From contig CANQMO010000012.1 of the NCBI GenBank assembly GCA_947624985.1, forward strand, positions 19,549-83,548: a stretch of 64,000 bases of DNA, given 5' to 3'. Made by a program: the position numbers and the translations under genes. This document shows, piece by piece, positions 1 to 64,000 of the stretch (the stretch's first letter is position 1; each line of letters opens with the position of its first letter). Under the pieces are notes generated by a model. That model was not told the origin of the DNA. It did not search any database and saw only the letters and a list, made by a program, of their open reading frames with translations. The DNA is from an uncultured Oscillospiraceae bacterium (GTDB lineage: Bacteria; Bacillota; Clostridia; Oscillospirales; Oscillospiraceae).

Positions 1-90
1 CGCAGCATCGCCAATGACTACGCGGAGGTGGTGGACCTGTCCCGGTTCGACCTGGGGGCGGATCCATCGGAAGAGGAGGTGACGGCATGA
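1..90 (+). CDS. 3' end of an unidentified CDS (partial, continues left of the window)
   Basis: Frame 1 is open from base 1 to TGA 88-90 (...DYAEVVDLSRFDLGADPSEEEVTA*). The stop overlaps the next ATG (ATGA at 87-90), so it is translationally coupled to the recombinase gene. 29 residues are too few to assign a family. Confidence 0.3.
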   Translation, partial: RSIANDYAEVVDLSRFDLGADPSEEEVTA

Positions 91-1928
91 TAAATTCCGA
101 TTTTGCCAAGCGGCGGGTGGTGATCTACGCCCGTGTGTCCACGGAGCATGAGGCCCAGCTTTCCGCGCTGGAAAACCAGATGGACTGGTACAAGCCCATC
201 ATGGCCGCCCGGCCGGAGTGGACGCTGGTGGGCCAGTATATCGACGAGGGCATCACCGGCACCTCCGCCGAGAAGCGGCCCCAGTTCATGAAGATGATCC
301 GGGACGCAAAAAAGCGGAAGTTCGACCTTATCATCACCCGCGAGGTGTCCCGTTTCGCCCGGAACACGGTGGACACCTTGCAGTACACACGGATGCTCCG
401 GGCCGTGGGTGTCGAGGTGTTCTTCATCAATGACAACATCAAGACCTTTGATGGCGACGGGGAGCTGCGGCTGAGCCTCATGGCTACCCTGGCCCAGGAC
501 GAGAGCCGCAAGACCTCCATCCGGGTGAAGAGCGGCCAGCAGACCAGCATGGAAAACGGCGTGGTCTACGGTAACGGTAACATCCTGGGCTACGACCGGG
601 TGGGGAAGGAGATGGTCATCAACCCCGAACAGGCCGAGACCGTCCGCCTGATCTTCGATATGTACCTGGACGGTGAGGGGCTCATGGCCATCAAAAATGA
701 GCTGGAACGGCGCGGCCGGCGCACCGCCATGGGCAAGAGCCGCTGGCACTGCACGGTCATCTCCCATGTGCTGAAAAACACCTTCTATTACGGGGTCATG
801 ACCTATCACAAGGAGTTCACGCCGGACTATCTTACCCAGAAGAAGATACGCAATTACGGCGAGGTGGAGCCGGTACAGGCCCAGGGGACCCACCAGCCCA
901 TCGTCACCAGGGAAGAATTTGAAAGGGTGCAAAGGATCATGAACACAAAGAGAGAAAAGCGCGTGGACGCCCAGCGGGGCGAGAGAAGGTATATGGGCAA
1001 GCACCCCCGCTCCACCGTCTGGGGCAAGCTTCTCATATGCTACTGCGGGCGGCGGTTCAGCAAGCGGGTGTGGACCCGGACCAACGGCAAGGCGGACCCG
1101 GCCTATCTCTGCTACGGGGTCATCCAGAACGGCTCCTATGAGAGCCGGAAAAAGCGGGGTCTGCCCCTGGAGGGCGCGTGTCGGACACCCATGATCCCGG
1201 AATGGCGGCTACAGATGATGGCGAACCTGATCTTCCGGGACTACCTGGCCGACAAGGAGCGGGTGCTGGCCCTGGCCAATTCCATGCTGGCCGACCACAT
1301 CGGCGACGCCGAGGAGCGGGAGGACGTGAGCGCGGCCCTGGAGCGGAAGCGGGCGGAGCTGGAAAAGCTCAATCGCAAGTTCGACAACCTGGTGGAGATG
1401 CGCTCCGACGGGGAGATCGGCAAGGATATGTTCCGGGCCAAGTGCGACGAACTGGAGCCCCGGATGGACCGGCTGCGGCGGGAGATCGGCGAGCTGGAGG
1501 CCAAAGAGGCGCCGCCGGAGGTGGCGGACTACGAGGAGAAGCTCACCGTCCTGCGCTACGCATTGGAGCGGTACACGGACTTCAGCGAGGACCGGGACGT
1601 GCCCGAGAGCGTCATCGAGGCGTTCGTGGAGAAGATCGTGGCCTCACCGGAGGGCTTCGACTGGTATCTCCGCTTCGGCGGGGACCCGGACGACCCGATC
1701 CGATGCAAAGTAGAGGGAAAGCGCCGCCCCAACGCGCACGCGGTGGTTTTGGAAAGCGCTTCCCCTTCCGCCCATTTGCGCGGCACAGGCCGCGATCAAG
1801 GACTGAGCTTCGCGAAGCTCGTCTCCTTCACCGTGACACGGCAGGACACGCGGAAGTACTTGTATTCTGACAGCACCGCCCGCCGTGTCCATCGGTGGAA
1901 AGACATCCAAGTGAACCTGTATATCTGA
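87..1928 (+). CDS. Large serine recombinase (resolvase N-domain, recombinase domain, Zn-ribbon, coiled coil)
   Basis: N-terminus VVIYARVSTEHEAQLSALENQ carries the catalytic-Ser motif, plus SRFARN and DESRKTS resolvase motifs. Cys-rich LICYCGRRF...YLCYG segment and a Glu/Arg/Leu-rich coiled-coil region follow. Resembles TnpX/TndX-type integrases of Firmicutes mobile elements. Confidence 0.9.
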   Translation: MINSDFAKRRVVIYARVSTEHEAQLSALENQMDWYKPIMAARPEWTLVGQYIDEGITGTSAEKRPQFMKMIRDAKKRKFDLIITREVSRFARNTVDTLQYTRMLRAVGVEVFFINDNIKTFDGDGELRLSLMATLAQDESRKTSIRVKSGQQTSMENGVVYGNGNILGYDRVGKEMVINPEQAETVRLIFDMYLDGEGLMAIKNELERRGRRTAMGKSRWHCTVISHVLKNTFYYGVMTYHKEFTPDYLTQKKIRNYGEVEPVQAQGTHQPIVTREEFERVQRIMNTKREKRVDAQRGERRYMGKHPRSTVWGKLLICYCGRRFSKRVWTRTNGKADPAYLCYGVIQNGSYESRKKRGLPLEGACRTPMIPEWRLQMMANLIFRDYLADKERVLALANSMLADHIGDAEEREDVSAALERKRAELEKLNRKFDNLVEMRSDGEIGKDMFRAKCDELEPRMDRLRREIGELEAKEAPPEVADYEEKLTVLRYALERYTDFSEDRDVPESVIEAFVEKIVASPEGFDWYLRFGGDPDDPIRCKVEGKRRPNAHAVVLESASPSAHLRGTGRDQGLSFAKLVSFTVTRQDTRKYLYSDSTARRVHRWKDIQVNLYI

Positions 1929-1969
1929 ACGAGTCCCCGGTCAGCGAAAGCTGGCCGGGGATTTTGTGT
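1871..1969 (+). repeat. Direct repeat copy 1 (last 19 codons of recombinase, stop, terminator hairpin)
   Basis: Hand alignment to 8174-8265: 39 nt with 4 mismatches, a 9-nt indel, 27 nt with 1 mismatch, then a hairpin of similar shape followed by ATTTTGTGT in both copies. Confidence 0.85.
1935..1966 (+). terminator. Intrinsic terminator of the recombinase gene
   Basis: CCCCGGTCAGC-GAAA-GCTGGCCGGGG forms an 11-bp stem (one G-U pair) followed by ATTTT. Confidence 0.75.
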
Positions 1970-2007
1970 GAGTGTGGGAAAATCAGTCCACACATTCGAC
2001 AGGCTGC

Positions 2008-2214
2008 GGACTTCTCTGTATTTTGCAGACCAGCGGAGAGCTGAACGCTCACCTGGCCGACACGGACGAGCGGGCCAGGGAGATGTATTCCCTCCTGGTG
2101 GAGCAGATGGCGGCCAGCGAGGGGGTCACAGAAGAATTGAAGGCCAGAGACCAAGTAGACTGGGAGAAGCGGATGAACAACATCGCCGCCCGTTTGGAGA
2201 TTCCCTGTATTTAT
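2008..2214 (+). pseudogene. TnpV-family gene remnant (5'-truncated)
   Basis: Translation LLCILQTSGELNAHLADTDERAREMYSLLVEQMAASEGVTEELKARDQVDWEKRMNNIAARLEI...IYG matches, from memory, the C-terminal half of transposon TnpV proteins (..LLTSGKL.EHL.EID...QMA.AEGVTE.LKA.DQM.W...MN.I...). There is no N-terminal half, start codon or RBS, and the frame runs on into the next gene. Confidence 0.65.
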
Positions 2215-2274
2215 GGTATAATCAGCCTAACATCATGTGACTGGTATCATAGGAAACTGATAAAGGAGGCAAAT

Positions 2275-3366
2275 ATGCAATATCGCAAACTGCCCCACGG
2301 AGGGGAACAGATCGGCATCATCGGCATGGGCTCGTCGGTAGTGGGCCAGCAGAAAGAAAAGGACATCATTGAGACGGTGCGCACGGCGGTTGAGCTGGGT
2401 GTCAACTACTTTGACCTGGCGGCTGGTCACGCCGCTTGTTTCCCGGCCTACGGGAAGGCCCTGGCCGAGTGCCGGAAAAATGTGTACTTACAGATCCACT
2501 TCGGCGCCAACTACACCACCGGGGAGTACGGCTGGACCACTGACCTGGAGGCTATCAAGCGTTCCATCGGCTGGCAGCTGGACAATCTGAAAACAGACTA
2601 TATCGACTTCGGCTTCATCCACTGTCTGGACGAGCGGACGGACGTGGAGGCATACGAAAAGAGCGGTGCGCTGCAATATGTGTTGGACATGAAGGCCCAG
2701 GGCGTAGTGCGGCACATCGGCCTGTCCTCCCATAACCCGGATACGGTTCACCATGTGCTAGACAGGGGCATCGTGGACATGCTCATGTTCTCCATCAATC
2801 CTATGTACGATTACGGCCAGGGAGAGTATGCCATCGGCTCTGACGGAGAGCGGCAGGCCCTATACCGCCGGTGCGAGGCGGAGGGCGTGGGTATCGCGGT
2901 GATGAAGCCCTTCAACGCGGGACAGCTTTTGGACGCAAAACAGTCGCCGTTCAAGCGGGCCCTGACGCCCGCCCAGTGCATCCAGTACGCTCTGGATAAG
3001 CCCGGTGTGCTGACGGTGCTGCCCGGTGCGGCCAATGTGGACGAGCTGAAACGGAACCTTGCTTATCTGGACGCGCCCGACGAGGAACGGGACTATTCCG
3101 TCATTGCCAGTCTCACCCCGGAGGAATCCAAGGGCCGGTGCGTGTACTGCAACCACTGCGCGCCCTGTCCGGCTGGCCTCAACGTGGGTCTCATCAACAA
3201 GTATTATGACTTGGCCAAGGTAGGAGACCCCCTGGCGGCGGAGCACTATCATACCCTTACCAAGACCGCCGTGGACTGCGTGGGCTGCGGGCACTGTGAC
3301 GGCCGCTGCCCCTTCCATGTAGAGCAGTCTGCCCGGATGCGCCAGATCACGGCATATTTTCAATGA
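2275..3366 (+). CDS. Aldo/keto reductase with C-terminal 4Fe-4S ferredoxin-type domain
   Basis: RBS AAAGGAGG at 2262-2269 precedes ATG 2275. MQYRKLPHGGEQIGIIGMG...NYFDLA...GLSSH is an AKR fold. The C-terminus has two Cys clusters (CVYCNHCAPCP and CVGCGHCDGRCP). The track ORF from 1972 is a read-through from the tnpV remnant. Confidence 0.85.
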   Translation: MQYRKLPHGGEQIGIIGMGSSVVGQQKEKDIIETVRTAVELGVNYFDLAAGHAACFPAYGKALAECRKNVYLQIHFGANYTTGEYGWTTDLEAIKRSIGWQLDNLKTDYIDFGFIHCLDERTDVEAYEKSGALQYVLDMKAQGVVRHIGLSSHNPDTVHHVLDRGIVDMLMFSINPMYDYGQGEYAIGSDGERQALYRRCEAEGVGIAVMKPFNAGQLLDAKQSPFKRALTPAQCIQYALDKPGVLTVLPGAANVDELKRNLAYLDAPDEERDYSVIASLTPEESKGRCVYCNHCAPCPAGLNVGLINKYYDLAKVGDPLAAEHYHTLTKTAVDCVGCGHCDGRCPFHVEQSARMRQITAYFQ

Positions 3367-3492
3367 GAAGCCAGGATAAAACCGCATAAAAAGTAAATGA
3401 ACAGCCCCACCGTTACGATGGGGCTGTTGCCATTGCTGGACGGTTTATGGGACAGCGTTGTTGTTATGCTGAAAATACCGGGAGGTGTTTTT

Positions 3493-3684
3493 ATGAAACA
3501 CAAGGTCAGAGCGCTGGTCCAGGTGGAGAAATATGGTCTGTTCGGAAAGAAGAAGGTCTTTGAAGAACGAACCGTCACGGTGGACGGCAAGACATACAAA
3601 AAGATGAAAAATGCCCAGTGGGACCGCCCCTTTAGCATCGGAGAGATGATGTTTTACGACCTTTTATGGGACGAGGAGGATTGA
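3493..3684 (+). CDS. Small hypothetical protein (63 aa)
   Basis: GGAGGTG RBS at 3481-3487 precedes ATG 3493 (MKHKVRALVQVEKYGLFGKKKVFEERTVTVDGKTYKKM...). No family recognised. Confidence 0.4.
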   Translation: MKHKVRALVQVEKYGLFGKKKVFEERTVTVDGKTYKKMKNAQWDRPFSIGEMMFYDLLWDEED

Positions 3685-3828
3685 GGGCGGCAAACTGTAT
3701 ATTGCCGACAGCGCGGCTTTGCGGTAAAATATAGTGGAGATCGTCCTTGCCGGCCAGGTGGAGGATATGTTCGGCGTTGCTGTGGACATAGAATACCCCG
3801 GCATGAAGGCCGGATAAGGAGAACAACT

Positions 3829-4416
3829 ATGCAGAGATGTCCTTGGTGTCTGATGAACGAGCGGCAGACGCGCTACCACGACGAGGAATGGGGCGTGCCG
3901 GTCCATGACGACCGCAAGCAGTTTGAGTTTCTCATGCTGGAGGCCATGCAGTGCGGCCTCAGCTGGGATACGGTGTTGCGAAAGCGGGAGATCTTCCGCG
4001 GCTGCTTTGATGGGTTCGATTTTGATAAGGTGGCGGCCTACACCGACGAGGATGTGGACCGCATCATGGCCGTGCCCGGCATGATCCGCTCCCGGCGGAA
4101 GATCGAGGCTGTCATCCATAACGCCCGGTGTGTCCAGCGAATTCGGGTGGAATTCGGCACGTTTTCTGACTATCTCTGGGGCTGGACGAATGGGAAGACG
4201 ATGCTCTACAAGGGCCATGAGCTGGGCCACATCCCGGCGTCCAACGACCTCTCCGACCGCATCGCCAAGGACCTGAAAAAACGGGGCATGAAGTACATCG
4301 GCAGCGTGACGGTCTACGCCCATCTGCAGGCCTGCGGGATCATCAACGACCATGTGAAGGAGTGCTTCCGGTATCGGGAACTGGTAGAGACTTGTTCTAC
4401 AAGTAGGGAGGAGTGA
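3829..4416 (+). CDS. tag: DNA-3-methyladenine glycosylase I
   Basis: CPWCLMNERQTRYHDEEWGVPVHDD..FEFL.LE..QCGLSW..VL.KR..F...F is the characteristic Tag N-terminus. RBS AAGGAG lies upstream. Confidence 0.9.
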   Translation: MQRCPWCLMNERQTRYHDEEWGVPVHDDRKQFEFLMLEAMQCGLSWDTVLRKREIFRGCFDGFDFDKVAAYTDEDVDRIMAVPGMIRSRRKIEAVIHNARCVQRIRVEFGTFSDYLWGWTNGKTMLYKGHELGHIPASNDLSDRIAKDLKKRGMKYIGSVTVYAHLQACGIINDHVKECFRYRELVETCSTSREE

Positions 4417-4420
4417 GACC

Positions 4421-4495
4421 GTGAAGAAGATAGAGTATAACAAACTGGTTCGGGACCGCATTCCGGAGATTATCGATAAGTCCGGCAAAACATAA
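4421..4495 (+). pseudogene. N-terminal 24 codons of a MazG-like nucleotide pyrophosphohydrolase-type gene (truncated)
   Basis: RBS AGGGAGGAG precedes GTG 4421. VKKIEYNKLVRDRIPEIIDKSGKT* resembles the conserved N-terminus (YNKLVRD.IPEII) of about 100-aa house-cleaning NTP pyrophosphatases. It stops exactly where the hairpin of the XRE cassette begins. Confidence 0.4.
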
Positions 4496-4496
4496 A

Positions 4497-4533
4497 ATGA
4501 GGTGCATCGGGGTGAAATCCCAATGCGCCTCAT
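4497..4533 (-). terminator. Terminator of the XRE gene
   Basis: ATGAGGTGCA-N17-TGCGCCTCAT forms a 10-bp stem (one G-U pair). On the minus strand it is followed by TTTATGTTTT and lies 3 nt after the XRE stop. Confidence 0.6.
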
Positions 4534-4535
4534 GT

Positions 4536-4775
4536 TCATATTTCGGCGTCCAGATGGTTGAAGTCATTAGTATCAAAGAACTCGCTCAATGTGATACCTA
4601 GACCATCACAGATCAACTTGATGGTCAGCAGCTTTGGGTTCTGGCTCTTACCATACAGGATGTTCTTCACGCTGGATGGCGGAAGGGCGGCCAGGGTCGC
4701 CAGCTTGTTGATGGTGATATTATTTTCCCCGCAAAGCTGTAAAATGCGGTTGCGTACGGCTTCCTGTGCGGTCAT
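4536..4775 (-). CDS. XRE-family helix-turn-helix transcriptional regulator (79 aa)
   Basis: MTAQEAVRNRILQLCGENNITINKLATLAALPPSSVKNILYGKSQNPKLLTIKLICDGLGITLSEFF is a typical HTH_3/Cro-C1 domain. GC content is visibly lower than in the neighbours. Confidence 0.85.
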   Translation of the reverse strand: MTAQEAVRNRILQLCGENNITINKLATLAALPPSSVKNILYGKSQNPKLLTIKLICDGLGITLSEFFDTNDFNHLDAEI

Positions 4776-4815
4776 ATGGCATCACGCTCCTTGCCTACAT
4801 TGTATGGGAGATTCC

Positions 4816-4844
4816 TTGACAAAGTAGGCTATCCATGCTACTAT
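4816..4844 (+). promoter_or_regulatory. Sigma-70-type promoter for the small ORF at 4880
   Basis: TTGACA (4816-4821), a 17-nt spacer, then TACTAT (4839-4844). Confidence 0.55.
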
Positions 4845-4846
4845 TG

Positions 4847-4860
4847 GGCTATACATAGCC
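4847..4860. promoter_or_regulatory. Palindromic operator candidate (GGCTAT-AC-ATAGCC)
   Basis: Perfect 6+6 inverted repeat immediately downstream of the -10 element. An extra GGCTAT half-site lies at 4827-4832 inside the promoter spacer. This is a plausible binding site for the divergent XRE repressor. Confidence 0.5.
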
Positions 4861-4879
4861 TAAAAGGAGGCGTGGCATA

Positions 4880-5032
4880 ATGGTTGACTACCAGGAAATG
4901 TACTACAAGATGAACCGGGCCATGGAAAAGGCCATCAACATTTTGGTCGAGGCCCAGCGTGAATGTGAAGAGGACTACTTGAAACAAACAGACCCTCCGG
5001 CTGAAAGTGAGGGGAAAGAAGAGAATAAATAA
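4880..5032 (+). CDS. Small acidic helical protein (50 aa), hypothetical
   Basis: AAAGGAGG RBS at 4863-4870 precedes ATG 4880. Sequence is MVDYQEMYYKMNRAMEKAINILVEAQRECEEDYLKQTDPPAESEGKEENK*. It falls below the 60-aa cutoff of the ORF track, has its own promoter and is followed by a strong hairpin. Confidence 0.5.
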   Translation: MVDYQEMYYKMNRAMEKAINILVEAQRECEEDYLKQTDPPAESEGKEENK

Positions 5033-5035
5033 TGC

Positions 5036-5060
5036 GCTCCCGGCTTGTCCAGCCGGGAGC
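5036..5060. terminator. GC-rich hairpin, likely terminator closing the XRE cassette and usable by the convergent LarA-like gene
   Basis: GCTCCCGGCT-TGTCC-AGCCGGGAGC is a perfect 10-bp stem. An AT-rich stretch follows up to 5158. Confidence 0.6.
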
Positions 5061-5158
5061 AGCTATTATAAGAAGATTTTTTAATTAAAGAGAATCGGGT
5101 TTATGAACTTTTAGTGCTCATAATTATCTCTTTTGAAAGGCCACAATATCATGGACTC

Positions 5159-6652
5159 TTATCCGCCGCAGGGATGGCCGGCGCCGTCCCGGGAATGGCT
5201 GTTTTCCGCCGGGTCCTTCATGCACAGATGTACCGCCGCGGTGGTGAAGGTGCGTGGCAGGGCTAGGATGTTGGGATGGGGCCCCACATACTTTTTCATG
5301 GCGTCGGCAAGAGCCTCCTCCACCGTGGCACGGGTCTTCAGCCCCATGCTCCGGGCAATGCCCGGCTCCCTTGCGCCTACGATGTAGATGGCGCTGGTGT
5401 GCTCCTCAGCCAGGTGCCCGCAGCTCATCATGGAGAAGCCGTGGAAGGGGTGGAAGGCGTTGGCGAAGCGGTACTTGTCCGTGTACTCCTTCCGGGTGGC
5501 GAAGTATTCCCCGTACCGGTCCATGTCCGGCAGGATGTTCATGCTGTCATGCTGGAACATCTCGTAAAGCTCCCGCAGATAGGGCCAGCGTTCGTCGTGG
5601 AACCACCCGTCGCAAATGCTGGGCACGATGAACACGCACCGGTCCGCCAGCACCCGCTTGTGGCGGATGACCTGGGCGGACAGGGCCTGCATCATCTGGA
5701 TGGGATTGGTGCCCATGCCCGCGCCGTAGTGGAAGTTGGTCGGCATGCCGAACACCACCACGTCGTATTTCTTCTCCGCCCAGTGAACGTAGGTGCGCTT
5801 GTCGGCGGTGGCCCAGCTCACGGGCTGCATTTCCTTGGCCCAGCCGGAATTTATCTCGATCTGGCGGCTTTTGGTGTCCAGCACCGCGTCGCAGCAGAAG
5901 AACTTATGGCCCATCTTCTCTTCCATGAACATGCCCTGCTCGTCGAACTTGGAGCGCATGACGCTGCTGGTGGACACGGGCACGAAATCGGGCGCGTGCA
6001 TGACGCGGGGGATGTGGTGGGCGGCGATGGAGCGCCAGTGGGTGATGCCGGTGGCGCAGTGCTTGTAGCCGCCGGAGTAACCGCCGTAGGGGTTTCCCTG
6101 GGTGTGGCCGATGAGGATGGGCACGTCCGCCTCGAAAACGTACTTGTTCATCAGCACATGGTCGCCGGAGGCGGTGAAGCCCAGGTCCACCATGTGCTCA
6201 TAGTCCTCGCTGTCATGGCTGGTGATCTGGCCGGTGGGATAGAACGCATTGAAAAGCTCTTCCCCCAGGATGGTGCGCATTTCCGGCACCGTGGCGCGGG
6301 GGTGCAGGCCGTTGGAGATGAGCAGCAGGATGTCCTTTTTCTCCACGCCCACGCTGTACAGCTCGTCCAAGCAGGCCCGGATGGACACCTTGCGGTGGCT
6401 GGTGGGCTGGTTGCCGCCCTTTACGATATCCGGGATGACGAACACCACACGGTCCCCCGCCTTGGCGACATCCCGCAGGGCGGGCATGCCGATGGGGTGG
6501 CGTATACTCTCCAGCGTGGCGGCGTAGAGGCTGTCCCAGTCCTGGGGAAGGCACGGCGGATCGGGCACCGTCTCGCCGGGGATGAACACGTCCGTCCAAT
6601 CGGGCAGCTCCGCCCCCATCATGCCGTTTCCATACTCAAATTCCAGTTTCAT
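5159..6652 (-). CDS. LarA-family (DUF2088, lactate racemase-like, nickel-pincer-cofactor type) protein, long form (497 aa)
   Basis: Start MKLEFEYGNG with RBS GGGGGA. LarA-like core ...IGHTQGNPYGGYSGGYKHCATGI... corresponds to the LarA ..PH...GFSGG.K...PG. region. Starts 4 nt after the stop of the upstream TIM-like frame. Confidence 0.75.
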   Translation of the reverse strand: MKLEFEYGNGMMGAELPDWTDVFIPGETVPDPPCLPQDWDSLYAATLESIRHPIGMPALRDVAKAGDRVVFVIPDIVKGGNQPTSHRKVSIRACLDELYSVGVEKKDILLLISNGLHPRATVPEMRTILGEELFNAFYPTGQITSHDSEDYEHMVDLGFTASGDHVLMNKYVFEADVPILIGHTQGNPYGGYSGGYKHCATGITHWRSIAAHHIPRVMHAPDFVPVSTSSVMRSKFDEQGMFMEEKMGHKFFCCDAVLDTKSRQIEINSGWAKEMQPVSWATADKRTYVHWAEKKYDVVVFGMPTNFHYGAGMGTNPIQMMQALSAQVIRHKRVLADRCVFIVPSICDGWFHDERWPYLRELYEMFQHDSMNILPDMDRYGEYFATRKEYTDKYRFANAFHPFHGFSMMSCGHLAEEHTSAIYIVGAREPGIARSMGLKTRATVEEALADAMKKYVGPHPNILALPRTFTTAAVHLCMKDPAENSHSRDGAGHPCGG

Positions 6653-6656
6653 TTTC

Positions 6657-7215
6657 TTATTCCCCCAAATATAGCCGGATGATCTCAAGATATTCCTCCG
6701 GATAGAAGCCGATCTGGCCGGTGAACCGGGTCAGGGCGATGAGCCCGCCATCTATCTCGTCGATGGAGGCCAGCATGGCGGCGTTGTCCGCCTTCAGGCC
6801 GCCGCCGTACACCACATCCATGCCGCCGGTGCGCTCCTTGACGAACCGGGCGATCTTCTGGATATACGGCTTATCCGCCGGGGTCTTGCCCGGGCCGATG
6901 GACCACACCGGCTCATAGCCGATGACCACCCGGGACTTGTCCACGCCCGCCAGGCCCGCGTCCAGCTGCCGGCCCAGCACGTTCTCCCAATCGGCCTGCT
7001 CCTCGCTGGTCTCCCCGATACAGTACAGCACGGAAAGCCCCGCGTCCAGAGCGCATTTTATCTCCTGATTCAGGAGCCTGTCTACCGCGGACATATCGGT
7101 GCAGCCGGCCTCGGCCAGCACGCCCTTTTTGTCGTTTCGCTCCTCGCAGTGGCCGATGAGGGTGCTCTCGCAGCCAAGGGCCTTCACGATGCCTGCTGCG
7201 AGAGCACCGTCTCCG
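6657..7215 (-). pseudogene. Triosephosphate-isomerase-family gene, 5'-truncated (about 185 C-terminal codons kept)
   Basis: ...GDGALAAGIVKALGCESTLIGHCEER...LYCIGETSEE...VIGYEPVWSIGPGKT...VVYGGGLKADN...IDGGLIAL aligns to TIM from the GAFTGE region to the C-terminus. The N-terminal ~70 residues, including the NWK lysine motif, are absent. Upstream the frame becomes Gly/Arg/Pro-rich antisense noise. The 5' limit is approximate (+/-15 nt). Confidence 0.65.
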
Positions 7216-8138
7216 ACCAGTATGTGGCGCTTCTCAACGACATCGACCGGCGGCTGACGGCGGAGGGACTGGATACCAAACTGGTGTTCCTGCTCTACCA
7301 GGAGCTGCTGTGGCCGCCCATCCGGGCGCGGCTGGAGCACCCGGACCGGTTCGTGCTCATGTTCGCGCCCATCAGCCGCACCTTCGCGCGGTCCTACGAC
7401 ACCGCCGGCGTGCCGCCCATCCCCCCTTACGTCCGCAACCGCATCACCCTGCCCGGCGATCTGGGGGAGAATCTGGCCTTTCTCCGGGGCTGGCAGGAGA
7501 TATTCGGCGGCGACAGTTTCGTCTACGACTACCCTCTGGGCCGGGCCCACTACGGGGACCTGGGCTATATCCACATCGCCCGCGTCATTTTTGAGGACGC
7601 GCACAAGCTCGGCGCGCTGGGTCTGAACGGGTATGTCAGCTGCCAGGAGCTGCGGGCGGGCTCGCCCAACTTTCTGCCCAACTACGTGATGGGCCGGGCC
7701 CTGCTGGACGGGGAGGCGGACTTTGACGCCATCGTGGAGGAATACTTCGCCGCCGCCTACGGCGAGGGCGCGGACATAGCGCGGGACTGTCTGACAGGGC
7801 TGTCCCGGCTGCAGCTGTGCGACTACGTCAACGGCAAGGGGCCGAGGGTCGATGAGCGCGCCGCGGAAAAGGCCGGCGAGGCCGGGCGGCTGTGCGGAGA
7901 GCTGGCCGCGGCCGCGGCGCGGTACGCCGGGCCGTTCTGGCGGGCGCTGGGCCATCACGCCCGGTACGCCGGGCTGCTGGCCCGGGCGCTGGAGCTGCTG
8001 GCCCAGGGCAGGGATAACGAAGCCCACGCCGCCTGGGAGGCGATGGCCGGGTATATCCGCGCCTCCGAGCGGGAATATCAGCCCTGGCTGGACGTATACC
8101 GGGTGCTGGATGTGACCGGCAATTACACCGGCCTGTAA
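7216..8138 (+). pseudogene. C-terminal ~300 codons of a DUF4838-like glycan-associated protein (5'-truncated)
   Basis: Protein-like sequence ...LNDIDRRLTAEGLDTKLVFLLYQELLWPPIRARLEHPDRFVLMFAPISRTF...YDYPLGRAHYGDLGY... has no credible start or RBS. It abuts the truncated TIM-like gene head-to-head. The family assignment is from memory and tentative. Confidence 0.45.
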
Positions 8139-8173
8139 GCGTCCATCCGCTTTCCCATCGGGGTATTTACTAT

Positions 8174-8265
8174 GAGCGCCGCCCGCCGCGTCCATCGGTG
8201 GAAGGACATCCAGTATATCTAAACGAGTCCCCGGTCAGCCGCAAGGCCGACCGGGGATTTTGTGT
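8174..8265 (+). repeat. Direct repeat copy 2: orphan recombinase 3' end (..SAARRVHRWKDIQYI*, 8174-8220) plus terminator hairpin
   Basis: Matches 1871-1969 (see copy 1). There is no recombinase body upstream. The hairpin CCCCGGTC..GACCGGGG is followed by ATTTTGTGT. Confidence 0.85.
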
Positions 8266-8328
8266 ATGAGACCCAAAACGCTTGATCATATTTCTTGCTG
8301 ATAGTTATGAATGACGCGAGTATCCGTC

Positions 8329-8357
8329 TTGTGATAAGCCGGCCGGTGTGATACAAT
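8329..8357 (+). promoter_or_regulatory. Promoter of the first DUF554 gene
   Basis: TTGTGA (8329-8334), a 17-nt spacer, then TACAAT (8352-8357), 19 nt upstream of ATG 8376. Confidence 0.5.
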
Positions 8358-8375
8358 GTCCCGGAAGAAAGAGAG

Positions 8376-9104
8376 ATGGTGTTTGTGATCGGACTGGGTA
8401 CGGTCCTCAACGCGGCCGGGATCGTTCTGGGCGGACTGCTGGGGATGGTGTGCGGCAGGTTTTTATCGGAGCGGGTCCAGCAGACCCTGAATATGGCCTG
8501 CGGCGTGAGCGTGCTGTTTCTGGGTATCGCCGGCGCCATGGAGGGCATGCTGTCCATTAAGGACGGAGCCCTTTCCAGCGGCGGGACCATGATGATCGTG
8601 GGCAGCCTTGCCCTGGGCGGCCTGGTGGGAGAGCTCATCGACCTGGAAAGCGGCTTTGAGCGGTTCGGCGAGTGGTTGAAGATCAAGACCGGCAACGCCA
8701 GGGAGCAGCGGTTCGTGGAGGGCTTCGTCACCGCGTCGCTGACCGTGTGCGTAGGGGCCATGGCCATCGTGGGCGCCATTGAGGACGGTATGTTCGGGGA
8801 CTGGTCCATCCTTGCGACAAAAGCGGTGCTGGACCTGATCATCGTGCTGGTGATGACCTGCTCTCTGGGGAGAGGGTGCCTTTTCTCCGCCATCCCCGTG
8901 GTGCTGCTCCAGGGGAGCGTGACAGCGCTGGCCCGGTTCATCCGGCCCGTCATGACCGACGCCGCGCTGGCCAATCTCTCTCTGGTGGGGTCTATCCTCA
9001 TCTTCTGCGTGGGACTGAATCTGGTCTGGGGCAAGAAGATACGGGTGGCGAATCTGCTGCCCGCCATAGTATTCGCGGTGATATTCGCGTTTTTGCCCCT
9101 GTGA
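8376..9104 (+). CDS. DUF554-family integral membrane protein (YdfK/YqgA-like)
   Basis: MVFVIGLGTVLNAAGIVLGGLLG... is a multi-pass hydrophobic protein with motifs GFVTASL.VCVGAM.I.G and the LNL.. K.I.VANLLPA.. C-terminus typical of DUF554. Confidence 0.8.
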   Translation: MVFVIGLGTVLNAAGIVLGGLLGMVCGRFLSERVQQTLNMACGVSVLFLGIAGAMEGMLSIKDGALSSGGTMMIVGSLALGGLVGELIDLESGFERFGEWLKIKTGNAREQRFVEGFVTASLTVCVGAMAIVGAIEDGMFGDWSILATKAVLDLIIVLVMTCSLGRGCLFSAIPVVLLQGSVTALARFIRPVMTDAALANLSLVGSILIFCVGLNLVWGKKIRVANLLPAIVFAVIFAFLPL

Positions 9105-9132
9105 GAAGAAAGCTGCGCTTAGTTTAAAAATC

Positions 9133-9161
9133 AGCGCGTTTTGCAAAATGCAAAACGCGCT
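9133..9161. terminator. Bidirectional intrinsic terminator
   Basis: AGCGCGTTTTGCA-AAA-TGCAAAACGCGCT forms a 13-14 bp perfect stem. It is flanked by an A-run on the left and TGGTGTTTTT on the right, between convergent genes. Confidence 0.8.
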
Positions 9162-9189
9162 TGGTGTTTTTAAATGATCGTGTCCGGCC

Positions 9190-9351
9190 TTACATGACGA
9201 AGGTGGCGCCGAACACGGTGGCGAGACGGGCGTTGCGATTCACGGTCAGCATACGCCTGCGGGTGGGCTCGGCCATATCCCGGGCCTTCCGGAGCTCCCA
9301 CTTGGTCTGCCGGTTCTTCATGGCAGTGTAGCTTGCGTCATAATACTTCAT
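9190..9351 (-). CDS. Small basic hypothetical protein (53 aa)
   Basis: RBS GAAAGGAG precedes ATG 9351. Sequence is MKYYDASYTAMKNRQTKWELRKARDMAEPTRRRMLTVNRNARLATVFGATFVM*. No family recognised. Confidence 0.35.
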   Translation of the reverse strand: MKYYDASYTAMKNRQTKWELRKARDMAEPTRRRMLTVNRNARLATVFGATFVM

Positions 9352-9458
9352 TGCTTGGTTCTCCTTTCTGGTTGCCGAGGGCGTTTCCCTCATCGCGGCC
9401 ATATATTACTGTAAACCAAGCCAATAAAATATCAAATTTCAACTATTTATTGCAAAAA

Positions 9459-10235
9459 TCAATTGTAATTTCCTACAATATCAGTCTGTATTGGCAGTTG
9501 ACGCTTGTTTGCCTTCCGGTATTGATTGGGCGTTTGCCCGACGTAGGCCCGAAAGGCGTTGGCGTAGTGGGAGGCGGAGGTGAAGGAGAAAAACTGGGCG
9601 ATATCGGTGACGGAGAAATCGGAGTAGGCCAGCAGCGTCTTGCTGGCCTCCAGCTTTTTCTCCCGGATGAACTGGCCCAGGCTCCTGTCGGTCTCCCGGG
9701 CGAACAGGGCGGACAGGTAACTGACCGACACGCCCACATGCCCGGCCAGGTCCGGCAGGCGGATGGACTCGTGCAGGTGCTGGTCGATATAGTCCATGGC
9801 GTTGATCACATGCAGGGAGTAGGACTGGCTCTTGTCCAGCGCTCTCATCCGGGCGGCGAAGTCCCGGATCATGGTGTCCTGCAGGTCGATGACCTGCCGG
9901 GGCTCGTCGCACCGGTCCGCCTGCTGGATGTAGAGGTCGCTGAGCCCATAAGCCACCTCCGGCGGCAGGCCGCCCTGGATACATACGCGGCAGGCCAGGG
10001 TGACGGTGCTGACCAGCAGATACTGGTGGTGCCGGAGCGGGTCGGGGGAGAGCGTGCCGGTGTTGCGCCCGCTCTCCAGTGACTGGCGCAGCAGGACCGC
10101 CGCCTCCGGGTCCCCCCGCTTCAGAAGCTCGAACGGGCGCATTTCCTCCCGCAGGGAGGCGTGGATAAAGCCCTCCTCCCGCTGCCTAAAAAGCAGGTCG
10201 GAGAGGGCTTTTCCAATGGCGTCGTTGTCTGCCAA
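9459..10235 (-). CDS. AraC-family transcriptional regulator
   Basis: C-terminal HTH_18 region INAMDYIDQHLHESIRLPDLAGHVGVSVSYLSALFARETDRSLGQFIREKKLEASKTLL.YSDFSVTDIAQFFSFTSASHYANAFRAYVGQTPNQYRK. There is no ATG. The proposed start is TTG 10235, preceded by AAAAGGAG that overlaps the stop of the upstream gene. Confidence 0.75.
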   Translation of the reverse strand: MADNDAIGKALSDLLFRQREEGFIHASLREEMRPFELLKRGDPEAAVLLRQSLESGRNTGTLSPDPLRHHQYLLVSTVTLACRVCIQGGLPPEVAYGLSDLYIQQADRCDEPRQVIDLQDTMIRDFAARMRALDKSQSYSLHVINAMDYIDQHLHESIRLPDLAGHVGVSVSYLSALFARETDRSLGQFIREKKLEASKTLLAYSDFSVTDIAQFFSFTSASHYANAFRAYVGQTPNQYRKANKRQLPIQTDIVGNYN

Positions 10236-10248
10236 GGGGGGCTCCTTT

Positions 10249-11055
10249 TTACGCCTCGGGGTCCACGGTGATGTCCGCGCCGAAGTATTTTTCGCTGAGC
10301 TCGGACAGCGTCCCGTCGTCCCGCATGGCGGCGATGGCCTCGTTGATGGCGTCGCGCAGGGAGGCGGTCTCATCCCCCTTGCGCATGGGGATGGCCACCA
10401 GATTGGCCTCGTCGGTGTAGGCCACTACTTTCAGGGGCGCGTCGGGCTGCTCGTTCAGGTAATCCAGCACGGACACCTCCGCGTTCAGCGTGGCGTCCGC
10501 CCGTCCGGAGGCCACCATCTGCATGGTCTCGCCCAGAGAGTCCACGCCCTGGCAGGTGGCGCCGTAATCCTCCGCCAGCTCCATATAGGTGCTGCCGATG
10601 CTGTTGGAGGTGGTCTTGCCCTTCAGGTCCTCAAAGGAGGTAATGTCCTCGTTGTCCTCCCGGACCACCAGGGCGGTGCGGATGTAGGCGTAGGGGTCGG
10701 AGAAGTCGTATTTCTCGCTGCGCTCGTCGGTGATGTCCACGCCGTTTATCACCAGGTCGTAGCGCTTGGCATCCATGCCGGCGAACAGTCCGTCCCACTC
10801 GCCCTCCACGAATTCCGCTTCCACGCCCAGATGGTCGGCGATATACCGGCCCACCTCCACGTCGAAGCCCACCAGTTCGTCGTCCTCGTCGTGATAGGTC
10901 CAGGGGGCCCAGGTGCCCTCCATGGCGATGGTCAGCACGCCGCTGTCCTGAATGGCGGCCAGCAGGTCGTCCTCTCCGGCGGCGTACGCGCTCAAGCCGG
11001 AGACAAGGCTCAGGCACAGAACCAGCGCCAGAGCGAGAGTGATGGCTTTTTTCAT
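10249..11055 (-). CDS. Polar amino-acid ABC transporter substrate-binding protein (family 3)
   Basis: Signal peptide MKKAITLALALVLCLSLVSGLSAYAAG. SBP_bac_3 motifs are present: LTIAMEGTWAPWTY.DEDDELVGFDVEV, DGLFAGMDAKRYDLVINGV. Confidence 0.85.
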   Translation of the reverse strand: MKKAITLALALVLCLSLVSGLSAYAAGEDDLLAAIQDSGVLTIAMEGTWAPWTYHDEDDELVGFDVEVGRYIADHLGVEAEFVEGEWDGLFAGMDAKRYDLVINGVDITDERSEKYDFSDPYAYIRTALVVREDNEDITSFEDLKGKTTSNSIGSTYMELAEDYGATCQGVDSLGETMQMVASGRADATLNAEVSVLDYLNEQPDAPLKVVAYTDEANLVAIPMRKGDETASLRDAINEAIAAMRDDGTLSELSEKYFGADITVDPEA

Positions 11056-11056
11056 T

Positions 11057-11800
11057 TCAATCATCCTTTCTGTCAAGGGAGCGGAGAAAGCTCTGTACCC
11101 GCTCCAGTTTTTGTTCCTCGAAAAATTCCGCCGTAGGGGCCGCCGTCAGGACCTGGCCCTGGTCCATGAACAATACCCGGGTGGAGACGTGCCGGGCGAA
11201 GTTCACCTCGTGGGTGACGATGACCATGGTCATGCCGTCCTCGGCCAGACCACGGATCACCTCCAGGACCCCGCCGATGAGCTCCGGGTCCAGCGCGGAG
11301 GTGGGTTCGTCCAGAAAGATCACGTCCGGCCGGACCGCCACCGCCCGGGCGATGGCCACACGCTGCTGCTGTCCGCCGGACAGCTGGCTGGGATAGGCGT
11401 CCCGCCGGTCCGCCAAGCCCACCTTCTCCAGCGCCGCCATGGCCCGCTCCTCCGCCTGTGCCCGGGGTATCTTCCGGGGCACGATGAGCCCCTCGGTGAC
11501 GTTTTGCAGGGCCGTCTTGTTGGAGAAAAGGTTGAAGCTCTGGAATACGAAGGCGGTGTGCCGCCGGTAGGCGGCGATCTCCTTCCGGCTGAGCCGGGGC
11601 ATATCCATGGTCCGGCCTATAAAGGTCATCTGTCCCGCGTCGGCCCGCTCCAGATAGTTCAGGCACCGCAGCAGCGTGGTCTTGCCGCCGCCGGAGGGTC
11701 CCAGCACCGCCAGCACGTCCCCCTTTTCCACGGTCAGATCCACCCCGGAGAGTATCTCCCGGCCATGGAAGGATTTTTTCAGTCCGGTAACTTCAAGCAC
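11057..11800 (-). CDS. Amino-acid ABC transporter ATP-binding protein
   Basis: Walker A GPSGGGKTT, signature LSGGQQQRVAIARA and Walker B IFLDEPTSALD are present, GlnQ/ArtP-like. Confidence 0.9.
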   Translation of the reverse strand: MLEVTGLKKSFHGREILSGVDLTVEKGDVLAVLGPSGGGKTTLLRCLNYLERADAGQMTFIGRTMDMPRLSRKEIAAYRRHTAFVFQSFNLFSNKTALQNVTEGLIVPRKIPRAQAEERAMAALEKVGLADRRDAYPSQLSGGQQQRVAIARAVAVRPDVIFLDEPTSALDPELIGGVLEVIRGLAEDGMTMVIVTHEVNFARHVSTRVLFMDQGQVLTAAPTAEFFEEQKLERVQSFLRSLDRKDD

Positions 11801-12476
11801 GGATCACATTCCCTCCGTTCATGGCGTTGAGTTTCTTCTCTCCCAGGGCCTGGAGCTTTGTGATGACCGTGCAGAAGAACAGATAGATCACAGCCACCTC
11901 CGAGTACAGCGCCAGAGCCTCGTAGGTCCGGCCCACTACCCGCTGGGTGGCCATGAACATCTCCATGACCGTGATATTGGCGGCCAGAGACGTGTCCTTC
12001 ACCATGGAAATGAGAGAATTGGAAAGCGGCGGGAACGCGGTGCGGAACGCCTGGGGCAGCACGATACGGCCCATGATCTGCACATAGCTCATGCCCACGC
12101 AGTAACCGGCCTCCATCTGGCCTTTGGGCACCGCTTCGATGGCGGCCCGGACCGTCTCCGCGCAGTAGGCTCCCTCGTTCAGGGCGAACACCGCCACCGC
12201 GCAGGGGAACGCCGGCAGCATGACGCCCAGATCCGGCAGGCCGAAATAGACCAGGTACAGCTGCACCAGCAGGGGCGTGCCCCGCACGATCCATATGTAA
12301 AACCGCACCAGCTGCTTCAGCCCCCTGACGTCCGCGATCTGGATCATGGCGCAGATCACCGCGATCACCAGCGCCAGCGCAAAGGAGATCACCGTCAGCG
12401 GCAGCGTCACCATGAGCCCCTGGCCCAGAATGCGGGGGAAGGATGTGACAAGGATATCTACCAGTCTCTCGCTCAA
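11793..12476 (-). CDS. Amino-acid ABC transporter permease (His/Glu/Gln/Arg/opine family)
   Basis: ...YIWIVRGTPLLVQLYLVYFGLP... and the EA....G....QI...VLPQA motif. Proposed TTG start at 12476, 7 nt after GAGGAGG. The longer track ORF has no RBS. Confidence 0.8.
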   Translation of the reverse strand: MSERLVDILVTSFPRILGQGLMVTLPLTVISFALALVIAVICAMIQIADVRGLKQLVRFYIWIVRGTPLLVQLYLVYFGLPDLGVMLPAFPCAVAVFALNEGAYCAETVRAAIEAVPKGQMEAGYCVGMSYVQIMGRIVLPQAFRTAFPPLSNSLISMVKDTSLAANITVMEMFMATQRVVGRTYEALALYSEVAVIYLFFCTVITKLQALGEKKLNAMNGGNVIRA

Positions 12477-12622
12477 ACCATGGCCTCCTCGGGAAAAGTT
12501 CCTTATTATTATAAAACCTATCGGGCAAAAGGGCAATTATTGAAGTTGTATAAAATTTGCCGTCCGCAACATGGCTGCCTGACGCCATAGAATGGAGGGG
12601 CGGAGATATTGTAAAAAAATGC

Positions 12623-12651
12623 TTTACAATGACATAAGATTCTGTTATAAT
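12623..12651 (+). promoter_or_regulatory. Promoter of the DAACS symporter gene
   Basis: TTTACA (12623-12628), a 17-nt spacer, then TATAAT (12646-12651). Confidence 0.55.
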
Positions 12652-12691
12652 ACATCCATCTGGACAAAATGGAAAAGGAGTGTCGATCATA

Positions 12692-13939
12692 ATGTCTGCA
12701 CTGAAAAAACTCAAGCTGCCCGCGTGGATCTTCATCGGTATGATCCTGGGTATCGTAGTCGGTCTTGGCTGTATGTACGGCATGGCCGACGGCGGGGCGT
12801 TCACCACCGCGTATCTGAAGCCCTTCGGGGACATCTACATCAACCTTCTGAAATTCCTGGTGGTCCCCGTTGTGCTGACCAGTATCGTCAGCGGCGTGGT
12901 GAGCCTGGGCGACATCAAGCGGGTGGGCTCTATTGGCTGGAAGACCATCGTCTACTATCTGGCCACCACCGCCGTGGCCATCGTCATCGGCCTGGCGTTC
13001 GCCTCCGCCGCCAACGGCATGCACCTGTTCCCGGTGCTGGAGGTCTCCGGCCTGGAGTATGAGGCCAGTTCCTCCAACGTCATGGACGTGATCAAGGGCA
13101 TTTTCCCCAGCAACATGTGGCAGAGCTTTTCCGACGCCAATATGTTGCAGGTCATCGTGGTGGCCCTGTTCCTGGGCGCCGGTATCCTGATGGCCGGCGA
13201 CGCGGGAAAGAAGTTCTCCGACGTGATGGAGAGCGCCTATGCCGTGGTCATGAAGGTCATGGGCTTCATCATCAAGATCACCCCCATCGGCGTGTTCTGC
13301 CTGATGGCCGACGTGGTGGCCGTGAACGGGCCCAAGATCGTGGGCTCCCTGCTGCTGGTCATCGCGGTGGCGTATCTGGCCTATGTGGTCCACTTCGTGC
13401 TGTGCTACGGCGTGTCCGTGAGCGCTCTGGGCAAGGTGGGCTTCGGCAAGTTCGTCAAGGGTATCTACCCGGCCATGGTCGTGGCCTTCACCACCACCTC
13501 CTCCGCCGCCACCCTGCCTGTGACCATCGAGTGCTCCAATAAGATGGGCTCCGACCCCGAGGTCAGCTCCTTCGTGCTGCCCTTGGGCGCCACCATCAAC
13601 ATGGACGGCACCGCCATTTACATGGGCGTCACCTCCATCTTCATCGCCACCTGCTACGGCGTCAGCCTGACGCTGGGCCAGATGGCCATGATCGTTCTGA
13701 CCGCCACCCTGGCCTCCATCGGCACCGCCGGCGTGTCCGGCGCGGGCATGATCATGCTGGCCATGGTGCTGGAGAGCGTGGGTCTGCCGGTAGAGGGTAT
13801 CGCCCTGATCGCCGGCGTCGACAAGCTGTTTGATATGGGCCGTACCACGTTGAACATCGTGGGCGACTCCACCTGCGCGCTGTACATGTCCCGTCTGGAC
13901 GCCAAGCGCGCTGCACGTCTGGCTGCTGCTAAGAAGTAG
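12692..13939 (+). CDS. Dicarboxylate/amino acid:cation symporter (DAACS/GltP family)
   Basis: MSALKKLKLPAWIFIGMILGIVVG...YINLLKFLVVPVVLTSIVSGV..., SSAATLPVT, GATINMDGTA and GVSGAG motifs of the sodium:dicarboxylate symporter family. Confidence 0.85.
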   Translation: MSALKKLKLPAWIFIGMILGIVVGLGCMYGMADGGAFTTAYLKPFGDIYINLLKFLVVPVVLTSIVSGVVSLGDIKRVGSIGWKTIVYYLATTAVAIVIGLAFASAANGMHLFPVLEVSGLEYEASSSNVMDVIKGIFPSNMWQSFSDANMLQVIVVALFLGAGILMAGDAGKKFSDVMESAYAVVMKVMGFIIKITPIGVFCLMADVVAVNGPKIVGSLLLVIAVAYLAYVVHFVLCYGVSVSALGKVGFGKFVKGIYPAMVVAFTTTSSAATLPVTIECSNKMGSDPEVSSFVLPLGATINMDGTAIYMGVTSIFIATCYGVSLTLGQMAMIVLTATLASIGTAGVSGAGMIMLAMVLESVGLPVEGIALIAGVDKLFDMGRTTLNIVGDSTCALYMSRLDAKRAARLAAAKK

Positions 13940-14006
13940 GCCAGACAGAGCGACACATCGTCTGGCCTGCAATGAGAAGGCCGGACGCATAGCAGAGCTG
14001 CAAGCA

Positions 14007-14037
14007 CCCCCGGCCTGGGCACAGGCCGGGGGTTTTT
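14007..14037 (+). terminator. Intrinsic terminator
   Basis: CCCCCGGCCT-GGGCAC-AGGCCGGGGG forms a 10-bp stem followed by TTTTT. Confidence 0.85.
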
Positions 14038-14082
14038 GTATCTATATAATATCAAGAACCGTATGCACAGGAGGAAAGAGCG

Positions 14083-15294
14083 ATGCGGACTATAGAAAGT
14101 TCCGACAAAATGAAGCAGATCCATAGCGACATCCGCGGCCCCATATACCGGCGGGCCTTAGAGATGGAGCAGCAGGGGATACCCGTGCTGAAGCTCAACA
14201 CCGGCAATCCGGGGGCCTTTGGCTTCACCATGCCGGACAGTGTGCGAAAGGCGCTGCTGGAGGGGGTGGACCGGGCGGTGGCCTACTGTGACCCCCGGGG
14301 CATGCCGGAAGCCCGGGATGCCCTGCGGGCCTACCATACCAACCAGGGCCTGCAAGGAGTGCGGATAGAGGATATCTTCATCGGCAACGGGGTCAGCGAG
14401 ATGGCCCAGATGGTGTGCACCAGCCTTCTCAGCGCCGGAGACGAGCTTCTCATGCCCATGCCCAGTTACAGCCTCTGGTCCAACGCGGCGTACCTGGCCG
14501 GCGGCAAGCCGGTATTCTACCTGTGCGACGAGCAGGCCGACTGGGCGCCGGACGTGCGGGACATGGCCCGGAAGATCACGCCCCGGACCCGGGCCATACT
14601 GCTCATCAACCCCAACAATCCCACCGGACAGGTATACGGCCCCTCGCTGGTGGAGCAGGTGGCCGCCCTGGCCCGGGAGCGGGGCCTGCCCATCATCTCC
14701 GACGAGATATACGACCGCCTCATCATGGACCATGTACCTTTCCGGTCTACGGGGGCGCTGGTGCCGGACCTGCCGGTGATCACTCTCAACGGCCTGTCCA
14801 AGAGCCATGTGGTGTGCGGTTTTCGCTGCGGCTGGGCGGTGGTGACAGGCCCCGCGGCACTGACGGCGGAGCTGAAGGACTGCCTTATGAAGCTGTCGGC
14901 CCTGCGGCTGTGCGGCAACGCCCTGACCCAGCTGGTGATCCCCGCGGCCATGAAGGACACGGCCAGCACCCGGGCGATGCTGTCGCCCGGCGGGCGTATC
15001 TATGAGCAGCGGGAGGCGGCGGTCCGGGCCCTGGACCAACTGGACTGCATCCGTTACGTGAAGCCCCGGGCGGCCTTTTACATCTTCCCGAAAATAGCGG
15101 ACCGCATCCGCATCCGGGACGACCGGCGCTTTGCCCTGGACCTGCTGGAGAGAAAGCACATTCTGCTGGTGCCGGGCAGCGGCTTCGACTGGCCGGACCC
15201 GGACCACTTCCGGCTGGTGCTCCTGCCGGAGCCGGAGGAGACCTACCGGGCAATCCTGGAGATAGGCGACTTTTTGGAGCATTACCGGCAATAA
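14083..15294 (+). CDS. PLP-dependent aminotransferase class I/II (AlaA-like)
   Basis: IHSDIRGPIYRRALEMEQQGIPVLKLNTGNPGAFGF and LSKSHVVCGFRCGW (PLP lysine) are present. GGAGG RBS. Confidence 0.9.
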   Translation: MRTIESSDKMKQIHSDIRGPIYRRALEMEQQGIPVLKLNTGNPGAFGFTMPDSVRKALLEGVDRAVAYCDPRGMPEARDALRAYHTNQGLQGVRIEDIFIGNGVSEMAQMVCTSLLSAGDELLMPMPSYSLWSNAAYLAGGKPVFYLCDEQADWAPDVRDMARKITPRTRAILLINPNNPTGQVYGPSLVEQVAALARERGLPIISDEIYDRLIMDHVPFRSTGALVPDLPVITLNGLSKSHVVCGFRCGWAVVTGPAALTAELKDCLMKLSALRLCGNALTQLVIPAAMKDTASTRAMLSPGGRIYEQREAAVRALDQLDCIRYVKPRAAFYIFPKIADRIRIRDDRRFALDLLERKHILLVPGSGFDWPDPDHFRLVLLPEPEETYRAILEIGDFLEHYRQ

Positions 15295-15416
15295 GGGGCC
15301 CGGGACCCTGTCGGTCCGGGGCAGTTCTCCGGCCACTTTTTACTTTTCCTATGCAAACGGCTAAAAGTGTGCTATACTAAGCCGGCTATATCAATACATA
15401 GGACGGATCTGGGACA

Positions 15417-16202
15417 GTGTGGAAGTATTTTGGCGTATTTTGTAACGTACTCACGGTGCTGCTGGGCGGCGCGCTGGGGCTGCTGCTCCGGCGGCGGTCC
15501 GGAAAAAAAGCGGCGGCGGGAAAGGACAAGCTCCCGCCCAGAGAGGACCTGCCGGGCGCCATGATGGTGTGCCTGGGGTTCTGCACCGTGTTCGCGGCGG
15601 CCTCCGGCGTCGTGGGCGTGGAGAGCGGGGCGCAGGCACTGATCGTGGTGGCGTCCATGGCCGGGGGCCTGCTTCTGGGCTGGCTGCTGCGGCTGGATGA
15701 CCGGCTGAACCGGCTGGGGGACGCGGTGCTGACCCGCCTGGGCGGCGGCGCGGCGGGCGTGAGCGATCCGGCGGAGGGCTTCGTGACGGCCTGCCTGCTT
15801 TTCTGCATCGGCTCCATGACGGTGCTGGGCTCTTTTGAGAGCGCCGCCAACCCGCCTGGCCGCCTGGCGCTGGAGTGCCACACCACGCTGCTGATCAAGT
15901 CCATGCTGGACTTCGTATCCTCCACATGCCTGTCCGTCACCTATGGCGCGTCGGTGATGGCCTCGGCGGCCTTCGTGCTGGCGTTCCAGGGGGTCCTGGT
16001 GGCTCTGGCCGCCTCTATCCAGCCCTTTTTGGAGCAGACCGGCGCCCTGCCGGTCATGAACTGCGCCGGGTCGCTGATCCTGCTGGCCATCGCCATGAAT
16101 CTGCTGGGCCTGAAGAAGATCAAAACGGCGGATTACCTGCCGGCCCTGTTTTTGCCCATACTCATCTGCTGGGTTTTGGCGGCTTTTGGCGTGCCGGTGT
16201 GA
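15417..16202 (+). CDS. DUF554-family integral membrane protein, second paralogue
   Basis: GTG start. Same architecture as 8376-9104 (GFVTACLLFCIGSMTVLGS..., LNLLGLKKIKTADYLPALF), with an extra Arg/Lys/Ala-rich insert RRRSGKKAAAGKDKLPPRED after the first helix. Confidence 0.75.
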   Translation: MWKYFGVFCNVLTVLLGGALGLLLRRRSGKKAAAGKDKLPPREDLPGAMMVCLGFCTVFAAASGVVGVESGAQALIVVASMAGGLLLGWLLRLDDRLNRLGDAVLTRLGGGAAGVSDPAEGFVTACLLFCIGSMTVLGSFESAANPPGRLALECHTTLLIKSMLDFVSSTCLSVTYGASVMASAAFVLAFQGVLVALAASIQPFLEQTGALPVMNCAGSLILLAIAMNLLGLKKIKTADYLPALFLPILICWVLAAFGVPV

Positions 16203-16282
16203 TTGGTACTTGCAGTTTGCGGGAAAATATGCTTAAATATATTTAAGTTATTAAAAGCGCACGACTGAAAGGAGCGTTGAGG

Positions 16283-17134
16283 ATGGGCAGACCTGACGGC
16301 ATACGCGTCCGGGACGAGGTCCCGATGTACTATCTCATACCTCAGTTCATGACAGAGCGCCACGACGCCATGAACATGGTGACGGTGGACATCCCCGTGG
16401 AGCCTCTGCGGCAGTACATGAACGCCCAGCGGAAGGACGGTCGGCACATCAGTCACATGGCCCTGATCATGACGGCCTACGCCCATCTGGCGGGGGAATT
16501 TCCGTCTCTGAACCGGTTCGTGGTCAATCGGAAGATATACCAGCACAAGGACTTCAAGATCTCTCTGGTGGTCCTGCGGCCCGGCGACAGCGTCAACAGC
16601 AACACCATGGCCAAGCTGGAATTTACCCCGGCGGACACGGTCTTTGAGGTGCAGGACAAGATCGACGCCTACATTGAGAAAAACTCCTCCGCCGCCAAGG
16701 AGGACGAGAACGGGCTGGACAAGCTCATGCGGGTCCTGTGCCGGGCGGGGGGCCTGCTGAGCTTCATCGGCTGGGTCCTGCGCTTCGGGGACCGGCACGG
16801 GCTGCTGCCCCAGGCGCTGCTGGACGTGAGCCCCTTCCACGCCAGCGCTCTGATGACGAATCTGGCCAGTATCCGCACCAACCACATCTACCACCATGTG
16901 TACGACTTCGGCACCACCTCCGTGGCCATCGCCATGGGCAATATGCGGGACGTGGTGAAGCGGGGCAAGGGCGGCGCGCCGGAGGTGATCCGGTGTATCC
17001 CGCTGGGCGTGGTCATGGACGAGCGTATCGCTTCCGGCCACTATTTCGCCCTGGCCTTCGCCCGGCTGAAGGAAATGCTGGCCCATCCGGAGAGTCTGGA
17101 GCAGCCGGCGGATACGTCGCACCCCGTACGGTGA
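16283..17134 (+). CDS. Stand-alone 2-oxoacid dehydrogenase E2 / CAT-like acyltransferase catalytic-domain protein
   Basis: RBS AAGGAG precedes ATG 16283. MGRPDGIRVRD..PMYYLIPQFM..R.DAMN...VDI and the active-site-like HIYHHVYDFGT (HH..D.G) are present. No lipoyl or E3-binding domain is present. Confidence 0.6.
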   Translation: MGRPDGIRVRDEVPMYYLIPQFMTERHDAMNMVTVDIPVEPLRQYMNAQRKDGRHISHMALIMTAYAHLAGEFPSLNRFVVNRKIYQHKDFKISLVVLRPGDSVNSNTMAKLEFTPADTVFEVQDKIDAYIEKNSSAAKEDENGLDKLMRVLCRAGGLLSFIGWVLRFGDRHGLLPQALLDVSPFHASALMTNLASIRTNHIYHHVYDFGTTSVAIAMGNMRDVVKRGKGGAPEVIRCIPLGVVMDERIASGHYFALAFARLKEMLAHPESLEQPADTSHPVR

Positions 17135-17151
17135 CCGCCGCGCAATAGTAA

Positions 17152-17179
17152 CGGACGCCCTCCAAACGGAGGGCGTCCG
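17152..17179. terminator. Bidirectional terminator between convergent genes
   Basis: CGGACGCCCTCC-AAAC-GGAGGGCGTCCG is a perfect 12-bp stem followed by CACGTTTGTTTT. Confidence 0.8.
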
Positions 17180-17200
17180 CACGTTTGTTTTATATGGCGG

Positions 17201-18505
17201 TCACTTTGCGGCGGCCCGGGCCTTTTCCGCGGCGGCCAGCTTGGTCTGGCGGCGGTTTTTGACCTCCTCGCCCTTGGGCTGGATGTCTCCGGCGGCCTGT
17301 AGGGCCATCTTGGTCATCAGCGGGCCGACCAGCTCATAGACCAGCACGGCGAAGAGCGTGATGTTGCGGATGAGGGCGCCCTCCGCGCCGAGCTGCATGG
17401 CGGTGGTGCACATGCCCAGCGCCACGCCCGCCTGGGGCAGCAGGGTGATACCCAGGTACTTGCAGATGGAGGGGGAGCAGCGGGTGGCTTTGGCGGAGAT
17501 CCGGGCCCCGATATACTTGCCCGCGGAGCGGAAGAAGATATAGATCACGCCCAGCAGCACGATGGAACCGGAGGCGAACACCCCCAGGTCGAGCTCCGCG
17601 CCGCACAGCACGAAAAACAGCGCCAGCAGCGGCGAGGACCACTTGTCCGCCAGGTACATCAGGTCCTGAGACAGGGGGCAGCAGTTGCAGAACGTGGTGC
17701 CCAGCATCATGCAGACCAGCAGGGACGAAAAGCCCACCGTCACCGGGCCGATGTGGAATTCCGCCATGGACAGGGCCACCGTCAGGAACACGAAGGCGAT
17801 GGTCATGTTCAGGCGGTTCGTATTGGAGTTGAAGAGCTTTTCTATCTGGGTGAGCAGCCAGCCCATCAGCGCGCCAAGCCCCAGGGAGGCCACGATCTCC
17901 ACCAGCGGGTTGACCAGGATGGAGATCATGTCCACGTTGCCGAGGGTCAGGGTCTTGGCGATACCGAAGGAGACGGCGAACACCACCAGGCCCACCGCGT
18001 CGTCCAGCGCCACCACCGGCAGCAGCAGACTGGTGAGAGGGCCTTTGGCCTTGTACTGACGGACCACCATCAGCGTGGCGGCGGGGGCCGTGGCCGTGGC
18101 GATGGCGCCCAGCGTCAGGGTCTGGGCCACGGACAGTACGTCCGGCCGGAGCAGATGGAACGCATACAGGGCGATATCCACGAACACCGTGGCCGTCAGC
18201 GCCTGGAAAATGCCGACGATCGTGGCCTGCCTGCCGATGGCCTTCAACTCGGCCAGCCGGAATTCGTTGCCGATGGAAAAGGCGATGAAGCCGAGGGCCA
18301 CGTCAGAGGCCACGCTCAGCGCCTCCACCTGGTCAAAGCTGGAAAAGCCCAGGTACGGCACGCCCAGCGCGCCCAGACAGTAGGGGCCTATCAAAACGCC
18401 GGAGACCAGGTAGGCTGTCACCGACGGCAGATTGGCAAGTCTTGAGATACGGGTCATCATGAGTCCAGCCAGGATCGCGAAAGATACGGGGAGCAGAGTT
18501 TCCAT
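17201..18505 (-). CDS. Cation:proton antiporter (CPA2 / Kef-type Na+/H+ exchanger family)
   Basis: METLLPVSFAILAGLMMTRISRLANLPSVTAYLVSGVLIGPY... About 12 TM segments typical of the Na_H_Exchanger family, with a short basic C-tail. Confidence 0.85.
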   Translation of the reverse strand: METLLPVSFAILAGLMMTRISRLANLPSVTAYLVSGVLIGPYCLGALGVPYLGFSSFDQVEALSVASDVALGFIAFSIGNEFRLAELKAIGRQATIVGIFQALTATVFVDIALYAFHLLRPDVLSVAQTLTLGAIATATAPAATLMVVRQYKAKGPLTSLLLPVVALDDAVGLVVFAVSFGIAKTLTLGNVDMISILVNPLVEIVASLGLGALMGWLLTQIEKLFNSNTNRLNMTIAFVFLTVALSMAEFHIGPVTVGFSSLLVCMMLGTTFCNCCPLSQDLMYLADKWSSPLLALFFVLCGAELDLGVFASGSIVLLGVIYIFFRSAGKYIGARISAKATRCSPSICKYLGITLLPQAGVALGMCTTAMQLGAEGALIRNITLFAVLVYELVGPLMTKMALQAAGDIQPKGEEVKNRRQTKLAAAEKARAAAK

Positions 18506-18700
18506 ATGATCACCTGAATTTCATCAGAAGTTTTCACGCACAGGATATGAGTATAGCCGCTGGGCGGTGAAAAATCAAGTGTCAATTTCGCGAAAATCCC
18601 GGCTTTTCGCCGCCCTTCGCGTGCGCATTGACCATATCGCGCGTATGACCCGGGGCAAAAGCGCATATACTGGGGTGAGAAATGCGAAAAGGGTGATCGT

Positions 18701-19165
18701 ATGGTCAAGATCAAGCCGCTGGTGATAAGTCTGGCGATCAGTCTGGGCGTGGGCGGGCTGTCGGCGCTCGTCACGAAGGACGCCATGAAGGAGTACGCCT
18801 ATTTTGACCAGCCGCCGCTGTCGCCGCCGGGATGGGTGTTCCCGGTGGTGTGGACGGTGCTGTTCGTGCTGATGGGCGTGGCGGCCTATCTGGTGTGGAT
18901 CGAAAACGGCCCCGAGCGGGACCGGATGCTGACGCTGTACGCGGCACAGCTGGTGTTCAATTTCTTCTGGACCATCATCTTCTTCAACGGACAGAAATTC
19001 GCTCTGGCGTTCTTCTGGCTGCTGATCCTGTGGGGGCTGATCCTGGCGACGCTCCTCAGCTTCCGCAAGAAGAACAAGACGGCGGGCAATCTGCTCATCC
19101 CGTATCTCGTCTGGGTCACTTTCGCGGCGTATCTCAACGCCGGCGTCTGGTATCTGAACGGATAA
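18701..19165 (+). CDS. tspO: TspO/MBR tryptophan-rich sensory protein
   Basis: ...FDQPPLSPPGWVFPVVWTVLFVLMGVAAYLVW..., LYAAQLVFNFFWTIIFF and IPYLVWVTFAAYLN are hallmark TspO motifs. Confidence 0.9.
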   Translation: MVKIKPLVISLAISLGVGGLSALVTKDAMKEYAYFDQPPLSPPGWVFPVVWTVLFVLMGVAAYLVWIENGPERDRMLTLYAAQLVFNFFWTIIFFNGQKFALAFFWLLILWGLILATLLSFRKKNKTAGNLLIPYLVWVTFAAYLNAGVWYLNG

Positions 19166-19246
19166 CGACAGCCACGCGGCGTCTGCGCCCGCCGGCGCAA
19201 AAAGCTCCGCAGGATCTGGCTCCGCTGAGCCGAATCCCCTGAAACC

Positions 19247-19281
19247 AAAAAACAAGGCGCACTTTGTGCGCCTTGTTTTTT
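19247..19281 (+). terminator. Intrinsic terminator of tspO
   Basis: AAAAAACAAGGCGCA-CTTTG-TGCGCCTTGTTTTTT forms a 15-bp stem that includes the A/T runs. Confidence 0.85.
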
Positions 19282-19335
19282 GCAAAGCAACGTCCCAGTG
19301 GGTGCGCCTGCATGTCCAACCTAATTGTCTATCTC

Positions 19336-19437
19336 TATAATAGCAAACTTGCACCAATTTTACAATAATTGAGTTTTCCACAAGTGACTGTTTCTGATGG
19401 AACGGATAATTTGAAAATCGGTGCAAGTTGCTTTTTT
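19336..19437 (+). other. Orphan unit: TATAAT box, 16-bp terminal inverted repeats (15/16) 52 nt apart, and a T-tract
   Basis: TATAAT at 19336-19341. AACTTGCACCAATTTT (19346-19361) pairs with AAAATCGGTGCAAGTT (19414-19429), followed by GCTTTTTT. No ORF is present. It lies upstream of the separate rha promoter (TGcTATACT near 19501-19509). Confidence 0.35.
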
Positions 19438-19537
19438 CTACGAAAGCTCACTCTTTCCACGCGCTGTTGAAGCCACTTGGAAAACGTCTGCTTTTGTGAT
19501 ATGCTATACTAACAAAAGGCCAACAGTGGGTGATGAT

Positions 19538-20815
19538 ATGAAGTACCATCTTGCCATCGACATCGGCGCGTCCTCCGGCCGGCACATCGTGGGCTGGCGG
19601 GAGGACGGCGAACTGAAGACCCGGGAGGTCTACCGCTTCCCCAACGGGGTGCAGGAGCGGGACGGCCACCTGACCTGGGACGTGGCCGCTCTGCTGGCGG
19701 AGGTCCGGGCGGGCATCGAAAAGGCCCGTGCGGGATTTGGCTCCATCGAGAGCCTGGCCATCGACACATGGGGCGTCGATTACGTCCTGCTCCGGGGCAA
19801 CGAGGAAGTGCCGCCCTGCTATGCCTACCGGGACGGCCGCACGGAGGCGGTGATCGAAAAGGTCCACGCCCTCATGCCCTTCCCGGAGCTCTACCGCCGC
19901 ACCGGCTGCCAGTTCCAGCCCTTCAACACCATCTACCAGCTCTACGCGGATAAGCTGGCCGGGCGGCTGGCGGGCGTGACGGACATGCTGATGCTGCCGG
20001 AGTATCTGCTGTGGAAACTCTGCGGCGTGAAGGCCCGGGAGTACACCAACGCCACCACCACCGGCATGGTCAGCGCCCAGACCGGCCAATTCGACCTGGA
20101 CATCGCGGACCGGCTGGGCCTTCCACGGGCGCTGTTTCCCAAGCTCACCAGGCCGGGGACGGTCATCGGCGAATATAAGGGGATAAAATGCGTCCTCTGT
20201 GCCACCCACGACACCGGCTCGGCGGTGGAGGGCATCCCCATGGAGGGGAACGAGCCCTACATATCCTCCGGTACCTGGTCGCTACTGGGGGTCAAGACCG
20301 AAAAGCCCATCACGGACGAGGCCAGCCGGGAGGCCAATTATTCCAACGAGGGCGGCGTGGGCTACAATCGCTACCAGAAGAACATCATGGGCATGTGGCT
20401 GGGGAATGAATTGCAAAAGGAGCTGTGCCCGGACACGCCCTTCCCGGAGATCGTGGCTCTGGCGGAAGCAAGTACTTGCACCGCCACGGTGGACGCCAAC
20501 GCGCCCGCGTTCCTGGCCCCGGAGAGCATGAAGGCAGCCTTTGACCAGGCCGCAGGTGGTGCCCTCAAGGCTCCCGGCGACTTCTTCCGCTGCGCCTATG
20601 AGAGCCTTGCCCTCAGCTACCGGGACGCCATCCGGGAGCTGGAGCGCAATACGGGAAAGAAATACGAAAAGCTCTACATCGTGGGCGGCGGGGCGAAAAA
20701 CGCCTTTTTGAACCGCCTGACCGAACAGGCCACGGGCCTTGAAGTGATCGCTCTGCCCATCGAGGCCACGGCCCTGGGCAACTTAAAAGTACAAATGGAG
20801 GCGTTGTCATGTTAG
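19538..20815 (+). CDS. rhaB: Rhamnulokinase (FGGY carbohydrate kinase)
   Basis: MKYHLAIDIGASSGRHIVGW is the RhaB-type N-terminus (DxGASSGR). FGGY N and C domains are present. RBS GGGTGA. Confidence 0.8.
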   Translation: MKYHLAIDIGASSGRHIVGWREDGELKTREVYRFPNGVQERDGHLTWDVAALLAEVRAGIEKARAGFGSIESLAIDTWGVDYVLLRGNEEVPPCYAYRDGRTEAVIEKVHALMPFPELYRRTGCQFQPFNTIYQLYADKLAGRLAGVTDMLMLPEYLLWKLCGVKAREYTNATTTGMVSAQTGQFDLDIADRLGLPRALFPKLTRPGTVIGEYKGIKCVLCATHDTGSAVEGIPMEGNEPYISSGTWSLLGVKTEKPITDEASREANYSNEGGVGYNRYQKNIMGMWLGNELQKELCPDTPFPEIVALAEASTCTATVDANAPAFLAPESMKAAFDQAAGGALKAPGDFFRCAYESLALSYRDAIRELERNTGKKYEKLYIVGGGAKNAFLNRLTEQATGLEVIALPIEATALGNLKVQMEALSC

Positions 20816-22230
20816 TGCAGACCAAAGCGAGAGTGGGCGTGTTCGCCATCGCCCTGGGGGCCTATCTGCCCCAGTTTCCGTCCCTGGTGCCCGAGTTTGA
20901 GGGCCAGTACGCCGAATTCAAAAAGCGCATCCCCGACACCGTGGAGCTCATCGACGGGGGCCTTGTCACCACCAAGGAGCTTGCCATGGCCGCCGGGGAC
21001 AGGTTCCGGGCGGCAGACGTGGACCTGGTGATCTTGCAGCTTCTGACCTACGCCACCAGCTACAACATGCTCCCCGCCGTGCGGGATCTGGACGTGCCCG
21101 TGGTGCTGGTGAACCTGCAGAAGAAGCGGGCCCCCGACTACGAGCACACCGACACGGCCACCTGGCTGGGCACGCTGTACGCCTGCGGGGCCGTGGGGGA
21201 GATGGTGGCGGACCTGGAGCGGGCCGGCAAGCGCCACGCGGTCATCACCGGCGTGGTGGAGGGCGGCGACGACCACGCTCAGGCGGAGATAGAGGACTGG
21301 TGCCGCGCCGCCCAGGTGCGCCGCCGCTTCCGGGATACAAACCTGGCCCAGATCGGCCGGCCCTATCCCGGGATGATGGATCTCTACATAGACGAGACCA
21401 ACCTCTACCATCGGATGGGCCTTTACACAAAGCAGTTCGACTGGGAGAAGATGTGGGCCATCGCGGACGATATCACCGACGAGGCGGCCATCCGGGCCAA
21501 GGCACAGGACATCCTGGACACCTTCGACATCGAGGGCGGCGGGACTGTCGAGAAGGTCTGGGACATGGCAAAGTACGTTGTCGCCTTCGAGCAGTGGGTG
21601 AAGGACGAGCAGCTGGCCTTCGTGGCCTCCCACTACGACGGCTTCGCCCAGGGCGTGGCCGGAAAGCTGGACAGCATGCTCATCCCCGCGTTTTCCATGC
21701 TCATCAAGCAGGGCACAGCCTGCGCCGTGGAAGGGGATATAAAAGTCGCCATGGCCATGTGCATCCTCAAGACCATCGCCGGCACGGGGCAGCTTTCGGA
21801 GATGTACTCCATCGACTTTGACCAGGACATCTGCATCATCGGCCACTCCGGCTCCGGCGACGCGGACATCTCCCAGGCGCGAAAGCCCACCATGAAGATC
21901 GTCCCCGTGTTCCACGGCAAGACCGGCGGCGGGTATCTGACCCAGTTCTATCCCCCCACGGGACCCGTGACATACCTGGGCATCACCCAGGACCGGGACG
22001 GACATTTCAAGTTTGTTGTCGCCGAGGGCGTCAACGAGCCCGGACCCATCTTCACCTTTGGCGACACCAACATGCGCACCCGCTTCACCTGCGGGGCCCG
22101 GGCGTTCTGCGACAAGTGGAGCGAGGCCGGCCCCACCCACCACATGGCCGCCGCCGTGGGCCGCCACATCGACACCATCCTGAAGGTGGCCAAGATATTC
22201 AACGTCCCCGTGGACGTGATCACGAGATAA
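20809..22230 (+). CDS. L-arabinose/L-fucose isomerase-family sugar isomerase (473 aa)
   Basis: The start overlaps the rhaB stop; GGAGG RBS. ARVGVFAIALGAYLPQFPSL..., VILQLLTYATS and ...GHSGSGD... resemble the COG2407/AraA-like family, not the RhaA fold. Confidence 0.7.
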   Translation: MLVQTKARVGVFAIALGAYLPQFPSLVPEFEGQYAEFKKRIPDTVELIDGGLVTTKELAMAAGDRFRAADVDLVILQLLTYATSYNMLPAVRDLDVPVVLVNLQKKRAPDYEHTDTATWLGTLYACGAVGEMVADLERAGKRHAVITGVVEGGDDHAQAEIEDWCRAAQVRRRFRDTNLAQIGRPYPGMMDLYIDETNLYHRMGLYTKQFDWEKMWAIADDITDEAAIRAKAQDILDTFDIEGGGTVEKVWDMAKYVVAFEQWVKDEQLAFVASHYDGFAQGVAGKLDSMLIPAFSMLIKQGTACAVEGDIKVAMAMCILKTIAGTGQLSEMYSIDFDQDICIIGHSGSGDADISQARKPTMKIVPVFHGKTGGGYLTQFYPPTGPVTYLGITQDRDGHFKFVVAEGVNEPGPIFTFGDTNMRTRFTCGARAFCDKWSEAGPTHHMAAAVGRHIDTILKVAKIFNVPVDVITR

Positions 22231-22242
22231 GGAGAAAGACCC

Positions 22243-23055
22243 ATGAAAGACATCCTTACCGCGCCCTTCATGACGGAGATGATCCGCACGGCGACGAACA
22301 TGTACGCCCACGGCTGGGACGAGCGCAACGGCGGCAATATAAGCCTGCTGCTGGACGAGGCGGAAGTAAGCAATTATGTAAACTTAAACGCCGTCATCCG
22401 CACCATCCCCACGGGCTTTGAGGCCCCGGCCCTGGACGGGAAGTATTTTCTCGTTACCGGAACGGGCAAGTATTTCAAGAATGTCCAGTACGCCCCTGAC
22501 GTGAACCTGGGTCTGGTGCGCCTGCGGGACAAGGGCGCCACGACGGAGCTTCTCTGGGGCTTCACGGACGGAGGCAAATTCACCAGTGAGTTTCCCGCCC
22601 ACATGATGAGCCACGCGGCGCGTCTCGCCGTGGACCCGGATAACCATGTGGTCATGCACTGCCATCCGGCGAACCTGCTGGCCATGACATATGTGCACAC
22701 TCTGGATGAACGGGAATTCACCCGGACCCTGTGGCAGATGTGCACCGAGTGCATCGTGGTGTTCCCGGACGGGGTCAACGTGCTGCCCTGGATGCTGTGT
22801 GGCACTAATGAGATAGGCGAGGCTACCGCAGAGAAGATGGGCACGGCCCGACTGGTGGTCTGGGCCCAGCATGGCATCTATGGTGCCGGAAAGAACCTGG
22901 ACGAGACCTTCGGTCTCATTGAGACGGCGGAGAAGGCGGCGGAGATCTGGATGAAGATCGCCCATCTGCCCATCAAACAGACCCTCACGGATGAGCAGAT
23001 GCGCCTGCTGGTGGAACACTTCAAAGTGACCCCCCGGGAGGGGTATTTGGCGTAA
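22243..23055 (+). CDS. rhaD: Rhamnulose-1-phosphate aldolase (class II aldolase)
   Basis: ...MIRTATNMYAHGWDERNGGNISLLLDEAEV... closely parallels E. coli RhaD (..KGWDERNGGNLTLRLD..). Length is 270 aa. Confidence 0.85.
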   Translation: MKDILTAPFMTEMIRTATNMYAHGWDERNGGNISLLLDEAEVSNYVNLNAVIRTIPTGFEAPALDGKYFLVTGTGKYFKNVQYAPDVNLGLVRLRDKGATTELLWGFTDGGKFTSEFPAHMMSHAARLAVDPDNHVVMHCHPANLLAMTYVHTLDEREFTRTLWQMCTECIVVFPDGVNVLPWMLCGTNEIGEATAEKMGTARLVVWAQHGIYGAGKNLDETFGLIETAEKAAEIWMKIAHLPIKQTLTDEQMRLLVEHFKVTPREGYLA

Positions 23056-23096
23056 GAGCGGAAAAACTATTTATCATACAATCAGGAGGAAACATC

Positions 23097-24242
23097 ATGG
23101 CAAATCGTATCGTATTGAACAACGTATCCTATCACGGCGCGGGGGCCGTGGCCGAGATCGGCAATGAGCTGGCCGCTCACGGCTGCAAAAAGGTCTTCAT
23201 TGCCTCCGGCAACCATGTGGTCAAGTCCGGCCAGATCGACAGCATCCTGAGCGCCCTGAAGGAAAAGGGCATGGACTACACCATCTTCACGGACATCAAG
23301 CCCAATCCCACCATCGAGAACGTCCAGGCCGGCGTGGCCGCCTTCCAGGCCTTCGGCGCGGACAGCATCGTGGCCGTGGGCGGCGGCTCCGTCATGGACA
23401 CCGCCAAGGCCATCGGCGTCATCATCACCAACCCCGAGTTCGCCGACGTGCGCTCCCTGGAGGGCGTGGCCCCCACCAGGAACCACGCGGTATTCACCAT
23501 CGCCGTGCCCACCACCGCCGGTACCGCCGCCGAGGTGACTATCAACTACGTCATCACCGACGTGGAGCGCAAGCGCAAGTTCGTCTGCGTGGACGTGCAC
23601 GACATCCCGGACGTGGCCATCGTGGACCCGGACATGATGCTGTCCATGCCCGAAAGCCTCACCGCCGCCACCGGCATGGACGCGCTGACCCACGCCATCG
23701 AGGGCTACACCACCGCCGCGGCCTGGCAGATGACGGACATGTTCCACCTGGAGGCCATCCGGCTCATCTCCGCGAACCTGCGCGCCGCCCAGAAGAACGA
23801 CCCCGAGGGCCGCAAGGGCATGGCCTTGGGCCAGTATATCGCCGGCATGGGCTTTTCCAATGTGGGCCTGGGCATCGCCCACTCCATGGCGCACACCTTG
23901 GGCGCGGTGTACGACACGCCCCACGGCGTGGCCTGCGCCATGATGCTGCCCATCGTGATGGAGTATAACGCCGACGCCACCGGCGAGAAGTATCGCGAGA
24001 TCGCCCGGGCCATGGGCGTGAAGGGCGTGGACGATATGACCCAGGACGAGTACCGGGCCGCCGCCATCCAGGCGGTGAAGAAGCTGTCTGCCGACGTGGG
24101 CATCCCCGCCAAGCTAGACAAGCTGCGCGAAGAGGACTTGGACTTCCTGGCCCAGTCCGCCGCGGCGGACGCCTGCGCCCCCGGCAACCCCAAGCCGGCT
24201 TCCGTGGAGGACTTCAAGGCCCTGTTCCGCAAGATCATGTGA
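23097..24242 (+). CDS. fucO: Lactaldehyde reductase (iron-containing alcohol dehydrogenase)
   Basis: MANRIVLNNVSYHGAGAV..., GGGSVMDTAKAIG, VPTTAGTAAEVT and HSMAHTLGAVYDTPHGVA are FucO/Fe-ADH motifs. Confidence 0.85.
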   Translation: MANRIVLNNVSYHGAGAVAEIGNELAAHGCKKVFIASGNHVVKSGQIDSILSALKEKGMDYTIFTDIKPNPTIENVQAGVAAFQAFGADSIVAVGGGSVMDTAKAIGVIITNPEFADVRSLEGVAPTRNHAVFTIAVPTTAGTAAEVTINYVITDVERKRKFVCVDVHDIPDVAIVDPDMMLSMPESLTAATGMDALTHAIEGYTTAAAWQMTDMFHLEAIRLISANLRAAQKNDPEGRKGMALGQYIAGMGFSNVGLGIAHSMAHTLGAVYDTPHGVACAMMLPIVMEYNADATGEKYREIARAMGVKGVDDMTQDEYRAAAIQAVKKLSADVGIPAKLDKLREEDLDFLAQSAAADACAPGNPKPASVEDFKALFRKIM

Positions 24243-24265
24243 GACAAAGCGAATGACGCGATGCG

Positions 24266-24299
24266 CCGCCCGGCGGGAACGCCCGCCGGGCGGTTTCTT
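24266..24299 (+). terminator. Intrinsic terminator of the rha operon
   Basis: CCGCCCGGCGGG-AACG-CCCGCCGGGCGG is a 12-bp stem followed by TTTCTTC. Confidence 0.75.
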
Positions 24300-24387
24300 C
24301 GGTCGTCACCTCTGCCGGGGATTGCGGGCGAGGGGGTTTTGGTATATACTGCTGTCATGAGCATTTGGCGGCGGAGGTGACGGCAGC

Positions 24388-25200
24388 GTGTTCCCCTTTA
24401 TGAGATTTGACCGGCCCGGCCCGGGCGTGGACCCGAACGCGCCACGGAAAAAGGGCTTTGCCCGCTGGAGAGAGATAGCCGGGCGGGACTTCGGAGCGTT
24501 CTGGATCAGCGGCTTTGTGGCATTTGCCACCATGATCCCCTGGTTTTTTGGCATGTACTTTTCCGTGAACAGCCACCTGCTGCTGGTGCTGATGATCGTG
24601 TGTATCTTGGGCGGGATGCTGGCGGGTCCCTTTTGGAGCGCCCTTATGGACATGCTGCTGCGGAGCCTGCGGGATGAGCCTCTGATGTGGTCCTATAACT
24701 GGCGGGACGCCCTGCGGAAAAACTGCCGTCAGAGCCTGCTTTCAGGGGCGCTGTGCGCGCTGGTGTTCGGCCTGCAGTACTTTATCTTCCGCCACGTGGC
24801 CCCCGGCGGGGCGGGGATGCTCATCCTGGCCCTGCTGCTGGCGGGAACGGTGCTCACCACCGGCTTTTTCCTGTGGATGTGGGCGCTGATACCGCTGTTC
24901 GACCAGCCCTTTCCCTCCATCGCCAAAAACGCCCTGCTGCTGACGCTGGGCCACCTGCTCCCCACCCTGGGCGCGTCGCTGATCTGCCTTGCCTATCTCG
25001 CGCTGGTGATGGTCTTTCTCCCGGTGAGCATGCTGGCGGTGATCATCACCAACCTGTGGCTGCCCCTGTCCGGCGGGCTCATGGTGATCTACCCGCATTT
25101 GGACAAAGTCTTTGACCTGGAGAACGCCATCCGCGCCCTGCACGAGCAGCGGGCGGAGGAATATGCCGCCAGCCTGAAGGACGACGAAGCGAAGCAATAA
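24388..25200 (+). CDS. YesL-like DUF624 membrane protein
   Basis: N-terminus MRFDRPGPGVDPNAPRKKGFARWREI... matches the common DUF624 opening (..KPGPGV.K..P.KKGF.RFFE.), followed by TM helices. The start is GTG 24388 or ATG 24400. Confidence 0.65.
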   Translation: MFPFMRFDRPGPGVDPNAPRKKGFARWREIAGRDFGAFWISGFVAFATMIPWFFGMYFSVNSHLLLVLMIVCILGGMLAGPFWSALMDMLLRSLRDEPLMWSYNWRDALRKNCRQSLLSGALCALVFGLQYFIFRHVAPGGAGMLILALLLAGTVLTTGFFLWMWALIPLFDQPFPSIAKNALLLTLGHLLPTLGASLICLAYLALVMVFLPVSMLAVIITNLWLPLSGGLMVIYPHLDKVFDLENAIRALHEQRAEEYAASLKDDEAKQ

Positions 25201-25201
25201 G

Positions 25202-25235
25202 AGAGCCTCTTGCACACGCGCAAGAGGCTCTTTTT
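25202..25235. terminator. Bidirectional terminator between convergent genes
   Basis: AGAGCCTCTTGC-ACACGC-GCAAGAGGCTCT is a perfect 12-bp stem followed by TTTTT. Confidence 0.85.
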
Positions 25236-25939
25236 CAGTTTTCAAGGGGTACGGTGCCCCGGGTGAGGGCCTCCCACAGATCGTCGATGGCCGCCGCGCA
25301 GGCCGGGTCTGCCCGGCCGCCGGGGGCGCACCGGCCGATGTACAGCCCCTCCGGCAGCGTCTCGCCGCCCAGGTCCAGTCCCATCAGTACAGGGCAGTCC
25401 TCTATGGCGTAGACCATCTTCCGCCAATTCGCCGCGTCGTAGGCGTTCTCCTCGCCGGGGGCCGCGCCGTCCAGATAGCGCAGCGCGCCGGTCCGGCGCT
25501 GGAAGCCCTCCGGGTCGGCCAGGAGGAACAGGTTTGCCCCGCCGGCGTCATAGATGAAGCCGGTCATAAGGGTGACGCCGGCCATCTGCTCGTTCATATC
25601 CGCCGGGGCGGCGTCCTGCCGCAGGTCCACGGCGAACTGCTCCAGCTCCACCGTCGCTTTTCCGTCCCCATCCCGGTCGGGGCAGAAGCCCTCCAGCGCC
25701 TTTGTAAGCGCGGCGGCGGTGTCCGGCGGCAGCTCCTGAACGGCCGCATAGCCCACGCGCATGTCCGGCTCCTTTTGGCCAAAAAACTGCGCGGCGCATA
25801 CGACGCCGATGGCGGCCAGGACCAGGATGAGCAGTACCGGCTTCCAGTGATAAGTCCACCAGTTTTTGGCCCGCGCCCTGCGGGCGTTTTTTGTGCCGCC
25901 AGGGCGTTTGGCTGCCATAGACGCGCTCTCCTTTGCCAT
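25235..25939 (-). CDS. Membrane-anchored hypothetical protein (234 aa), last gene of the GH88 operon
   Basis: MAKESASMAAKRPGGTKNARRARAKNWWTYHWKPVLLILVLAAIGVVCAAQFF has a basic N-tail and a single TM helix, followed by an extracytoplasmic domain. Starts 9 nt after the DUF2264 stop. No family recognised. Confidence 0.5.
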   Translation of the reverse strand: MAKESASMAAKRPGGTKNARRARAKNWWTYHWKPVLLILVLAAIGVVCAAQFFGQKEPDMRVGYAAVQELPPDTAAALTKALEGFCPDRDGDGKATVELEQFAVDLRQDAAPADMNEQMAGVTLMTGFIYDAGGANLFLLADPEGFQRRTGALRYLDGAAPGEENAYDAANWRKMVYAIEDCPVLMGLDLGGETLPEGLYIGRCAPGGRADPACAAAIDDLWEALTRGTVPLEN

Positions 25940-25947
25940 GGGATCGG

Positions 25948-27678
25948 TCACTCCGCCCGGGAGGTGACCCAAGTCTTCAGCTCCGCCGTGCCGGGGCGGA
26001 TGTCATACCGCACCGCCGGGATGACGGTGTTGGGACTGTAAAGGCTGGTGTTGGGCCAGGCCTCCACGATGACGCCCTGGCCGCCGCCGGCCTGGGAAAG
26101 AACGCAGCAGGTGGCAGAGCCGTTGTGGGCCTCGGCTTCGACCCCCTCCGCCCGCTGGGCGAAGCCGGGGGCGAATTTGGGCACGGCGAAGCCGCAGTCA
26201 TAGGCGGCGCAGGCGATATCGCTCTCCACCCTATGGCGGCGGATATGCCCGCCCTCGCAGGGGATGAGCTCCGTGGTGACACGCACGCCGGGCATGGGCC
26301 GCCATACGCTGACGAGGCGGTCGGCATAGAGCTTGAAGCTCTCACTGTGGCGGCGGACGAAGGTCCAGCCCCCGTCCTGGCCCGGCAGCACGAAGGCCAG
26401 CATGCTGTCCGGCGCTGTCTGCTCTAAGTTTACATAACTTCTACTAGCGGAGAAGCCGAAGCGGGTGTTGTAGCAGAATTTGGCGTATTTCTCCGCGAAC
26501 TGGCCGTGCTCGGAATACTCCACCTCGCCGGCGGCGTAGGCGTTGAGCTGGCCGTCGGGCAGGCGCTGGAGCAGAAGCCCCGTGGAGGGCTGGGGGTGTA
26601 CGCCCGGGGCGGCGATGTCCGCCGGGAGCGGCGCGGCCTCGGCCCGCCAGAAGGGGTGGTCCTCCGGCAGGGCCAGAAGCAGGAAGCTCTTCATGCCCCA
26701 GTAGGGGCTGCCGGGGGCGTTGTACCGCTCGGACATGTAAAGGTCGGGATAGCAGTAACCGATGGTCAGCACCCCGTCCCGGTCCAGGATGGGCTTATCA
26801 AGCCACCACTGGAGATTGCGCACGATGATGCCCTTCATCACCGCCAGCGGCAGGGGCTCCAGCCCCGCCCAGATGCAGGCGGAGTAGAACGCGCACTGGC
26901 CGAACCGGTAGGTGAGGCTCCGGCCGTAGGGGAGGGCGGCGCCGTTCTCGTCGAACCAGGCGGCAAAGCTGACGCCGAACGCCATGGCCCGCCGGCGGTA
27001 TGTCTCCGCCCGTACTGGGTCGCGCTCCGCGGCGAACACGCTGTAGAGGATGCCATAGTATTGCAGGGCCCAGGGGATATAGTAGTCCTTCTGGGGCTTC
27101 TGGTCCGCCGGGCCGTCCGTATACCAGCCGTCGGACACGTACCAGCCGTCCATCTCCGCCAGGTCCTTTTCCACGGCCTCGCCGTCGAAGGGCATGCCCA
27201 CCCGCTCCAGGGCCAGATTTACCAGCACCCGGAAAAATAGCCAGTTGCAGTGGGGGACAAAGTGTTCATTGATGGAGTAAAGCCACCGGGCCAGGCGCTG
27301 CCTTGTCCCGTCGTCCAGGGGCTCCCAGACGATCTGGGGCACCTCTAAAATGGCGCAGGCGATGGCGGCCATCTCCACGAAGCACTGGTCGTAGTCCTTG
27401 GTGTCGCCCCAGTATTCCGGACCGGCCGGGTCGGTCCCGGCGGCCAGGCCCTTTTGGTAAACGGCCTCCATCTCCGGCCAGCGGCCGCCGCCCAGCCAGA
27501 AGGGGGCCAGGGCCCACAGGGGGCGGGAAAAGCCTTCCAGGCCGATGGCGGGCTTGTCATAAGTGACGCCGGTCTCGCCCAGCATCAGCCGCGCCCCGCC
27601 GGGGGAGTAGAGCCCCACCAGCGGGTCCAGCAGCTTGTGCATCAGGGCGGTAAAGTTTTTTTTATCGTTCAGCTTCAT
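25948..27678 (-). CDS. DUF2264 domain-containing protein
   Basis: MKLNDKKNFTALMHKLLDPLVGLYSPGGARLMLGETGVTYD..AIGLEGFSRPLWALAP... fits the DUF2264 N-terminal pattern as remembered. No signal peptide. Starts 6 nt after the GH88 stop. Confidence 0.7.
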   Translation of the reverse strand: MKLNDKKNFTALMHKLLDPLVGLYSPGGARLMLGETGVTYDKPAIGLEGFSRPLWALAPFWLGGGRWPEMEAVYQKGLAAGTDPAGPEYWGDTKDYDQCFVEMAAIACAILEVPQIVWEPLDDGTRQRLARWLYSINEHFVPHCNWLFFRVLVNLALERVGMPFDGEAVEKDLAEMDGWYVSDGWYTDGPADQKPQKDYYIPWALQYYGILYSVFAAERDPVRAETYRRRAMAFGVSFAAWFDENGAALPYGRSLTYRFGQCAFYSACIWAGLEPLPLAVMKGIIVRNLQWWLDKPILDRDGVLTIGYCYPDLYMSERYNAPGSPYWGMKSFLLLALPEDHPFWRAEAAPLPADIAAPGVHPQPSTGLLLQRLPDGQLNAYAAGEVEYSEHGQFAEKYAKFCYNTRFGFSASRSYVNLEQTAPDSMLAFVLPGQDGGWTFVRRHSESFKLYADRLVSVWRPMPGVRVTTELIPCEGGHIRRHRVESDIACAAYDCGFAVPKFAPGFAQRAEGVEAEAHNGSATCCVLSQAGGGQGVIVEAWPNTSLYSPNTVIPAVRYDIRPGTAELKTWVTSRAE

Positions 27679-27683
27679 GATGT

Positions 27684-28847
27684 TCACCAGTAAGGCTTCC
27701 AATCCCGGGTATAGCGGGTCAGGGCCTCCATGTAGAAGTAGTCGCCCCAGCTGACGCACTCGTCCACGCCCTCCTGGGTGCAGGTGTTATAGGGGCTCTT
27801 TTTGCTGTAGGTACCGTGGCGGACGAGGCCAATGCCGGCAGGGCCCTCTTTGACCGCGCACAGCGACGAGACGCTGGCCAGCATCTGACCGGCCAGAGTA
27901 CGAAAGGCCTCCGCCTCGTGGCTGGGGACGAACTTGGCCGCTTCCAGCAGGCCGCAGGCCACGATTGAGGCCGAGGAGGAGTCCCAGGGCTCGTCGTCGC
28001 CGGTGGTGAAGGTCATGTCCCAGTAGGGGATCATGTTCGCCGGTAGCTGGTCCAGGTAATAGGCCAGCACCCGGCGGAAGGCGTCCAGATACTCCGGCCG
28101 GCGGGTGTAGGTGTAGCTGATGGCCGTGCCGTACACGCCCCAGGCCTGGCCCCGGGCCCAGCAGCTGTCGTCCTTATAGCCCTGGCAGGTGACGCCCCGG
28201 ACGGGCGCGCCGGTGACCGGGTCCATGAAGAAGGTGTGATAGGTGCTGCCGTCGGGGCGGATGGAGTTGGCAAGGCAGGTGGACACATGCCGGTGAGCCA
28301 GGGCGGCGTAATGACCGTCGCCGCTGGTCTCGCTGGCCCAGTACAGCAGCGGCACGTTCAGAAGGCAGTCGATGATATACCGGTAGTTGTCGGCGGCGCC
28401 AAGCTCCCCCCAGGCCTGAAAGAAGCCGCCCTTCTCCTGAAAGCGGGTGCACAGCTGATCCGCCGCCAGCAGGGCGGCCTGCTTCGCCTTTTCGGAGCCG
28501 GTGAGCTTATAGGCGGACACGCAGCTGAGGCTGTAGAGAAAGCCCATGTCGTGGTGGTCCACCTCGATCTTGTTTTTGATGCGGTAGAGGAAGCTGTCCA
28601 CCAGCTTGAGGGCGGCCTGCTTAAAGACGCCGTCGCCGGTGTGCTCATAGGCCAGCCATATCTCCCCCGGCCAGAAGCCGCAGGTCCACTGGACGTTGTC
28701 GCAGGCGGGATAGATGTCGTTCACGCTGGAGTGGTTCTGGCAGCGGTCGGTGAAAAGGGGCAGGTTCTGCCGCACCAGGCCCACCGCCGTGTCCAGGGCC
28801 TCTATGGCCTGGGCGCGGGTGAGCGATGAATGGTCGAAAGCTTTCAT
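27684..28847 (-). CDS. Unsaturated glucuronyl hydrolase (glycoside hydrolase family 88)
   Basis: WTCGFWPGEIWLAYEHTGD, VDHHDMGFLYSLS, IIDCLLNVPLLYWA, DGSTYHTFFMDP.TG, ARGQAWGVYG, YWDM, DSSASIVACGLLE and WGDYFYMEAL all parallel the Bacillus sp. GL1 UGL sequence as remembered. No signal peptide. The track ORF extends upstream artefactually. Confidence 0.85.
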   Translation of the reverse strand: MKAFDHSSLTRAQAIEALDTAVGLVRQNLPLFTDRCQNHSSVNDIYPACDNVQWTCGFWPGEIWLAYEHTGDGVFKQAALKLVDSFLYRIKNKIEVDHHDMGFLYSLSCVSAYKLTGSEKAKQAALLAADQLCTRFQEKGGFFQAWGELGAADNYRYIIDCLLNVPLLYWASETSGDGHYAALAHRHVSTCLANSIRPDGSTYHTFFMDPVTGAPVRGVTCQGYKDDSCWARGQAWGVYGTAISYTYTRRPEYLDAFRRVLAYYLDQLPANMIPYWDMTFTTGDDEPWDSSSASIVACGLLEAAKFVPSHEAEAFRTLAGQMLASVSSLCAVKEGPAGIGLVRHGTYSKKSPYNTCTQEGVDECVSWGDYFYMEALTRYTRDWKPYW

Positions 28848-28927
28848 GGCGATCCCTCGAAAAAAAGGACGGGGACATGGGGCAGGTCTGAAAACCGCCG
28901 CGTGCCCCCGCCGGGTGTAAGTTGATA

Positions 28928-29791
28928 TTACCCCTTCAGACCCGTGGACGCAATACCCTGCACGAAGTATTTCTGCAGGGACAGGAACACGATCAGCACC
29001 GGTATCAGCGCGATGACCGACGCGGCCATGATGAGGCCGTACTCCGCGGAGTACTGGCTGATGAACATGCGCAGGCCGATCTGGATGGTCTTCAGCTCGT
29101 TCTTGGTGAGGTAGATCAGGGGCCCCAAAAAGTCGTTCCAGGTGTTGACGAAGGTGAAGATCACCAGCGTGGACACCGCGGGCAGCGACAGGGGGAGCAT
29201 GATCTTGGCGTAGATGCCGTATTCCGACAGGCCGTCGATACGGGCCGCCTCGCACAGCTCCGTGGGCACGCCCTCGTAAAACTGCTTCATCAGGAACACG
29301 CCGAAGGCGGAGAAGGCCTGCAGCAGGATGATGGCCAGATGGGTGTTATTGAGGTGCCAGGCGCGCATCATCATGAACTGGGGCACCATGTACGCCTGCC
29401 AGGGCACGGCGATGGTGGCGATGTAGCCCAAAAACAGGATGTTCTTGCCCTTGAACTGGAGCTTTGCGAAGGCGTAGGCCGCAAAGCTGGAGGTGAGCAC
29501 CTGCAGGAGCGTCACCACCACCGTCAGGAAGGCGGTGTTCTTGATGAAGGTCAGCAGGGGGATCCTGGTCCAGATGTCTATGTAGTTCTGGGGCCGGGGG
29601 TTGGAGGGTATCCACTCGATGGGGAAGGTGAACACGTCCTTGTTCATCTTGAAGGACGCCGAGATCATCCACACGAAGGGGACCAGCATCAGCGCGGCGA
29701 TGAGGATGAGCAGGATGTAGATGAACGTCATCGCGATCATGTTGTTGCGCTTGCGGGAGCTGTTTTTGATCATTGCAGTCGGTTCAGCCAT
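28928..29791 (-). CDS. Carbohydrate ABC transporter permease (MalG/YesQ-like)
   Basis: ...LMLVPFVWMISASFK..., the EAARIDG EAA-loop and six TM segments. Confidence 0.85.
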   Translation of the reverse strand: MAEPTAMIKNSSRKRNNMIAMTFIYILLILIAALMLVPFVWMISASFKMNKDVFTFPIEWIPSNPRPQNYIDIWTRIPLLTFIKNTAFLTVVVTLLQVLTSSFAAYAFAKLQFKGKNILFLGYIATIAVPWQAYMVPQFMMMRAWHLNNTHLAIILLQAFSAFGVFLMKQFYEGVPTELCEAARIDGLSEYGIYAKIMLPLSLPAVSTLVIFTFVNTWNDFLGPLIYLTKNELKTIQIGLRMFISQYSAEYGLIMAASVIALIPVLIVFLSLQKYFVQGIASTGLKG

Positions 29792-29810
29792 TTTTCAACA
29801 TCCTCCTTCC

Positions 29811-30737
29811 TCAATTCTCGCCGGAAGCGCCCTTGAACTGGATGAGGGTTATGATCAGCACCAGAATGAACAGGACCATAGAGATGGCGCTGGCATAGCC
29901 GTACTTGGGCGTATTCACGAAGGCCACGTTGTAGATGTCGTACACCAGGGTGATGGTGGCGTTGCCGGGACCGCCCTGAGTGATCATGAACATCTGGTCA
30001 TATACCTTGAAGGAGGAGATGGTCAGCATGATGACCACGAAGAAGGTGGTGGGGCGCAGCTGGGGCAGCGTCACGTTCCAGAAGGTGTGCCACCGGTTGG
30101 CCCCGTCCAGGCTGGCCGCCTCCTTCAGGTCCGGGTTGATGCCCTGCAGGCCGGCCAGGTATATGACCATGTAATAGCCCATGTTCTTCCACACGCTGAA
30201 CATGATGACGGTGATCATGGCCGTATCCTTGCCGGCGGCCCACCGGGGCAGATCCTCCACGCCCAGGCGGGACAGGATCATGTTGACCGGGCCCATGGAG
30301 GGGCTGAAGATCATGTTCCACACCGCGGCCACCGCCACCAGCGAGGCCACGTAAGGGAAGAAGGAGACGGTGCGGAAGAAGTTTCTGAGCTTCACGTTCT
30401 GGTTCAGCAGGATCGCCAGACCCAGGGAGCATATCAGCGTCAGCGGGACCGTGCCCAGGGAGAAGACGATGGTGTTGACGAAGGCCTTTTTGAAGGTCTT
30501 GTCGCCCAGCAGGTCCTTGAAGTTCTGCAGGCCGATGAACTCTATCTCATGCACGCCGTCCCAGCTGCAGAAGGCAAGCCCGATGGCGAACACCATGGGC
30601 ACCAGCGTGATCACGCAGAAGCCAATGAAGTTGGGCGCGATGAAGCTATAGGCGACAAGGTTGCTGCGAAGAGCTTTTTTGTTTTTATGCTTGGCCGCCG
30701 GCCGCGCGGCGACAGCGGTATTACTTGACATAGGCAA
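29811..30737 (-). CDS. Carbohydrate ABC transporter permease (MalF/YesP-like)
   Basis: ...LVAYSFIAPNFIGFCVITLVPMVFA... and the EAASLDGA EAA-loop. Confidence 0.85.
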   Translation of the reverse strand: MPMSSNTAVAARPAAKHKNKKALRSNLVAYSFIAPNFIGFCVITLVPMVFAIGLAFCSWDGVHEIEFIGLQNFKDLLGDKTFKKAFVNTIVFSLGTVPLTLICSLGLAILLNQNVKLRNFFRTVSFFPYVASLVAVAAVWNMIFSPSMGPVNMILSRLGVEDLPRWAAGKDTAMITVIMFSVWKNMGYYMVIYLAGLQGINPDLKEAASLDGANRWHTFWNVTLPQLRPTTFFVVIMLTISSFKVYDQMFMITQGGPGNATITLVYDIYNVAFVNTPKYGYASAISMVLFILVLIITLIQFKGASGEN

Positions 30738-30832
30738 CCTCCTGACTGGATTTCAGGAATGAAAGGAAGCGGGGCGGGCGTTCAGCCCGCCCCGCCGTAT
30801 CGGAAAAACTTGCCGGGGTCGTCCGGACCGGA

Positions 30833-32098
30833 TCAGCCGGCCAGGATGTCGCCCACCTGCTCGTTCATGTTGGCGATGCCCTCGTCGACGGTCTCAGCGC
30901 CGGTCATGATGGCGTCATGCTCGGTGTTGAGGACGGTCTCGATCTCGCTGGCCTTGTCGGTCAGAGGCATCTCCAGATACACCGCCACGGTGTTCAGAGC
31001 CTCCACGGAGGCCTCGTCATCGGGGAAGCCTTCGGTAGCGGCGATGATCTGGTTGATGTCGGGGGAGCTGACAGCGGGGAAGGTGCCGGTGTCGGCCAGG
31101 ATGGCGGCCGCGTCAGCGGAGGCGCACCAGTCGACGAAGTCGATGGCCAGATCCTTCTTCTCGGAGTTGACGTTGACGGCCAGGCTGGTCACAGTGCCCA
31201 GGGTGGTGCCGGCCTCGACCCCTTCGGGATGGGGATACTTGACCATGCCGAAGTTGACGGGCTCCACGCCGTTGGCCTCGGCCTCGGCGTTATAGGTCTG
31301 CAGGGTAGCCAGGAACCAGCTGCCCATGTTGCACATGGCGGCCTGGCCGTTCTCGAACACGCCGCTGTAGTGAGCGCCGCTGGTCTTGGCCTCGCCGTAG
31401 TCCATGACGATGCCGTCTTCCTGCTCAGCCAGGACCATCTCGTAGTAGGGCTTCAGGAAGTCATAGGTGCCGTCGATGATGGAGTGCTCGCCATCCAGGA
31501 TGCCGAACAGAGTCACGTCGGAACGCCAGGTGTGATAGTGGTTGCCGTAGACCTTCTCAGCACCCTCGCCGGAGGTCATCTGGCGGGCCAGAGCGTCGAA
31601 CTCCTCCATGGTCATGTCGTTGGTGGGATAGTCAACGCCCGCGGCGTCGAACAGGTCCTTGTTGTAGAACAGGACCCAGAAGTCGGAACGGAAGGGAACG
31701 GCATAGAAGTTGCCGTCGTCGGCGGTCAGCTGCTCCAGGATGCCGCCGAAGCTCTCCACGGGGGTAGTCAGATGGTCATTCATGGGCTCCAGGACTTCCA
31801 GGTTGATCAGGTTGGCATAGCCGGGGATGTCCTTGATGGACAGGACGTCCAACTCGCCGTTGCCGCCGGCCAGCTGGGTGGCCAGACTGGTCATGTAGTC
31901 GGTGGAGCCAAGGTCGACGATCTCGATCTTGACGCCCTCATGGCTGGCCTCATAGCCGTCGGCCAGGGCCTGCCAGTAGGCGGTGGACTCCAGGTCCCAC
32001 AGGGCCCAGGTCAGGGTCTCCTCCTCCGCGGCCATCGCGGGTGCTGCCAGGGAGAAGCACATCATCAGAGCAAGGACAAGAGCAAGAAGTTTGCGCAT
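30833..32098 (-). CDS. Extracellular sugar-binding protein (ABC family 1, YesO-like)
   Basis: GGAGG sits 9 nt before ATG 32098. Signal peptide MRKLLALVLALMMCFSLAAPAMA. It is the only secreted component of the locus. Confidence 0.85.
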   Translation of the reverse strand: MRKLLALVLALMMCFSLAAPAMAAEEETLTWALWDLESTAYWQALADGYEASHEGVKIEIVDLGSTDYMTSLATQLAGGNGELDVLSIKDIPGYANLINLEVLEPMNDHLTTPVESFGGILEQLTADDGNFYAVPFRSDFWVLFYNKDLFDAAGVDYPTNDMTMEEFDALARQMTSGEGAEKVYGNHYHTWRSDVTLFGILDGEHSIIDGTYDFLKPYYEMVLAEQEDGIVMDYGEAKTSGAHYSGVFENGQAAMCNMGSWFLATLQTYNAEAEANGVEPVNFGMVKYPHPEGVEAGTTLGTVTSLAVNVNSEKKDLAIDFVDWCASADAAAILADTGTFPAVSSPDINQIIAATEGFPDDEASVEALNTVAVYLEMPLTDKASEIETVLNTEHDAIMTGAETVDEGIANMNEQVGDILAG

Positions 32099-32386
32099 GG
32101 TGTTCATCCTCCAATTAAAATGTATTTTGCCAGCGGGCATGCCCGCCGACCCTTTCTGGTCCAATTTTAATGTATGATCGTGATAAAAAGGCATGGTATT
32201 TTTCAAGAAAAACCATATAATTTTTACGGTTTTGGCCGATTATTCCTGAAAACATGTAATATTTCTCGCAAAACCTGTAAAATTTTTGCTTCACCAAATC
32301 GCCCCGATAAAACGGGGCCCATTTTGTGCGCTTTGCGCAAGTTTTCCTTGACAGGGCGAGAGAAGGTACGATACCATAAAATTTAA

Positions 32387-34228
32387 ATGAGAACGCCAGG
32401 AGAGGGGAGGGCTGCCGCTGTGAACGCAGGCAAAAGGATGCGCCGGGGAAGCATCCAGCGGCGGGTCATCCTGCTGGCGCTGGTGTTCACGCTTTTGTCG
32501 GCGCTGGTCATCGCCGCGGGCAGCGCGGCGGTGATGGCGGCCCGGCTGGAGAGCACGGCCTTCCGCTCGGCGGAGTATGCCCTGCAGACCGCATCCTCCG
32601 TCGTCCGCGGCGGCATCGACGAGGTGGACGCCCTGGCCGCCTGGTGCTCGGCGGACCCCTCCATCCGCACATGGCTTTTGGAGGGCGGCAGCCAGTCCCG
32701 GAAGCAGAACGTGTACATCACCCTCTCGGGCAAATATAACTCCATGCGGGCCGCGCCCTATCTGCAGCACTTCATCCTCTTCAGCGCCGACGGCAGCTAT
32801 ATGAGCTTCGGTACCTACAGCAGCCAGATCGCCGTGGACCTGGGCAGCGAGCAGGCACGCTCGGTCCTGTCTGGCACCGGGGAGGAGACAGGCTGGCAGG
32901 ACATCGTGTCCGATCCGCTGGTGCTGGCCAGCCGTGCGCCCGACAGCATCCCTCTGGTCCGCGCCCTCACCAACGCGGGCGGGCACATGGGTAGGGTCTG
33001 CATCGGCGTGTCCCCGTCTCTCATCACCGACGCGCTGCGCTCCATCAGCCTCACCGACGGCGGGCGGCTTTACTGGAGGATGGGCGGCGCGCTCTACGCG
33101 GTGGAGGACGCCAAGCTCACCGAGGCGGAGCCCCTGACGGACCTGGAGGCGTACGCCATGCGCTCCGACGAGACCCTCTCTCCCGACACGGAGCTGTTCA
33201 AAACGGAGCGGGACGGCCAGGACCTGTATGTGGTGAGCCGCCCGGTGGGGGTGCATGACCTCTGGCTGGTGGAGACCATGCCCCGGCCCGTGTACGCCGG
33301 CATGATCGGCGCGCTGCTGCGGCCCGCGGCGGCCAGTTTGCTGGTGATATTCGTCCTGGGCGTGGTGCTGGCGCTGATGCTGCACAAGCAGGTGGCCGGG
33401 CCGGTGGTGGCGCTACGCCGCCGGATAGAGGCCATCAGCGCCGGGGACTTCACGGTAGACCCGGACCTGGAGTGGAACAACGAGCTGGGGGATATCGGCC
33501 GGGGCCTGAACCAGGTGTCCCGGAGCATCACCGCCCTCATGGACAAGCGCATCGAGGACGAGAAGCAGAAGCAGGATATGGAATACCGCATGCTGCAAAA
33601 CCAGATCAACCCCCACTTCATCTACAACGCTCTCAACAGCATCAAGTGGATGGCAGCCATCCAGCGCGCCCCCGGCATCGAGGAGATGGTGACGGCCCTG
33701 TCCCGGCTTTTGAAGAGCGTATCCAAGGGCAACGAGCGGCTGGTGCCGCTTTACGAGGAATTCGCGCTTCTCAACGATTATTTCACCATCGAGCAGTACC
33801 GCTATGGGGGCACCATCACCCTGGACGTGGACTACATCGAGGACGAGGCCCTGGCCCGGGAGTGCCTGATCCCCCGGTTCACCCTCCAGCCCCTGGTGGA
33901 GAATGCCATCTTCCACGGCATCGAGCCCAAGGGCCGGGCCGGGGAGATACGCCTGACGGTGACCCGGGAGCAGGAGAGCGGGGACGTGCTGCTCAGGCTC
34001 CACGACGACGGTGTGGGCATGACGGCGGAGCAGGCGGAAAAGGCTCTGTCTGAGCCCAGCCCGGAGGAGGCTGCCGCCAAATTCCGCCATGTGGGCATGT
34101 GGAACGTCCACCGGCGGCTACAGTATATCTTCGGGGAGGCCTACGGCCTTTCCATCGAGAGCACGCCCGGCGCGGGCACCACCGTCACGGTCCGGCTGCC
34201 TGGCAGGGAGGGGGAGGCGAGAGAATGA
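32387..34228 (+). CDS. Sensor histidine kinase (YesM-like: two TM helices, HAMP, His_kinase, HATPase_c)
   Basis: ...EYRMLQNQINPHFIYNALNSIKWMA... (His_kinase box) and LVENAIFHGIEP...DDGVGM. The exact start is uncertain (GTG 32420 or ATG 32438 are alternatives). Confidence 0.85.
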   Translation: MRTPGEGRAAAVNAGKRMRRGSIQRRVILLALVFTLLSALVIAAGSAAVMAARLESTAFRSAEYALQTASSVVRGGIDEVDALAAWCSADPSIRTWLLEGGSQSRKQNVYITLSGKYNSMRAAPYLQHFILFSADGSYMSFGTYSSQIAVDLGSEQARSVLSGTGEETGWQDIVSDPLVLASRAPDSIPLVRALTNAGGHMGRVCIGVSPSLITDALRSISLTDGGRLYWRMGGALYAVEDAKLTEAEPLTDLEAYAMRSDETLSPDTELFKTERDGQDLYVVSRPVGVHDLWLVETMPRPVYAGMIGALLRPAAASLLVIFVLGVVLALMLHKQVAGPVVALRRRIEAISAGDFTVDPDLEWNNELGDIGRGLNQVSRSITALMDKRIEDEKQKQDMEYRMLQNQINPHFIYNALNSIKWMAAIQRAPGIEEMVTALSRLLKSVSKGNERLVPLYEEFALLNDYFTIEQYRYGGTITLDVDYIEDEALARECLIPRFTLQPLVENAIFHGIEPKGRAGEIRLTVTREQESGDVLLRLHDDGVGMTAEQAEKALSEPSPEEAAAKFRHVGMWNVHRRLQYIFGEAYGLSIESTPGAGTTVTVRLPGREGEARE

Positions 34229-35490
34229 TCCGGGTCTATCTTGCGGACGACGAGCCCCTGGTCCTTATCGGCATGCAGGGGATACTGGACTGGCCCGCCC
34301 TGGGCTATGAGATCGTGGGCACGGCCTCCAACGGCGCGGACGCCCTGCGAGACGTGGAGGCGCTCCACCCGGACATCGTGATCACGGACATCATGATGCC
34401 CCTGATGGACGGGCTGGAGCTGGCGGAGACATGCCGGAAGAAGGACCCCACCCTGCCGGTATTCATCATCCTCACCAGCTACGAGCAGATCGACTACATG
34501 AAGCGCAGCATCCGCTTCGGAGCGGTGGAATATCTGAACAAGATGGACCTGACGGCCCAGAGCCTGAGAGCGGCCCTGGAGCGGGCCCGGAAGGCCGTGG
34601 AGAAGGAGATGGTCCTGCGGGCGCCGGCCGCGCCCCCGGCTGGGAGCGTGGAGATGTACCGGGAGCGGTTTTTCCTGCAGCTCTACGGCGGCTTCTTCAC
34701 GGAGCGGAAGGCATTTGATAGGGCGGCGGAGGAGCTGAGCCTGCGGTTCGACGCGCCCTGTTACACCGTGGCGCTGGCGGAGCTTCAATGCTCCGAGGAG
34801 GAGACGGACCGGTCCCCCGGCCTGAGCGCCGGCGTCACCGGCATGGCGGCCAAGACCATGCCCCGGTATATGCCCTGCTGGGTGACCGGGCTGGACCTGC
34901 GCCATTTTTCCGTGCTGATCCCCCTGCGGGACCGGCAGGGGCTGACGGAGCAGCTGAGGCCCGTGCTGGAGAAGACGGGAGAGATACTGTATAAATATTT
35001 CAGCACGCCCCTCTATTGGGTGGTGGGCCCACCGGTGACGGACATCCTCCAGGCCGGCCGGAGCCAGCAGACGGCCATGGACGCCCTGCCCCTGCTGGGG
35101 GCCGACAGGCCGGTCTGCTTCTGCCCGGACTTTCCCACCGGCTCTCCCGACAGCCGGACGAGGCTGGTGGCCCAGGCCCAGGAGTATATCCGCCGGAACC
35201 TGAATAAGCGGCTGTCCCTGAACGACGTGGCCGCCGCCTTCAATTTCAGCCCCAACTATCTCAGCCAGATGTTCTCCCAGAACGGGCGGAGCTTCGTGGA
35301 GTTCGTCACCAGCGCCCGGATCGAGGCGGCCAAGCACCTGATGGCGTCCACGGACATGAAGATATACGAGATCAGCGAGCGGGTGGGATTCGAGAGCGCG
35401 TTCTATTTCAGCAAGGTGTTCAAGAAGCTGGAGGGCGTCAGCCCCCGAGAGTATATGAAGAAGCTGAGGGGTCAGATCGATGATATGTGA
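34225..35490 (+). CDS. Response regulator with AraC-type DNA-binding domain (YesN-like)
   Basis: ATGA overlap with the kinase stop. MIRVYLADDEPLVLIGMQ...DIVITDIMMPLMDGLEL is a REC domain, and the C-terminus is HTH_18 (...LSLNDVAAAFNFSPNYLSQMFS...). Confidence 0.85.
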   Translation: MIRVYLADDEPLVLIGMQGILDWPALGYEIVGTASNGADALRDVEALHPDIVITDIMMPLMDGLELAETCRKKDPTLPVFIILTSYEQIDYMKRSIRFGAVEYLNKMDLTAQSLRAALERARKAVEKEMVLRAPAAPPAGSVEMYRERFFLQLYGGFFTERKAFDRAAEELSLRFDAPCYTVALAELQCSEEETDRSPGLSAGVTGMAAKTMPRYMPCWVTGLDLRHFSVLIPLRDRQGLTEQLRPVLEKTGEILYKYFSTPLYWVVGPPVTDILQAGRSQQTAMDALPLLGADRPVCFCPDFPTGSPDSRTRLVAQAQEYIRRNLNKRLSLNDVAAAFNFSPNYLSQMFSQNGRSFVEFVTSARIEAAKHLMASTDMKIYEISERVGFESAFYFSKVFKKLEGVSPREYMKKLRGQIDDM

Positions 35491-37303
35491 ACGGCTGGAA
35501 AAGAGCGTCTGGACGCCCGGTCAGCCCCGCCTGGCCCCGCCCGCGGGGAGCGAGGCGTGGAAGAAACTCCCCGGCGCCGGGCGTCTGCTGGCGGCGGGGG
35601 ACGAGGCGCTGCGCCGGGCGAAAAAGCCGCCCGCCCTGCCTCTGAGCCTGTGGCTGGCCTATACGGAGCGGGGCGACAGGACCGGGTATGAGACGCCCTA
35701 TTTTGCCCGGCGGCGGACGCTGTGCGAGCTTGTCATGGCGGAGTGCGTCTCCGGCCAGGGGCGGTATATCCCCGCCATCGCGGACTATGTGTGGGCCATC
35801 TGCGAGGAGAGCGCCTGGCAGCTTCCCGCCCACAATGTCTATATAAGAGATACGCCGGCGCTGCCCCTGCCGGATGTGAAGCGGCCGGTGGTGGACCTGT
35901 TCGCCGCGGAGACGGGGGCCACGCTGGCGCTGGCGCACATGCTGCTGTGCCGTGAGCTGGACGAGTATGCCCCCGGCCTGGCCGGGCGGGTGGGCGATGA
36001 GGTCCACCGGCGGGTGCTGCGGCCCTATCTCCGCGACCACTTCTGGTGGATGGCGGACACGGACGATCCAAAGGATAAACCTGTCTGCAACTGGACGAGC
36101 TGGTGTACCCAGAACGTGCTGCTGGCCGCGGCGGCGCTGCTGCCGGCCCGGGCCCTGCCTGCTTACGTGAAAAAGGCGGCGGCGGGGCTGGACAGCTTTC
36201 TCGCCGAATACGGCGAGGACGGCTGTTGCAACGAGGGGGCTCAGTATTATGGCCACGCGGCGCTGACGCTCTATAACGCCCTGGAGCTGCTGTGCCAAAT
36301 GGCGCCGAGGGCGCTGGAGAGCGTGTGGGAAGAACCCAAGCTCCGCAACATGGCGGAGTACATCGTACATATGCACGTGGCGGGGCCGTATTATCTCAAT
36401 TTCGCCGACTGCAGCCCCCTGGCGGGGCGGCGTGGCGCCAGAGAGTACCTGTTCGCCAAACGGGTGGGCAGCGAGCCCCTGCGGGCCCTGGCGGCGCTGG
36501 ATGCGGGGGAGGAAGCCCGGGAAAGCCCTGTGGACAACTCCGGGGGCATCAGCCTCTATGAGCGCATCCAATCCGCCTTCGCGGAGAGGGAGATGCTGGC
36601 CGAGGCGGAAAAGCGCAGGGATCGGCCCATCCCCGCCGCGCCGGATATATGGTACCCCAGCGTGGGGGTGCTCTCCGTCCGGCGGGGGGCCTATATGCTG
36701 GGCGCCAAGGCCGGCTGCAACGCCGACAGCCACAACCACAACGACACCGGAAGCCTCATCCTCTATAAGGATGGCCGGCCCCTGCTCATCGACGTGGGCG
36801 TGGAGAGCTATACCGCCAAGACCTTCAGTGACCGGCGCTATGAGATATGGACCATGCAGTCCAGCTGGCACAACCTGCCGGAATTCGACCCGGCGGGTGG
36901 AGCATACCAACAGCTGCCCGGCCCGGACGCCCGGGCAGAGCGGGTGGAGGCAGACCCGGACCTGGGCGGCATATCCATGGACATCGCCGCCGCCTATGGG
37001 CCTGTGCCGGGGCTTGGAACTTACCGCCGCCGGATGGCCCTCACCGACGCTGGCCTTACGGTGGAGGACGTCACCGACTATCCGGGCGCCGTGGCCCTCA
37101 GCCTCATGAGTGCCGAAATGCCGGAGGCGGATGGGGATACCATCCGCTTTGGGACGCTGGGCGAGGCCGTGGTGCGCGGGGCGGACCATATCCAATGGGA
37201 GGCGGTCCCCGTCCGGGATGAGCGGTTGCGGGCGGCCTGGCCGGAGACGATCTACAGGACACGAGTCTATTTCACCGGCAGGGTGAAGATCGAAGTGCGC
37301 TGA
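35480..37303 (+). CDS. Heparinase II/III-like polysaccharide lyase family protein (cytoplasmic)
   Basis: ...NEGAQYYGHA..., GAKAGCNADSHNHNDTGSLILY and ..ESYTAKTFS..RYEIWTMQSSWHN.. match Hepar_II_III-type motifs. No signal peptide. The start overlaps the regulator stop by 11 nt. Confidence 0.75.
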   Translation: MICERLEKSVWTPGQPRLAPPAGSEAWKKLPGAGRLLAAGDEALRRAKKPPALPLSLWLAYTERGDRTGYETPYFARRRTLCELVMAECVSGQGRYIPAIADYVWAICEESAWQLPAHNVYIRDTPALPLPDVKRPVVDLFAAETGATLALAHMLLCRELDEYAPGLAGRVGDEVHRRVLRPYLRDHFWWMADTDDPKDKPVCNWTSWCTQNVLLAAAALLPARALPAYVKKAAAGLDSFLAEYGEDGCCNEGAQYYGHAALTLYNALELLCQMAPRALESVWEEPKLRNMAEYIVHMHVAGPYYLNFADCSPLAGRRGAREYLFAKRVGSEPLRALAALDAGEEARESPVDNSGGISLYERIQSAFAEREMLAEAEKRRDRPIPAAPDIWYPSVGVLSVRRGAYMLGAKAGCNADSHNHNDTGSLILYKDGRPLLIDVGVESYTAKTFSDRRYEIWTMQSSWHNLPEFDPAGGAYQQLPGPDARAERVEADPDLGGISMDIAAAYGPVPGLGTYRRRMALTDAGLTVEDVTDYPGAVALSLMSAEMPEADGDTIRFGTLGEAVVRGADHIQWEAVPVRDERLRAAWPETIYRTRVYFTGRVKIEVR

Positions 37304-37327
37304 GAAAACATACAGGAGGGACAATCC

Positions 37328-38134
37328 ATGCCACAGGAACCCATCAAGCTGAAGATACTGGACGCGGCGGGCCGGGTGCTTCTGACCGCCCCGGCGGCGG
37401 AGCAGGTGAGCCTTGTCTACGCCAACGCCTATGCGCCGGGAGACCGGGTGGCCCTGGAGATCGGCCAGCCGGGGCAGTACTGCGTGGTGCAGTTTGAGGA
37501 CACCATGCCCCCGGCACTGATATACGTGGTCAAGCGGGAGATAAACTTCGCCATCCCCTTTGGGGAGCAGGCGACTGTATATGATCCCAAGAGCTTCACC
37601 GGCTCCTGCCATGTGGTCCGGGCCCGGCTGGCGGAGGCGGAGGAGATCGCCGCCCGGCGGAACCTGGCCTTCGACCCCTACGACGCCCATGGCGACACCG
37701 GGTTCTATCCCCATGCCGCCGCCAATGTGGAGACCCGAGGGGAGGCGGTGTTCGCCGCCCGCAACGCCATCGACGGCATATATGAAAACGACGCCCACGG
37801 CGTCTGGCCCTACCAGAGCTGGGGCATCAACCGGGACCCCAACGCCGCGCTGACCCTCTCCTTCGGCCGGCCGGTGACGGTGGACGAGCTGCGGCTTACC
37901 CTGCGGGCGGATTTCCCCCACGACAGCTGGTGGACCAGCGCCACGGTCCGCTTCAGCGACGGGAGCCGGGAGACCCTCGCCCTGCGCCGGGACGCCGCTC
38001 CCCAGCGGTTCCCCATCGCGCCCCGCACGGTCACGGAGCTGACGCTCTGTGAGCTCATCAAGGCGGACGACCCCAGCCCCTTCCCGGCCCTCACCCAGAT
38101 CGAGGCCTGGGGCACCGAGGCCGGTGCCCGGTGA
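37328..38134 (+). CDS. Hypothetical protein (268 aa), possible beta-sandwich/carbohydrate-binding-like C-terminal half
   Basis: AGGAGGG RBS. ...NAIDGIYENDAHGVWPYQSWGINRDPNAALTLSFGRPVTVDELRLTLRADFPHDSWWTSATVRFSDGS...FPALTQIEAWG looks like a discoidin/CBM-like module. The family is not confidently recognised. Confidence 0.4.
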   Translation: MPQEPIKLKILDAAGRVLLTAPAAEQVSLVYANAYAPGDRVALEIGQPGQYCVVQFEDTMPPALIYVVKREINFAIPFGEQATVYDPKSFTGSCHVVRARLAEAEEIAARRNLAFDPYDAHGDTGFYPHAAANVETRGEAVFAARNAIDGIYENDAHGVWPYQSWGINRDPNAALTLSFGRPVTVDELRLTLRADFPHDSWWTSATVRFSDGSRETLALRRDAAPQRFPIAPRTVTELTLCELIKADDPSPFPALTQIEAWGTEAGAR

Positions 38135-38196
38135 CCGGTGACCCGTCGGGGGGGTAACAGTTCAGAAGTATAATGAAACAGGGAGGACCGAGACTT

Positions 38197-38511
38197 ATGA
38201 TACGCAAGGGTTTCAAAATGAAGCTGTATCCCGGCATGGCGGAGGAATACGCCCGGCGGCACAACGCCCTGTGGCCGGAGATGCGGGATATGATCCACGA
38301 GCACGGCGGGCACAATTACTCCATCTATCTGGACCCGGAGACCAACGTGCTGTACGGCTATCTGGAGATCGAGGACGAGGCGCGCTGGGCCGCGTCTGCG
38401 GACACGCCCATCAACCGCAAGTGGTGGGACTACATGGCCGACATCATGGACACGAATCCGGACAACAGCCCCGTCTCCACGGACCTGCTGCCAGTGTTCC
38501 ACCTGGACTGA
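38197..38511 (+). CDS. rhaM: L-rhamnose mutarotase
   Basis: MIRKGFKMKLYPGMAEEYARRHNALWPEMRDMIHEHGGHNYSIYLD...WWDYMADIMDTNPDNSPVSTDL..VFHLD is near-collinear with E. coli RhaM as remembered. GGGAGG RBS. Confidence 0.9.
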   Translation: MIRKGFKMKLYPGMAEEYARRHNALWPEMRDMIHEHGGHNYSIYLDPETNVLYGYLEIEDEARWAASADTPINRKWWDYMADIMDTNPDNSPVSTDLLPVFHLD

Positions 38512-38566
38512 GCCGGTACGTTTATGCAGCGCTGCAAGGGGCTCGAAAACAGGATCACAGCAATTC

Positions 38567-38616
38567 TGAAGCGAAGCCGTTTTTCGATAAAAAGCTCGAA
38601 AAATGGCTTCGCTTCA
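38567..38616. other. Exceptionally long perfect hairpin (20-21 bp stem, 8-nt loop)
   Basis: GAAGCGAAGCCGTTTTTCGA-TAAAAAGC-TCGAAAAATGGCTTCGCTTC. All positions pair (one G-U). No flanking T-tract on either strand. It lies 56 nt after the rhaM stop, at the edge of the fragment-rich region. Confidence 0.6.
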
Positions 38617-38807
38617 ACCTGGACAACCTCCCCGCGCCGGACGAACTGGCCAGCGACATCACATAGTAGGGCTGATTCGATCTCCATGAGAGCATTCTGT
38701 GAACGAGGTGAGATATGTCCCGCCCTTGCGTTCATAGGAGTGCCGGGGTATAATCGTATGCAGAGAAACAAACATTGTGATTTTACAAGACTTTGGAGGT
38801 CGACCCG

Positions 38808-39218
38808 ATGAAACACGAATGCAGGATCACCGTTCTGGAAACGAAGTGTTTTCCCGAACTTCAGGAAAAGTTCTTGGCCGATCCGAAGTCCGGGCCGTGT
38901 CCCTTTTTCAAAGCCGGCGATACATTTTTGCTGAAACGCACGCCGCAGCAGGATGATTTCTATCACCTGATGAACGGGAAATTCTGCGGCGAGGCATGGG
39001 ATGCCGTGAGCCGGTATGTCTATACGGCCCTGCAAGGCGGATCGATCATGAAGGGCTGGACGAATGACGACCGGATGATGATCGCCTGCTGCAACGACGG
39101 CACGAGGCCCGTGGTATTCAAGATCGAACGGGTCGACATCCCGGAGAACGAGGAAGAACGCGCCTGGCTGGAAAAACAGGATTTCAGTAATTCCGCCGAG
39201 GATGCCTATACGGGCTGA
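38808..39218 (+). CDS. TIGR04076-family small Cys-rich protein
   Basis: GGAGG RBS. MKHECRITVLETKCFPELQEKFLADPKSGPCPFFKAGDTF...FCGEAWDAVSRYVY...MIACCNDGTRPVVFKIERV matches the remembered TIGR04076 pattern (..GPCP....GD.F.....FC..AW..I......CC.DG.RPVVFK.ER). Confidence 0.65.
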   Translation: MKHECRITVLETKCFPELQEKFLADPKSGPCPFFKAGDTFLLKRTPQQDDFYHLMNGKFCGEAWDAVSRYVYTALQGGSIMKGWTNDDRMMIACCNDGTRPVVFKIERVDIPENEEERAWLEKQDFSNSAEDAYTG

Positions 39219-39271
39219 GCCGATCCAGTTCGACGAGTGATGAATGGATCGGGACATATTAGGATAACTAC

Positions 39272-39430
39272 ATGAAGATACAGCAGATACGAAAGGCGCT
39301 TGTGATCGCCACCCATTTGGACAGCGTCAATCACGCTCTGCTGACAAGCGATGACGTCCGGGACTTTGCGCTGACCCATGGGCTCACGCAGGTATGCGTG
39401 CCAAAAAACGGCGAAGTTATAGAAGCATGA
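39272..39430 (+). pseudogene. C-terminal fragment of an MBL-fold metallo-hydrolase-like gene
   Basis: MKIQQIRKALVIATHLDSVNHALLTSDDVRDFALTHGLTQVCVPKNGEVIEA* resembles the last ~50 residues of MBL-fold hydrolases (..ATH.DA.NH..L....L......G......P.DGE.). There is no RBS, and GC content is lower than in the surroundings. Confidence 0.35.
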
Positions 39431-39480
39431 ATCCCCTTCTGCCATAGAACAAGGGCAGACGGCTGCCCGTCAAAGCGGCA

Positions 39481-39515
39481 CCCCCATTCCCGACCAACGG
39501 GAATGGGGGTGTTTT
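39481..39515 (+). terminator. Intrinsic terminator
   Basis: CCCCCATTCCCG-ACCAA-CGGGAATGGGGG is a perfect 12-bp stem followed by TGTTTT. Confidence 0.8.
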
Positions 39516-39524
39516 GCCTGCCCT

Positions 39525-40247
39525 TCACATCTGCTTCCGGTATTCCCTGGGCAGCATATGGAAAAACGTCTTGAATGCCGAGGTGAATTTGCTTTGGCTG
39601 TCATATCCCACTGCCTGGGCGATCTCAGCGATGGTCATATCACTTGTCCGCAGCAGTTTTGCAGCTTGCTCCATCCGGTGTTCCCGAATGTGCGCCGCAA
39701 GTGAGGTGCCGTAGACGGATTTGAATGCGGCCTTCAGGGTGGTGGGGTTGATGAGATATCGTTTGGAGAGTTCTTCGATGGTGATCCGCCGCTCAATATG
39801 CTGCAAAAGTTCGTCATGGACCCGCCGTGCGATCTCTAACGGATCCGACGGGTGCTCTTCCGGGTGTTCCGCCGGGCCATCTTGCTCGGGACAGGTGACC
39901 TCCATCACCTGCTCGATCATCTGGTGGAGAAGCTGGCTTTGGGGGGTGCTGGACGCCCGGTAGTAGACTTCCTTCCCATCCCGGCGGGAGACGATGAGAC
40001 CGCTGTTCCGGAGAGGACGCAGATGGTGGGATACGGCCGGGCTGGACATCTCCATCATGGCGGATATATTGACCACGCACTCCTCACAGTGGCACAGGAG
40101 CCAGAAGATGCGTACCCTGGTGGTGTCACCCAGCTGCCGGAACACCTCCGCCACGGTCTGAAAATGCTCCACGCGGCTCAGCTGCGCCTGTATCAGGGCG
40201 GTCTCTTCTCCCTCTCCGTGCTGGTGAGGCAGGTGGATATGGTCCAT
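39525..40247 (-). CDS. Fusion transcriptional regulator: ArsR/SmtB metalloregulator domain plus AraC-type HTH domain
   Basis: RBS AAGGAG precedes ATG 40247. The N-terminal half is FRQLGDTTRVRIFWLLCHCEECVVNISAMMEMSSPAVSHHLRPLRNSGLIVSRRDGKEVYY (HTH_5 with a Cys-rich alpha3 site). The C-terminal half is ITIEELSKRYLINPTTLKAAFK...IAEIAQAVGYDSQSKFTSAFK (HTH_18). A His-rich N-tail HIHLPHQHG is also present. Confidence 0.75.
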   Translation of the reverse strand: MDHIHLPHQHGEGEETALIQAQLSRVEHFQTVAEVFRQLGDTTRVRIFWLLCHCEECVVNISAMMEMSSPAVSHHLRPLRNSGLIVSRRDGKEVYYRASSTPQSQLLHQMIEQVMEVTCPEQDGPAEHPEEHPSDPLEIARRVHDELLQHIERRITIEELSKRYLINPTTLKAAFKSVYGTSLAAHIREHRMEQAAKLLRTSDMTIAEIAQAVGYDSQSKFTSAFKTFFHMLPREYRKQM

Positions 40248-40425
40248 GCAGTTCGCTCCTTCCTTCCGCATATTTCGCCAAAACAGAAATACCTTTCGCC
40301 CGTTTGGCAGAAGATGTTCCGACGGTCTTGACTTGCGGATTTATTAGCATTATACTGCGGCCATAACGATTAAGCAAGTACTTAAGTGTTGAATCAAAAC
40401 GATTATTAAGTAGGAGGAGTTTTCT

Positions 40426-40644
40426 GTGAAAAAGACGTACAAGATCGAAGTGGACTGCGCCAACTGTGCCAACCTGATGGAGGATGCCGCCCGCAAGACC
40501 GCCGGCGTACAGGCCGCCACCGTCAACTTCATGACCCAGAAAATGATCGTGGAGTTCAGCGAGGGCCAGGAGCCCAAGGCCGTCATGCAGGACGTCCTGA
40601 AGGCATGCAAAAAGGTCGAGCCGGACTGCGAGATATTTCTGTAA
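40426..40644 (+). CDS. Stand-alone heavy-metal-associated (HMA) domain protein
   Basis: GGAGGAG RBS and GTG start. KIEVDCANCANLMEDAARKTAGVQAATVNFMTQKMIVEF has the DCANCA metal-binding variant common at the N-terminus of clostridial CadA-type ATPases. Confidence 0.8.
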   Translation: MKKTYKIEVDCANCANLMEDAARKTAGVQAATVNFMTQKMIVEFSEGQEPKAVMQDVLKACKKVEPDCEIFL

Positions 40645-40741
40645 CACATCGGCCAGGACGGCAAAAGAGGGGGCCCCTTACCCTGCGTCCGGCAGAGTGA
40701 GAGGGCCCTCTTTTTGAATCTAGTATGACAAGGAGCAGATC

Positions 40742-42763
40742 GTGATGCAAGAGATCGTGATAGATATTTTGTTAGCGGTGGTGATCGTGACGGCGGCGGT
40801 GTTCCGGTTCATCATAGGCCCACGCCCGGACAGCGGCATGACCAGAAAGCAAAAGGTCATGCTGACCCGTATCCTGACTGCCTCCGTGATCTTACTGATC
40901 CTCCAGCTCATCCCGGCAGCGCTGTTCGCCCGGCTAGACGAGGCCCTGTTCCCGACGGCCGGACGCTGGCTGCGGTTCGCGTTCTATCTGGCGGACTATT
41001 TCATTATCGGCTATGACATCCTGCGGAAGGCCGTCAAGGGCATCCTGAACCGGCAGGTATTCGACGAGAACTTCCTCATGGCGGTGGCCACGGTGGGCGC
41101 TATGGCTTTGGCTATCTATGAAAACGGCGACTATCTGGAGGCCATTGCCGTGATGCTGTTTTACCAGATCGGCGAATGGTTCCAGAGCTATGCCGTGGGC
41201 AAAAGCCGCCGCAATATCAGCGATCTCATGGATATCCGGCCCGACTACGCCAATGTGGAGCGGGACGGCGCTCTGGAGCAGGTGGACCCGGACGAGGTGG
41301 AGATCGGGACCGTGATCGTGGTACAACCCGGCGAGAAGGTCCCCATCGACGGCGTCATCGTGGAGGGAAGCTCCAGCCTGAACACCAGCGCGCTCACCGG
41401 CGAGAGCCTGCCCCGGGAAGCTAAGACTGGAGACGAGATCATCAGCGGCTGCATCAATATGACGGGCCTGCTGAAGATCCGGACCACCAAGGAATTTGGC
41501 GAGTCCACCGTCTCCAAGATCCTGGACCTGGTGGAGAACGCCAGCTCCCGCAAATCCAAGTCCGAGGACTTCATCTCCAAGTTTGCCAAGATCTACACAC
41601 CCGCCGTCTGCTACAGCGCCCTGGCATTGGCGGTCCTGCCGCCGCTGGTGCGGATGCTGGCCATGGGCCTGTCGGCAGATTGGGGCACCTGGGTCTACCG
41701 GGCCCTGACCTTCCTGGTCATCAGCTGTCCCTGCGCGCTGGTCATCAGCATTCCCCTCAGTTTCTTCGCCGGTATCGGCGGGGCCAGTCAGGAGGGCGTT
41801 CTGGTAAAGGGCTCCAACTACCTGGAGATACTCTCCCAGACCAGGGTGGTGGTGTTCGACAAGACCGGCACTCTGACCCAAGGCGTCTTTGAGGTGAACG
41901 GTATCCATCACAGCGAGATGGAGAACGCGAAGCTCATCGAATACGCCGCTCTGGCGGAGAGCGCGTCCTCCCACCCCATCAGCAAGAGTCTCCAACGTGC
42001 CTACGGCAAAAAGCCGGACCGCACCCGCGTCAGCGATATCCAGGAGATCAGCGGCCGGGGCGTCATCGCCACGGTGGACGGCAGGTCGGTGGCCGCCGGC
42101 AACGACAAGCTGATGGAGCAGCTGCACATCTCCTATATCCCCTGCCACCACGCCGGTACCATTATCCATATGGCTATTGATGGCGCCTATGCCGGGCATA
42201 TCCTGATCTCCGACATCGTCAAGCCAAACTCTCAAAAGGCCATCGCCGCGCTGAAAAATGCCGGCGTGGAGCGGACCGTCATGCTGACCGGCGACGGAAA
42301 AAAGGTTGCCGAGCAGGTGGCCGGGTCGCTTCATATCGATACGGTCTACAGCGAGCTGCTGCCGGCGGACAAGGTGGCCAAGGTGGAGGAACTCCTGCGG
42401 CAAAAGTCCGGCAAGGCAAAGCTGGCCTTTGTGGGGGACGGCATCAATGACGCGCCCGTGCTGTCCAGAGCCGACATCGGCATCGCTATGGGCGCCATGG
42501 GGTCCGATGCCGCCATCGAGGCGGCGGACATCGTCCTGATGGACGACGACCCCATGAAGATCGCCAAGGCTATCAAGATCTCCCGGAAGTGCCTGGGCAT
42601 CGTGTATCAGAACATCGCCATGGCCCTGGGGGTCAAGGCCGCCTGCCTGATCCTGGGCGCGGTGGGCCTCGCCAATATGTATCTTGCCATCTTTGCCGAC
42701 ACGGGCGTGATGATCCTGGCGGTGCTCAACGCCATCCGTTGCCTCTTTGTAAAGAAGCTATGA
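40742..42763 (+). CDS. Heavy-metal-translocating P1B-type ATPase (Cd/Zn/Co-type; specificity not determinable)
   Basis: The CPC motif (VISCPCALVISIP), DKTGTLT, SSHPISKS, TGD and GDGINDAP are present. No N-terminal HMA domain is fused. The start is GTG 40742 or ATG 40745. Confidence 0.9.
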   Translation: MMQEIVIDILLAVVIVTAAVFRFIIGPRPDSGMTRKQKVMLTRILTASVILLILQLIPAALFARLDEALFPTAGRWLRFAFYLADYFIIGYDILRKAVKGILNRQVFDENFLMAVATVGAMALAIYENGDYLEAIAVMLFYQIGEWFQSYAVGKSRRNISDLMDIRPDYANVERDGALEQVDPDEVEIGTVIVVQPGEKVPIDGVIVEGSSSLNTSALTGESLPREAKTGDEIISGCINMTGLLKIRTTKEFGESTVSKILDLVENASSRKSKSEDFISKFAKIYTPAVCYSALALAVLPPLVRMLAMGLSADWGTWVYRALTFLVISCPCALVISIPLSFFAGIGGASQEGVLVKGSNYLEILSQTRVVVFDKTGTLTQGVFEVNGIHHSEMENAKLIEYAALAESASSHPISKSLQRAYGKKPDRTRVSDIQEISGRGVIATVDGRSVAAGNDKLMEQLHISYIPCHHAGTIIHMAIDGAYAGHILISDIVKPNSQKAIAALKNAGVERTVMLTGDGKKVAEQVAGSLHIDTVYSELLPADKVAKVEELLRQKSGKAKLAFVGDGINDAPVLSRADIGIAMGAMGSDAAIEAADIVLMDDDPMKIAKAIKISRKCLGIVYQNIAMALGVKAACLILGAVGLANMYLAIFADTGVMILAVLNAIRCLFVKKL

Positions 42764-42820
42764 TGACAGAGACTGAAAAGTGGGAACGGACCTTCTTGCT
42801 TGAACAAACTCTATAGCACT

Positions 42821-42855
42821 CAGCGGATGGCGCAAGGCCACCCGCTGTTGTTTTT
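42821..42855 (+). terminator. Intrinsic terminator of the ATPase gene
   Basis: CAGCGGATGGC-GCAAG-GCCACCCGCTG forms a 10-bp stem with one mismatch, followed by TTGTTTTT. Confidence 0.65.
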
Positions 42856-42942
42856 CACAGCGGCAGACACCACAGGGGGATGGTGACGCACCCTTCAATA
42901 TCGCGGGCCGGGCGCACATCCGCTTGCCCGCGAGCGGCCCCG

Positions 42943-43488
42943 TCAGATCATGTCGGCCAGCGCCGCCGCTTTTTTGCAGCCGTCAGTTTTATTAATATCC
43001 CCGACGTTCAGCACGCCGGGGACCAGGACTTCTCCCATCATCTTCCACTTGTTCAGAGCGCACATACGCTCCATGGGGATGCGGACGCCGTCCATGACCG
43101 TCATATCATCTTCCTCACAGCAGCAGATCAGCGCGCATTCCTTGCCGGAGATATCCTTGCCGCCCACCACCAGAGAGTAGATCCGGTCAATGACGCCCTT
43201 GATCTGCGCCGGGATGGAATACCAGTAGACGGGCGTGGTGAATACGATGACGTCAGCTTCCAGAATGGCCGGCGCGACGGTGTTGAAGTCGTCGTCAAAG
43301 GTACAGGCCTTCCCGGTGGAATAGCAGGTCTCACAGGCGTGGCAGCCGCCCACATTTTTGAACGCCGCGTCGAAACGTGTGACCGTATGCCCTTTCGCCT
43401 CCGCCGCCTTTATGAAAGCGTCGGTCATGGCGAAGCTGTTGCCGTTTTTGCGGGGACTGCCGGTGATAACAACGATCTTTTTACTCAT
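42943..43488 (-). CDS. Flavodoxin-like fold NAD(P)H-dependent FMN reductase / iron-sulfur flavoprotein-like protein
   Basis: GGAGGTG RBS. MSKKIVVITGSPRKNGNSFAM..., GGCHACETC and VFTTPVYWYSIPAQIKGVIDR are present. GC content is visibly lower. Confidence 0.8.
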   Translation of the reverse strand: MSKKIVVITGSPRKNGNSFAMTDAFIKAAEAKGHTVTRFDAAFKNVGGCHACETCYSTGKACTFDDDFNTVAPAILEADVIVFTTPVYWYSIPAQIKGVIDRIYSLVVGGKDISGKECALICCCEEDDMTVMDGVRIPMERMCALNKWKMMGEVLVPGVLNVGDINKTDGCKKAAALADMI

Positions 43489-43615
43489 AATGAACACCTC
43501 CATATGTTTGCGGGATTGACTTTTATCATGTCCCGCACTATAACTATACTGTGAATGGAACAGAAAACAAGTACGCACATTCAGGTTCAATACTTACCAG
43601 AAGGAAAGTGAAAAG

Positions 43616-43981
43616 ATGAACATCGAGTGTATTCAGGATGCAAGATTAGAGGACACCGGCTTTCATTACACGATGTCTCTGATACAGGGGAAATACAAGA
43701 TGTTTATCCTCTATGCGCTGGCATGGTTCGGGGTCGTGCGTTTCAACGAGATGAAAAAGTTCATCGGCAGTATTTCCTATAAGACGCTCAGCTCTACCCT
43801 GAAGGAACTGGAAGCTGATGGATTGGTCCACCGGGAGGAATATCCGCAGATACCGCCGAAGGTGGAGTACAGTCTGACCGAACGGGGAAGATCGTTGATG
43901 CCGATCCTGGACCAGATGTGTACCTGGGGAGAAGAACATAGGCATACTTATGCCGCCTGTGACGGAGGTGCGCAGAGTTGA
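43616..43981 (+). CDS. HxlR-family winged-helix transcriptional regulator
   Basis: ...LIQGKYKMFILYALAWFGVVRFNEMKKFIGSISYKTLSSTLKELEADGLVHREEYPQIPPKVEYSLTERGRSLMPIL is the canonical HxlR domain. It is divergent from the flavodoxin gene. Confidence 0.85.
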   Translation: MNIECIQDARLEDTGFHYTMSLIQGKYKMFILYALAWFGVVRFNEMKKFIGSISYKTLSSTLKELEADGLVHREEYPQIPPKVEYSLTERGRSLMPILDQMCTWGEEHRHTYAACDGGAQS

Positions 43982-44118
43982 GAAAAAAGACCGTCCTGCG
44001 CCTGGTCCTGGCGGCGGCGGGCGTCACCGCTCTGGTCCTGGGGCTCGTGCAGGGGCAATACGGCGAGACGCTGTCAAAGGCGGTATATCTCTGTCTGGAG
44101 TGTGTGGGTCTTGGATAG
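43978..44118 (+). CDS. CXXC-motif membrane microprotein (46 aa), CD1871A-like
   Basis: GGAGGTG sits 7 nt before TTG 43978, which overlaps the hxlR stop. LRKKTVLRLVLAAAGVTALVLGLVQGQYGETLSKAVYLCLECVGLG* has one TM helix and a C-terminal CLEC. It is not in the ORF track (<60 aa). The pattern recalls the RefSeq CD1871A-family CXXC motif-containing protein (from memory). Confidence 0.6.
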   Translation: MRKKTVLRLVLAAAGVTALVLGLVQGQYGETLSKAVYLCLECVGLG

Positions 44119-44944
44119 GGGTTTGAAGCGAAAATGCATCCAGCTGGCCAGCGCGGTGCTCTATAACGCCAACTTCGCCGGGTTCCGGGACGGCGCCATC
44201 TGGCAGGGCGAGGGCAAGGGTGTGTGCGTGCCGGGCCTGAACTGCTATTCCTGCCCCGGCGCGGTGGGCAGCTGCCCTTTGGGAGCGCTGCAAAATGCCC
44301 TGAGTCGCCTGCCAGAAAAGCTGCCGCTCTATGTAGGCGGCTTTATCCTGCTGACAGGCCTGGCCCTGGGACGGCTGGTGTGCGGTTTTCTGTGTCCCTT
44401 CGGGCTTATCCAGGAGCTGGTGCACAAGCTCCCCGGTCCGAAGATACAAAAAAGCCGGTGGACCCGGCGGCTGAGCTGGCTGAAATATATCGTTCTGGCT
44501 CTGTTCGTTGTGGCCATTCCCATGTGCGCCGCCTGGGCCCGGGGCTATCCTCTGCCAGCCTTCTGCAAGTACATATGTCCCGCGGGGACGCTGGAAGGCG
44601 GCTGGCCCCTGGCGCTGCTCCGGGCGGACATCCGGGGGAGGCTGGGCGGCCTGTTTTGCTGGAAGAGCGCACTGTGTGTCGCGATACTGCTCTCGTGTGT
44701 GTTCTGCTACCGGTCCTTCTGCCGGTTTTTGTGTCCCCTGGGGGCCATCTATTCCCTGTTCGCACGGGTCGCCCTGCTGGCCATGCGGGTGGACAAGACT
44801 CTGTGCGACAACTGCGGCCTGTGCGTAAAGAAATGCCCGGTGGATGTGTGCCGGGTGGGGGACAGGGAGTGCGTACAGTGCGGCGCCTGCCGGGCGGTTT
44901 GCCCGAAAAACGCCATCTATTTCGGAAAGGAGCGACGGACATGA
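44102..44944 (+). CDS. Membrane-bound 4Fe-4S polyferredoxin (NapH/MauN-like)
   Basis: CVPGLNCYSCPGAVGSCPLGALQ, CGFLCPFG, FCRFLCPLG and two ferredoxin clusters (CDNCGLCVKKCP, CVQCGACRAVCP) with TM helices. The start overlaps the microprotein gene (GTG 44102 or TTG 44111). Confidence 0.8.
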   Translation: MWVLDRGLKRKCIQLASAVLYNANFAGFRDGAIWQGEGKGVCVPGLNCYSCPGAVGSCPLGALQNALSRLPEKLPLYVGGFILLTGLALGRLVCGFLCPFGLIQELVHKLPGPKIQKSRWTRRLSWLKYIVLALFVVAIPMCAAWARGYPLPAFCKYICPAGTLEGGWPLALLRADIRGRLGGLFCWKSALCVAILLSCVFCYRSFCRFLCPLGAIYSLFARVALLAMRVDKTLCDNCGLCVKKCPVDVCRVGDRECVQCGACRAVCPKNAIYFGKERRT

Positions 44945-45483
44945 AAAGACTTTTCGCCCTGCTGCTGGCAGTATGTATGTGCCTTGGCATCGCTGCCTGC
45001 GGCAGCGATGCCGAAAAATCGGAGGTCACCGACTACGACCCCACGGCCGTGACGCCGGAGCCCGAGCTGCGGTACACGGACTTCACCGGGGCCCTTCTGG
45101 GCGGCGGGGAGCTGACATTGTCCGACTACGAGGGGAAGGTCATATTGCTGAACTTCTGGGCCACCTGGTGCGGCCCCTGCGTGAACGAGATGCCCGCGTT
45201 CCCGCGCCTTCTGGAGAAGTATGGGGACGATCTGGCCATCATCGCGGTGGATCTGCAGGAGGACAGTGAGACAGTGGCGGATTTCATCGCGGAAAAGGGC
45301 TATGATTTCCCCGTGGTGCTGGACGCCGACGGCGCCATCGGCAGCCTCTATCCCACGGACGGCATCCCCTATACGGTCGTCATCGCCCCGGACGGGACCA
45401 TCTCGGACACGTCTCTGGGGGCGGGCACGGCGGAGGTCATGATAGAGGAGTACAGCGCCATGATCGACGCGGCGCTGGGATAA
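44941..45483 (+). CDS. TlpA-family thiol:disulfide oxidoreductase lipoprotein (thioredoxin fold)
   Basis: ATGA overlap with the previous stop. Lipobox LLLAVCMCLGIAACGS and redox motif NFWATWCGPCVNEMP are present. Confidence 0.85.
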   Translation: MKRLFALLLAVCMCLGIAACGSDAEKSEVTDYDPTAVTPEPELRYTDFTGALLGGGELTLSDYEGKVILLNFWATWCGPCVNEMPAFPRLLEKYGDDLAIIAVDLQEDSETVADFIAEKGYDFPVVLDADGAIGSLYPTDGIPYTVVIAPDGTISDTSLGAGTAEVMIEEYSAMIDAALG

Positions 45484-45543
45484 GGCTGTGTCTCTCCGGC
45501 TGGATGCATTTGCGGTCCAAAACGCTATAAAATCCACAAATAC

Positions 45544-45576
45544 TACACGGCTGGCTCGATATGGGCCAGCCGTGTA
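45544..45576. terminator. Hairpin between convergent operons
   Basis: ACACGGCTGGC-N9-GCCAGCCGTGT is a perfect 11-bp stem with no strong T-tract. Confidence 0.5.
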
Positions 45577-45598
45577 ACAGTATAAGTTGAGAATGGAT

Positions 45599-46528
45599 TT
45601 ACAGCGTTTCCGTTACGCGCTTTTTGCGCCTGCCGGTGTTGTCGGAGCCCCGTATCTCCTCATGGTAGAAATAGTCCACGATGACGGGGTGACCCTGTGG
45701 GACCCGCCCATATGGCATTTCATTGTCTACGAAGGGGCAGTCGTATCTCTCCGCCATTTCCTCTGCTTTCTTCTCCAGCATTTGAAAATAGCTGCGGTCA
45801 TGCCTGTTATATATTTCGTCGTACAGCGGCACAAGCTCCGGACGCTTTTCCGCGATATAGTCCATGATGGTCTTTTTGAACCCGCCCCGCAGATTCAGGT
45901 TCTCCAGCCAGAACAGGTCGCACTGATCCTTGACCTGCTCAAATATCGCCTCAAAGTCTGTGATCCCCGGAAAGACGGGGGACACGAAGCAGACGGTACG
46001 TATACCGGCGTCGTAGACCTGCTTCATGGCGGCGATACGACGCTCGATGCTGACGGCGCTGTCCATGTCGTCCTTGAAGCTCTCGTCCAGCGTGTTGACC
46101 GACCAGGACACCGTCACCTGTCCCAGATCCTTCAAAAGGTCGATGTCCCGGAGGACCAGATCGGATTTCGTGCAGATCAGGATGTCCGCGCCGCTGCCCC
46201 GAAGCTGTTCAAGGAGTCTACGGGTGGCCCCGAATATCTCCTCCTGGGGGTTGTAGCCGTCGGTCACCGAGCCGATCACCACCCGCTGCCCGGCGTACTT
46301 TTTCGGGTTTTTGATCTCCGGCCAGTGCTTCACATCCAGGAACGTCCCCCATTCCTCCGTGTGGCCGGTGAAGCGCTTCATAAACGAGGCGTAGCAGTAC
46401 CTGCACCCGTGGGTGCAGCCCACGTAGGGATTGACGGAGTATCCGCCCACCGGGAGGCTGGACTTCGTCATAATGTTTTTCGTATCCACATCGGCGATGA
46501 GAATACCGTTATCCGTCATTTGCGCCAT
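45599..46528 (-). CDS. Radical SAM enzyme, SplB/COG1533-like (candidate radical SAM mobile pair protein B)
   Basis: GGAGGAG sits 8 nt before ATG 46528. ...SVNPYVGCTHGCRYCYASFMKRF carries CX3CX2C. The protein is 309 aa, and its start overlaps the stop of the upstream rSAM gene by 13 nt. The long N-terminal extension in the track is Gly/Pro/Arg noise. Confidence 0.75.
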   Translation of the reverse strand: MAQMTDNGILIADVDTKNIMTKSSLPVGGYSVNPYVGCTHGCRYCYASFMKRFTGHTEEWGTFLDVKHWPEIKNPKKYAGQRVVIGSVTDGYNPQEEIFGATRRLLEQLRGSGADILICTKSDLVLRDIDLLKDLGQVTVSWSVNTLDESFKDDMDSAVSIERRIAAMKQVYDAGIRTVCFVSPVFPGITDFEAIFEQVKDQCDLFWLENLNLRGGFKKTIMDYIAEKRPELVPLYDEIYNRHDRSYFQMLEKKAEEMAERYDCPFVDNEMPYGRVPQGHPVIVDYFYHEEIRGSDNTGRRKKRVTETL

Positions 46529-47214
46529 TTTCTCTGCTCCTCCAAAACCTTGTTGTAAGCGTCGGGCAGTTCCTGCACGGGAGCATTCTCGCCCATGATG
46601 GGGGCCAGGTCCTCCTTCCAAAACACCGGGATATGAAGCGCGTGGGCCAGCTCCGTCAGGGAATACACCCATTCCGGCGCTGTTCGGACTTTCCGGCTCA
46701 TTGGGCCGGTCATGGTGCCGATGACCACCCAGTCTATGCCTCTGAGATCCACTTGGCCGGGATCGTCGAACAGCGGCTCGAAGGTCACATGATAATGCCT
46801 GGCCCGCACATTTTCCCGGAGCGCGTCGATCCGCCAGAGCTCCGACCTTCTTGTGACCGTCACGCCGAACCAGGCGTTTTCCAGGTCCGTGTCGATGTCC
46901 AGCAGGTCCGGCCGCTTGGAAAGAAACAGAAACTGGTGCTGGGGATTTTCCGCCATCTTGGCGAATACCTGTTCCCGCCACGCCGGGTCCCATCCAGCCA
47001 GGTCGCTCATGCCGGTCAGGAGAAAATTCTGCGGTTTTTCCTTCTCCATCAGCCGCAGCTTACCCGGAAAGAACTCCGGCCTGGAAAAATCGTCGATCAT
47101 ATGGTATCGCTTGACGTTGTTCCGGGCATAGCAGTAGGGACAGCCGACCGTGCAGCCGATCACCAGATTCATATTCTGTATCTGGTCCTTGATACAGACG
47201 TACATATTATCCAT
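46516..47214 (-). CDS. Radical SAM enzyme, DUF5131/phage gp37-like (candidate radical SAM mobile pair protein A)
   Basis: MDNMYVCIKDQIQNMNLVIGCTVGCPYCYARNN carries CX3CX2C. The protein is about 232 aa. ATG 47214 overlaps the last codons of the Rrf2 gene (alternative ATG 47205). Confidence 0.7.
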   Translation of the reverse strand: MDNMYVCIKDQIQNMNLVIGCTVGCPYCYARNNVKRYHMIDDFSRPEFFPGKLRLMEKEKPQNFLLTGMSDLAGWDPAWREQVFAKMAENPQHQFLFLSKRPDLLDIDTDLENAWFGVTVTRRSELWRIDALRENVRARHYHVTFEPLFDDPGQVDLRGIDWVVIGTMTGPMSRKVRTAPEWVYSLTELAHALHIPVFWKEDLAPIMGENAPVQELPDAYNKVLEEQRKWRK

Positions 47215-47800
47215 GGCAGGAATGGCCGCCGCAGGTGTGCCCGCCGCAGCCGTGGGCGCCTGTGCCGTGCTCGTGGTCATGGTGGTCGCAGTGTACGTTC
47301 GCATCATAGCCCAGCGTGCCGGCCAGCAGCGCGGCCACGGCCTCGTCCGCGGCGCCCTGGACGCCGCCGTAAAGCCGGATGCCTGCCTTTTGGCGGTAGG
47401 TGTCGATGATGTCCTGCAAAGTGATGGCGCTCATACGGTCCTCCGCAGCCCTCTGTATCTCGTCGTAATAGTCCCGCAGGGCCAGCTGGATGTTCACGCC
47501 CACGCCGCAGTCGGGATTGGTGTGGGTATCCTGGTGCAGGATGGGCTTGTTCCCCTCGATGGCCCGGTAAACGTCCAGCAGGGAGATGTCACCGGGCTCT
47601 CTGGCAAGGGCGGGGCGGGGGTGGCCCTTCACGCTGGCCAAAAGCCCGGCCTTTCGCAGAGCGCTCATCAGCTGCCGGATATAGGCGGGGTTGGTCTGCA
47701 CGCTCTCGGCGATCCGCTCGCTGGTGAGGGCCGCGCCCGGGTGGAGGGCGAGAAAGGCCAGCACATGCACCGCGTCGCTGAGCTTGGTGGAGTATTTCAA
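47207..47800 (-). CDS. Rrf2-family transcriptional regulator with His/Cys-rich C-terminal tail
   Basis: (L/M)KYSTKLSDAVHVLAFLALHPGAALTSERIAESVQTNPAYIRQLMSALRKAGLL is an Rrf2 winged helix. The tail HCDHHDHEHGTGAHGCGGHTCGGHSCHG has 9 His and 4 Cys in 28 residues. The start is TTG 47800 or GTG 47809, after GGAGAGAAAGGG. Confidence 0.8.
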   Translation of the reverse strand: MKYSTKLSDAVHVLAFLALHPGAALTSERIAESVQTNPAYIRQLMSALRKAGLLASVKGHPRPALAREPGDISLLDVYRAIEGNKPILHQDTHTNPDCGVGVNIQLALRDYYDEIQRAAEDRMSAITLQDIIDTYRQKAGIRLYGGVQGAADEAVAALLAGTLGYDANVHCDHHDHEHGTGAHGCGGHTCGGHSCHG

Positions 47801-47833
47801 AGCCGTCACCCTTTCTCTCCGGATGTTATTTTT

Positions 47834-47862
47834 ATTATAACAGCATATTGACAGAAACACAA
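47834..47862 (-). promoter_or_regulatory. Promoter of the Rrf2/rSAM operon
   Basis: Minus strand reads TTGTGT (47862-47857), a 17-nt spacer, then TATAAT (47839-47834). Confidence 0.6.
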
Positions 47863-47876
47863 GGCCGTGCTATGCT
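47848..47876 (+). promoter_or_regulatory. Promoter of the Sir2-Sir2-HD operon
   Basis: TTGACA (47848-47853), a 17-nt spacer, then TATGCT (47871-47876). Its -35 box and spacer overlap the -35 box and spacer of the divergent promoter. Confidence 0.6.
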
Positions 47877-47877
47877 T

Positions 47878-47904
47878 TTGCTGTAAAATAAAAAATAACA
47901 GCAA
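47878..47904. promoter_or_regulatory. Inverted repeat TTGCTGT-N13-ACAGCAA (candidate Rrf2 operator or 5'-leader hairpin)
   Basis: 7-bp arms flank an all-A/T 13-nt centre. It lies between the -10 box and ATG 47905 and ends 1 nt before the ATG. Confidence 0.4.
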
Positions 47905-48891
47905 ATGAAAGGCGCGATCGCTGTGAGCTACTATGATAATATGGTCATGCAGGCGCAGATGAAGTATTCCATGTATTACGACACCTACGCCGCCGGGCGC
48001 ACCCCCTACCGGCTTTCCACCCGGCCGCCGCTGCCCTACGAGGAGCAGATCGGGCGGCTGGTGGAGGAGATCGCCGCAGCGGACTGCGTGCTGGTGGGCG
48101 GGGGCTCCGGCCTGTCCGCCGCCGGGGGCGGGGATTTCTATTACGAGGACAACGAGTCCTATCGGAAGTATTTTGGGAAGTATGCCCAGAAGTATCACTT
48201 TAAGGGCGCCTTCGCCGGCATGATGCATCCCTGGGCCAGCCGGGAGGAGTTCTGGGGGTATCTTGCTACGTTCCTGCACACTACCCAGACCGCTCCCGTC
48301 CGCAGGCCCTATCTGGATCTGGATACGCTTCTGCGGGGCAAGGACTTCTTCGTCCTCACCACCAACCAGGACACCCAGTTCGTCAAGCTCTATCCGGAGG
48401 ACAAGGTGGCGGAGATCCAGGGCGACCACCGCTTCTTCCAGTGCGCGGCCTGCTGTACGGACGACACATGGGACGCGGTGGAGCCGGTGCGGCAGATGGT
48501 CGCCGCCATGGGAGAGAGCACCGCCGTGCCCCGGGGCATGGTGCCCCGCTGTCCCCACTGCGGCGGCGAGGCGTTCCCCTGGGTGCGGGGTTACGGCAAT
48601 TTCCTGCAGGGGAAGAAGTATGACGAGCAATATGAAAAGGTCTCCCGGTATATCCTGGCCCACAAGGAGGATCGCATCCTGTTCCTGGAGCTGGGCGTGG
48701 GCCGCCTCACGCCCATGTTCATCCAGGAGCCCTTCTGGAACCTGACGCTGGCGTTCCCCAGGGCCCGGTATATCGCCGTCAACGACAAGTATAACTATCT
48801 GCCGGCGCAGATCGAGGACAAGGGCATGGTGATCGTGGCCGACATCGCCGACGTGCTGCGTGACGCGGTGGCGGCAAAAGGGAAGGAGTGA
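47905..48891 (+). CDS. Sir2-family (sirtuin-like, NAD-dependent) protein, paralogue 1
   Basis: Rossmann motif CVLVGGGSGLSAAGG, TTNQDTQF, EIQGDHRFFQC (His present) and a Zn ribbon CAACC...CPHCGG. There is no SD before ATG 47905, so the exact start is uncertain. Confidence 0.7.
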   Translation: MKGAIAVSYYDNMVMQAQMKYSMYYDTYAAGRTPYRLSTRPPLPYEEQIGRLVEEIAAADCVLVGGGSGLSAAGGGDFYYEDNESYRKYFGKYAQKYHFKGAFAGMMHPWASREEFWGYLATFLHTTQTAPVRRPYLDLDTLLRGKDFFVLTTNQDTQFVKLYPEDKVAEIQGDHRFFQCAACCTDDTWDAVEPVRQMVAAMGESTAVPRGMVPRCPHCGGEAFPWVRGYGNFLQGKKYDEQYEKVSRYILAHKEDRILFLELGVGRLTPMFIQEPFWNLTLAFPRARYIAVNDKYNYLPAQIEDKGMVIVADIADVLRDAVAAKGKE

Positions 48892-48896
48892 GCGTT

Positions 48897-49727
48897 ATGG
48901 ACCTGGCGCCTGTTGCGGGGAAGATAAGGCAGGCGGACGCCATCCTGATCGGGGCCAGCAACGGCCTGTCCATCACGGAGGGGCTGCACCTGTTTGCGGA
49001 CAACGGGGCGTTTGAATACCTGTTCGGGGACTTCAGGCAAAAATACGGCCTGCGGTGCATCCTGCAGGGAGCCGGGGCCCGCTGGCCCTCCGAGGAGGAG
49101 AAATGGGCCTTCTGGAGCCGCCTCATCCACCACTACTGCGGGCAGTATGAACCCACCCAGGTCATGGAGGACCTGAAGGCCATCGTGGGCGGGAAGGATT
49201 ATTTCATCGTGACCTCCAACGGGGAGGGACATTTTGAGATGAGCGGCTTTGCCCCGGAGAAGATATATGAGATCGAGGGGAACTGGCTGACCATGCAGTG
49301 CGCTGCCGCCTGTCACGACACGCTCTATCCCACCCTGGAGCTGGCGGAAACGCTGGCGGCGTCAGAGCGGGACGGCAGGGTCCCCACAGAGCTGGTGCCC
49401 CGCTGTCCCCGCTGCGGCGGACCCATGCGCGTGCACATGGTGGGGGAGAACTACATCCCGGACGATGCCGCACGGGAGAGGTTTGAGGCGTTCCTTGAAG
49501 AATACCACGGAAAGAAGCTGGTGGTGCTGGAGCTGGGGATCGGCTGGCGCAATCAGCTTATCAAGGCGCCGCTCATGGAACTGGCGGCCCGGGAGCCGGA
49601 GGCGGTCTACGTGACCGTCAACCTGGGCGAGGTCTATATCGCCGAGGACATCCGGGAGAAGTCCTTTGGCCTGGACGGGCCGCTGAGCGATGTGCTGTCG
49701 GCCCTGCGAGAGGCATGCGGAGCATGA
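48897..49727 (+). CDS. Sir2-family protein, paralogue 2 (catalytic-His position is Trp)
   Basis: GGGAAGGAG RBS overlaps the previous stop. AILIGASNGLSITEG, VTSNGEGHF, EIEGNWLTMQC (W where paralogue 1 has H) and a Zn ribbon CAAAC...CPRCGG are present. Confidence 0.65.
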   Translation: MDLAPVAGKIRQADAILIGASNGLSITEGLHLFADNGAFEYLFGDFRQKYGLRCILQGAGARWPSEEEKWAFWSRLIHHYCGQYEPTQVMEDLKAIVGGKDYFIVTSNGEGHFEMSGFAPEKIYEIEGNWLTMQCAAACHDTLYPTLELAETLAASERDGRVPTELVPRCPRCGGPMRVHMVGENYIPDDAARERFEAFLEEYHGKKLVVLELGIGWRNQLIKAPLMELAAREPEAVYVTVNLGEVYIAEDIREKSFGLDGPLSDVLSALREACGA

Positions 49728-50263
49728 ACCTGCCGGAAACTGTCCGCAGGGACTATGAGAAGTGGTGCGCCTTCCTGGGGGAACAGGTGACATTTTCCCT
49801 GAAAAACACAGAAAAGCACACGAAGGACCACTGTGCCCGGGTGCTGCTGTACGCGCTGCTGATCGCGGAGAAGATGGACCTGCCCCGAAGCGAGCGGGAG
49901 GTGCTGTGCGCCGCGGCGGTGTTCCACGACTCCCGCCGGCAGGACGACTGGCTGGATGTGGGCCACGGCCGCCGGGCGGCGGACTATTACCGGGACTTTT
50001 GCCGGACGGGCGGGCTTGCCTGTGACGAGCGGGTATATCAGATCATGGCCTGGCACGACCGGCCCGGCGCCGAAGGCGAGGCGGCCATGGGCGAACTGGA
50101 AAACGGCGTGCTGCTCTACCGCATATTCAAGGACGCGGACGGTCTGGACCGGTATCGGCTGGGTCCCAACGCCCTGGATGTGGACCGGTTGAGAACGGCG
50201 GAGGCACGCAGCCTGACCGGCCTTGCCCGGCAGCTCGTGCGGGAGGGTCCAAAATCGAACTGA
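49724..50263 (+). CDS. HD-domain metal-dependent phosphohydrolase
   Basis: ATGA overlap with the previous stop. H..(HCARV)...VFHDSRR...GHG...WHD...FKDADGLDRYRLG carries H-HD-H-D type residues. Confidence 0.7.
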   Translation: MNLPETVRRDYEKWCAFLGEQVTFSLKNTEKHTKDHCARVLLYALLIAEKMDLPRSEREVLCAAAVFHDSRRQDDWLDVGHGRRAADYYRDFCRTGGLACDERVYQIMAWHDRPGAEGEAAMGELENGVLLYRIFKDADGLDRYRLGPNALDVDRLRTAEARSLTGLARQLVREGPKSN

Positions 50264-50338
50264 CGACCGCCTAAAAAAGCAATGCAACGCTCCTTGCCGG
50301 AGCGGTTCAGTGTTAGATCCTCCTTGCGGTGACCATAG

Positions 50339-50617
50339 AAGAAACTAAAGATGCGGTACACGCAGCACCGAGGTCTGGCCCGGGTGACGAACTGGGTGAG
50401 GCTGAAGTTTGCTGCGATGAATCTGAAAAAGCTGGCGGTATGGAGTAGGGGAAAGCCCTGCTTTTCCCATATCTTCTGGTTATTTCATGCCTTTATGCAA
50501 AAACGGGCCGTTTTTCGCTCCCTGAAAACGGCTCGTTCTTTGACAGTCTGGCCTCCGGCTTCGCCGGAGGTCTTGACTGGAGGCGAGGACATGGCGCACG
50601 AAATACCCTCGCCATAA
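50339..50617 (+). pseudogene. 3' remnant of an IS1182/IS5-type DDE transposase gene
   Basis: ...MRYTQHRGLARVTNWVRLKFAAMNLKKLAVWS... matches the conserved C-terminal block (GMRYT..RGL.KV......L...A.NLKK.A.W) of these transposases as remembered. The frame opens only at 50339 (stop at 50336-50338), so the whole catalytic body is missing. Confidence 0.5.
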
Positions 50618-50891
50618 GGTGTCCTCCCACGTCAGTTTTGGAGATTCAAAATCTATCCGTGCGGATTTTACACGGCTGCACCAATTTTTTGCGACTGCCG
50701 TGTAAAACGATGATATGAGCAGGCTCTTGCAGCGGGAAGGAGGCACCTTTGGAGATTGTCAAGAAATTTCGGGACATTGGGGTTGACCTTTTGTTGTAAA
50801 GTGACATTGACAATCAACGATGTAACAAATTAAAATATTATATAATTAGCGGACGAAAATGCCGCTGCATATTTCAATTGGAGGATAGACA

Positions 50892-52514
50892 ATGAAGAAG
50901 TTTATCGCGCTCGTTATGGCTCTGGCGATGGCCCTGTCCATGGGCATCCCGGCCATGGCCGCCGAGGGCACCGATCTGAACGTGATGATCGAGACCCCCG
51001 TGGAGTCCCTGGACCCCCAGATCGCCACTGACGGTACCTCCTTCGAGGTCATCGCCGGCTACACCGACGGCCTGACCCAGATGGACGCCGAGGGCGGCGC
51101 CATCCCCGCCATCGCCGAGAGCTGGGATATCTCCGACGACGGCACCGTGTACACCTTCCATCTGCGTGAGGACGCCGTTTGGAGCAACGGCGAGCCCGTC
51201 ACCGCCGCCGACTTCGTGTTCGGCTGGCAGCGCGCCGTGGACCCCGCCAACGCCTCTGAGTACTCCTACATGCTCAGCGACATCGGCCAGGTCGTCAACG
51301 CCGCCGAGATCATCGCCGGCGAGAAGGACGTGTCCGAGCTGGGTGTCAAGGCTGTGGACGACAAGACCCTGGAAGTGACCCTGAACGTTCCCGTCAGCTA
51401 CTTCCTGAGCCTGATGTACTTCCCCACCTACTACCCCGTGAACCAGGCGTTCTTTGAGTCCGTGGGCGACACCTTTGGCACCAGCCCCGAGACCGTGCTC
51501 TCCAACGGCGCGTTCATCCTGGACAGCTATGAGCCCGCCGCCACCGCCTTCCACATGACCAAGAACCCCGACTACTACAACGCCGACAGCGTGCAGATCT
51601 CCGGCGTCAGCTATCAGCTGATCCAGGACTCCCAGCAGGCCCTCATGAGCTACCAGACCGGCGCGCTTGACACCGTGCTGGTCAACGGCGAGCAGGTGGA
51701 GCAGGTCAAGGACGATCCCTCCTTCCTGACCGTGGGCGCCGGCTACCTGTGGTATGTCAGCCCCAACATCAAGGGCGTGCCTGAACTGGCCAACCTGAAC
51801 GTCCGTATGGCCCTTACTTACGCCATCGACCGCGCGGCCATCACCGAGAGCGTGCTGATGGACGGCTCCATCCCCACCTACACCGCCGTGCCTCTGCAGT
51901 TCGCCACCGGCCCCGACGGCTCCGACTTCTCCGGCGACCAGACCCTGTTCGCTGACTACTGCGCCGACGACGCCGAGAAGGCCGCCGAGTACTGGGCTGC
52001 CGGCCTGGAAGAGCTGGGCATCGACTCCCTGGAGCTGGACATGGTCGTGGACGCGGACGACGCCCCCCAGAAGGTGGCCGCCGTGCTGAAGGAGCAGTGG
52101 GAGACCACCCTGCCCGGCCTGACCGTGAACCTGACCGTGGAGCCCAAGAAGCAGCGCGTCGAGGATATGCAGAACGGCGCCTTTGAGCTTGGCCTGACCC
52201 GCTGGGGCCCCGACTATGCCGATCCTATGACCTATCTGGGCATGTGGGTCACCGACAACGCCAACAACTACGGCTTCTGGAGCAACGAGGAGTATGACGC
52301 CATCATCGACGAGTGCACCACCGGCGATTTGTGCACCGACCCCGAGGGCCGCTGGGCCGCGCTCTATGACGCCGAGGAACTGGTGATGGCCGACGCCGTC
52401 ATCTTCCCGCTGTACACCCAGGCCAACGCGGAGATGATCGCTGCCAACGTCACCGGCATCGAGCATCACCCCTGCGCCCTGAACCGCGTGTTCAAGAACG
52501 TGGTCAAGGGCTGA
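50892..52514 (+). CDS. Peptide ABC transporter substrate-binding protein (family 5, Opp/Dpp type)
   Basis: GGAGG RBS. Signal peptide MKKFIALVMALAMALSMGIPAMA. SBP_bac_5 features are present: ...LDPQIATDGTSFEVI..., WSNGEPVTAADFVF. Confidence 0.85.
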   Translation: MKKFIALVMALAMALSMGIPAMAAEGTDLNVMIETPVESLDPQIATDGTSFEVIAGYTDGLTQMDAEGGAIPAIAESWDISDDGTVYTFHLREDAVWSNGEPVTAADFVFGWQRAVDPANASEYSYMLSDIGQVVNAAEIIAGEKDVSELGVKAVDDKTLEVTLNVPVSYFLSLMYFPTYYPVNQAFFESVGDTFGTSPETVLSNGAFILDSYEPAATAFHMTKNPDYYNADSVQISGVSYQLIQDSQQALMSYQTGALDTVLVNGEQVEQVKDDPSFLTVGAGYLWYVSPNIKGVPELANLNVRMALTYAIDRAAITESVLMDGSIPTYTAVPLQFATGPDGSDFSGDQTLFADYCADDAEKAAEYWAAGLEELGIDSLELDMVVDADDAPQKVAAVLKEQWETTLPGLTVNLTVEPKKQRVEDMQNGAFELGLTRWGPDYADPMTYLGMWVTDNANNYGFWSNEEYDAIIDECTTGDLCTDPEGRWAALYDAEELVMADAVIFPLYTQANAEMIAANVTGIEHHPCALNRVFKNVVKG

Positions 52515-52595
52515 AGTCTGGACCCCAAGCATTGACCCTGGCCGCGCCGAAGCGCAAAACTTTGGCGCGGCCTTTCCATTATCGAGGAGGCTACC

Positions 52596-53531
52596 GTGAA
52601 GAAGTACACGCTCAAACGGCTGCTGACGAGCCTATTCACACTGCTGGCGATATTGCTGGTGCTGTTCATCCTGATGCAGCTCATGCCCGGCTCTCCCTTC
52701 AACGACGAGAAGCTGAACGATGACCAGCGGGCCGCGCTGTACGCCAAGTACGGACTGGACCAGCCGGTGCTGGTGCAGTTTTTCCGCTATGTGGGGAACA
52801 TGCTCAAGGGCGACTACGGCGTCAGCTACAACATCTCCAAGAACACGCCCATCTCCCAGCTCATCCAGACCCGCCTGCCCATCTCCATCGGCATCGGCGG
52901 CGCGGCTGTGGCCCTGGGGGCCGTGATGGGGCTGATACTGGGCCTCATCGCCGCGCTGAAGCACGGCACGTTCTGGGATACCATCGCCACCATCATCTCC
53001 GTCATCGGCGTGTCTGTGCCCTCCTATGTGTTCGCCCTGGGCCTTTCCTACACGCTGGGCTTCCGCATGCAGTGGTTCCCCATGCTCTACAACGCCCAGC
53101 TGGCCACCCAGTCCAGCGTCCTTCCAAGCATCGCCCTTTCCATGTTCACCATGGCCTCCATAGCCCGGTTCACCCGCACGGAGATGCTGGAGGTGCTGGA
53201 CAGTGACTATATGCTCCTGGCCGAGAGCAAGGGCATCTCCGGCCCGGCGCTCATCTTCCGCCATGCCCTTCGCAACGCGCTCATCCCCATCATCACCGTG
53301 CTGGCCCCCCTGATCGTGGACCTGATGACCGGCTCGCTGGTGGTGGAGAAGATCTTCGCCATCCCCGGCGTGGGCAGCCTGCTTGTCAACGCCATCCAAT
53401 CCAACGACTATAACGTGGTCATCTCTCTGAGTTTTATCTACTCAGCTATGTATATCGGCATCATGCTGGTGGTGGACATCCTCTATGGCGTCATCGACCC
53501 CCGCATCCGGCTGGCAAAGGAGGGCGACTGA
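52596..53531 (+). CDS. Peptide ABC transporter permease (OppB/DppB-like)
   Basis: GAGGAGG RBS and GTG start. MKKYTLKRLLTSLFTLLAILLVLFILMQLMPGSPF is the typical OppB N-terminus. Confidence 0.85.
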   Translation: MKKYTLKRLLTSLFTLLAILLVLFILMQLMPGSPFNDEKLNDDQRAALYAKYGLDQPVLVQFFRYVGNMLKGDYGVSYNISKNTPISQLIQTRLPISIGIGGAAVALGAVMGLILGLIAALKHGTFWDTIATIISVIGVSVPSYVFALGLSYTLGFRMQWFPMLYNAQLATQSSVLPSIALSMFTMASIARFTRTEMLEVLDSDYMLLAESKGISGPALIFRHALRNALIPIITVLAPLIVDLMTGSLVVEKIFAIPGVGSLLVNAIQSNDYNVVISLSFIYSAMYIGIMLVVDILYGVIDPRIRLAKEGD

Positions 53532-53532
53532 A

Positions 53533-54594
53533 ATGGCAAAAACAAAGACCCCTGCCATGGCCGCCGTGCCCTATGTGCCCGTGGCGGAGGATTTCGTGCT
53601 GAAAAACGCCTCCGGGGAGCTGGCGTTAGACGCCAACTTCGCCTCCCAGAGCTTCTGGAAGGACGTGCTCATCCGCTTCTTCCGGAAAAAGAGCGCCGTC
53701 ATCGGCATGCTGCTCATCATCATTATTACGCTGCTGGCCATCGTGGGCCCGGGCATGAACGCCTATACCTACTCCGGCCAGACCCTGTCGGAGAAGAACC
53801 TGGCGCCCCGTGTGGCGGCGCTGGAGAAGTTCGGCATCTTTGACGGCAGCGAGACCATGCGCACCACCACCGGGTCCAAGACCGTAAACAACTACGTGGA
53901 TAAGGGCCTGGAGGACGTGTATTACTGGTTCGGCAGCGACAACTTCGGCCGGGACATCTGGACCCGCACATGGTCCGGCACCCGGGTCAGCCTCATCATC
54001 GCCGCCGCCGCGACCCTCATCGACATGATCATCGGCATGAGCTACGGCCTCATTTCCGGCTACTTCGGCGGCAAGGTGGATATGCTCATGCAGCGGTTTT
54101 TGGAGATCATGAACGGCATCCCCAGGCTCGTCATCGTGACGTTGCTGCTGCTGGTGCTGGAGCCGGGCATGCTCACCATCATCTTCGCTCTGATGCTCAC
54201 CGAGTGGGTGGGCATGAGCCGCATCGCCCGGGCGGAGATGCTGAAACTGAAAGAGCAGGAGTTCGTCCTGGCCTCCCGGACCCTGGGCGCGGGCAAGTTC
54301 TTCATCATCTTCAAGGAGATACTGCCTAACATCATCGGGCCCATCATCACCCAGGTGATGTTCTCCATCCCCACCGCCATCTTCACAGAGGCCTTCCTGA
54401 GCTTCGTGGGCCTGGGCATCCCTGTGCCCCGGTGCTCTCTGGGCTCGCTGATCTCCGACGGCTACAACAGCTTCACCACCCACCCCTTCCAGATCGTCCC
54501 GCCGGTGGTGGTCATGGCCCTTTTGATGTTCAGCTTCAACCTGGTGGCCGACGGCCTGCGGGAGGCTCTGGACCCCAAGATGAAGGAAGTGTGA
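53533..54594 (+). CDS. Peptide ABC transporter permease (OppC/DppC-like)
   Basis: ATG lies 2 nt after the previous stop. ...FWKDVLIRFFRKKSAVIGMLLI... and GSDNFGRDIWTR (the typical LGTD..GRD variant). Confidence 0.85.
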   Translation: MAKTKTPAMAAVPYVPVAEDFVLKNASGELALDANFASQSFWKDVLIRFFRKKSAVIGMLLIIIITLLAIVGPGMNAYTYSGQTLSEKNLAPRVAALEKFGIFDGSETMRTTTGSKTVNNYVDKGLEDVYYWFGSDNFGRDIWTRTWSGTRVSLIIAAAATLIDMIIGMSYGLISGYFGGKVDMLMQRFLEIMNGIPRLVIVTLLLLVLEPGMLTIIFALMLTEWVGMSRIARAEMLKLKEQEFVLASRTLGAGKFFIIFKEILPNIIGPIITQVMFSIPTAIFTEAFLSFVGLGIPVPRCSLGSLISDGYNSFTTHPFQIVPPVVVMALLMFSFNLVADGLREALDPKMKEV

Positions 54595-54601
54595 GGCCGC
54601 C

Positions 54602-55696
54602 ATGGAAGAGAAAGAAAAGATCATCGATATAAAGGACCTGGACATCTCCTTCAAAACCACCGCGGGCGTGGTCCATGCCATACGGGGCGTGGACATCGAC
54701 CTTTACAAGGGCGAGACCGTGGCGATCGTGGGTGAGTCCGGCTCGGGCAAGTCCGTGACCATGAAGGCGGCCATGGGCATTCTGGCCAGCAACGCCACGG
54801 TGAACAGCGGGACGATCCAGTTCAACTATCACCACCTGGCGGACGGCTCGCCCGCCAGCGTGGATATCCTGAAGCAGGATAAAAAGTGGATACGCAGCCA
54901 CATCAACGGCCGGCGCATCGCCATGGTGTTCCAGGACCCCATGACCAGCCTGGACCCTACCATGCCCATCGGCAAGCAGATCATGGAGGGAATGATCTGG
55001 CACTACAAGACCCCCAAGGCGGAGGCACGGGCCAAGGCTATCGACCTGCTGCGGGAGGTGGGCATAGACGACCCGGAAAAGCGGATGAAGAACTACCCCC
55101 ACCAGCTCTCCGGCGGCATGCGCCAGCGGGTGGTCATCGCCATCGCCCTCAGCTGTGACCCGGACCTTCTCATCTGCGACGAGCCCACCACGGCTCTGGA
55201 CGTGACCATCCAGGCCAAGATCATCGAGCTTATCCGCCGGCTCCAGAAGGAGCGGGGCATCTCCGTCATCTATATCACCCATGACCTGGGCGTGGTGGCG
55301 AAGGTGGCGGACTACGTAAACGTAATGTACGCGGGCAAGATCGTGGAGAAGGGGACCATCAACGAGATATTCTACGACCCCCGCCACCCCTACACCTGGG
55401 GCCTGCTGTCCGCCATGCCGGACCTGGAGACGGCGGACGAGCGGCTCTACACTATCCCCGGCTCCCCGCCGAACCTTCTCTATGAGAAGTCCGGCGACGC
55501 TTTCTCCCCGCGGAATCGGTATGCTTTGGCGGTGGACGACAAGGCGGAGCCGCCCATGTTCAAGATCACAGACACCCATTACGCGGCAACGTGGCTTCTG
55601 GACTCCCGGGCTCCCAAGGTGGAGATGCCCGAGGAGCTGAAGGCGCGTATCCAGCGGATGAAGGAGGAGGCGAGCAAGCATGGCGGCGAACTATAA
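54602..55696 (+). CDS. Peptide ABC transporter ATP-binding protein (OppD-like)
   Basis: Walker [34 protein letters not shown] and the oligopeptide C-terminal domain (HPYTWGLL). Confidence 0.9.
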
Positions 55697-56612
55697 CGGT
55701 GAACCTCTCCTGCGGGTGGAGGGCCTGAAGCAGTACTTTCATGTGAGCCGCACCTTCACCGTGAAGGCCGTGGAGAATGTGGACTTCGTCATCTACCCCG
55801 GTGAGACCTACGGCCTGGTGGGGGAGTCCGGCTCGGGCAAATCCACCATCGGCCGCAGCGTCATACGCCTGTACGACCCCACCGCCGGCACTATCCGCTT
55901 TAACGGCATGGATATCTCCGGAAAGATGAAGGCGGCGGATCAGGAGGCCCTGCGGACCCAAATGCAGATGATATTCCAGGACCCCATGGCCTCCCTGAAT
56001 CCCCGGAAGAAGGTGGAGGATATCATCGCCGAGGGTCTGGATATCCACCATGTGTGCAAGAGCGGCGCGGAGCGCTCCGAGATGGTCCGGGCCATCCTGG
56101 CCAAGGTGGGCCTGGCCCCGGAGCACGCGGGCCGGTACCCCCACCAGTTCTCCGGCGGACAGCGGCAGCGGGTGGGCATCGCCCGGGCTCTGGTCATGAA
56201 CCCCAAGCTCATCATCGCCGACGAGTGCATCTCGGCCCTGGACGTGTCCATCCAGGCGCAGGTGGTGAACCTGATGAAGGACATCCAGGAGGAGACGGGC
56301 ACGGCGTATCTCTTCATTGCCCACGACCTCTCTATGGTCAAGTATATCTCCGACCGCATCGGGGTGCTCCATCTGGGCCATCTGCTGGAGACGGGCACTA
56401 CGGACGAGATATTCGCCCACCCGGTCCACCCCTATACCCGGAGCCTTCTCTCCGCCATCCCGACGCCCAACCCGGTGGTGGAGAAACAGCGTGTGGCGGA
56501 GAGCTATGACTACAAAACCTCCGGCATCGACTATGACAAGGGCACCAACCACCTGGTGGAGGGCACCCACTACGTCAAGTGTACCGACGAGGAGTTCGCC
56601 TCCTGGGTCTGA
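55680..56612 (+). CDS. Peptide ABC transporter ATP-binding protein (OppF-like)
   Basis: Walker [35 protein letters not shown] and HPYTRSLL. The start overlaps the oppD-like stop. Confidence 0.9.
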
Positions 56613-56763
56613 AAAAACATATGAGACAGCCTCCGGGCGCAATGAACTGTACCGGCTTTCGTATTCGGCTGCGGCTCATTCTACCCCAATAGCGCAGCCA
56701 AGCGCGCCGGCGTGATACTCGTCCGCCATCCTCGGTGTCATTTGCAAAGTCAGTAAAAAGATC

Positions 56764-56796
56764 GCCCGGTCAGAGAATGCTCTGGCCGGGCTTTTT
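56764..56796. terminator. Bidirectional terminator
   Basis: GCCCGGTCAGAG-AATG-CTCTGGCCGGGC forms a 12-bp stem (one G-U pair), flanked by AAAAAG on the left and TTTTT on the right. Confidence 0.75.
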
Positions 56797-56819
56797 GCTG
56801 GGTATAAGAAGGGAGAGAG

Positions 56820-57179
56820 TTATGATCGCTTCGCTGGGACCAGCTTGTACTTCAGCCAGCCCACCACGAAGAATACGACGGAGGGTACGACCCGGGCAAA
56901 GCCCATGGAGGCAAAGGGAAACCAGCCAGTGAGCATGGACACACCGGGCACGCCCAGCGCGCTCAGCCCGTCGATAGCGCCGTAGACCAGCGCCGCCAGC
57001 ACACTGTACTTGTGTACGCACCCTGGTTGTGGCAGAGTTTACCCATCAGGGCCACGACAGTGACCACGATGCCCGCCGGGAACACCGTCAGGAAAGCAGG
57101 GCCCGCGAAGTTGATGATATTCTCCACGCCGAAGGAGCCCACTACCGCGCCGATGACACAGATGCCGGCGGTAGCGGCG
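56820..57179 (-). pseudogene. 3' remnant of a branched-chain amino-acid carrier gene (BrnQ-like), truncated and frameshifted
   Basis: Minus-strand translation reads ..AATAGICVIGAVVGSFGVENIINFAGPAFLTVFPAGIVVTVVALMGKL.. and then, in another frame, VLAALVYGAIDGLSALGVPGVSMLTGWFPFASMGFARVVPSVVFFVVGWLKYKLVPAKRS*. The frame changes near 57003-57025. The upstream end abuts the GH31 stop codon. Confidence 0.5.
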
Positions 57180-58940
57180 TTATAGGAAACAAGGTAACTT
57201 TACAAACACAGGAACCCTTCCGTCTGGCGTGGAGCCGATCCATGCCGGTCCCTCAAACTCCTCACCCGTGAAGTAATCCCTCCATCTGCCCGCCGGCAGA
57301 TAAACGGCCCGGGATAACGCATTCTCTTCCAGAAGCGGCGCAATCAGAAGCTCGTCGCCCAGCATATATTCATCATCGCATAGGACCGCCTTTTCATCCT
57401 CCGGCCATCCATATGCCAGGGGACGGAGCATCGGGCAGCTCTCGGCAGCGCACTTGCATGCCTGTTCCCACAGATAGGGCCTCAGTGCCTCGCGCAGTTT
57501 GTGCCAATAACGCATTTCATCTAAAAACTCTGGGGCGGCATAGGCTTCCGCCATATTCCACGGGCTGCGCTCATTGTTTCCCTCTCCGCCGGGCATCAGC
57601 TCCCGGAACTGTCCGCCGTCCGGCTCAGAGTGCCACTGCATGATAGGGCAAAAGCATGCCATCTGGGTCGCCCGCCGGTATAGGTCCAACGACGGCAGCG
57701 GGCCGGCAAATCCGGCCAGGTCAAAGCCCCAGAAGAGGATGCCCGTCGCGGCCGCGGAAAGTCCTGCCCGGAGCACGCTGCGCAATTCGCAGTTTTTGGA
57801 CTGCTGGTCCCCTGCCCAGTGGATGGGCGCGGTGTGCTGCCCCGCGTATCCGGCCCGGCTGAAGATCACTCTCTCCGGGCCGACAAAATCCCTGTAACGC
57901 TCCGCGTAGTCACGCGCATAGCGGTTGACGCCCGTTCTTCCGTCGGTCCCGTCATAGAATCGGGCTTCCGGAGAGTAGATGAACTCCCCGCCGTCCGTCT
58001 TGAATCCGTCCACGCCCATATCCAACAGGTACCGGCGCTTGGAAAACCAGTTGTCCACCGTTTCCGGGTTTGTGAAATCCGGTACCATGGACCCGGAAAA
58101 CCAATTCCCCTCCGGGATGACGTAGGGGCTCCCGTCCGGCATAGTTACGCACAGCCTCCGGCGCACGGCGTCCTCCCGGTCCAGGTCGTTTTGAGGATCT
58201 CTGACCTCGTCCGGCCCCTGCTTTTTATAGACCGGCACCTGCCACAGGAGCAGCTTCAGGCCCTTTTCATGCAGGGAGCGGATCATGCCCACCGGGTCGG
58301 GCCAGGGGCTGCCGGAGAAGTCAAAGTCCTCCAGGGACAAGGCCTTTCCATCCGGAACAGGCGTATATTTTGCCCCGTTCCAGGTGTAGAAGGTAGCCTC
58401 GTCACTCCACGCCTCCAGCACCACGACGGATGCCGGAAAGTCATATCTCTCCAGCTTTTCCGTCAGCGCCTCCACGTCCTTTTGGCACTTCCAGCGGTTG
58501 GCGGACACCCACACGCCGAAGGCCCATTCCGGCGGCAGCGCAGCCGGCCCAAACAGTCCCATGTACTCCCGGATCATCTCAGCAGGCGTACCGGCAAAAG
58601 CTACGGCGTCCGAATTTTCCGGCAGCGAGACGGTGACGGCGGTCTCTCCAAAGGCGAACTCCGTCACCTCACAGGTGTCGATGTAGAGGCCGAAGCCGGT
58701 ATCTGTCCAGAAAAACGGCGCGGGACAGTAGGACTTATCGCCCTGGAAACAGAATTTTTCCTGCACCCGGCATGTGACTGTCCTGCCTTTCAGGTTCAAA
58801 GCGTCATATCTCTCTCCCATGCCGAATGCCGCCAGATAAGCAAGGCTGACTGTCAGCTTCCCGCCGTCACGCGCTACGACGACCTCCCCGCCGGGATACG
58901 GCAGGGAGATCGTCTTTGTATCATGGGGTAATCTGGTCAT
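57180..58940 (-). CDS. Glycoside hydrolase family 31 (alpha-xylosidase/alpha-glucosidase, YicI-like)
   Basis: ...LLLWQVPVY..., GVDGFKTDGGEFIY (nucleophile region) and FSRAGYAGQHTAPIHWAGDQQS are present. No signal peptide. Confidence 0.85.
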   Translation of the reverse strand: MTRLPHDTKTISLPYPGGEVVVARDGGKLTVSLAYLAAFGMGERYDALNLKGRTVTCRVQEKFCFQGDKSYCPAPFFWTDTGFGLYIDTCEVTEFAFGETAVTVSLPENSDAVAFAGTPAEMIREYMGLFGPAALPPEWAFGVWVSANRWKCQKDVEALTEKLERYDFPASVVVLEAWSDEATFYTWNGAKYTPVPDGKALSLEDFDFSGSPWPDPVGMIRSLHEKGLKLLLWQVPVYKKQGPDEVRDPQNDLDREDAVRRRLCVTMPDGSPYVIPEGNWFSGSMVPDFTNPETVDNWFSKRRYLLDMGVDGFKTDGGEFIYSPEARFYDGTDGRTGVNRYARDYAERYRDFVGPERVIFSRAGYAGQHTAPIHWAGDQQSKNCELRSVLRAGLSAAATGILFWGFDLAGFAGPLPSLDLYRRATQMACFCPIMQWHSEPDGGQFRELMPGGEGNNERSPWNMAEAYAAPEFLDEMRYWHKLREALRPYLWEQACKCAAESCPMLRPLAYGWPEDEKAVLCDDEYMLGDELLIAPLLEENALSRAVYLPAGRWRDYFTGEEFEGPAWIGSTPDGRVPVFVKLPCFL

Positions 58941-58947
58941 AGCATGT

Positions 58948-59775
58948 TCATCCTTTGATGCCGCCGGCCATCATGCCGTACTGGAAGCTGCGCTGGGCCA
59001 GAATATAAATGATGATGATCGGGATCATGGAGATAAGGCTGCCGGCCATCAGCAGGGCGTACTGGGGGTTATACTGTCCGGTCAGCGTAGCCAGGGCGAT
59101 GGGGAGGGTCATCTTGCTTCGGTCTGTCAGCATCAGCAGCGGCCAGAGATAGTCGTTCCAGGATTCCATAAACGTGGTCACCATCAGTGTGGCCAGGGTG
59201 GGCTTGCACATGGGCAGGGCGACATTCCGGAACACCTGGAACGTGTTGGCTCCGTCGATACGTGCCGCGTCCAGGAAATCCTGTGGGATGGTGCGCATCT
59301 GCTGGACCAGCATGAACACGGCGAAGGGCCGGAACAGAGAAGGCATTATCACGCTGGAATAGCTGTTGATGAGACCCAGCCGATTCATCACCACAAACAG
59401 GGGTATCATGGTCACCTGTGTGGGTATCATCATCGTGGCCAGGTATACTTTCAGCAGCGGGTCGTTGCCGCGAAAGTGTATTTTGGTGAAGGCGAAGGCC
59501 GCCATGGAAGAGGACAGCAGTGTGATGCCGGTATAGGCCACCGCGATAAACAGGCTGTTTCCCACCGTTCGGGCAAAGGAAAAGGTGGTGAACACATCCA
59601 CATACGCCTGCAGCGTTGGCTCCTCCGGTATCCACTGGATGGGGATGGTCATGACCGCGCCCTGCGTCTTGAGGGATGTGGAGATCATCCACAGAAATGG
59701 GATCATGGATATCACGGCAATGACTGCCGAGACCACATAATATCCCGTAGAGCTCAGCTTTTTCTTAAGAATCAT
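58948..59775 (-). CDS. Carbohydrate ABC transporter permease
   Basis: ...IPFLWMISTSLK... and the DAARIDGA EAA-loop. Confidence 0.85.
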   Translation of the reverse strand: MILKKKLSSTGYYVVSAVIAVISMIPFLWMISTSLKTQGAVMTIPIQWIPEEPTLQAYVDVFTTFSFARTVGNSLFIAVAYTGITLLSSSMAAFAFTKIHFRGNDPLLKVYLATMMIPTQVTMIPLFVVMNRLGLINSYSSVIMPSLFRPFAVFMLVQQMRTIPQDFLDAARIDGANTFQVFRNVALPMCKPTLATLMVTTFMESWNDYLWPLLMLTDRSKMTLPIALATLTGQYNPQYALLMAGSLISMIPIIIIYILAQRSFQYGMMAGGIKG

Positions 59776-60688
59776 AATGCACCCACCTCTTCTGCGCCTT
59801 CATTTGGATAGCCGTGCAGGTCATGATGATCACAAACAGTATCCAGGAGAAGGCGGCGGCGTAGCCCATGCGGAAGTAGCGGAAGCCGTATTTATAAATG
59901 CGCTCCACCATGACCTGGGTCGCCCCATAAGGTCCGCCGTCCGTCATGATCATGATCTGCGGGAACAGCTGGAAGGCGTTGATGAGACTGACGATCAGCA
60001 CATAGAAAATGGCCGGTGTCATCAGCGGCAGTGTTATGCGCATGAACTTTGTCCAGGCGCCCGCTCCGTCCAGGGACGCCGCCTCATAATAGCTCTTGTT
60101 GATGTCCACCATGCCGGACAGAAGGATAAGGCCAAAGAACCCCATGTCCTTCCAGATCGAGACCAGCACGATAGCGGGCATTGCCCATTTCGGGTCCAGC
60201 AGCCATCCGGGGCCTTTGATGCCAAAGAGCGAGAGGATATTGTTCACCGCGCCATACTGCGGGGAGAGCATGGTGGTCCAAATCAGCGATGCGGCCACCC
60301 AGGAGGTGAGCACCGGGAGGTAGTAGATCACCCGAAAGACCAGTACACCTCGGTGCTCCCGGCTGAGCAAAAAGGCGACCATCAGGCTCATGACCAGCAT
60401 TCCAGGTATATAGAGCACGATATAAGTGCCCGTATTCTTCAGCACCTGCCAGAACTCTCCGCCTGTCAAAATGGTTCTATAGTTATCCAGTCCTATGAAG
60501 TGTTCCCGGAAGAAGCCAGGAGCGCCGATGCTGTCCAGTCCGTTCCAGTCTGTCAGGCTGATGCCCACGGAGATCAGCAGCGGGAGAAGCGAGAATATCA
60601 TGAGCCCTATCAGACTTGGAAGAAGAAACGGTGACGCTCGCAGCAGCCCGTCGCGTCCAGGACCGTCATTTCGCTTTCGACGTTTCAT
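59765..60688 (-). CDS. Carbohydrate ABC transporter permease
   Basis: Start MKRRKRNDGPGRDGLLRASPFLLPSLIGLMIF (AGGAGG upstream) and the EAASLDGA EAA-loop. The longer track ORF lacks an RBS. Confidence 0.8.
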   Translation of the reverse strand: MKRRKRNDGPGRDGLLRASPFLLPSLIGLMIFSLLPLLISVGISLTDWNGLDSIGAPGFFREHFIGLDNYRTILTGGEFWQVLKNTGTYIVLYIPGMLVMSLMVAFLLSREHRGVLVFRVIYYLPVLTSWVAASLIWTTMLSPQYGAVNNILSLFGIKGPGWLLDPKWAMPAIVLVSIWKDMGFFGLILLSGMVDINKSYYEAASLDGAGAWTKFMRITLPLMTPAIFYVLIVSLINAFQLFPQIMIMTDGGPYGATQVMVERIYKYGFRYFRMGYAAAFSWILFVIIMTCTAIQMKAQKRWVHYDS

Positions 60689-60863
60689 TGATTTATCGCG
60701 CCTCCTATGGAGTTGTGTAAAGGGGGGCAGCAGAACGGACGAGCTTTGGCGCTTGCCGCCGAAGCGAGGGATGTAGCGCTTGCCCCGACGATGCGAGGAC
60801 TTTTGCGAAGCAAAAGTATCGGCGTCATTAGCGGCTGTCAAAATCCTGTTTTGACAGCCGCAA

Positions 60864-60891
60864 GGGGGAGGAGCTGCGCCGCTCCTCCCCC
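60864..60891 (-). other. Intercistronic GC hairpin between the binding-protein and permease genes
   Basis: GGGGGAGGAGC-TGCGCC-GCTCCTCCCCC is a perfect 11-bp stem. This is the typical position for an mRNA-stabilising or partial-terminator element after an SBP gene. Confidence 0.6.
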
Positions 60892-60905
60892 TCGGTGTCT
60901 ATGTG

Positions 60906-62156
60906 TCAGCCCAGATTGATGGCGCTCTCGCACTGGCTCTGCGCCTGATCCAGGGCCTCCTGTACCGTTATGGTACCGGAAGCGGCTGCGGACAGGCTCT
61001 CACCGATGAGGTCGCTCATCATGCTGTAATCCTCAATGACGGGAGGAACGACCAGGTAGTTGAGGGAATCGAACACAGCTTCCCGGTTGGCCGGGGGCGT
61101 GATGTCAAGATACCCAGCGAGGGTGTCCTGATCCTTGATGGCGGGCAGATCCCAGCCGGCCTCGATACGGATCTCGGCAGACTTGGGGCTGGAGGTCAGC
61201 CAAGTGATCCAAGTAGCGGCAGCGTCCTTGTGCTCGCTCTTGGCGTTGATGACGCAGGCGTTGGAGAAGAAGTGGGTGGCCTTCTGGACCTGGCCGGGCT
61301 CGACCGCCACATCCCAATCGAAGTCGCAGCCTTCCGTGAAAGTGTTGAAAGCCCAGATGCCGGTGGGGATCATACCCAGACGGCCGCTCATGAACAAATC
61401 CCAGTCACCGATGCCGCCCATCTGCACGTCGGTGGGCTGCACGTTGCTCACCAGCACACGGTCGGCCATCATCTGCGCCGCGGCCACGTTCTCAGGGGCG
61501 TTGATAGTGAACTCGGTCTTGTCCTCGTTGAGAAGGCTGCCGCCAAACTGCGCGGCGACCTTGTAGAATTCGTTATAGGTCAGAGGCTGATAATAGCCAA
61601 AGATGTCGTCACCCAGAGCGCGGATGGCCTCCGCGGCAGCCTGCAGGTCGTCCTGGGTCCAATCGGCGGTGGGATAGTCGACGCCGGCCTGGTCAAAGAG
61701 GTCCTTGTTGTAGAACAGGAGCACATTGGAGAAGTTGCCGGGCAGGCCATACTGCTTGCCGTCCACAGTGAAAGCGCTGAGAGCCGTATCATCCAGGCCG
61801 CTCAGGTCCACGCCCGTGATCTCCTCCAAAGCGCCGTTGTTGGCATAGGCGGCGAAGTTCTCGATGTTCAGCTCATAGCAATCGGGAGCGGTGCCGCCGG
61901 CAACACGGGTCTGCATGGTAGTGAAGTAATCGGCGGAAGCAATGGTCTCGATCTCGACCGTGATATTGGGATACTCCTCATGGAACGCCTCGTACATCTT
62001 CTGAAGCGTCTCCTCGTTTCCGCCGGAAGCGTTGAAGTTGGCGTAGGTGATGGTCACCTCTTCCGCGTCTTCACCCGCGGCGAAGGCACAGACGGAGCCG
62101 AGCATCGCCACCGCCAGCACCACAGCGAGCAGCGAAAAAAGCCTTGTTTTTCTCAT
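60906..62156 (-). CDS. Extracellular sugar-binding protein (ABC family 1)
   Basis: GGAGG RBS. Signal peptide MRKTRLFSLLAVVLAVAMLGSVCAFA. Confidence 0.85.
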   Translation of the reverse strand: MRKTRLFSLLAVVLAVAMLGSVCAFAAGEDAEEVTITYANFNASGGNEETLQKMYEAFHEEYPNITVEIETIASADYFTTMQTRVAGGTAPDCYELNIENFAAYANNGALEEITGVDLSGLDDTALSAFTVDGKQYGLPGNFSNVLLFYNKDLFDQAGVDYPTADWTQDDLQAAAEAIRALGDDIFGYYQPLTYNEFYKVAAQFGGSLLNEDKTEFTINAPENVAAAQMMADRVLVSNVQPTDVQMGGIGDWDLFMSGRLGMIPTGIWAFNTFTEGCDFDWDVAVEPGQVQKATHFFSNACVINAKSEHKDAAATWITWLTSSPKSAEIRIEAGWDLPAIKDQDTLAGYLDITPPANREAVFDSLNYLVVPPVIEDYSMMSDLIGESLSAAASGTITVQEALDQAQSQCESAINLG

Positions 62157-62179
62157 TCGTTTTTCCTCCTTATTGAATG

Positions 62180-62290
62180 TTGATTTTATTGCTCTTTTCG
62201 CCTATAATGATTTTGGCAAAAAGAGTGGGCTTACTTCTTTTGCCGCGGTCTGCACAGGCTTTGACGAGGTGTGCGGACCGCCTTTTTTAT
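62180..62290 (+). ncRNA. Candidate small RNA: near-consensus promoter, two hairpins, U-tract (about 70 nt)
   Basis: TTGATT (62180-62185), a 17-nt spacer, then TATAAT (62203-62208). Hairpin 1 is at 62215-62244 (GGCAAAA..TTTTGCC). Hairpin 2 is at 62245-62281 (GCGGTCTGCACA-N13-TGTGCGGACCGC, 12 bp) followed by CTTTTTTATTT. There is no ORF. It lies in the lacI-SBP intergenic region, opposite to both genes. Confidence 0.35.
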
Positions 62291-63306
62291 TTCAGCTTTT
62301 TCACGGAGCCCCGTTCCACCAGTCCCAACTGCAGTATCTCCTCCTGCTTGGGGAGCGTCGGGTCCTCTATATGGCTCAGCAGCAGCTCCACCGCCTTCTG
62401 CCCCTTCCGGGAAATATCCTGGTGGATCGTGGTGAGGCCGGGCGTCAGGTACTGGGCGATCTCCAGATCGTCGAAGCCAATGACGGAATAGTCAGCCGGC
62501 ACATACTTTCCAGCCTCAAAAAGCCCTTTGATCGCGCCGATGGCCAGAATATCCGCCGCCGCCACGATCCCAGTAACGGGAAGGTCGGCGCTCAACAGCT
62601 CTCCCGACAGCCGGATGCCCGCCGCATAGTCGATCTGCCCCTCGAAAACATATTCCTCCCGGAAGGGGAGATCGTATTCCTCCAGCGCCTGTCTGTAACC
62701 CAGCAGGCGTTTTTTCATAACGCCGTTCTCTTTCAGCTGTCCGGAGAAGAAGGCGATATGCTCATGGCCGCAGTCCAGTATGTATCGGGTCGCCAGGTAG
62801 CTGCCGTAGGCGTCGTCTATGCGGATGTTGTGATAATAGTGGTCGTTGCAGTAGCTGTCGATCAGCACGATGGGTATCTGGGTCTTTTTCATCTGCTGAT
62901 AGAACTCGTCCGGATACATCCCGATCACGATGATGCCGTCCAGGTTTCTCTGTCGCGCCAGGGTCATATAGCTCTCGTTCGCGTCGGTGGCGGAGATGAG
63001 GATGTGGTATCCCCTCTGCCGGGCGTAATACTCGATGCTGCCCAGGATCTCGCTGTAAAAGCTGTTCTGGAACATGAGCCTGTCGCCTGGCTCTGTCTGA
63101 GGAACCACCACGCCGATGAGTTTGGAGTCTCTCATGCTCAGACCTCTGGCGTTCAGGTCAGGCACATAGTCCAGCGCCTCCACCGCCTCCATGATCCGAG
63201 CCTTCGTTTCCTCCGATATCGGGCGCTTCCCGCTCAGCGCGTAGGATACGGTCGCCGGTGTGACACCGGCAAACTGCGCCACATCTTTTAAAGTCGCCCG
63301 CGCCAT
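62287..63306 (-). CDS. LacI-family transcriptional regulator
   Basis: MARATLKDVAQFAGVTPATVSYALSGKRPISEETKARIMEAVEALDYVPDLNARGL is the canonical LacI HTH, followed by a periplasmic-binding-protein-like effector domain. Confidence 0.9.
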   Translation of the reverse strand: MARATLKDVAQFAGVTPATVSYALSGKRPISEETKARIMEAVEALDYVPDLNARGLSMRDSKLIGVVVPQTEPGDRLMFQNSFYSEILGSIEYYARQRGYHILISATDANESYMTLARQRNLDGIIVIGMYPDEFYQQMKKTQIPIVLIDSYCNDHYYHNIRIDDAYGSYLATRYILDCGHEHIAFFSGQLKENGVMKKRLLGYRQALEEYDLPFREEYVFEGQIDYAAGIRLSGELLSADLPVTGIVAAADILAIGAIKGLFEAGKYVPADYSVIGFDDLEIAQYLTPGLTTIHQDISRKGQKAVELLLSHIEDPTLPKQEEILQLGLVERGSVKKLK

Positions 63307-63327
63307 CAGACCGCCTCCTCAAAGAAT

Positions 63328-63339
63328 TTAATCGCTTAA
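63328..63339. promoter_or_regulatory. LacI-type operator candidate O1 (TTAATCGCTTAA)
   Basis: 10/12 palindrome with a central CG, 22 nt upstream of the lacI-family start codon. Confidence 0.45.
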
Positions 63340-63414
63340 ACTACTTTCGATCTAATCATAAAGGCTGTTTACGCATTTGTCAACACCTGTTTTTATATTT
63401 TTCATAAATTTTTA

Positions 63415-63442
63415 TTGACATGCGGCGATTTTATATTATACT
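63415..63442 (+). promoter_or_regulatory. Promoter of the rightward gene at 63496
   Basis: TTGACA (63415-63420), a 16-nt spacer, then TATACT (63437-63442). Confidence 0.55.
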
Positions 63443-63460
63443 TGAACTACTTGAAGTTGT

Positions 63461-63472
63461 TTAAACGCTTAA
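63461..63472. promoter_or_regulatory. LacI-type operator candidate O2 (TTAAACGCTTAA)
   Basis: 10/12 palindrome with a central CG, the same half-sites as O1. It lies 19 nt downstream of the -10 box, between the promoter and the RBS. Confidence 0.5.
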
Positions 63473-63495
63473 CTTCTTATAGGAGAGGTATCCCT

Positions 63496-64000
63496 ATGTA
63501 CAAATATATCCCCACCGGAAATGAGATGGTCTCGCTTCCCGACCTGGACGCGGAGACCGCCGGTCTTGGAAGCGTCACCTTTCTGTCTATGGGCCACAAG
63601 GGCATGATCCGCATCGCGGGCGGAGAAGACCTGCCGCTCATCTCCCCCTGTATAGAAATGAATGGCCGGCAGCTGCCGCTGTGCGGCCTTATATGGACAC
63701 GGGAGCACGACTGGATACCGACACTGCAGGCCAGGGCCGGCTCGCTGGCTGTGACCATGACGGTCCTGCCCCCCGTCGGCGAGAGGGGCTTTGCCCTGCG
63801 TCTGTCGCTGGCCGCACGGGAGAGCTGCTCTGTGTCCTGGGGACTGCACGGCTGCTGGGGCGGAAGCTGGCACTGTGTGAACGAGGATAAGCCTCTGGAC
63901 GGGGTTGCCCGCTGCTATAAGAGCGGCTGGAACGACAGCCTCATCTTTGACTTCCGCTGCGGAGCTCCGCTGTTCGCATTCGCTCCTATGATGAGCCAGC
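63496..64000 (+). CDS. 5' part of an unidentified CDS (runs off the window), probably a glycan-active enzyme under LacI control
   Basis: TAGGAGAGG RBS precedes ATG 63496. The frame stays open to the end of the window (MYKYIPTGNEMVSLPDLDAETAGLGSVTFLSMGHKGMIRIAGGEDLPLISPCIEMNGRQLPL...). It is not in the ORF track because no stop codon is reached. The family was not recognised. Confidence 0.55.
   Translation, partial: MYKYIPTGNEMVSLPDLDAETAGLGSVTFLSMGHKGMIRIAGGEDLPLISPCIEMNGRQLPLCGLIWTREHDWIPTLQARAGSLAVTMTVLPPVGERGFALRLSLAARESCSVSWGLHGCWGGSWHCVNEDKPLDGVARCYKSGWNDSLIFDFRCGAPLFAFAPMMSQ

Follow-up and report, generated by a model that had tools for sequence, protein, structure and literature searches.

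What reaction is carried out by two radical SAM enzymes that are encoded directly behind a regulator with a histidine- and cysteine-rich tail, and does that tail point to the reaction? The question is raised by three tightly packed genes at positions 45599–47809 (minus strand) of the window, the whole 64,000-nucleotide stretch of DNA that was analyzed. These genes encode an Rrf2 protein, a DUF5131 radical SAM protein (A), and an SPL-like radical SAM protein (B). The three-gene operon, the 28-residue tail with 9 His and 4 Cys, and the motifs CTVGCPYC and CTHGCRYC lie exactly where an earlier note on this DNA had placed them. The features are collected in Table 1.

Table 1. Features of the locus and their positions in the window
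Feature	Position	Strand	Basis or remark
Terminator-like GC-rich hairpin past the B stop, between the convergent B and ResA/TlpA-like genes	45545–45575	−	Fold of 45530–45605
Radical SAM mobile pair protein B (SPL-like fold; CTHGCRYCY)	45599–46528	−	TIGR04470; Radical_SAM match
Radical SAM mobile pair protein A (DUF5131; CTVGCPYCY)	46516–47205 (or start at 47214)	−	TIGR04471; PF07505
Chimeric regulator gene: Rrf2 domain (to about 47379) plus last 57 aa of a NifB/NifX-family protein	47207–47809	−	Pfam Rrf2
His/Cys tail, 28 residues, HCDHHDHEHGTGAHGCGGHTCGGHSCHG, exactly 9 His and 4 Cys	47210–47293	−	Conserved C-terminus of ~133-aa NifB/NifX-type proteins
Deletion junction AAGGCAGGCAT	47379–47389	−	Microhomology; window lacks 257 bp
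Operator-like 22-nt motif, copy 1, with TGTTAT-N7-ATAACA	47824–47845		Inverted repeat I1; putative function
Operator-like 22-nt AT-rich motif, copy 2	47879–47900		Inverted repeat I1; putative operator
Divergent operon: SirTM-class sirtuin paralogues (47905–48891, 48888–49727) and HD-domain protein (49715–50263)	47905–50263	+	Travels with the Rrf2-headed cassette

Operon layout and identity of the two enzymes

The regulator, A, and B are served by a single promoter with an AT-rich operator-like repeat, and the operon ends at the hairpin (−30.5 kcal/mol, z = −5.5). No terminator-like sites were found in a scan of the operon. The −10 and −35 elements of the Rrf2 operon were read straight off the sequence, and copy 1 of the operator-like motif overlaps the extended −10 (TGtTATAAT, 47834–47842). 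A promoter scan detected a plus-strand promoter-like site (TTGACA-17-TATGCT, 47848–47876) that faces the sirtuin operon, with copy 2 just downstream. The two copies are 82% complementary, and the motif is kept in the related loci L005, L008, and L014; this conservation is what suggests that it is an operator.

The A and B genes overlap by 13 nt, an RBS (GGAGGAG) is located 8 nt ahead of the ATG at 46528 that starts B, and the two genes are translationally coupled. The earlier description of the genes as overlapping holds for this pair. It does not hold for Rrf2 and A, where 1 nt separates the Rrf2 stop codon (TAA, 47207–47209) from the A start that the family conserves (ATG 47205; TAAtATG); an overlap of 8 nt is obtained only with the non-conserved ATG 47214 as the start of A. 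The regulator begins at GTG 47809 in public gene calls, which gives a product of 200 aa, and the start homologous to that of its relatives is TTG 47800 (MKYSTKL...).

By the curated NCBIfam equivalog cut-offs, A and B are radical SAM mobile pair proteins, the identity that the earlier note had proposed. A score of 408.8 bits was obtained for A with TIGR04471 (cut-off 355; profile positions 1–220 of 220) and 592.4 bits for B with TIGR04470 (cut-off 410; profile positions 1–285 of 285). Protein A also matches DUF5131 (PF07505) at 98.5 bits against a cut-off of 28.9. The CX3CX2C motif is present and invariant in both proteins, the C-x-Y-C-Y motif is kept in both, and a partial TIM-barrel fold appears in both models (pLDDT 85.8 for the AlphaFold model of A and 92.9 for the model of B). 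The two proteins are homologous to each other (hhalign probability 92%, E = 5e-7) and acidic, with pI values of 5.4–6.1. The window carries a radical SAM mobile pair cassette in a variant form headed by Rrf2.

Single-sequence searches of the PDB with A and with B returned nothing meaningful, and a fold search of BFVD with A returned two viral proteins only, unnamed or uncharacterized. Literature searches with radical SAM mobile pair, the TIGR accessions, DUF5131, and PF07505/Gp37Gp68 found no functional study and no published chemistry of the pair, in agreement with the earlier note. The pair is an already named family for which no published function was found, and no function is assigned to DUF5131 in general or to the COG1533 proteins other than SPL.

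Origin of the His/Cys tail

The regulator matches Pfam Rrf2 (PF02082) at 117.1 bits, above the gathering threshold of 30, and is just under the cut-off of the superfamily model TIGR00738 (68.8 against 73.3). It is a deletion chimera in which an Rrf2 domain is joined to the C-terminal helix, with the His/Cys tail, of an Fe-S-carrier-like protein of the NifB/NifX type. In the ancestral arrangement this protein has a gene to itself; in L005 and L008 the gene order is Rrf2, a 134-aa NifB/NifX-family gene bearing this tail, A, and B. At the junction the k-mer diagonal against L005 jumps from −8 to +249 and the identity of the window to L005 drops from 94.8% to 87.6%. In L005 the junction microhomology occurs both at the Rrf2 end (GAGGCTGGCAT) and inside the NifX-like gene (GAGGCGGGCAT). 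The 257-bp deletion took away the first 77 residues of the NifX-like domain, and PF02579, which matches the intact L005 protein at 69.6 bits, has no match in the chimera. MrpORP, an Fe-S carrier, has a C-terminal domain that the NifX-like protein resembles.

The same tail is present in P0444, P0447, P0455, P0484, and other proteins, and the family has at least 7885 matches. A fused ancestral form with a derived NifX gene is ruled out because NifX-like proteins with this tail form a large, independent family that has a usual gene context of its own. An assembly artifact is also ruled out, since the exact 200-aa product is found in three contigs from independent ENA assemblies and in one NCBI contig, and diverged chimeras have the same junction. 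The fusion is heritable: several assemblies carry it, and it has diverged.

The earlier note had read the tail, together with neighboring metal and redox genes, as a sign of induction by metal or thiol stress, which would make the tailed Rrf2 a purpose-built sensor. The tail is genuine and rich in metal ligands, and the inherited fusion alleles have diverged with the tail kept (P0128, P0129, P0131), so that it is at least tolerated. In its native setting the NifX-like protein with this tail has a DNA-binding protein as its partner (DUF134; Rrf2 in L005), a hint that a regulator and a cofactor work together. A sensor is nevertheless improbable: the tail was acquired by the deletion, most members of the same Rrf2 cluster are tail-less proteins of 147–152 aa, P0003 has Rrf2 fused directly to A with the tail absent, and the usual regulator of the family is MarR. 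The Rrf2 domain has a single Cys (NPDCGVG), conserved but alone in all 10 of the distinct sequences. The three-Cys cluster site of the IscR, NsrR, and RirA type is absent, and the models for those proteins score far under their cut-offs.

The metal and redox neighbors that had been offered as a further clue (FMN reductase, HxlR, a NapH-like protein, ResA/TlpA, and CopA/CopZ) are not conserved. The block at 42771–45541 is a lineage-specific insertion relative to L008. A census of 131 neighbors found no recurrent family beyond the cassette, and the cassette is therefore self-sufficient. The suggestion of organometal chemistry found no footing, as ars, mer, and other organometal genes were not found with the cassette. 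The metal tail of the window is a deletion scar, which advises caution in inferring function from odd termini; here the window contributes a correction and not a discovery.

Distribution, regulators, and partners of the cassette

At least 580 matches were found among 185,579 species genomes, with identities of 83–93% across several phyla, some of the MAG assignments being based on short contigs. The pair is found on plasmids and in prophages as well, and the cassette flanks differ among close relatives; the sporadic, mobile-element-linked distribution described in the earlier note is thereby borne out. The order A then B is seen in 100 of 115 loci. At least 10 loci, with at least 4 architectures among them, have B without A, and A without B was never found among the loci examined, from which B would be the core enzyme and A an auxiliary one. 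The 90% identity cluster of B has 23,795 members.

The dN/dS values for the A and B genes are 0.06–0.10 with saturated dS, and these are therefore real genes and not chance open reading frames. Purifying selection on both genes is strong, and about one third of the positions are at least 97% conserved across phyla. A recent antibiotic-era spread is unsupported, since dS is saturated between hosts that differ in GC content and the GC content of the cassette matches that of the window.

The canonical regulator is the MarR protein of TIGR04472, which is present in 68 of the 115 loci and for which relatives score 289.5 bits against a cut-off of 240. No MarR homologue was found anywhere in the window by tblastn; Rrf2 occupies that position. 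Other cassettes have AraC (on pMMCAT) or HxlR (in C. estertheticum). The MarR regulator has no conserved Cys, which suggests ligand sensing and weakens the case for a thiol-redox signal shared by all regulator types.

The optional partners are a cupin, an MBL hydrolase, a flavin reductase, and NifX-like, CGGC, and macro-SirTM genes. The cupin, with its conserved metal motif HxH..E, appears in 23 of the 115 loci and occupies three different positions. The gene for the MBL hydrolase overlaps A in Bacteroidales, and flavin reductase is found in 18 loci. A link to TtcA/tRNA is discarded as lineage-specific, being limited to 3 loci.

Sir2-type genes, for which the earlier note had proposed a neighborhood check, recur nearby. 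In the window the first sirtuin, SIR2a, matches PDB entry 5A3A (E = 1.6e-39), the HD protein is identified by a Pfam match, and the SirTM-SirTM-HD block is syntenic and 94–95% identical in L005 and L008. The ORF at 50351–50617, considered as an IS remnant, has no Pfam match. These neighbors bring in protein-directed chemistry, in which B, with or without A, would modify or repair a protein together with SirTM (an ADP-ribosyltransferase) and a macrodomain (an eraser) as an oxidative-stress response. The order B-Macro-SirTM, with the B stop overlapping the macro start, is found in L010, L014, L034, L035, and L045. In the lineage of the window the divergent sirtuin operon has the operator-like repeat in common with the Rrf2 operon, and Macro, NUDIX, and Tpt1 genes are near the E. 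eligens cassette. SirTM genes, however, are present in only 10 of the 115 loci, mostly from related rabbit-gut MAGs, and may go back to just one or two events in evolution. Most cassettes are free of these genes, neither a lipoyl-carrier nor an LplA2 partner was detected, and this is the least probable of the functions weighed here.

Candidate functions and comparison with known systems

The function that is favored, tentatively, is a stress-induced, O2-independent, SPL-style direct reversal of a covalent lesion, most likely in damaged DNA, RNA, or nucleotides; small-molecule detoxification follows closely. A and B would each bind one [4Fe-4S] cluster via CX3CX2C and cleave SAM to the 5′-deoxyadenosyl radical. 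The SPL-like B would be the core catalyst, and A, a distant paralogue of B, the auxiliary second radical enzyme. A repressor, mostly MarR and here Rrf2, would keep the operon silent in the absence of a chemical or redox stress signal. The optional NifX-like, CGGC, and flavin-reductase-like genes may supply clusters and electrons, or the cupin and MBL hydrolase may process a by-product. The lesion substrate could be host-independent, which would explain a cassette that works unchanged across phyla, plasmids, and prophages.

Lesion reversal agrees with the structural kinship of the pair, since SPL ranks above all other radical SAM enzymes of the PDB in a structure search with B and is the top, though weak, match for A. 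DUF5131 and SPL are in the same megacluster 5 of RadicalSAM.org (PMC9477430), and SplB-like COG1533 relatives are under SOS/LexA control in several phyla (PMC8565304, PMC3765255). A and B alike fall within the SPL/DUF5131 branch of the superfamily, and the relation to the SPL and phage gp37/gp68 families that the earlier note described stands. A and B also match the phage protein families phrog_2045 and phrog_13321, and the cassette is found as a moron in the prophage tail region, between the tail chaperone and tape measure genes; the strong constraint on A and B and the self-sufficiency of the cassette fit as well. Against lesion reversal, B is far from a true SPL (16.1 bits with TIGR04070 against a cut-off of 400, which rules out a bona fide SPL), and a profile of B matches SPL in the PDB at E of about 0.03, with the match confined to the cluster motif. 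In a broad alignment of B no invariant Cys lies outside that motif, and no counterpart was located for Cys140, the hydrogen donor of the G. thermodenitrificans SPL. The regulators are of the MarR, Rrf2, AraC, and HxlR types and not LexA, the absence of a conserved Cys in MarR suggests ligand sensing, three accessory enzymes (cupin, MBL hydrolase, and flavin reductase) suggest chemistry on small molecules, and acidic proteins are unusual among DNA-binding enzymes.

The same phage matches would suit a module of phage-bacterium conflict, in which the pair modifies nucleic acids or nucleotides and so blocks phages or shields the DNA of mobile elements from restriction. B is present on 52 IMG/VR viral contigs, plasmid copies of the cassette lie near relaxase genes, and some cassettes adjoin NAD-linked SirTM, macro, and HD genes. 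The PADLOC matches of A are to the candidate-defense models PDC-M41B and PDC-M30B (E = 1e-27), but these are generic DUF5131 models. B gives only weak matches to the same models (E of about 1e-4), the SirTM and HD proteins give none, and no protein matches a validated defense system. The census of neighbors lacks the signature of a defense island, so that such a context is unsupported. The majority of copies are MarR-A-B units on chromosomes, under a repressor of the stress type, and the extreme sequence conservation is atypical of fast-evolving defense genes. A conflict module is accordingly considered unlikely.

Detoxification or resistance is the closest competitor of lesion reversal and is likewise regarded as possible. 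Here A and B would act in sequence on a toxic, diffusible compound that anaerobes of the gut and rumen encounter, for instance a reactive electrophile, a plant toxin, or an antibiotic made by microbes. The conversion would be finished or supported by the cupin, MBL-fold hydrolase, and flavin reductase, with MarR, AraC, or Rrf2 as the sensor of the compound. The authors of the pMMCAT study propose "resistance to toxic molecules", which this reading matches. A ligand-type regulator is always attached, the MarR type without a conserved Cys, the three accessory enzymes are found with some cassettes, A and B are acidic, and a CAT gene adjoins the cassette on the Selenomonas plasmid pSRC6. Most cassettes, however, are without any accessory enzyme, and no consistently linked transporter or pump appears in the neighbor census. 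Megacluster 5 has no known member that acts on small molecules, the saturated dS and very low dN speak against a recent antibiotic-era sweep, and four unrelated regulator families would have to respond to the same ligand.

A bolder proposal, which we regard as a long shot, is that the pair protects anaerobes specifically, as a self-contained determinant with radical chemistry of a new kind, B being the catalyst and A a second radical enzyme, long exchanged among gut and rumen bacteria, plasmids, and prophages. In one version it would reverse, without O2, C–C cross-linked nucleic-acid lesions formed at low oxygen, such as 5′,8-cyclopurines and intrastrand base-base cross-links. In the other it would destroy a toxic small molecule by radical chemistry. 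The pair is among the most abundant uncharacterized radical SAM cassettes of gut and rumen metagenomes, and its extraordinary conservation crosses the boundaries of phylum, plasmid, and phage. The core role of B and auxiliary role of A, the interchangeable regulators (MarR, Rrf2, AraC, and HxlR), and the optional partners offer experimental handles.

Among known systems, SPL has the solved structure closest to B (4FHF/4FHC; E = 5e-8, TM 0.56, 244 aligned columns) and shares the C-x-Y-C-Y cluster motif with A and B. The sequence identity to B is only 16%, and the likeness is at the level of the fold only. The hosts of the pair include non-sporulating Bacteroidales, Selenomonas, and Fibrobacter, and the regulation of the pair is not linked to sporulation. 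The closest named relatives of B beyond its own family are the PA0069 family (NF033668, 128 bits) and the Rv2578c family (NF038135, 104 bits), for which the scores are far under the cut-offs of 360 and 430, respectively. These are uncharacterized radical SAM proteins that the literature links to DNA damage responses; their genes are LexA-controlled, stand-alone, and vertically inherited, whereas the pair is a mobile two-enzyme cassette with its own repressor. Within the phage-associated, uncharacterized DUF5131 / phage Gp37-Gp68 family (PF07505), A represents a distinct and very conserved subfamily that is found only upstream of B.

For the regulator, the best specific NCBIfam match of both pair-linked Rrf2 types is HypR (46.8 and 63 bits), far under the equivalog cut-off of 180. 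Like the cluster-less, redox-type HypR and CymR, both types have a single conserved Cys and no three-Cys site. The tail and the preceding 29 residues correspond to the C-terminus of the small NifB/NifX proteins (PF02579; MrpORP C-terminal domain), which are normally free-standing and downstream of a DUF134 gene, whereas the window keeps the last 57 of about 134 residues fused to Rrf2. With the mobile pair cassettes of E. eligens and Selenomonas, the window shares the order A then B and the 13-nt overlap. Typical cassettes are headed by a dedicated MarR (TIGR04472), in place of which the window has the NifX-tailed Rrf2, and the lineage of the window adds the divergent SirTM-SirTM-HD operon that travels with it.

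Identity and layout of the operon

Three tightly spaced minus-strand open reading frames encode an Rrf2 regulator, a DUF5131 protein and an SPL-like radical SAM protein (Table), which confirms the arrangement described in the earlier note. The first matches the Pfam Rrf2 family at 117 bits and ends in a 28-residue tail, HCDHHDHEHGTGAHGCGGHTCGGHSCHG, that contains 9 His and 4 Cys. The second carries a CTVGCPYC motif and matches DUF5131, and the third carries CTHGCRYC and matches Radical_SAM in Pfam. All of these genes had been called overlapping. This holds for A and B, which overlap by 13 nt, with a GGAGGAG site 8 nt ahead of the B start (ATG 46528). It does not hold for Rrf2 and A, where an 8-nt overlap needs a non-conserved upstream ATG; the spacing from the Rrf2 stop to the family-conserved A start (ATG 47205) is 1 nt. 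No terminator-like site was found within the operon, and a strong hairpin (-30.5 kcal/mol, z = -5.5) is present 3' of B.

Table. Positions of the cassette, its control region and neighbouring features in the window
Feature	Position	Strand	Remark
TIGR04076 gene	38808-39218		
Copper block	39525-42763		copper-type P-type ATPase (CopA), HMA chaperone (CopZ), regulator fusing ArsR-type HTH to AraC-type HTH
Insertion	42771-45541		FMN reductase, HxlR/RrpA-like regulator, NapH-like membrane 4Fe-4S protein, ResA/TlpA-like lipoprotein
Block conserved with L005 and L008	45537-50241		synteny with both stops at 50241
Three-gene operon	45599-47809	-	
B	45599-46528	-	
A	46516-47205	-	
Rrf2 chimera	47207-47809	-	
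His/Cys tail	47210-47293	-	
Deletion junction	47379-47389		window compared with L005
22-nt AT-rich motif, two inverted copies	47824-47845 and 47879-47900		in the 95-bp gap from the Rrf2 gene to the divergent gene at 47905
SirTM operon	47905-50263	+	divergent from the Rrf2 operon; two tandem SirTM-class sirtuin paralogues and an HD-domain protein
ORF	50351-50617		resembled a C-terminal IS transposase remnant; no Pfam match

One copy of the 22-nt motif overlaps a minus-strand extended -10 element (TGtTATAAT), and the other lies just past a plus-strand promoter-like TTGACA-17-TATGCT. Both copies are kept in the relative loci L005, L008 and L014 (the last 76% identical). These repeats are a putative operator that may be common to both divergent operons.

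With 408.8 bits, protein 2 exceeds the 355-bit cut-off of TIGR04471 (radical SAM mobile pair protein A), and protein 3, with 592.4 bits, exceeds the 410-bit cut-off of TIGR04470 (radical SAM mobile pair protein B). Each of these NCBIfam matches covers the full model, so that the mobile pair identity given in the earlier note is correct. Neither protein falls to a characterised enzyme, bona fide SPL included; B as a true SPL is ruled out by its 16 bits on the SPL model against a cut-off of 400. The next-best NCBIfam families for B, PA0069 and Rv2578c, are far under their cut-offs. The literature search turned up no paper on what the pair or DUF5131 does; the sole mention of the pair was one sentence in the pMMCAT plasmid preprint.

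AlphaFold models from diverse alignments were confident for B (pLDDT 92.9) and A (pLDDT 85.8). The nearest solved structures to the B model are SPL entries (E = 5e-8, TM 0.56, 16% identity), which outrank SuiB, lipoyl synthase and others. SPL also provided the top matches for the A model, but these are weak (E = 4e-3, TM 0.4), and no solved relative of DUF5131 was detected among them. Homology of A and B extends over 145 N-terminal columns (hhalign probability 92%), and both retain C-x-Y-C-Y. In SPL, the two Tyr residues flanking the third Cys participate in radical transfer. The names of SPL entries in the PDB record Y98F and C140A mutants. At RadicalSAM.org, DUF5131 and SPL are located in one megacluster (PMC9477430), and COG1533 relatives are under SOS regulation in several phyla (PMC8565304, PMC3765255).

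The chimeric regulator and its tail

The closest relatives of the window locus are L005 and L008, two copies within one rabbit-gut Oscillospiraceae MAG. In both, Rrf2 has the C-terminus ...DTYRQEAGMDSDTEV and is followed by a separate gene for a 134-aa NifB/NifX-family protein (PF02579). This protein resembles the C-terminal domain of the Fe-S carrier MrpORP and ends ...LAEAGIRLYGGVQ...HCDHHDHEHGTGAHNCGGHGCGGHSCHE. An 11-nt microhomology, GAGGCnGGCAT, occurs in two copies that bound a stretch of 257 bp missing from the window, and this deletion fuses Rrf2 in frame with the C-terminal 57 residues of the NifX-like protein. Sequence comparison identifies the "metal-tailed Rrf2" as a deletion chimera and the tail as the deletion scar. 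A tail that functions as a metal sensor, as the earlier note had proposed, is quite unlikely and was not borne out: a standard NifX-family C-terminus has been joined to Rrf2 through the deletion. The Rrf2 domain itself has a single conserved Cys and the three-Cys cluster site is absent; its best specific match, the redox regulator HypR, is far under the cut-off.

Proteins of ~133 aa in a large family (at least 7885 matches) have this tail as their usual C-terminus, and they are normally encoded in a two-gene operon 3' of a DUF134 DNA-binding protein. This arrangement suggests a regulator plus a metal/cluster-binding partner. The tailed NifB/NifX-family proteins (L168-L172; P0444-P0536) make up a very large clostridial family with the conserved tail HCDHHDHEHG...CG.HGCG.H.CH, and their genes normally adjoin and overlap the DUF134 gene.

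An assembly artefact is ruled out by recurrence of the chimera in independent assemblies and in diverged versions. The identical 200-aa protein was found in three independent ENA contigs and one NCBI contig, and the junctions of the diverged chimeras P0128, P0129 and P0131 are identical to that of the window. The chimera is a minority allele, most of its 90% cluster being tail-less proteins of 147-152 aa. In P0003, the NifX gene is wholly absent and Rrf2 is continuous with A.

Compared with L005, the window DNA is 94.8% identical over Rrf2 and the SirTM side and 87.6% identical over the tail, A and B, and the change falls precisely at the junction. This step argues that the two halves of the operon have different histories, and it suggests that the junction region may be a recombination seam, consistent with cassette exchange at that position. 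Odd products around A also occur in metagenome assemblies (P0001, P0002, P0003, P0111 and P0117): tandem duplications inside two A proteins, and Rrf2-A, MarR-A and DUF2800-A fusions. The segment 5' of A seems liable to rearrangement or mis-assembly.

Distribution and surroundings of the cassette

Scanning a single genome for each species gave at least 580 B relatives, of which the best 80 are 83-93% identical and occur in Oscillospiraceae, Lachnospiraceae, Ruminococcus, Faecalibacterium, Erysipelotrichaceae and Selenomonas, and in MAGs assigned to Atopobiaceae and Anaerolineaceae; some of these MAG assignments are based on short contigs. B belongs to a 90% cluster of 23,795 members. A Bacteroidales version (69% identical) resides on widespread pMMCAT plasmids, and in Selenomonas the pair adjoins a CAT gene on a 30-kb mobilisable plasmid. 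Carriers available in culture include Faecalibacterium prausnitzii ATCC 27768, Lachnospira eligens ATCC 27750, Ruminococcus flavefaciens 007c and Bacteroides with pMMCAT. With plasmids, 52 IMG/VR contigs and several phyla represented, the sporadic, mobile-element-linked spread anticipated for the pair is real. Beyond the cassette, no conserved neighbours were found among 131 sampled ORFs (144 Pfam families, each with at most four members); a few are integrases and resolvases. A role in phage conflict is ranked as unlikely; phages do carry the cassette, and no defence-island signature was found among these ORFs.

Architectures were counted in 115 loci with near-complete B. A is present in 100, a TIGR04472 MarR regulator (289.5 bits against 240) in 68, and any Rrf2, counted with two queries, in 22-23. 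A second type of Rrf2, 36% identical, precedes a small cupin in about 13 loci, an arrangement found as a prophage moron located between the genes for tail chaperone and tape measure. Cupins occur in 23 loci at three different positions, an upstream flavin-reductase-like gene in 18, an MBL-fold hydrolase overlapping A in 9, and a CGGC-domain gene between A and B in 5. The latter encodes a 110-aa protein (PF08821; L031, L032, L046, L064 and L075), and its insertion abolishes the usual A/B overlap and leaves both genes intact. At least four architectures lack A and keep B (MarR-B, Rrf2-cupin-B, B-Macro-SirTM and B alone), together accounting for at least 10 loci; the converse, A with no B, was never encountered in loci whose sequence ran on. 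Several genomes have two cassette copies or a second, 53%-identical B (L005/L008 in one MAG; L070/L073, 23 kb apart on one contig; L016).

A SirTM-class sirtuin lies within about 8 kb in 10 of the 115 loci, and 5 of these 10 have a B-macrodomain-SirTM order in which the B stop overlaps the macro start. In L010, L014, L034, L035 and L045, a macrodomain protein-ADP-ribose hydrolase (NF003163, 341 bits) begins at or over the B stop, about +920 from the B start, and a SirTM gene comes next; the A gene is absent from L034, L035 and L045. In the window, the first sirtuin matches PDB 5A3A (E = 1.6e-39). The two paralogues are about 30% identical, the second has altered catalytic-region motifs (TSNGEGHF, EIEGNW), and the whole operon is kept beside the Rrf2 operon in L005 and L008. 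No PADLOC model matched either sirtuin or the HD protein. A role tied to protein ADP-ribosylation, for which SirTM genes are present in this minority of loci, is ranked as very unlikely.

The neighbouring metal and redox genes had been read as a functional clue. They provide no evidence on the pair, because the redox genes are an insertion relative to L008 and the copper genes are further out. The copper block is conserved beside the cassette in L008 alone. In L005 the TIGR04076 gene directly adjoins B, which indicates that the window gained about 6.3 kb there.

Proposed role and relation to known systems

Repressor, A and B make up a self-contained, mobile cassette with B as its core enzyme, and the constraint on it is strong (dN/dS is 0.06-0.10 for A and B alike). 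A and B would each use one [4Fe-4S] cluster and SAM to generate a 5'-deoxyadenosyl radical, and the repressor would free the operon when a signal, chemical or redox, arrives. Clusters and electrons may be supplied by the NifX-like, CGGC and flavin-reductase genes, and the substrate would have to be host-independent.

Direct reversal, in the manner of SPL, of a covalent nucleic-acid or nucleotide lesion is tentatively favoured, because of the fold, the superfamily position, the SOS links of sister families and phage carriage. Small-molecule detoxification is a close rival, possible but ranked second; it is favoured by the ligand-type regulators, by the cupin, MBL and flavin-reductase partners, and by the acidic nature of both proteins (pI 5.4-6.1). 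The pair family lends itself well to experiment, but the window alone does not show the chemistry. Compared with known systems, the window pair is a member of an already named family in a variant architecture: Rrf2 replaces MarR and is fused to a NifX tail, and a SirTM operon accompanies the cassette.

Follow-up and report, generated by a model that had tools for sequence, protein, structure and literature searches.

In divergent gene pairs of the Tn10 tetR/tetA and merR/merT type, a regulator gene and its target operon stand back to back, with overlapping promoters and with operators for one protein. Among the Rrf2 regulators, SifR, YwnA, HypR, and SaiR are single-Cys repressors with a 19-bp operator, TGTAA-N9-TTACA (PMC9218516, PMC6067689). 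Modification of this Cys (Cys102 in PMC9218516) by quinones or oxidants causes regulators of this class to release DNA (PMC9218516, PMC6067689), and the operator of HypR overlaps the -10 box (PMC6067689). For operons of the class-M sirtuins (SirTM), a connection with the response to oxidative stress has been described (Rack et al. 2015, PMC4518038).

Here we describe a locus in which an Rrf2 gene and sirtuin-like genes are arranged back to back. It is located in a 64,000-nt stretch of DNA from an uncultured Oscillospiraceae bacterium (hereafter the window), to which positions refer unless a related locus (L032, L128, etc.) is named.

Results

Interlocked promoters

The control region of the divergent pair (47810–47922) has Rrf2 on its left, transcribed leftward, and the sirtuin-like genes on its right, transcribed rightward. 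The two promoters that an earlier note on this DNA had proposed, TTGACA-17-TATGCT on the plus strand and TTGTGT-17-TATAAT on the minus strand, were confirmed in all their motifs by direct reading. The promoter of the sirtuin-like operon (47848..47876, plus strand) comprises the -35 box TTGACA (47848–47853), a 17-nt spacer, and the -10 box TATGCT (47871–47876). The latter is of the extended type, TGcTATGCT (47868–47876, with the TG at 47868–47869), and the predicted start site is at ~47883. The promoter of the Rrf2 operon (47834..47862, minus strand) comprises the -35 box TTGTGT (47862–47857), a 17-nt spacer, and the -10 box TATAAT (47839–47834), with a predicted start site at ~47827. Its weak -35 box, with only 3/6 matches, is offset by a perfect extended -10 box in which TG precedes TATAAT (TGTTATAAT, 47842–47834). 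Each -35 box falls within the spacer of the opposite promoter, again as the earlier note had stated, and the predicted start sites are ~56 bp apart.

A promoter scan recovered the plus-strand promoter (10/12 matches plus TG); the minus-strand promoter was missing from the scan list because of the 3/6 match of its -35 box. Over 8 kb, 2 promoter-like sites were obtained versus 2.6 expected, which by itself is not above chance, and no further promoter-like site was found at 45.6–47.8 kb. The promoters are credible because of their conservation and not because of single-sequence statistics.

The footprint alignment was composed of 72 distinct metagenome intergenic sequences (one of them that of the window itself) together with those of L032, L035, and L040. 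The gap between the two operons, 95 bases, was strongly conserved. Both promoters were retained across ~78 distinct related intergenic sequences, a figure that, like the other conservation counts, overstates independence because many of the metagenome loci are mutually related. This retention supports the claim that the two divergent promoters form one control region. The block at 47822–47854 (GATGTTATTTTTATTATAACAGCATATTGACAG), which contains TTGACA and the minus-strand -10 box with its TG, was essentially invariant. In the minus-strand -35 box the TTG was conserved (TTGCGN in relatives), and in the plus-strand -10 box the TG and TA...T were conserved (TGcTAAAAT in most relatives). Compared with L128, identity was 33/33 at 47822–47854 and 10/10 at 47891–47900, against 43–53% at third-codon positions and ~46–50% in spacers. 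Judged by this conservation, both promoters are real, and they are predicted to be in use.

Predicted operators O1 and O2

The conserved parts of the control region resolve into a 19-bp dyad, TGTWA-N9-TWACA, present in two copies that flank the promoters. The predicted operator O1 (47824..47842; TGTTA-N9-TAACA) lies over the minus-strand -10 box and start site, at ~-59 to -41 relative to the plus-strand promoter. The predicted operator O2 (47882..47900; TGTAA-N9-TAACA) covers ~+1 to +18 of the plus-strand promoter. Both have zero mismatches to the dyad. Among related sequences with TTGACA, O1 is fixed 24 nt upstream of this box. At least two dyads were present in 75/78 distinct intergenic sequences, the second one (≤2 mismatches) being located 58–65 bp from O1 in 74/78 and 43 bp from it in L195; altogether, 155 dyad matches were observed versus 23 in shuffles. 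Within the leader, AAAAATAACA at 47891–47900 was invariant in the footprint alignment. Two dyads were also kept in L195, L196, and L198, where Sir2a identity is only 57–74%, and O2 plainly repeats O1 in inverted form in L196 and L198. In the majority clade, degeneracy is seen in the left half of O2 (AGTAAG), and O2 there has 1 mismatch to TGTWA-N9-TWACA and 2 to the stricter TGTWAW-N7-WTWACA.

In sequence, O1 and O2 match the published operator TGTAA-N9-TTACA of the single-Cys Rrf2 class. Of all the evidence, this agreement in half-site, spacing, and position argues most strongly that O1 and O2 are the operators of the local Rrf2 protein. Thus, where a single bound regulator had been expected to affect both promoters, the neighboring Rrf2 is very likely that regulator, and it would use two operators rather than one site.

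The inverted repeat TTGCTGT (47878–47884) / ACAGCAA (47898–47904), which the earlier note had placed over the Sir2 leader, is present, with arms of 8 bp and not 7 bp (TTTGCTGT / ACAGCAAA; 47877..47905). When the intergenic region was shuffled by dinucleotides, 17% of the shuffles contained a perfect 7-bp inverted repeat, and the repeat by itself is not significant. The 7-N13-7 repeat is clade-specific, as the majority clade has TTTGAAGT as its left arm and ACACC as its right arm, and it is a clade-specific outer extension of O2. A shared role for this single repeat was not borne out: its arms are unconserved, and the conserved element is the 19-bp dyad in two copies, one per promoter.

In the 2.28-Mb genome, exact dyads numbered 6 versus 5 in the control, i.e., chance level, and two of the six are those located 58 bp apart in this control region. 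The exact O1 palindrome occurs a single time. A larger Rrf2 regulon was not supported, given the uniqueness of the O1 palindrome and the chance rate of the dyad.

Elsewhere in the window (region 12608–12660), a perfect dyad TTGTAAA-N7-TTTACAA (12609–12629), also of the TGTAA-N9-TTACA type, overlaps the -35 box of a consensus-like promoter, TTTACA-17-TGtTATAAT. This promoter precedes a gene of the sodium:dicarboxylate symporter family (12692–13939; PF00375, E 7e-120). The dyad could mark a second target of the local Rrf2 or a target of its paralogue (G000:C3:87524-87916).

The Rrf2 regulator

The YwnA-type Rrf2 gene (47207..47809, minus strand) starts with GTG at 47809, preceded by the Shine-Dalgarno sequence GGAGAG (47820–47815). 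The closest solved structure to its Rrf2 domain (residues 7–136; PF02082, E 7.8e-34) is YwnA of B. subtilis (PDB 1XD7, E 2.8e-25). Cys101 is the sole Cys of this domain and was invariant in 8 homologues (54–95% identity). Its position, where the dimerisation helix begins, corresponds to that of the YwnA Cys in NPKCPVG. No three-Cys Fe-S cluster motif was found in Rrf2. Because the regulator is of the cluster-less single-Cys class, its signal is, by analogy, likelier to be electrophiles or oxidants than metals.

Rrf2 in its natural form is 144–150 aa long. In the window, it carries in addition a His/Cys tail, which was acquired when a 257-bp deletion fused it to the C-terminal part of a NifX-like gene. 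Comparison of 47207–47380 with L032:6880-7320 revealed that the deletion joins Rrf2 codon ~144 to the last ~56 codons of the NifX/NifB-like gene (PF02579), which is intact in L032 and L035. None of the relatives examined had the His/Cys tail on its Rrf2. Metal sensing via this tail was considered and rejected, since the tail is a deletion artefact derived from the neighboring gene.

The sirtuin-like genes and their linkage to Rrf2

The start codon of Sir2a had been placed at ATG 47905, without a Shine-Dalgarno sequence. This was the wrong start codon: the gene starts at GTG 47923 behind GAAAGG (47907–47912; both elements within 47907..47925, plus strand). The ATG at 47905 reads ACG in L032 and L035, and in L040 and all metagenome relatives an ATG is aligned to GTG 47923, behind a conserved GAAAGG(A).

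Sir2a (47923..48891, plus strand) is a class-M (SirTM-like) sirtuin in which the TTN...QG...R active-site pattern is kept. It matched SpySirTM (PDB 5A3A), an ADP-ribosylating class-M sirtuin, with E 1.6e-39, and the QG in place of the catalytic His is kept. Taking the defining SirTM residues from PMC4518038, we found that TTNQD, EIQGDH, and the Arg of VRGY in Sir2a align to TTNADN, HIQGEY, and KRNE in SpySirTM. In the alignment to 5A3A, the catalytic position corresponds to the Gln of EIQGDH and not to its His. Sir2b (48888..49727, plus strand), whose start overlaps the Sir2a stop, is a divergent SirTM-like paralogue. It has EIEGNW, with EG for the essential QG, and TSNGE for TTNxD, and so departs from the SirTM active-site pattern; judged from these residues, Sir2b is probably not a standard SirTM catalyst. 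The third gene of the plus-strand operon, an optional one, encodes an HD-domain protein (49715..50263; PF01966, E 1.8e-5).

Pfam yielded no match for Sir2a or Sir2b, which were identified by PDB sequence search instead. A tblastn search with a linked macrodomain protein found nothing in the window or in L112–L191, and megablast of 45599–50263 against a plasmid collection gave no match. None of the PADLOC defence models matched Sir2a, Sir2b, or the HD protein, and a reading of the locus as a defence system was dropped, as PADLOC gave only weak DUF5131-type matches, to the radical SAM proteins. The genome contains a second SirTM-like gene (G000:C11:84042-84863), 36% identical to Sir2a and of the ~290-aa type, which is presumably the canonical macrodomain-linked form.

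Metagenome contigs contained >570 relatives of Sir2a, the best 80 of which were 76–80% identical. Rrf2 was divergent and upstream of Sir2a in 77 of these 80, the other 3 contigs stopping within 130 nt, and hence in 77/77 judgeable loci. The Rrf2 proteins of the relatives were ~71% identical, with a match spanning residues 3–141 only. All 60 loci with enough downstream sequence have Sir2b downstream of Sir2a; in 50 of them, a third SirTM-like paralogue (293 aa; L128:6978-7859) lies between Sir2a and Sir2b; it is absent, with Sir2b directly following Sir2a, in the window, L032, L035, and ~10 metagenome loci. The HD gene was present in only 4 of the 80 metagenome relatives (L112, L141, L159, and L174). 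The sampled homologues of the class at ~35% identity were all plain macrodomain-SirTM pairs (29/29), and no Rrf2 match was found within 1.5-kb flanks on each side of these 29. The conserved unit is therefore Rrf2 back-to-back with SirTM-like paralogues, with the radical SAM pair described below and the HD gene as optional members. Of the six genes that had been proposed to form one module, Rrf2, Sir2a, and Sir2b hold together (77/77), whereas the HD gene and the radical SAM pair are optional.

In the distant relatives L195–L199 (57–74% identity), Rrf2 was again divergent from the sirtuin genes. The cargo behind Rrf2 varies in these loci (an aldo-keto reductase, or nothing), and the neighboring genes are typical of mobile elements (relaxase, integrase, P-type ATPase). 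In L195:1-3700, the cluster adjoins relaxase, NikA-like, and Abi_2 genes, and in L198:600-5340 it adjoins an integrase, a P-type ATPase, HMA, and an HxlR/flavin reductase unit. The contexts of L195 and L198 suggest that the cluster moves on mobile elements with metal and redox cargo.

The genes located 3' of Rrf2 on its own strand were also observed to vary widely (L040:1867-5016, L112:4195-5413, L121:4823-5185). They encode a patatin, a CGGC-domain protein, two P-loop ATPases, and an aldo-keto reductase with Fe-S motifs. A small Cys-containing protein without a Pfam match recurs behind Rrf2 in L040, L112, and L120. Redox-related cargo seems to use the Rrf2 promoter as a landing pad.

The radical SAM mobile pair

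Behind Rrf2, the minus strand of the window encodes radical SAM mobile pair protein A (46516..47214; TIGR04471, 408.8 bits versus a cut-off of 355) and protein B (45599..46528; TIGR04470, 592.4 bits versus a cut-off of 410). The start of the pair A gene overlaps the stop of the Rrf2 fusion, and the pair B gene overlaps that of pair A by 13 nt (46516–46528). Because the genes overlap end to end from Rrf2 onward and no other promoter-like site was found, the radical SAM genes of the window probably depend on the minus-strand promoter.

For pair B, the best 80 genome loci showed 85–93% identity across very different taxa. The earlier note had asked whether radical SAM pairs lie back-to-back with Sir2 genes elsewhere. 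They do in 3 of these 80 loci, which share the layout of the window (L032 and L035, from one MAG, and L040), whereas in 72/80 Sir2 and HD genes were absent within 8 kb. In the 5 others, a distant SirTM-like gene was located downstream. Four of them (L037, L058, L059, and L071; from rabbit-gut Oscillospiraceae MAGs) have pair B, a macrodomain gene (PF01661, E 3.6e-39), and a SirTM gene in this order on the same strand (e.g., L037:3029-5542), and in L076 a macrodomain-SirTM pair lies ~5 kb further downstream of pair B. An N-terminal remnant of a macrodomain gene was observed after pair B in L040 (L040:6877-7170).

Viewed from the sirtuin cluster, a radical SAM pair was located within ~4 kb in 14 of the 24 contigs with ≥3.5 kb downstream. 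In the common arrangement, the pair follows Sir2b in the same orientation and is preceded by a divergent HxlR regulator of its own and a flavin reductase gene; the pair was on the Rrf2 side in 2/29. In L128-type loci, no dyad was found in front of the cassette. The radical SAM pair is a mobile cassette that, judging by gene order, is co-transcribed cargo only in the clade of the window. Its recurrent, variously arranged adjacency to SirTM-type genes is oddly frequent. No paper mentioning the radical SAM mobile pair was found in the literature searched.

Discussion

From the elements, their conservation, and the gene linkage, all observed directly, we infer binding, promoter use, and signal as follows. 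The Rrf2 protein is likely a repressor that controls both operons via O1 and O2 at the interlocked promoters. An Rrf2 dimer would most likely bind both dyads. Occupancy of O1 would repress the operon of Rrf2 itself, and occupancy of O2 would repress the sirtuin operon. By analogy with SifR and HypR, modification of the single conserved Cys by an electrophile or oxidant would cause Rrf2 to leave the DNA, and both operons would be switched on together. The leftward operon of the window and of its closest relatives has acquired the radical SAM pair as cargo, which would be placed under the same switch; this is not the case in most relatives. The link of SirTM operons to oxidative stress fits a thiol-sensing repressor.

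The locus could also be explained, along the lines of the earlier note, by a single operator, TTGCTGT-N13-ACAGCAA, with mutually exclusive binding of RNA polymerase and an obligate module of six genes. The repeat does exist and lies across the predicted plus-strand start site, the promoters do interlock, and the radical SAM genes overlap Rrf2 in a layout that recurs in L032, L035, and L040; moreover, the pair lies within ~4 kb of the sirtuin cluster in 14/24 long contigs, in several arrangements. However, the repeat arms are unconserved beyond the clade of the window, Sir2 and HD genes are missing within 8 kb at 72/80 loci of the radical SAM pair, the pair usually follows its own HxlR/flavin reductase unit with no Rrf2 dyad in front, and HD occurs in only 4/80 relatives, so we consider this explanation unlikely. 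At the RNA level, the same repeat could form a leader hairpin of Sir2a that controls translation or stability, and a hairpin with an 8-bp stem (-10.3 kcal/mol) is indeed predicted to end 1 nt 5' of the Shine-Dalgarno sequence. It does not stand out from shuffles (z = -0.85; 32/200 shuffles fold equally well), is absent in L128, folds in L196 no better than that sequence's own shuffles, varies in its arms without compensation in the majority clade, and has no match in Rfam. This RNA-level role was rejected as highly improbable.

The conserved blocks might alternatively consist of promoter elements only (-35 box, extended -10 box, UP-like A/T tracts), with the targets of Rrf2 elsewhere. O1 does overlap the minus-strand -10 box, A/T-rich leaders are common, and the dyad occurs genome-wide at chance rate. 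Yet conservation extends to TGTTAT at 47824–47829, downstream of the minus-strand -10 box, and to AAAAATAACA at 47891–47900, where no promoter element is expected. In addition, each of the two sites is an inverted copy of the other in L196 and L198, and O1 and O2 agree with the operator established by experiment for this Rrf2 class, which makes the promoter-only explanation quite improbable. Dual function is known for some Rrf2 proteins, and Rrf2 bound at O1 (centred at ~-50 of the plus-strand promoter) might activate the sirtuin operon while repressing its own. The position of O1 fits an activator site, and the plus-strand -10 box of the window, TATGCT, is imperfect. Against such activation, a plus-strand promoter with a consensus -35 and an extended -10 box should need no activator, O2 over the start site is in a repressor position, and SifR and HypR are repressors; we regard it as very unlikely. 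Repression of both operons through O1 and O2 is thus the preferred explanation.

This explanation provides a testable regulator, operator, and likely signal class for a sirtuin-like cluster that is abundant in gut metagenomes (>570 relatives) and whose function is undescribed. The analysis also corrects the start codon of Sir2a and identifies the radical SAM pair as optional cargo here, not as a part of an obligate six-gene module. More speculatively, the Rrf2/SirTM-like cluster might represent an undescribed ADP-ribosylation system, widespread in gut Firmicutes, that is induced by electrophiles or oxidants and has several paralogues and no macrodomain, with the uncharacterised radical SAM pair as a functional partner of SirTM-type systems and not a chance neighbor. 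We hold this to be possible but doubtful. The partnership is favored by the fact that the pair repeatedly adjoins the cluster, in at least five arrangements, and that in some genomes it immediately precedes a canonical macrodomain-SirTM pair.

Comparison with known systems

The closest relatives of the regulator are SifR of S. pneumoniae, HypR of S. aureus, and YwnA of B. subtilis, with which it shares the Rrf2 winged-helix fold and one conserved Cys at an equivalent position. As with SifR and HypR, a 19-bp dyad that agrees in half-sites and spacing lies over a -10 box or start site, and the regulator gene adjoins its target. In contrast to SifR, HypR, and YwnA, the putative targets here are SirTM-like paralogues and variable cargo instead of quinone or flavin reductases or MerA. 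Interlocked divergent promoters are flanked by two predicted operators, the half-sites are often TGTTA / TAACA, and the Rrf2 of the window has a foreign His/Cys tail.

Sir2a is homologous to SpySirTM, with QG kept, as in the SirTM/macrodomain operons (Rack et al. 2015, PMC4518038). Unlike those operons, the window has no macrodomain, GcvH-L, or LplA2 gene; instead, the cluster contains paralogues in tandem, two or three in number, of which one has EG in place of QG, together with sometimes HD and always Rrf2. The radical SAM genes score well above the curated cut-offs of TIGR04471 and TIGR04470, and their 85–93% identity across taxa fits the name "mobile". They differ from other such pairs in being fused into the Rrf2 operon, whereas elsewhere the pairs have other upstream contexts, including HxlR/flavin reductase.

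With respect to the divergent tetR/tetA and merR/merT types, the regulator family and the operator are different, and the geometry of the overlap, with the -35 boxes in the opposite spacers, is predicted. No paper linking Rrf2 with SirTM was found in the literature searched. The layout, a repressor back-to-back with its target and one operator per promoter, is an ordinary, textbook one, and it is the pairing of regulator and target that is new.
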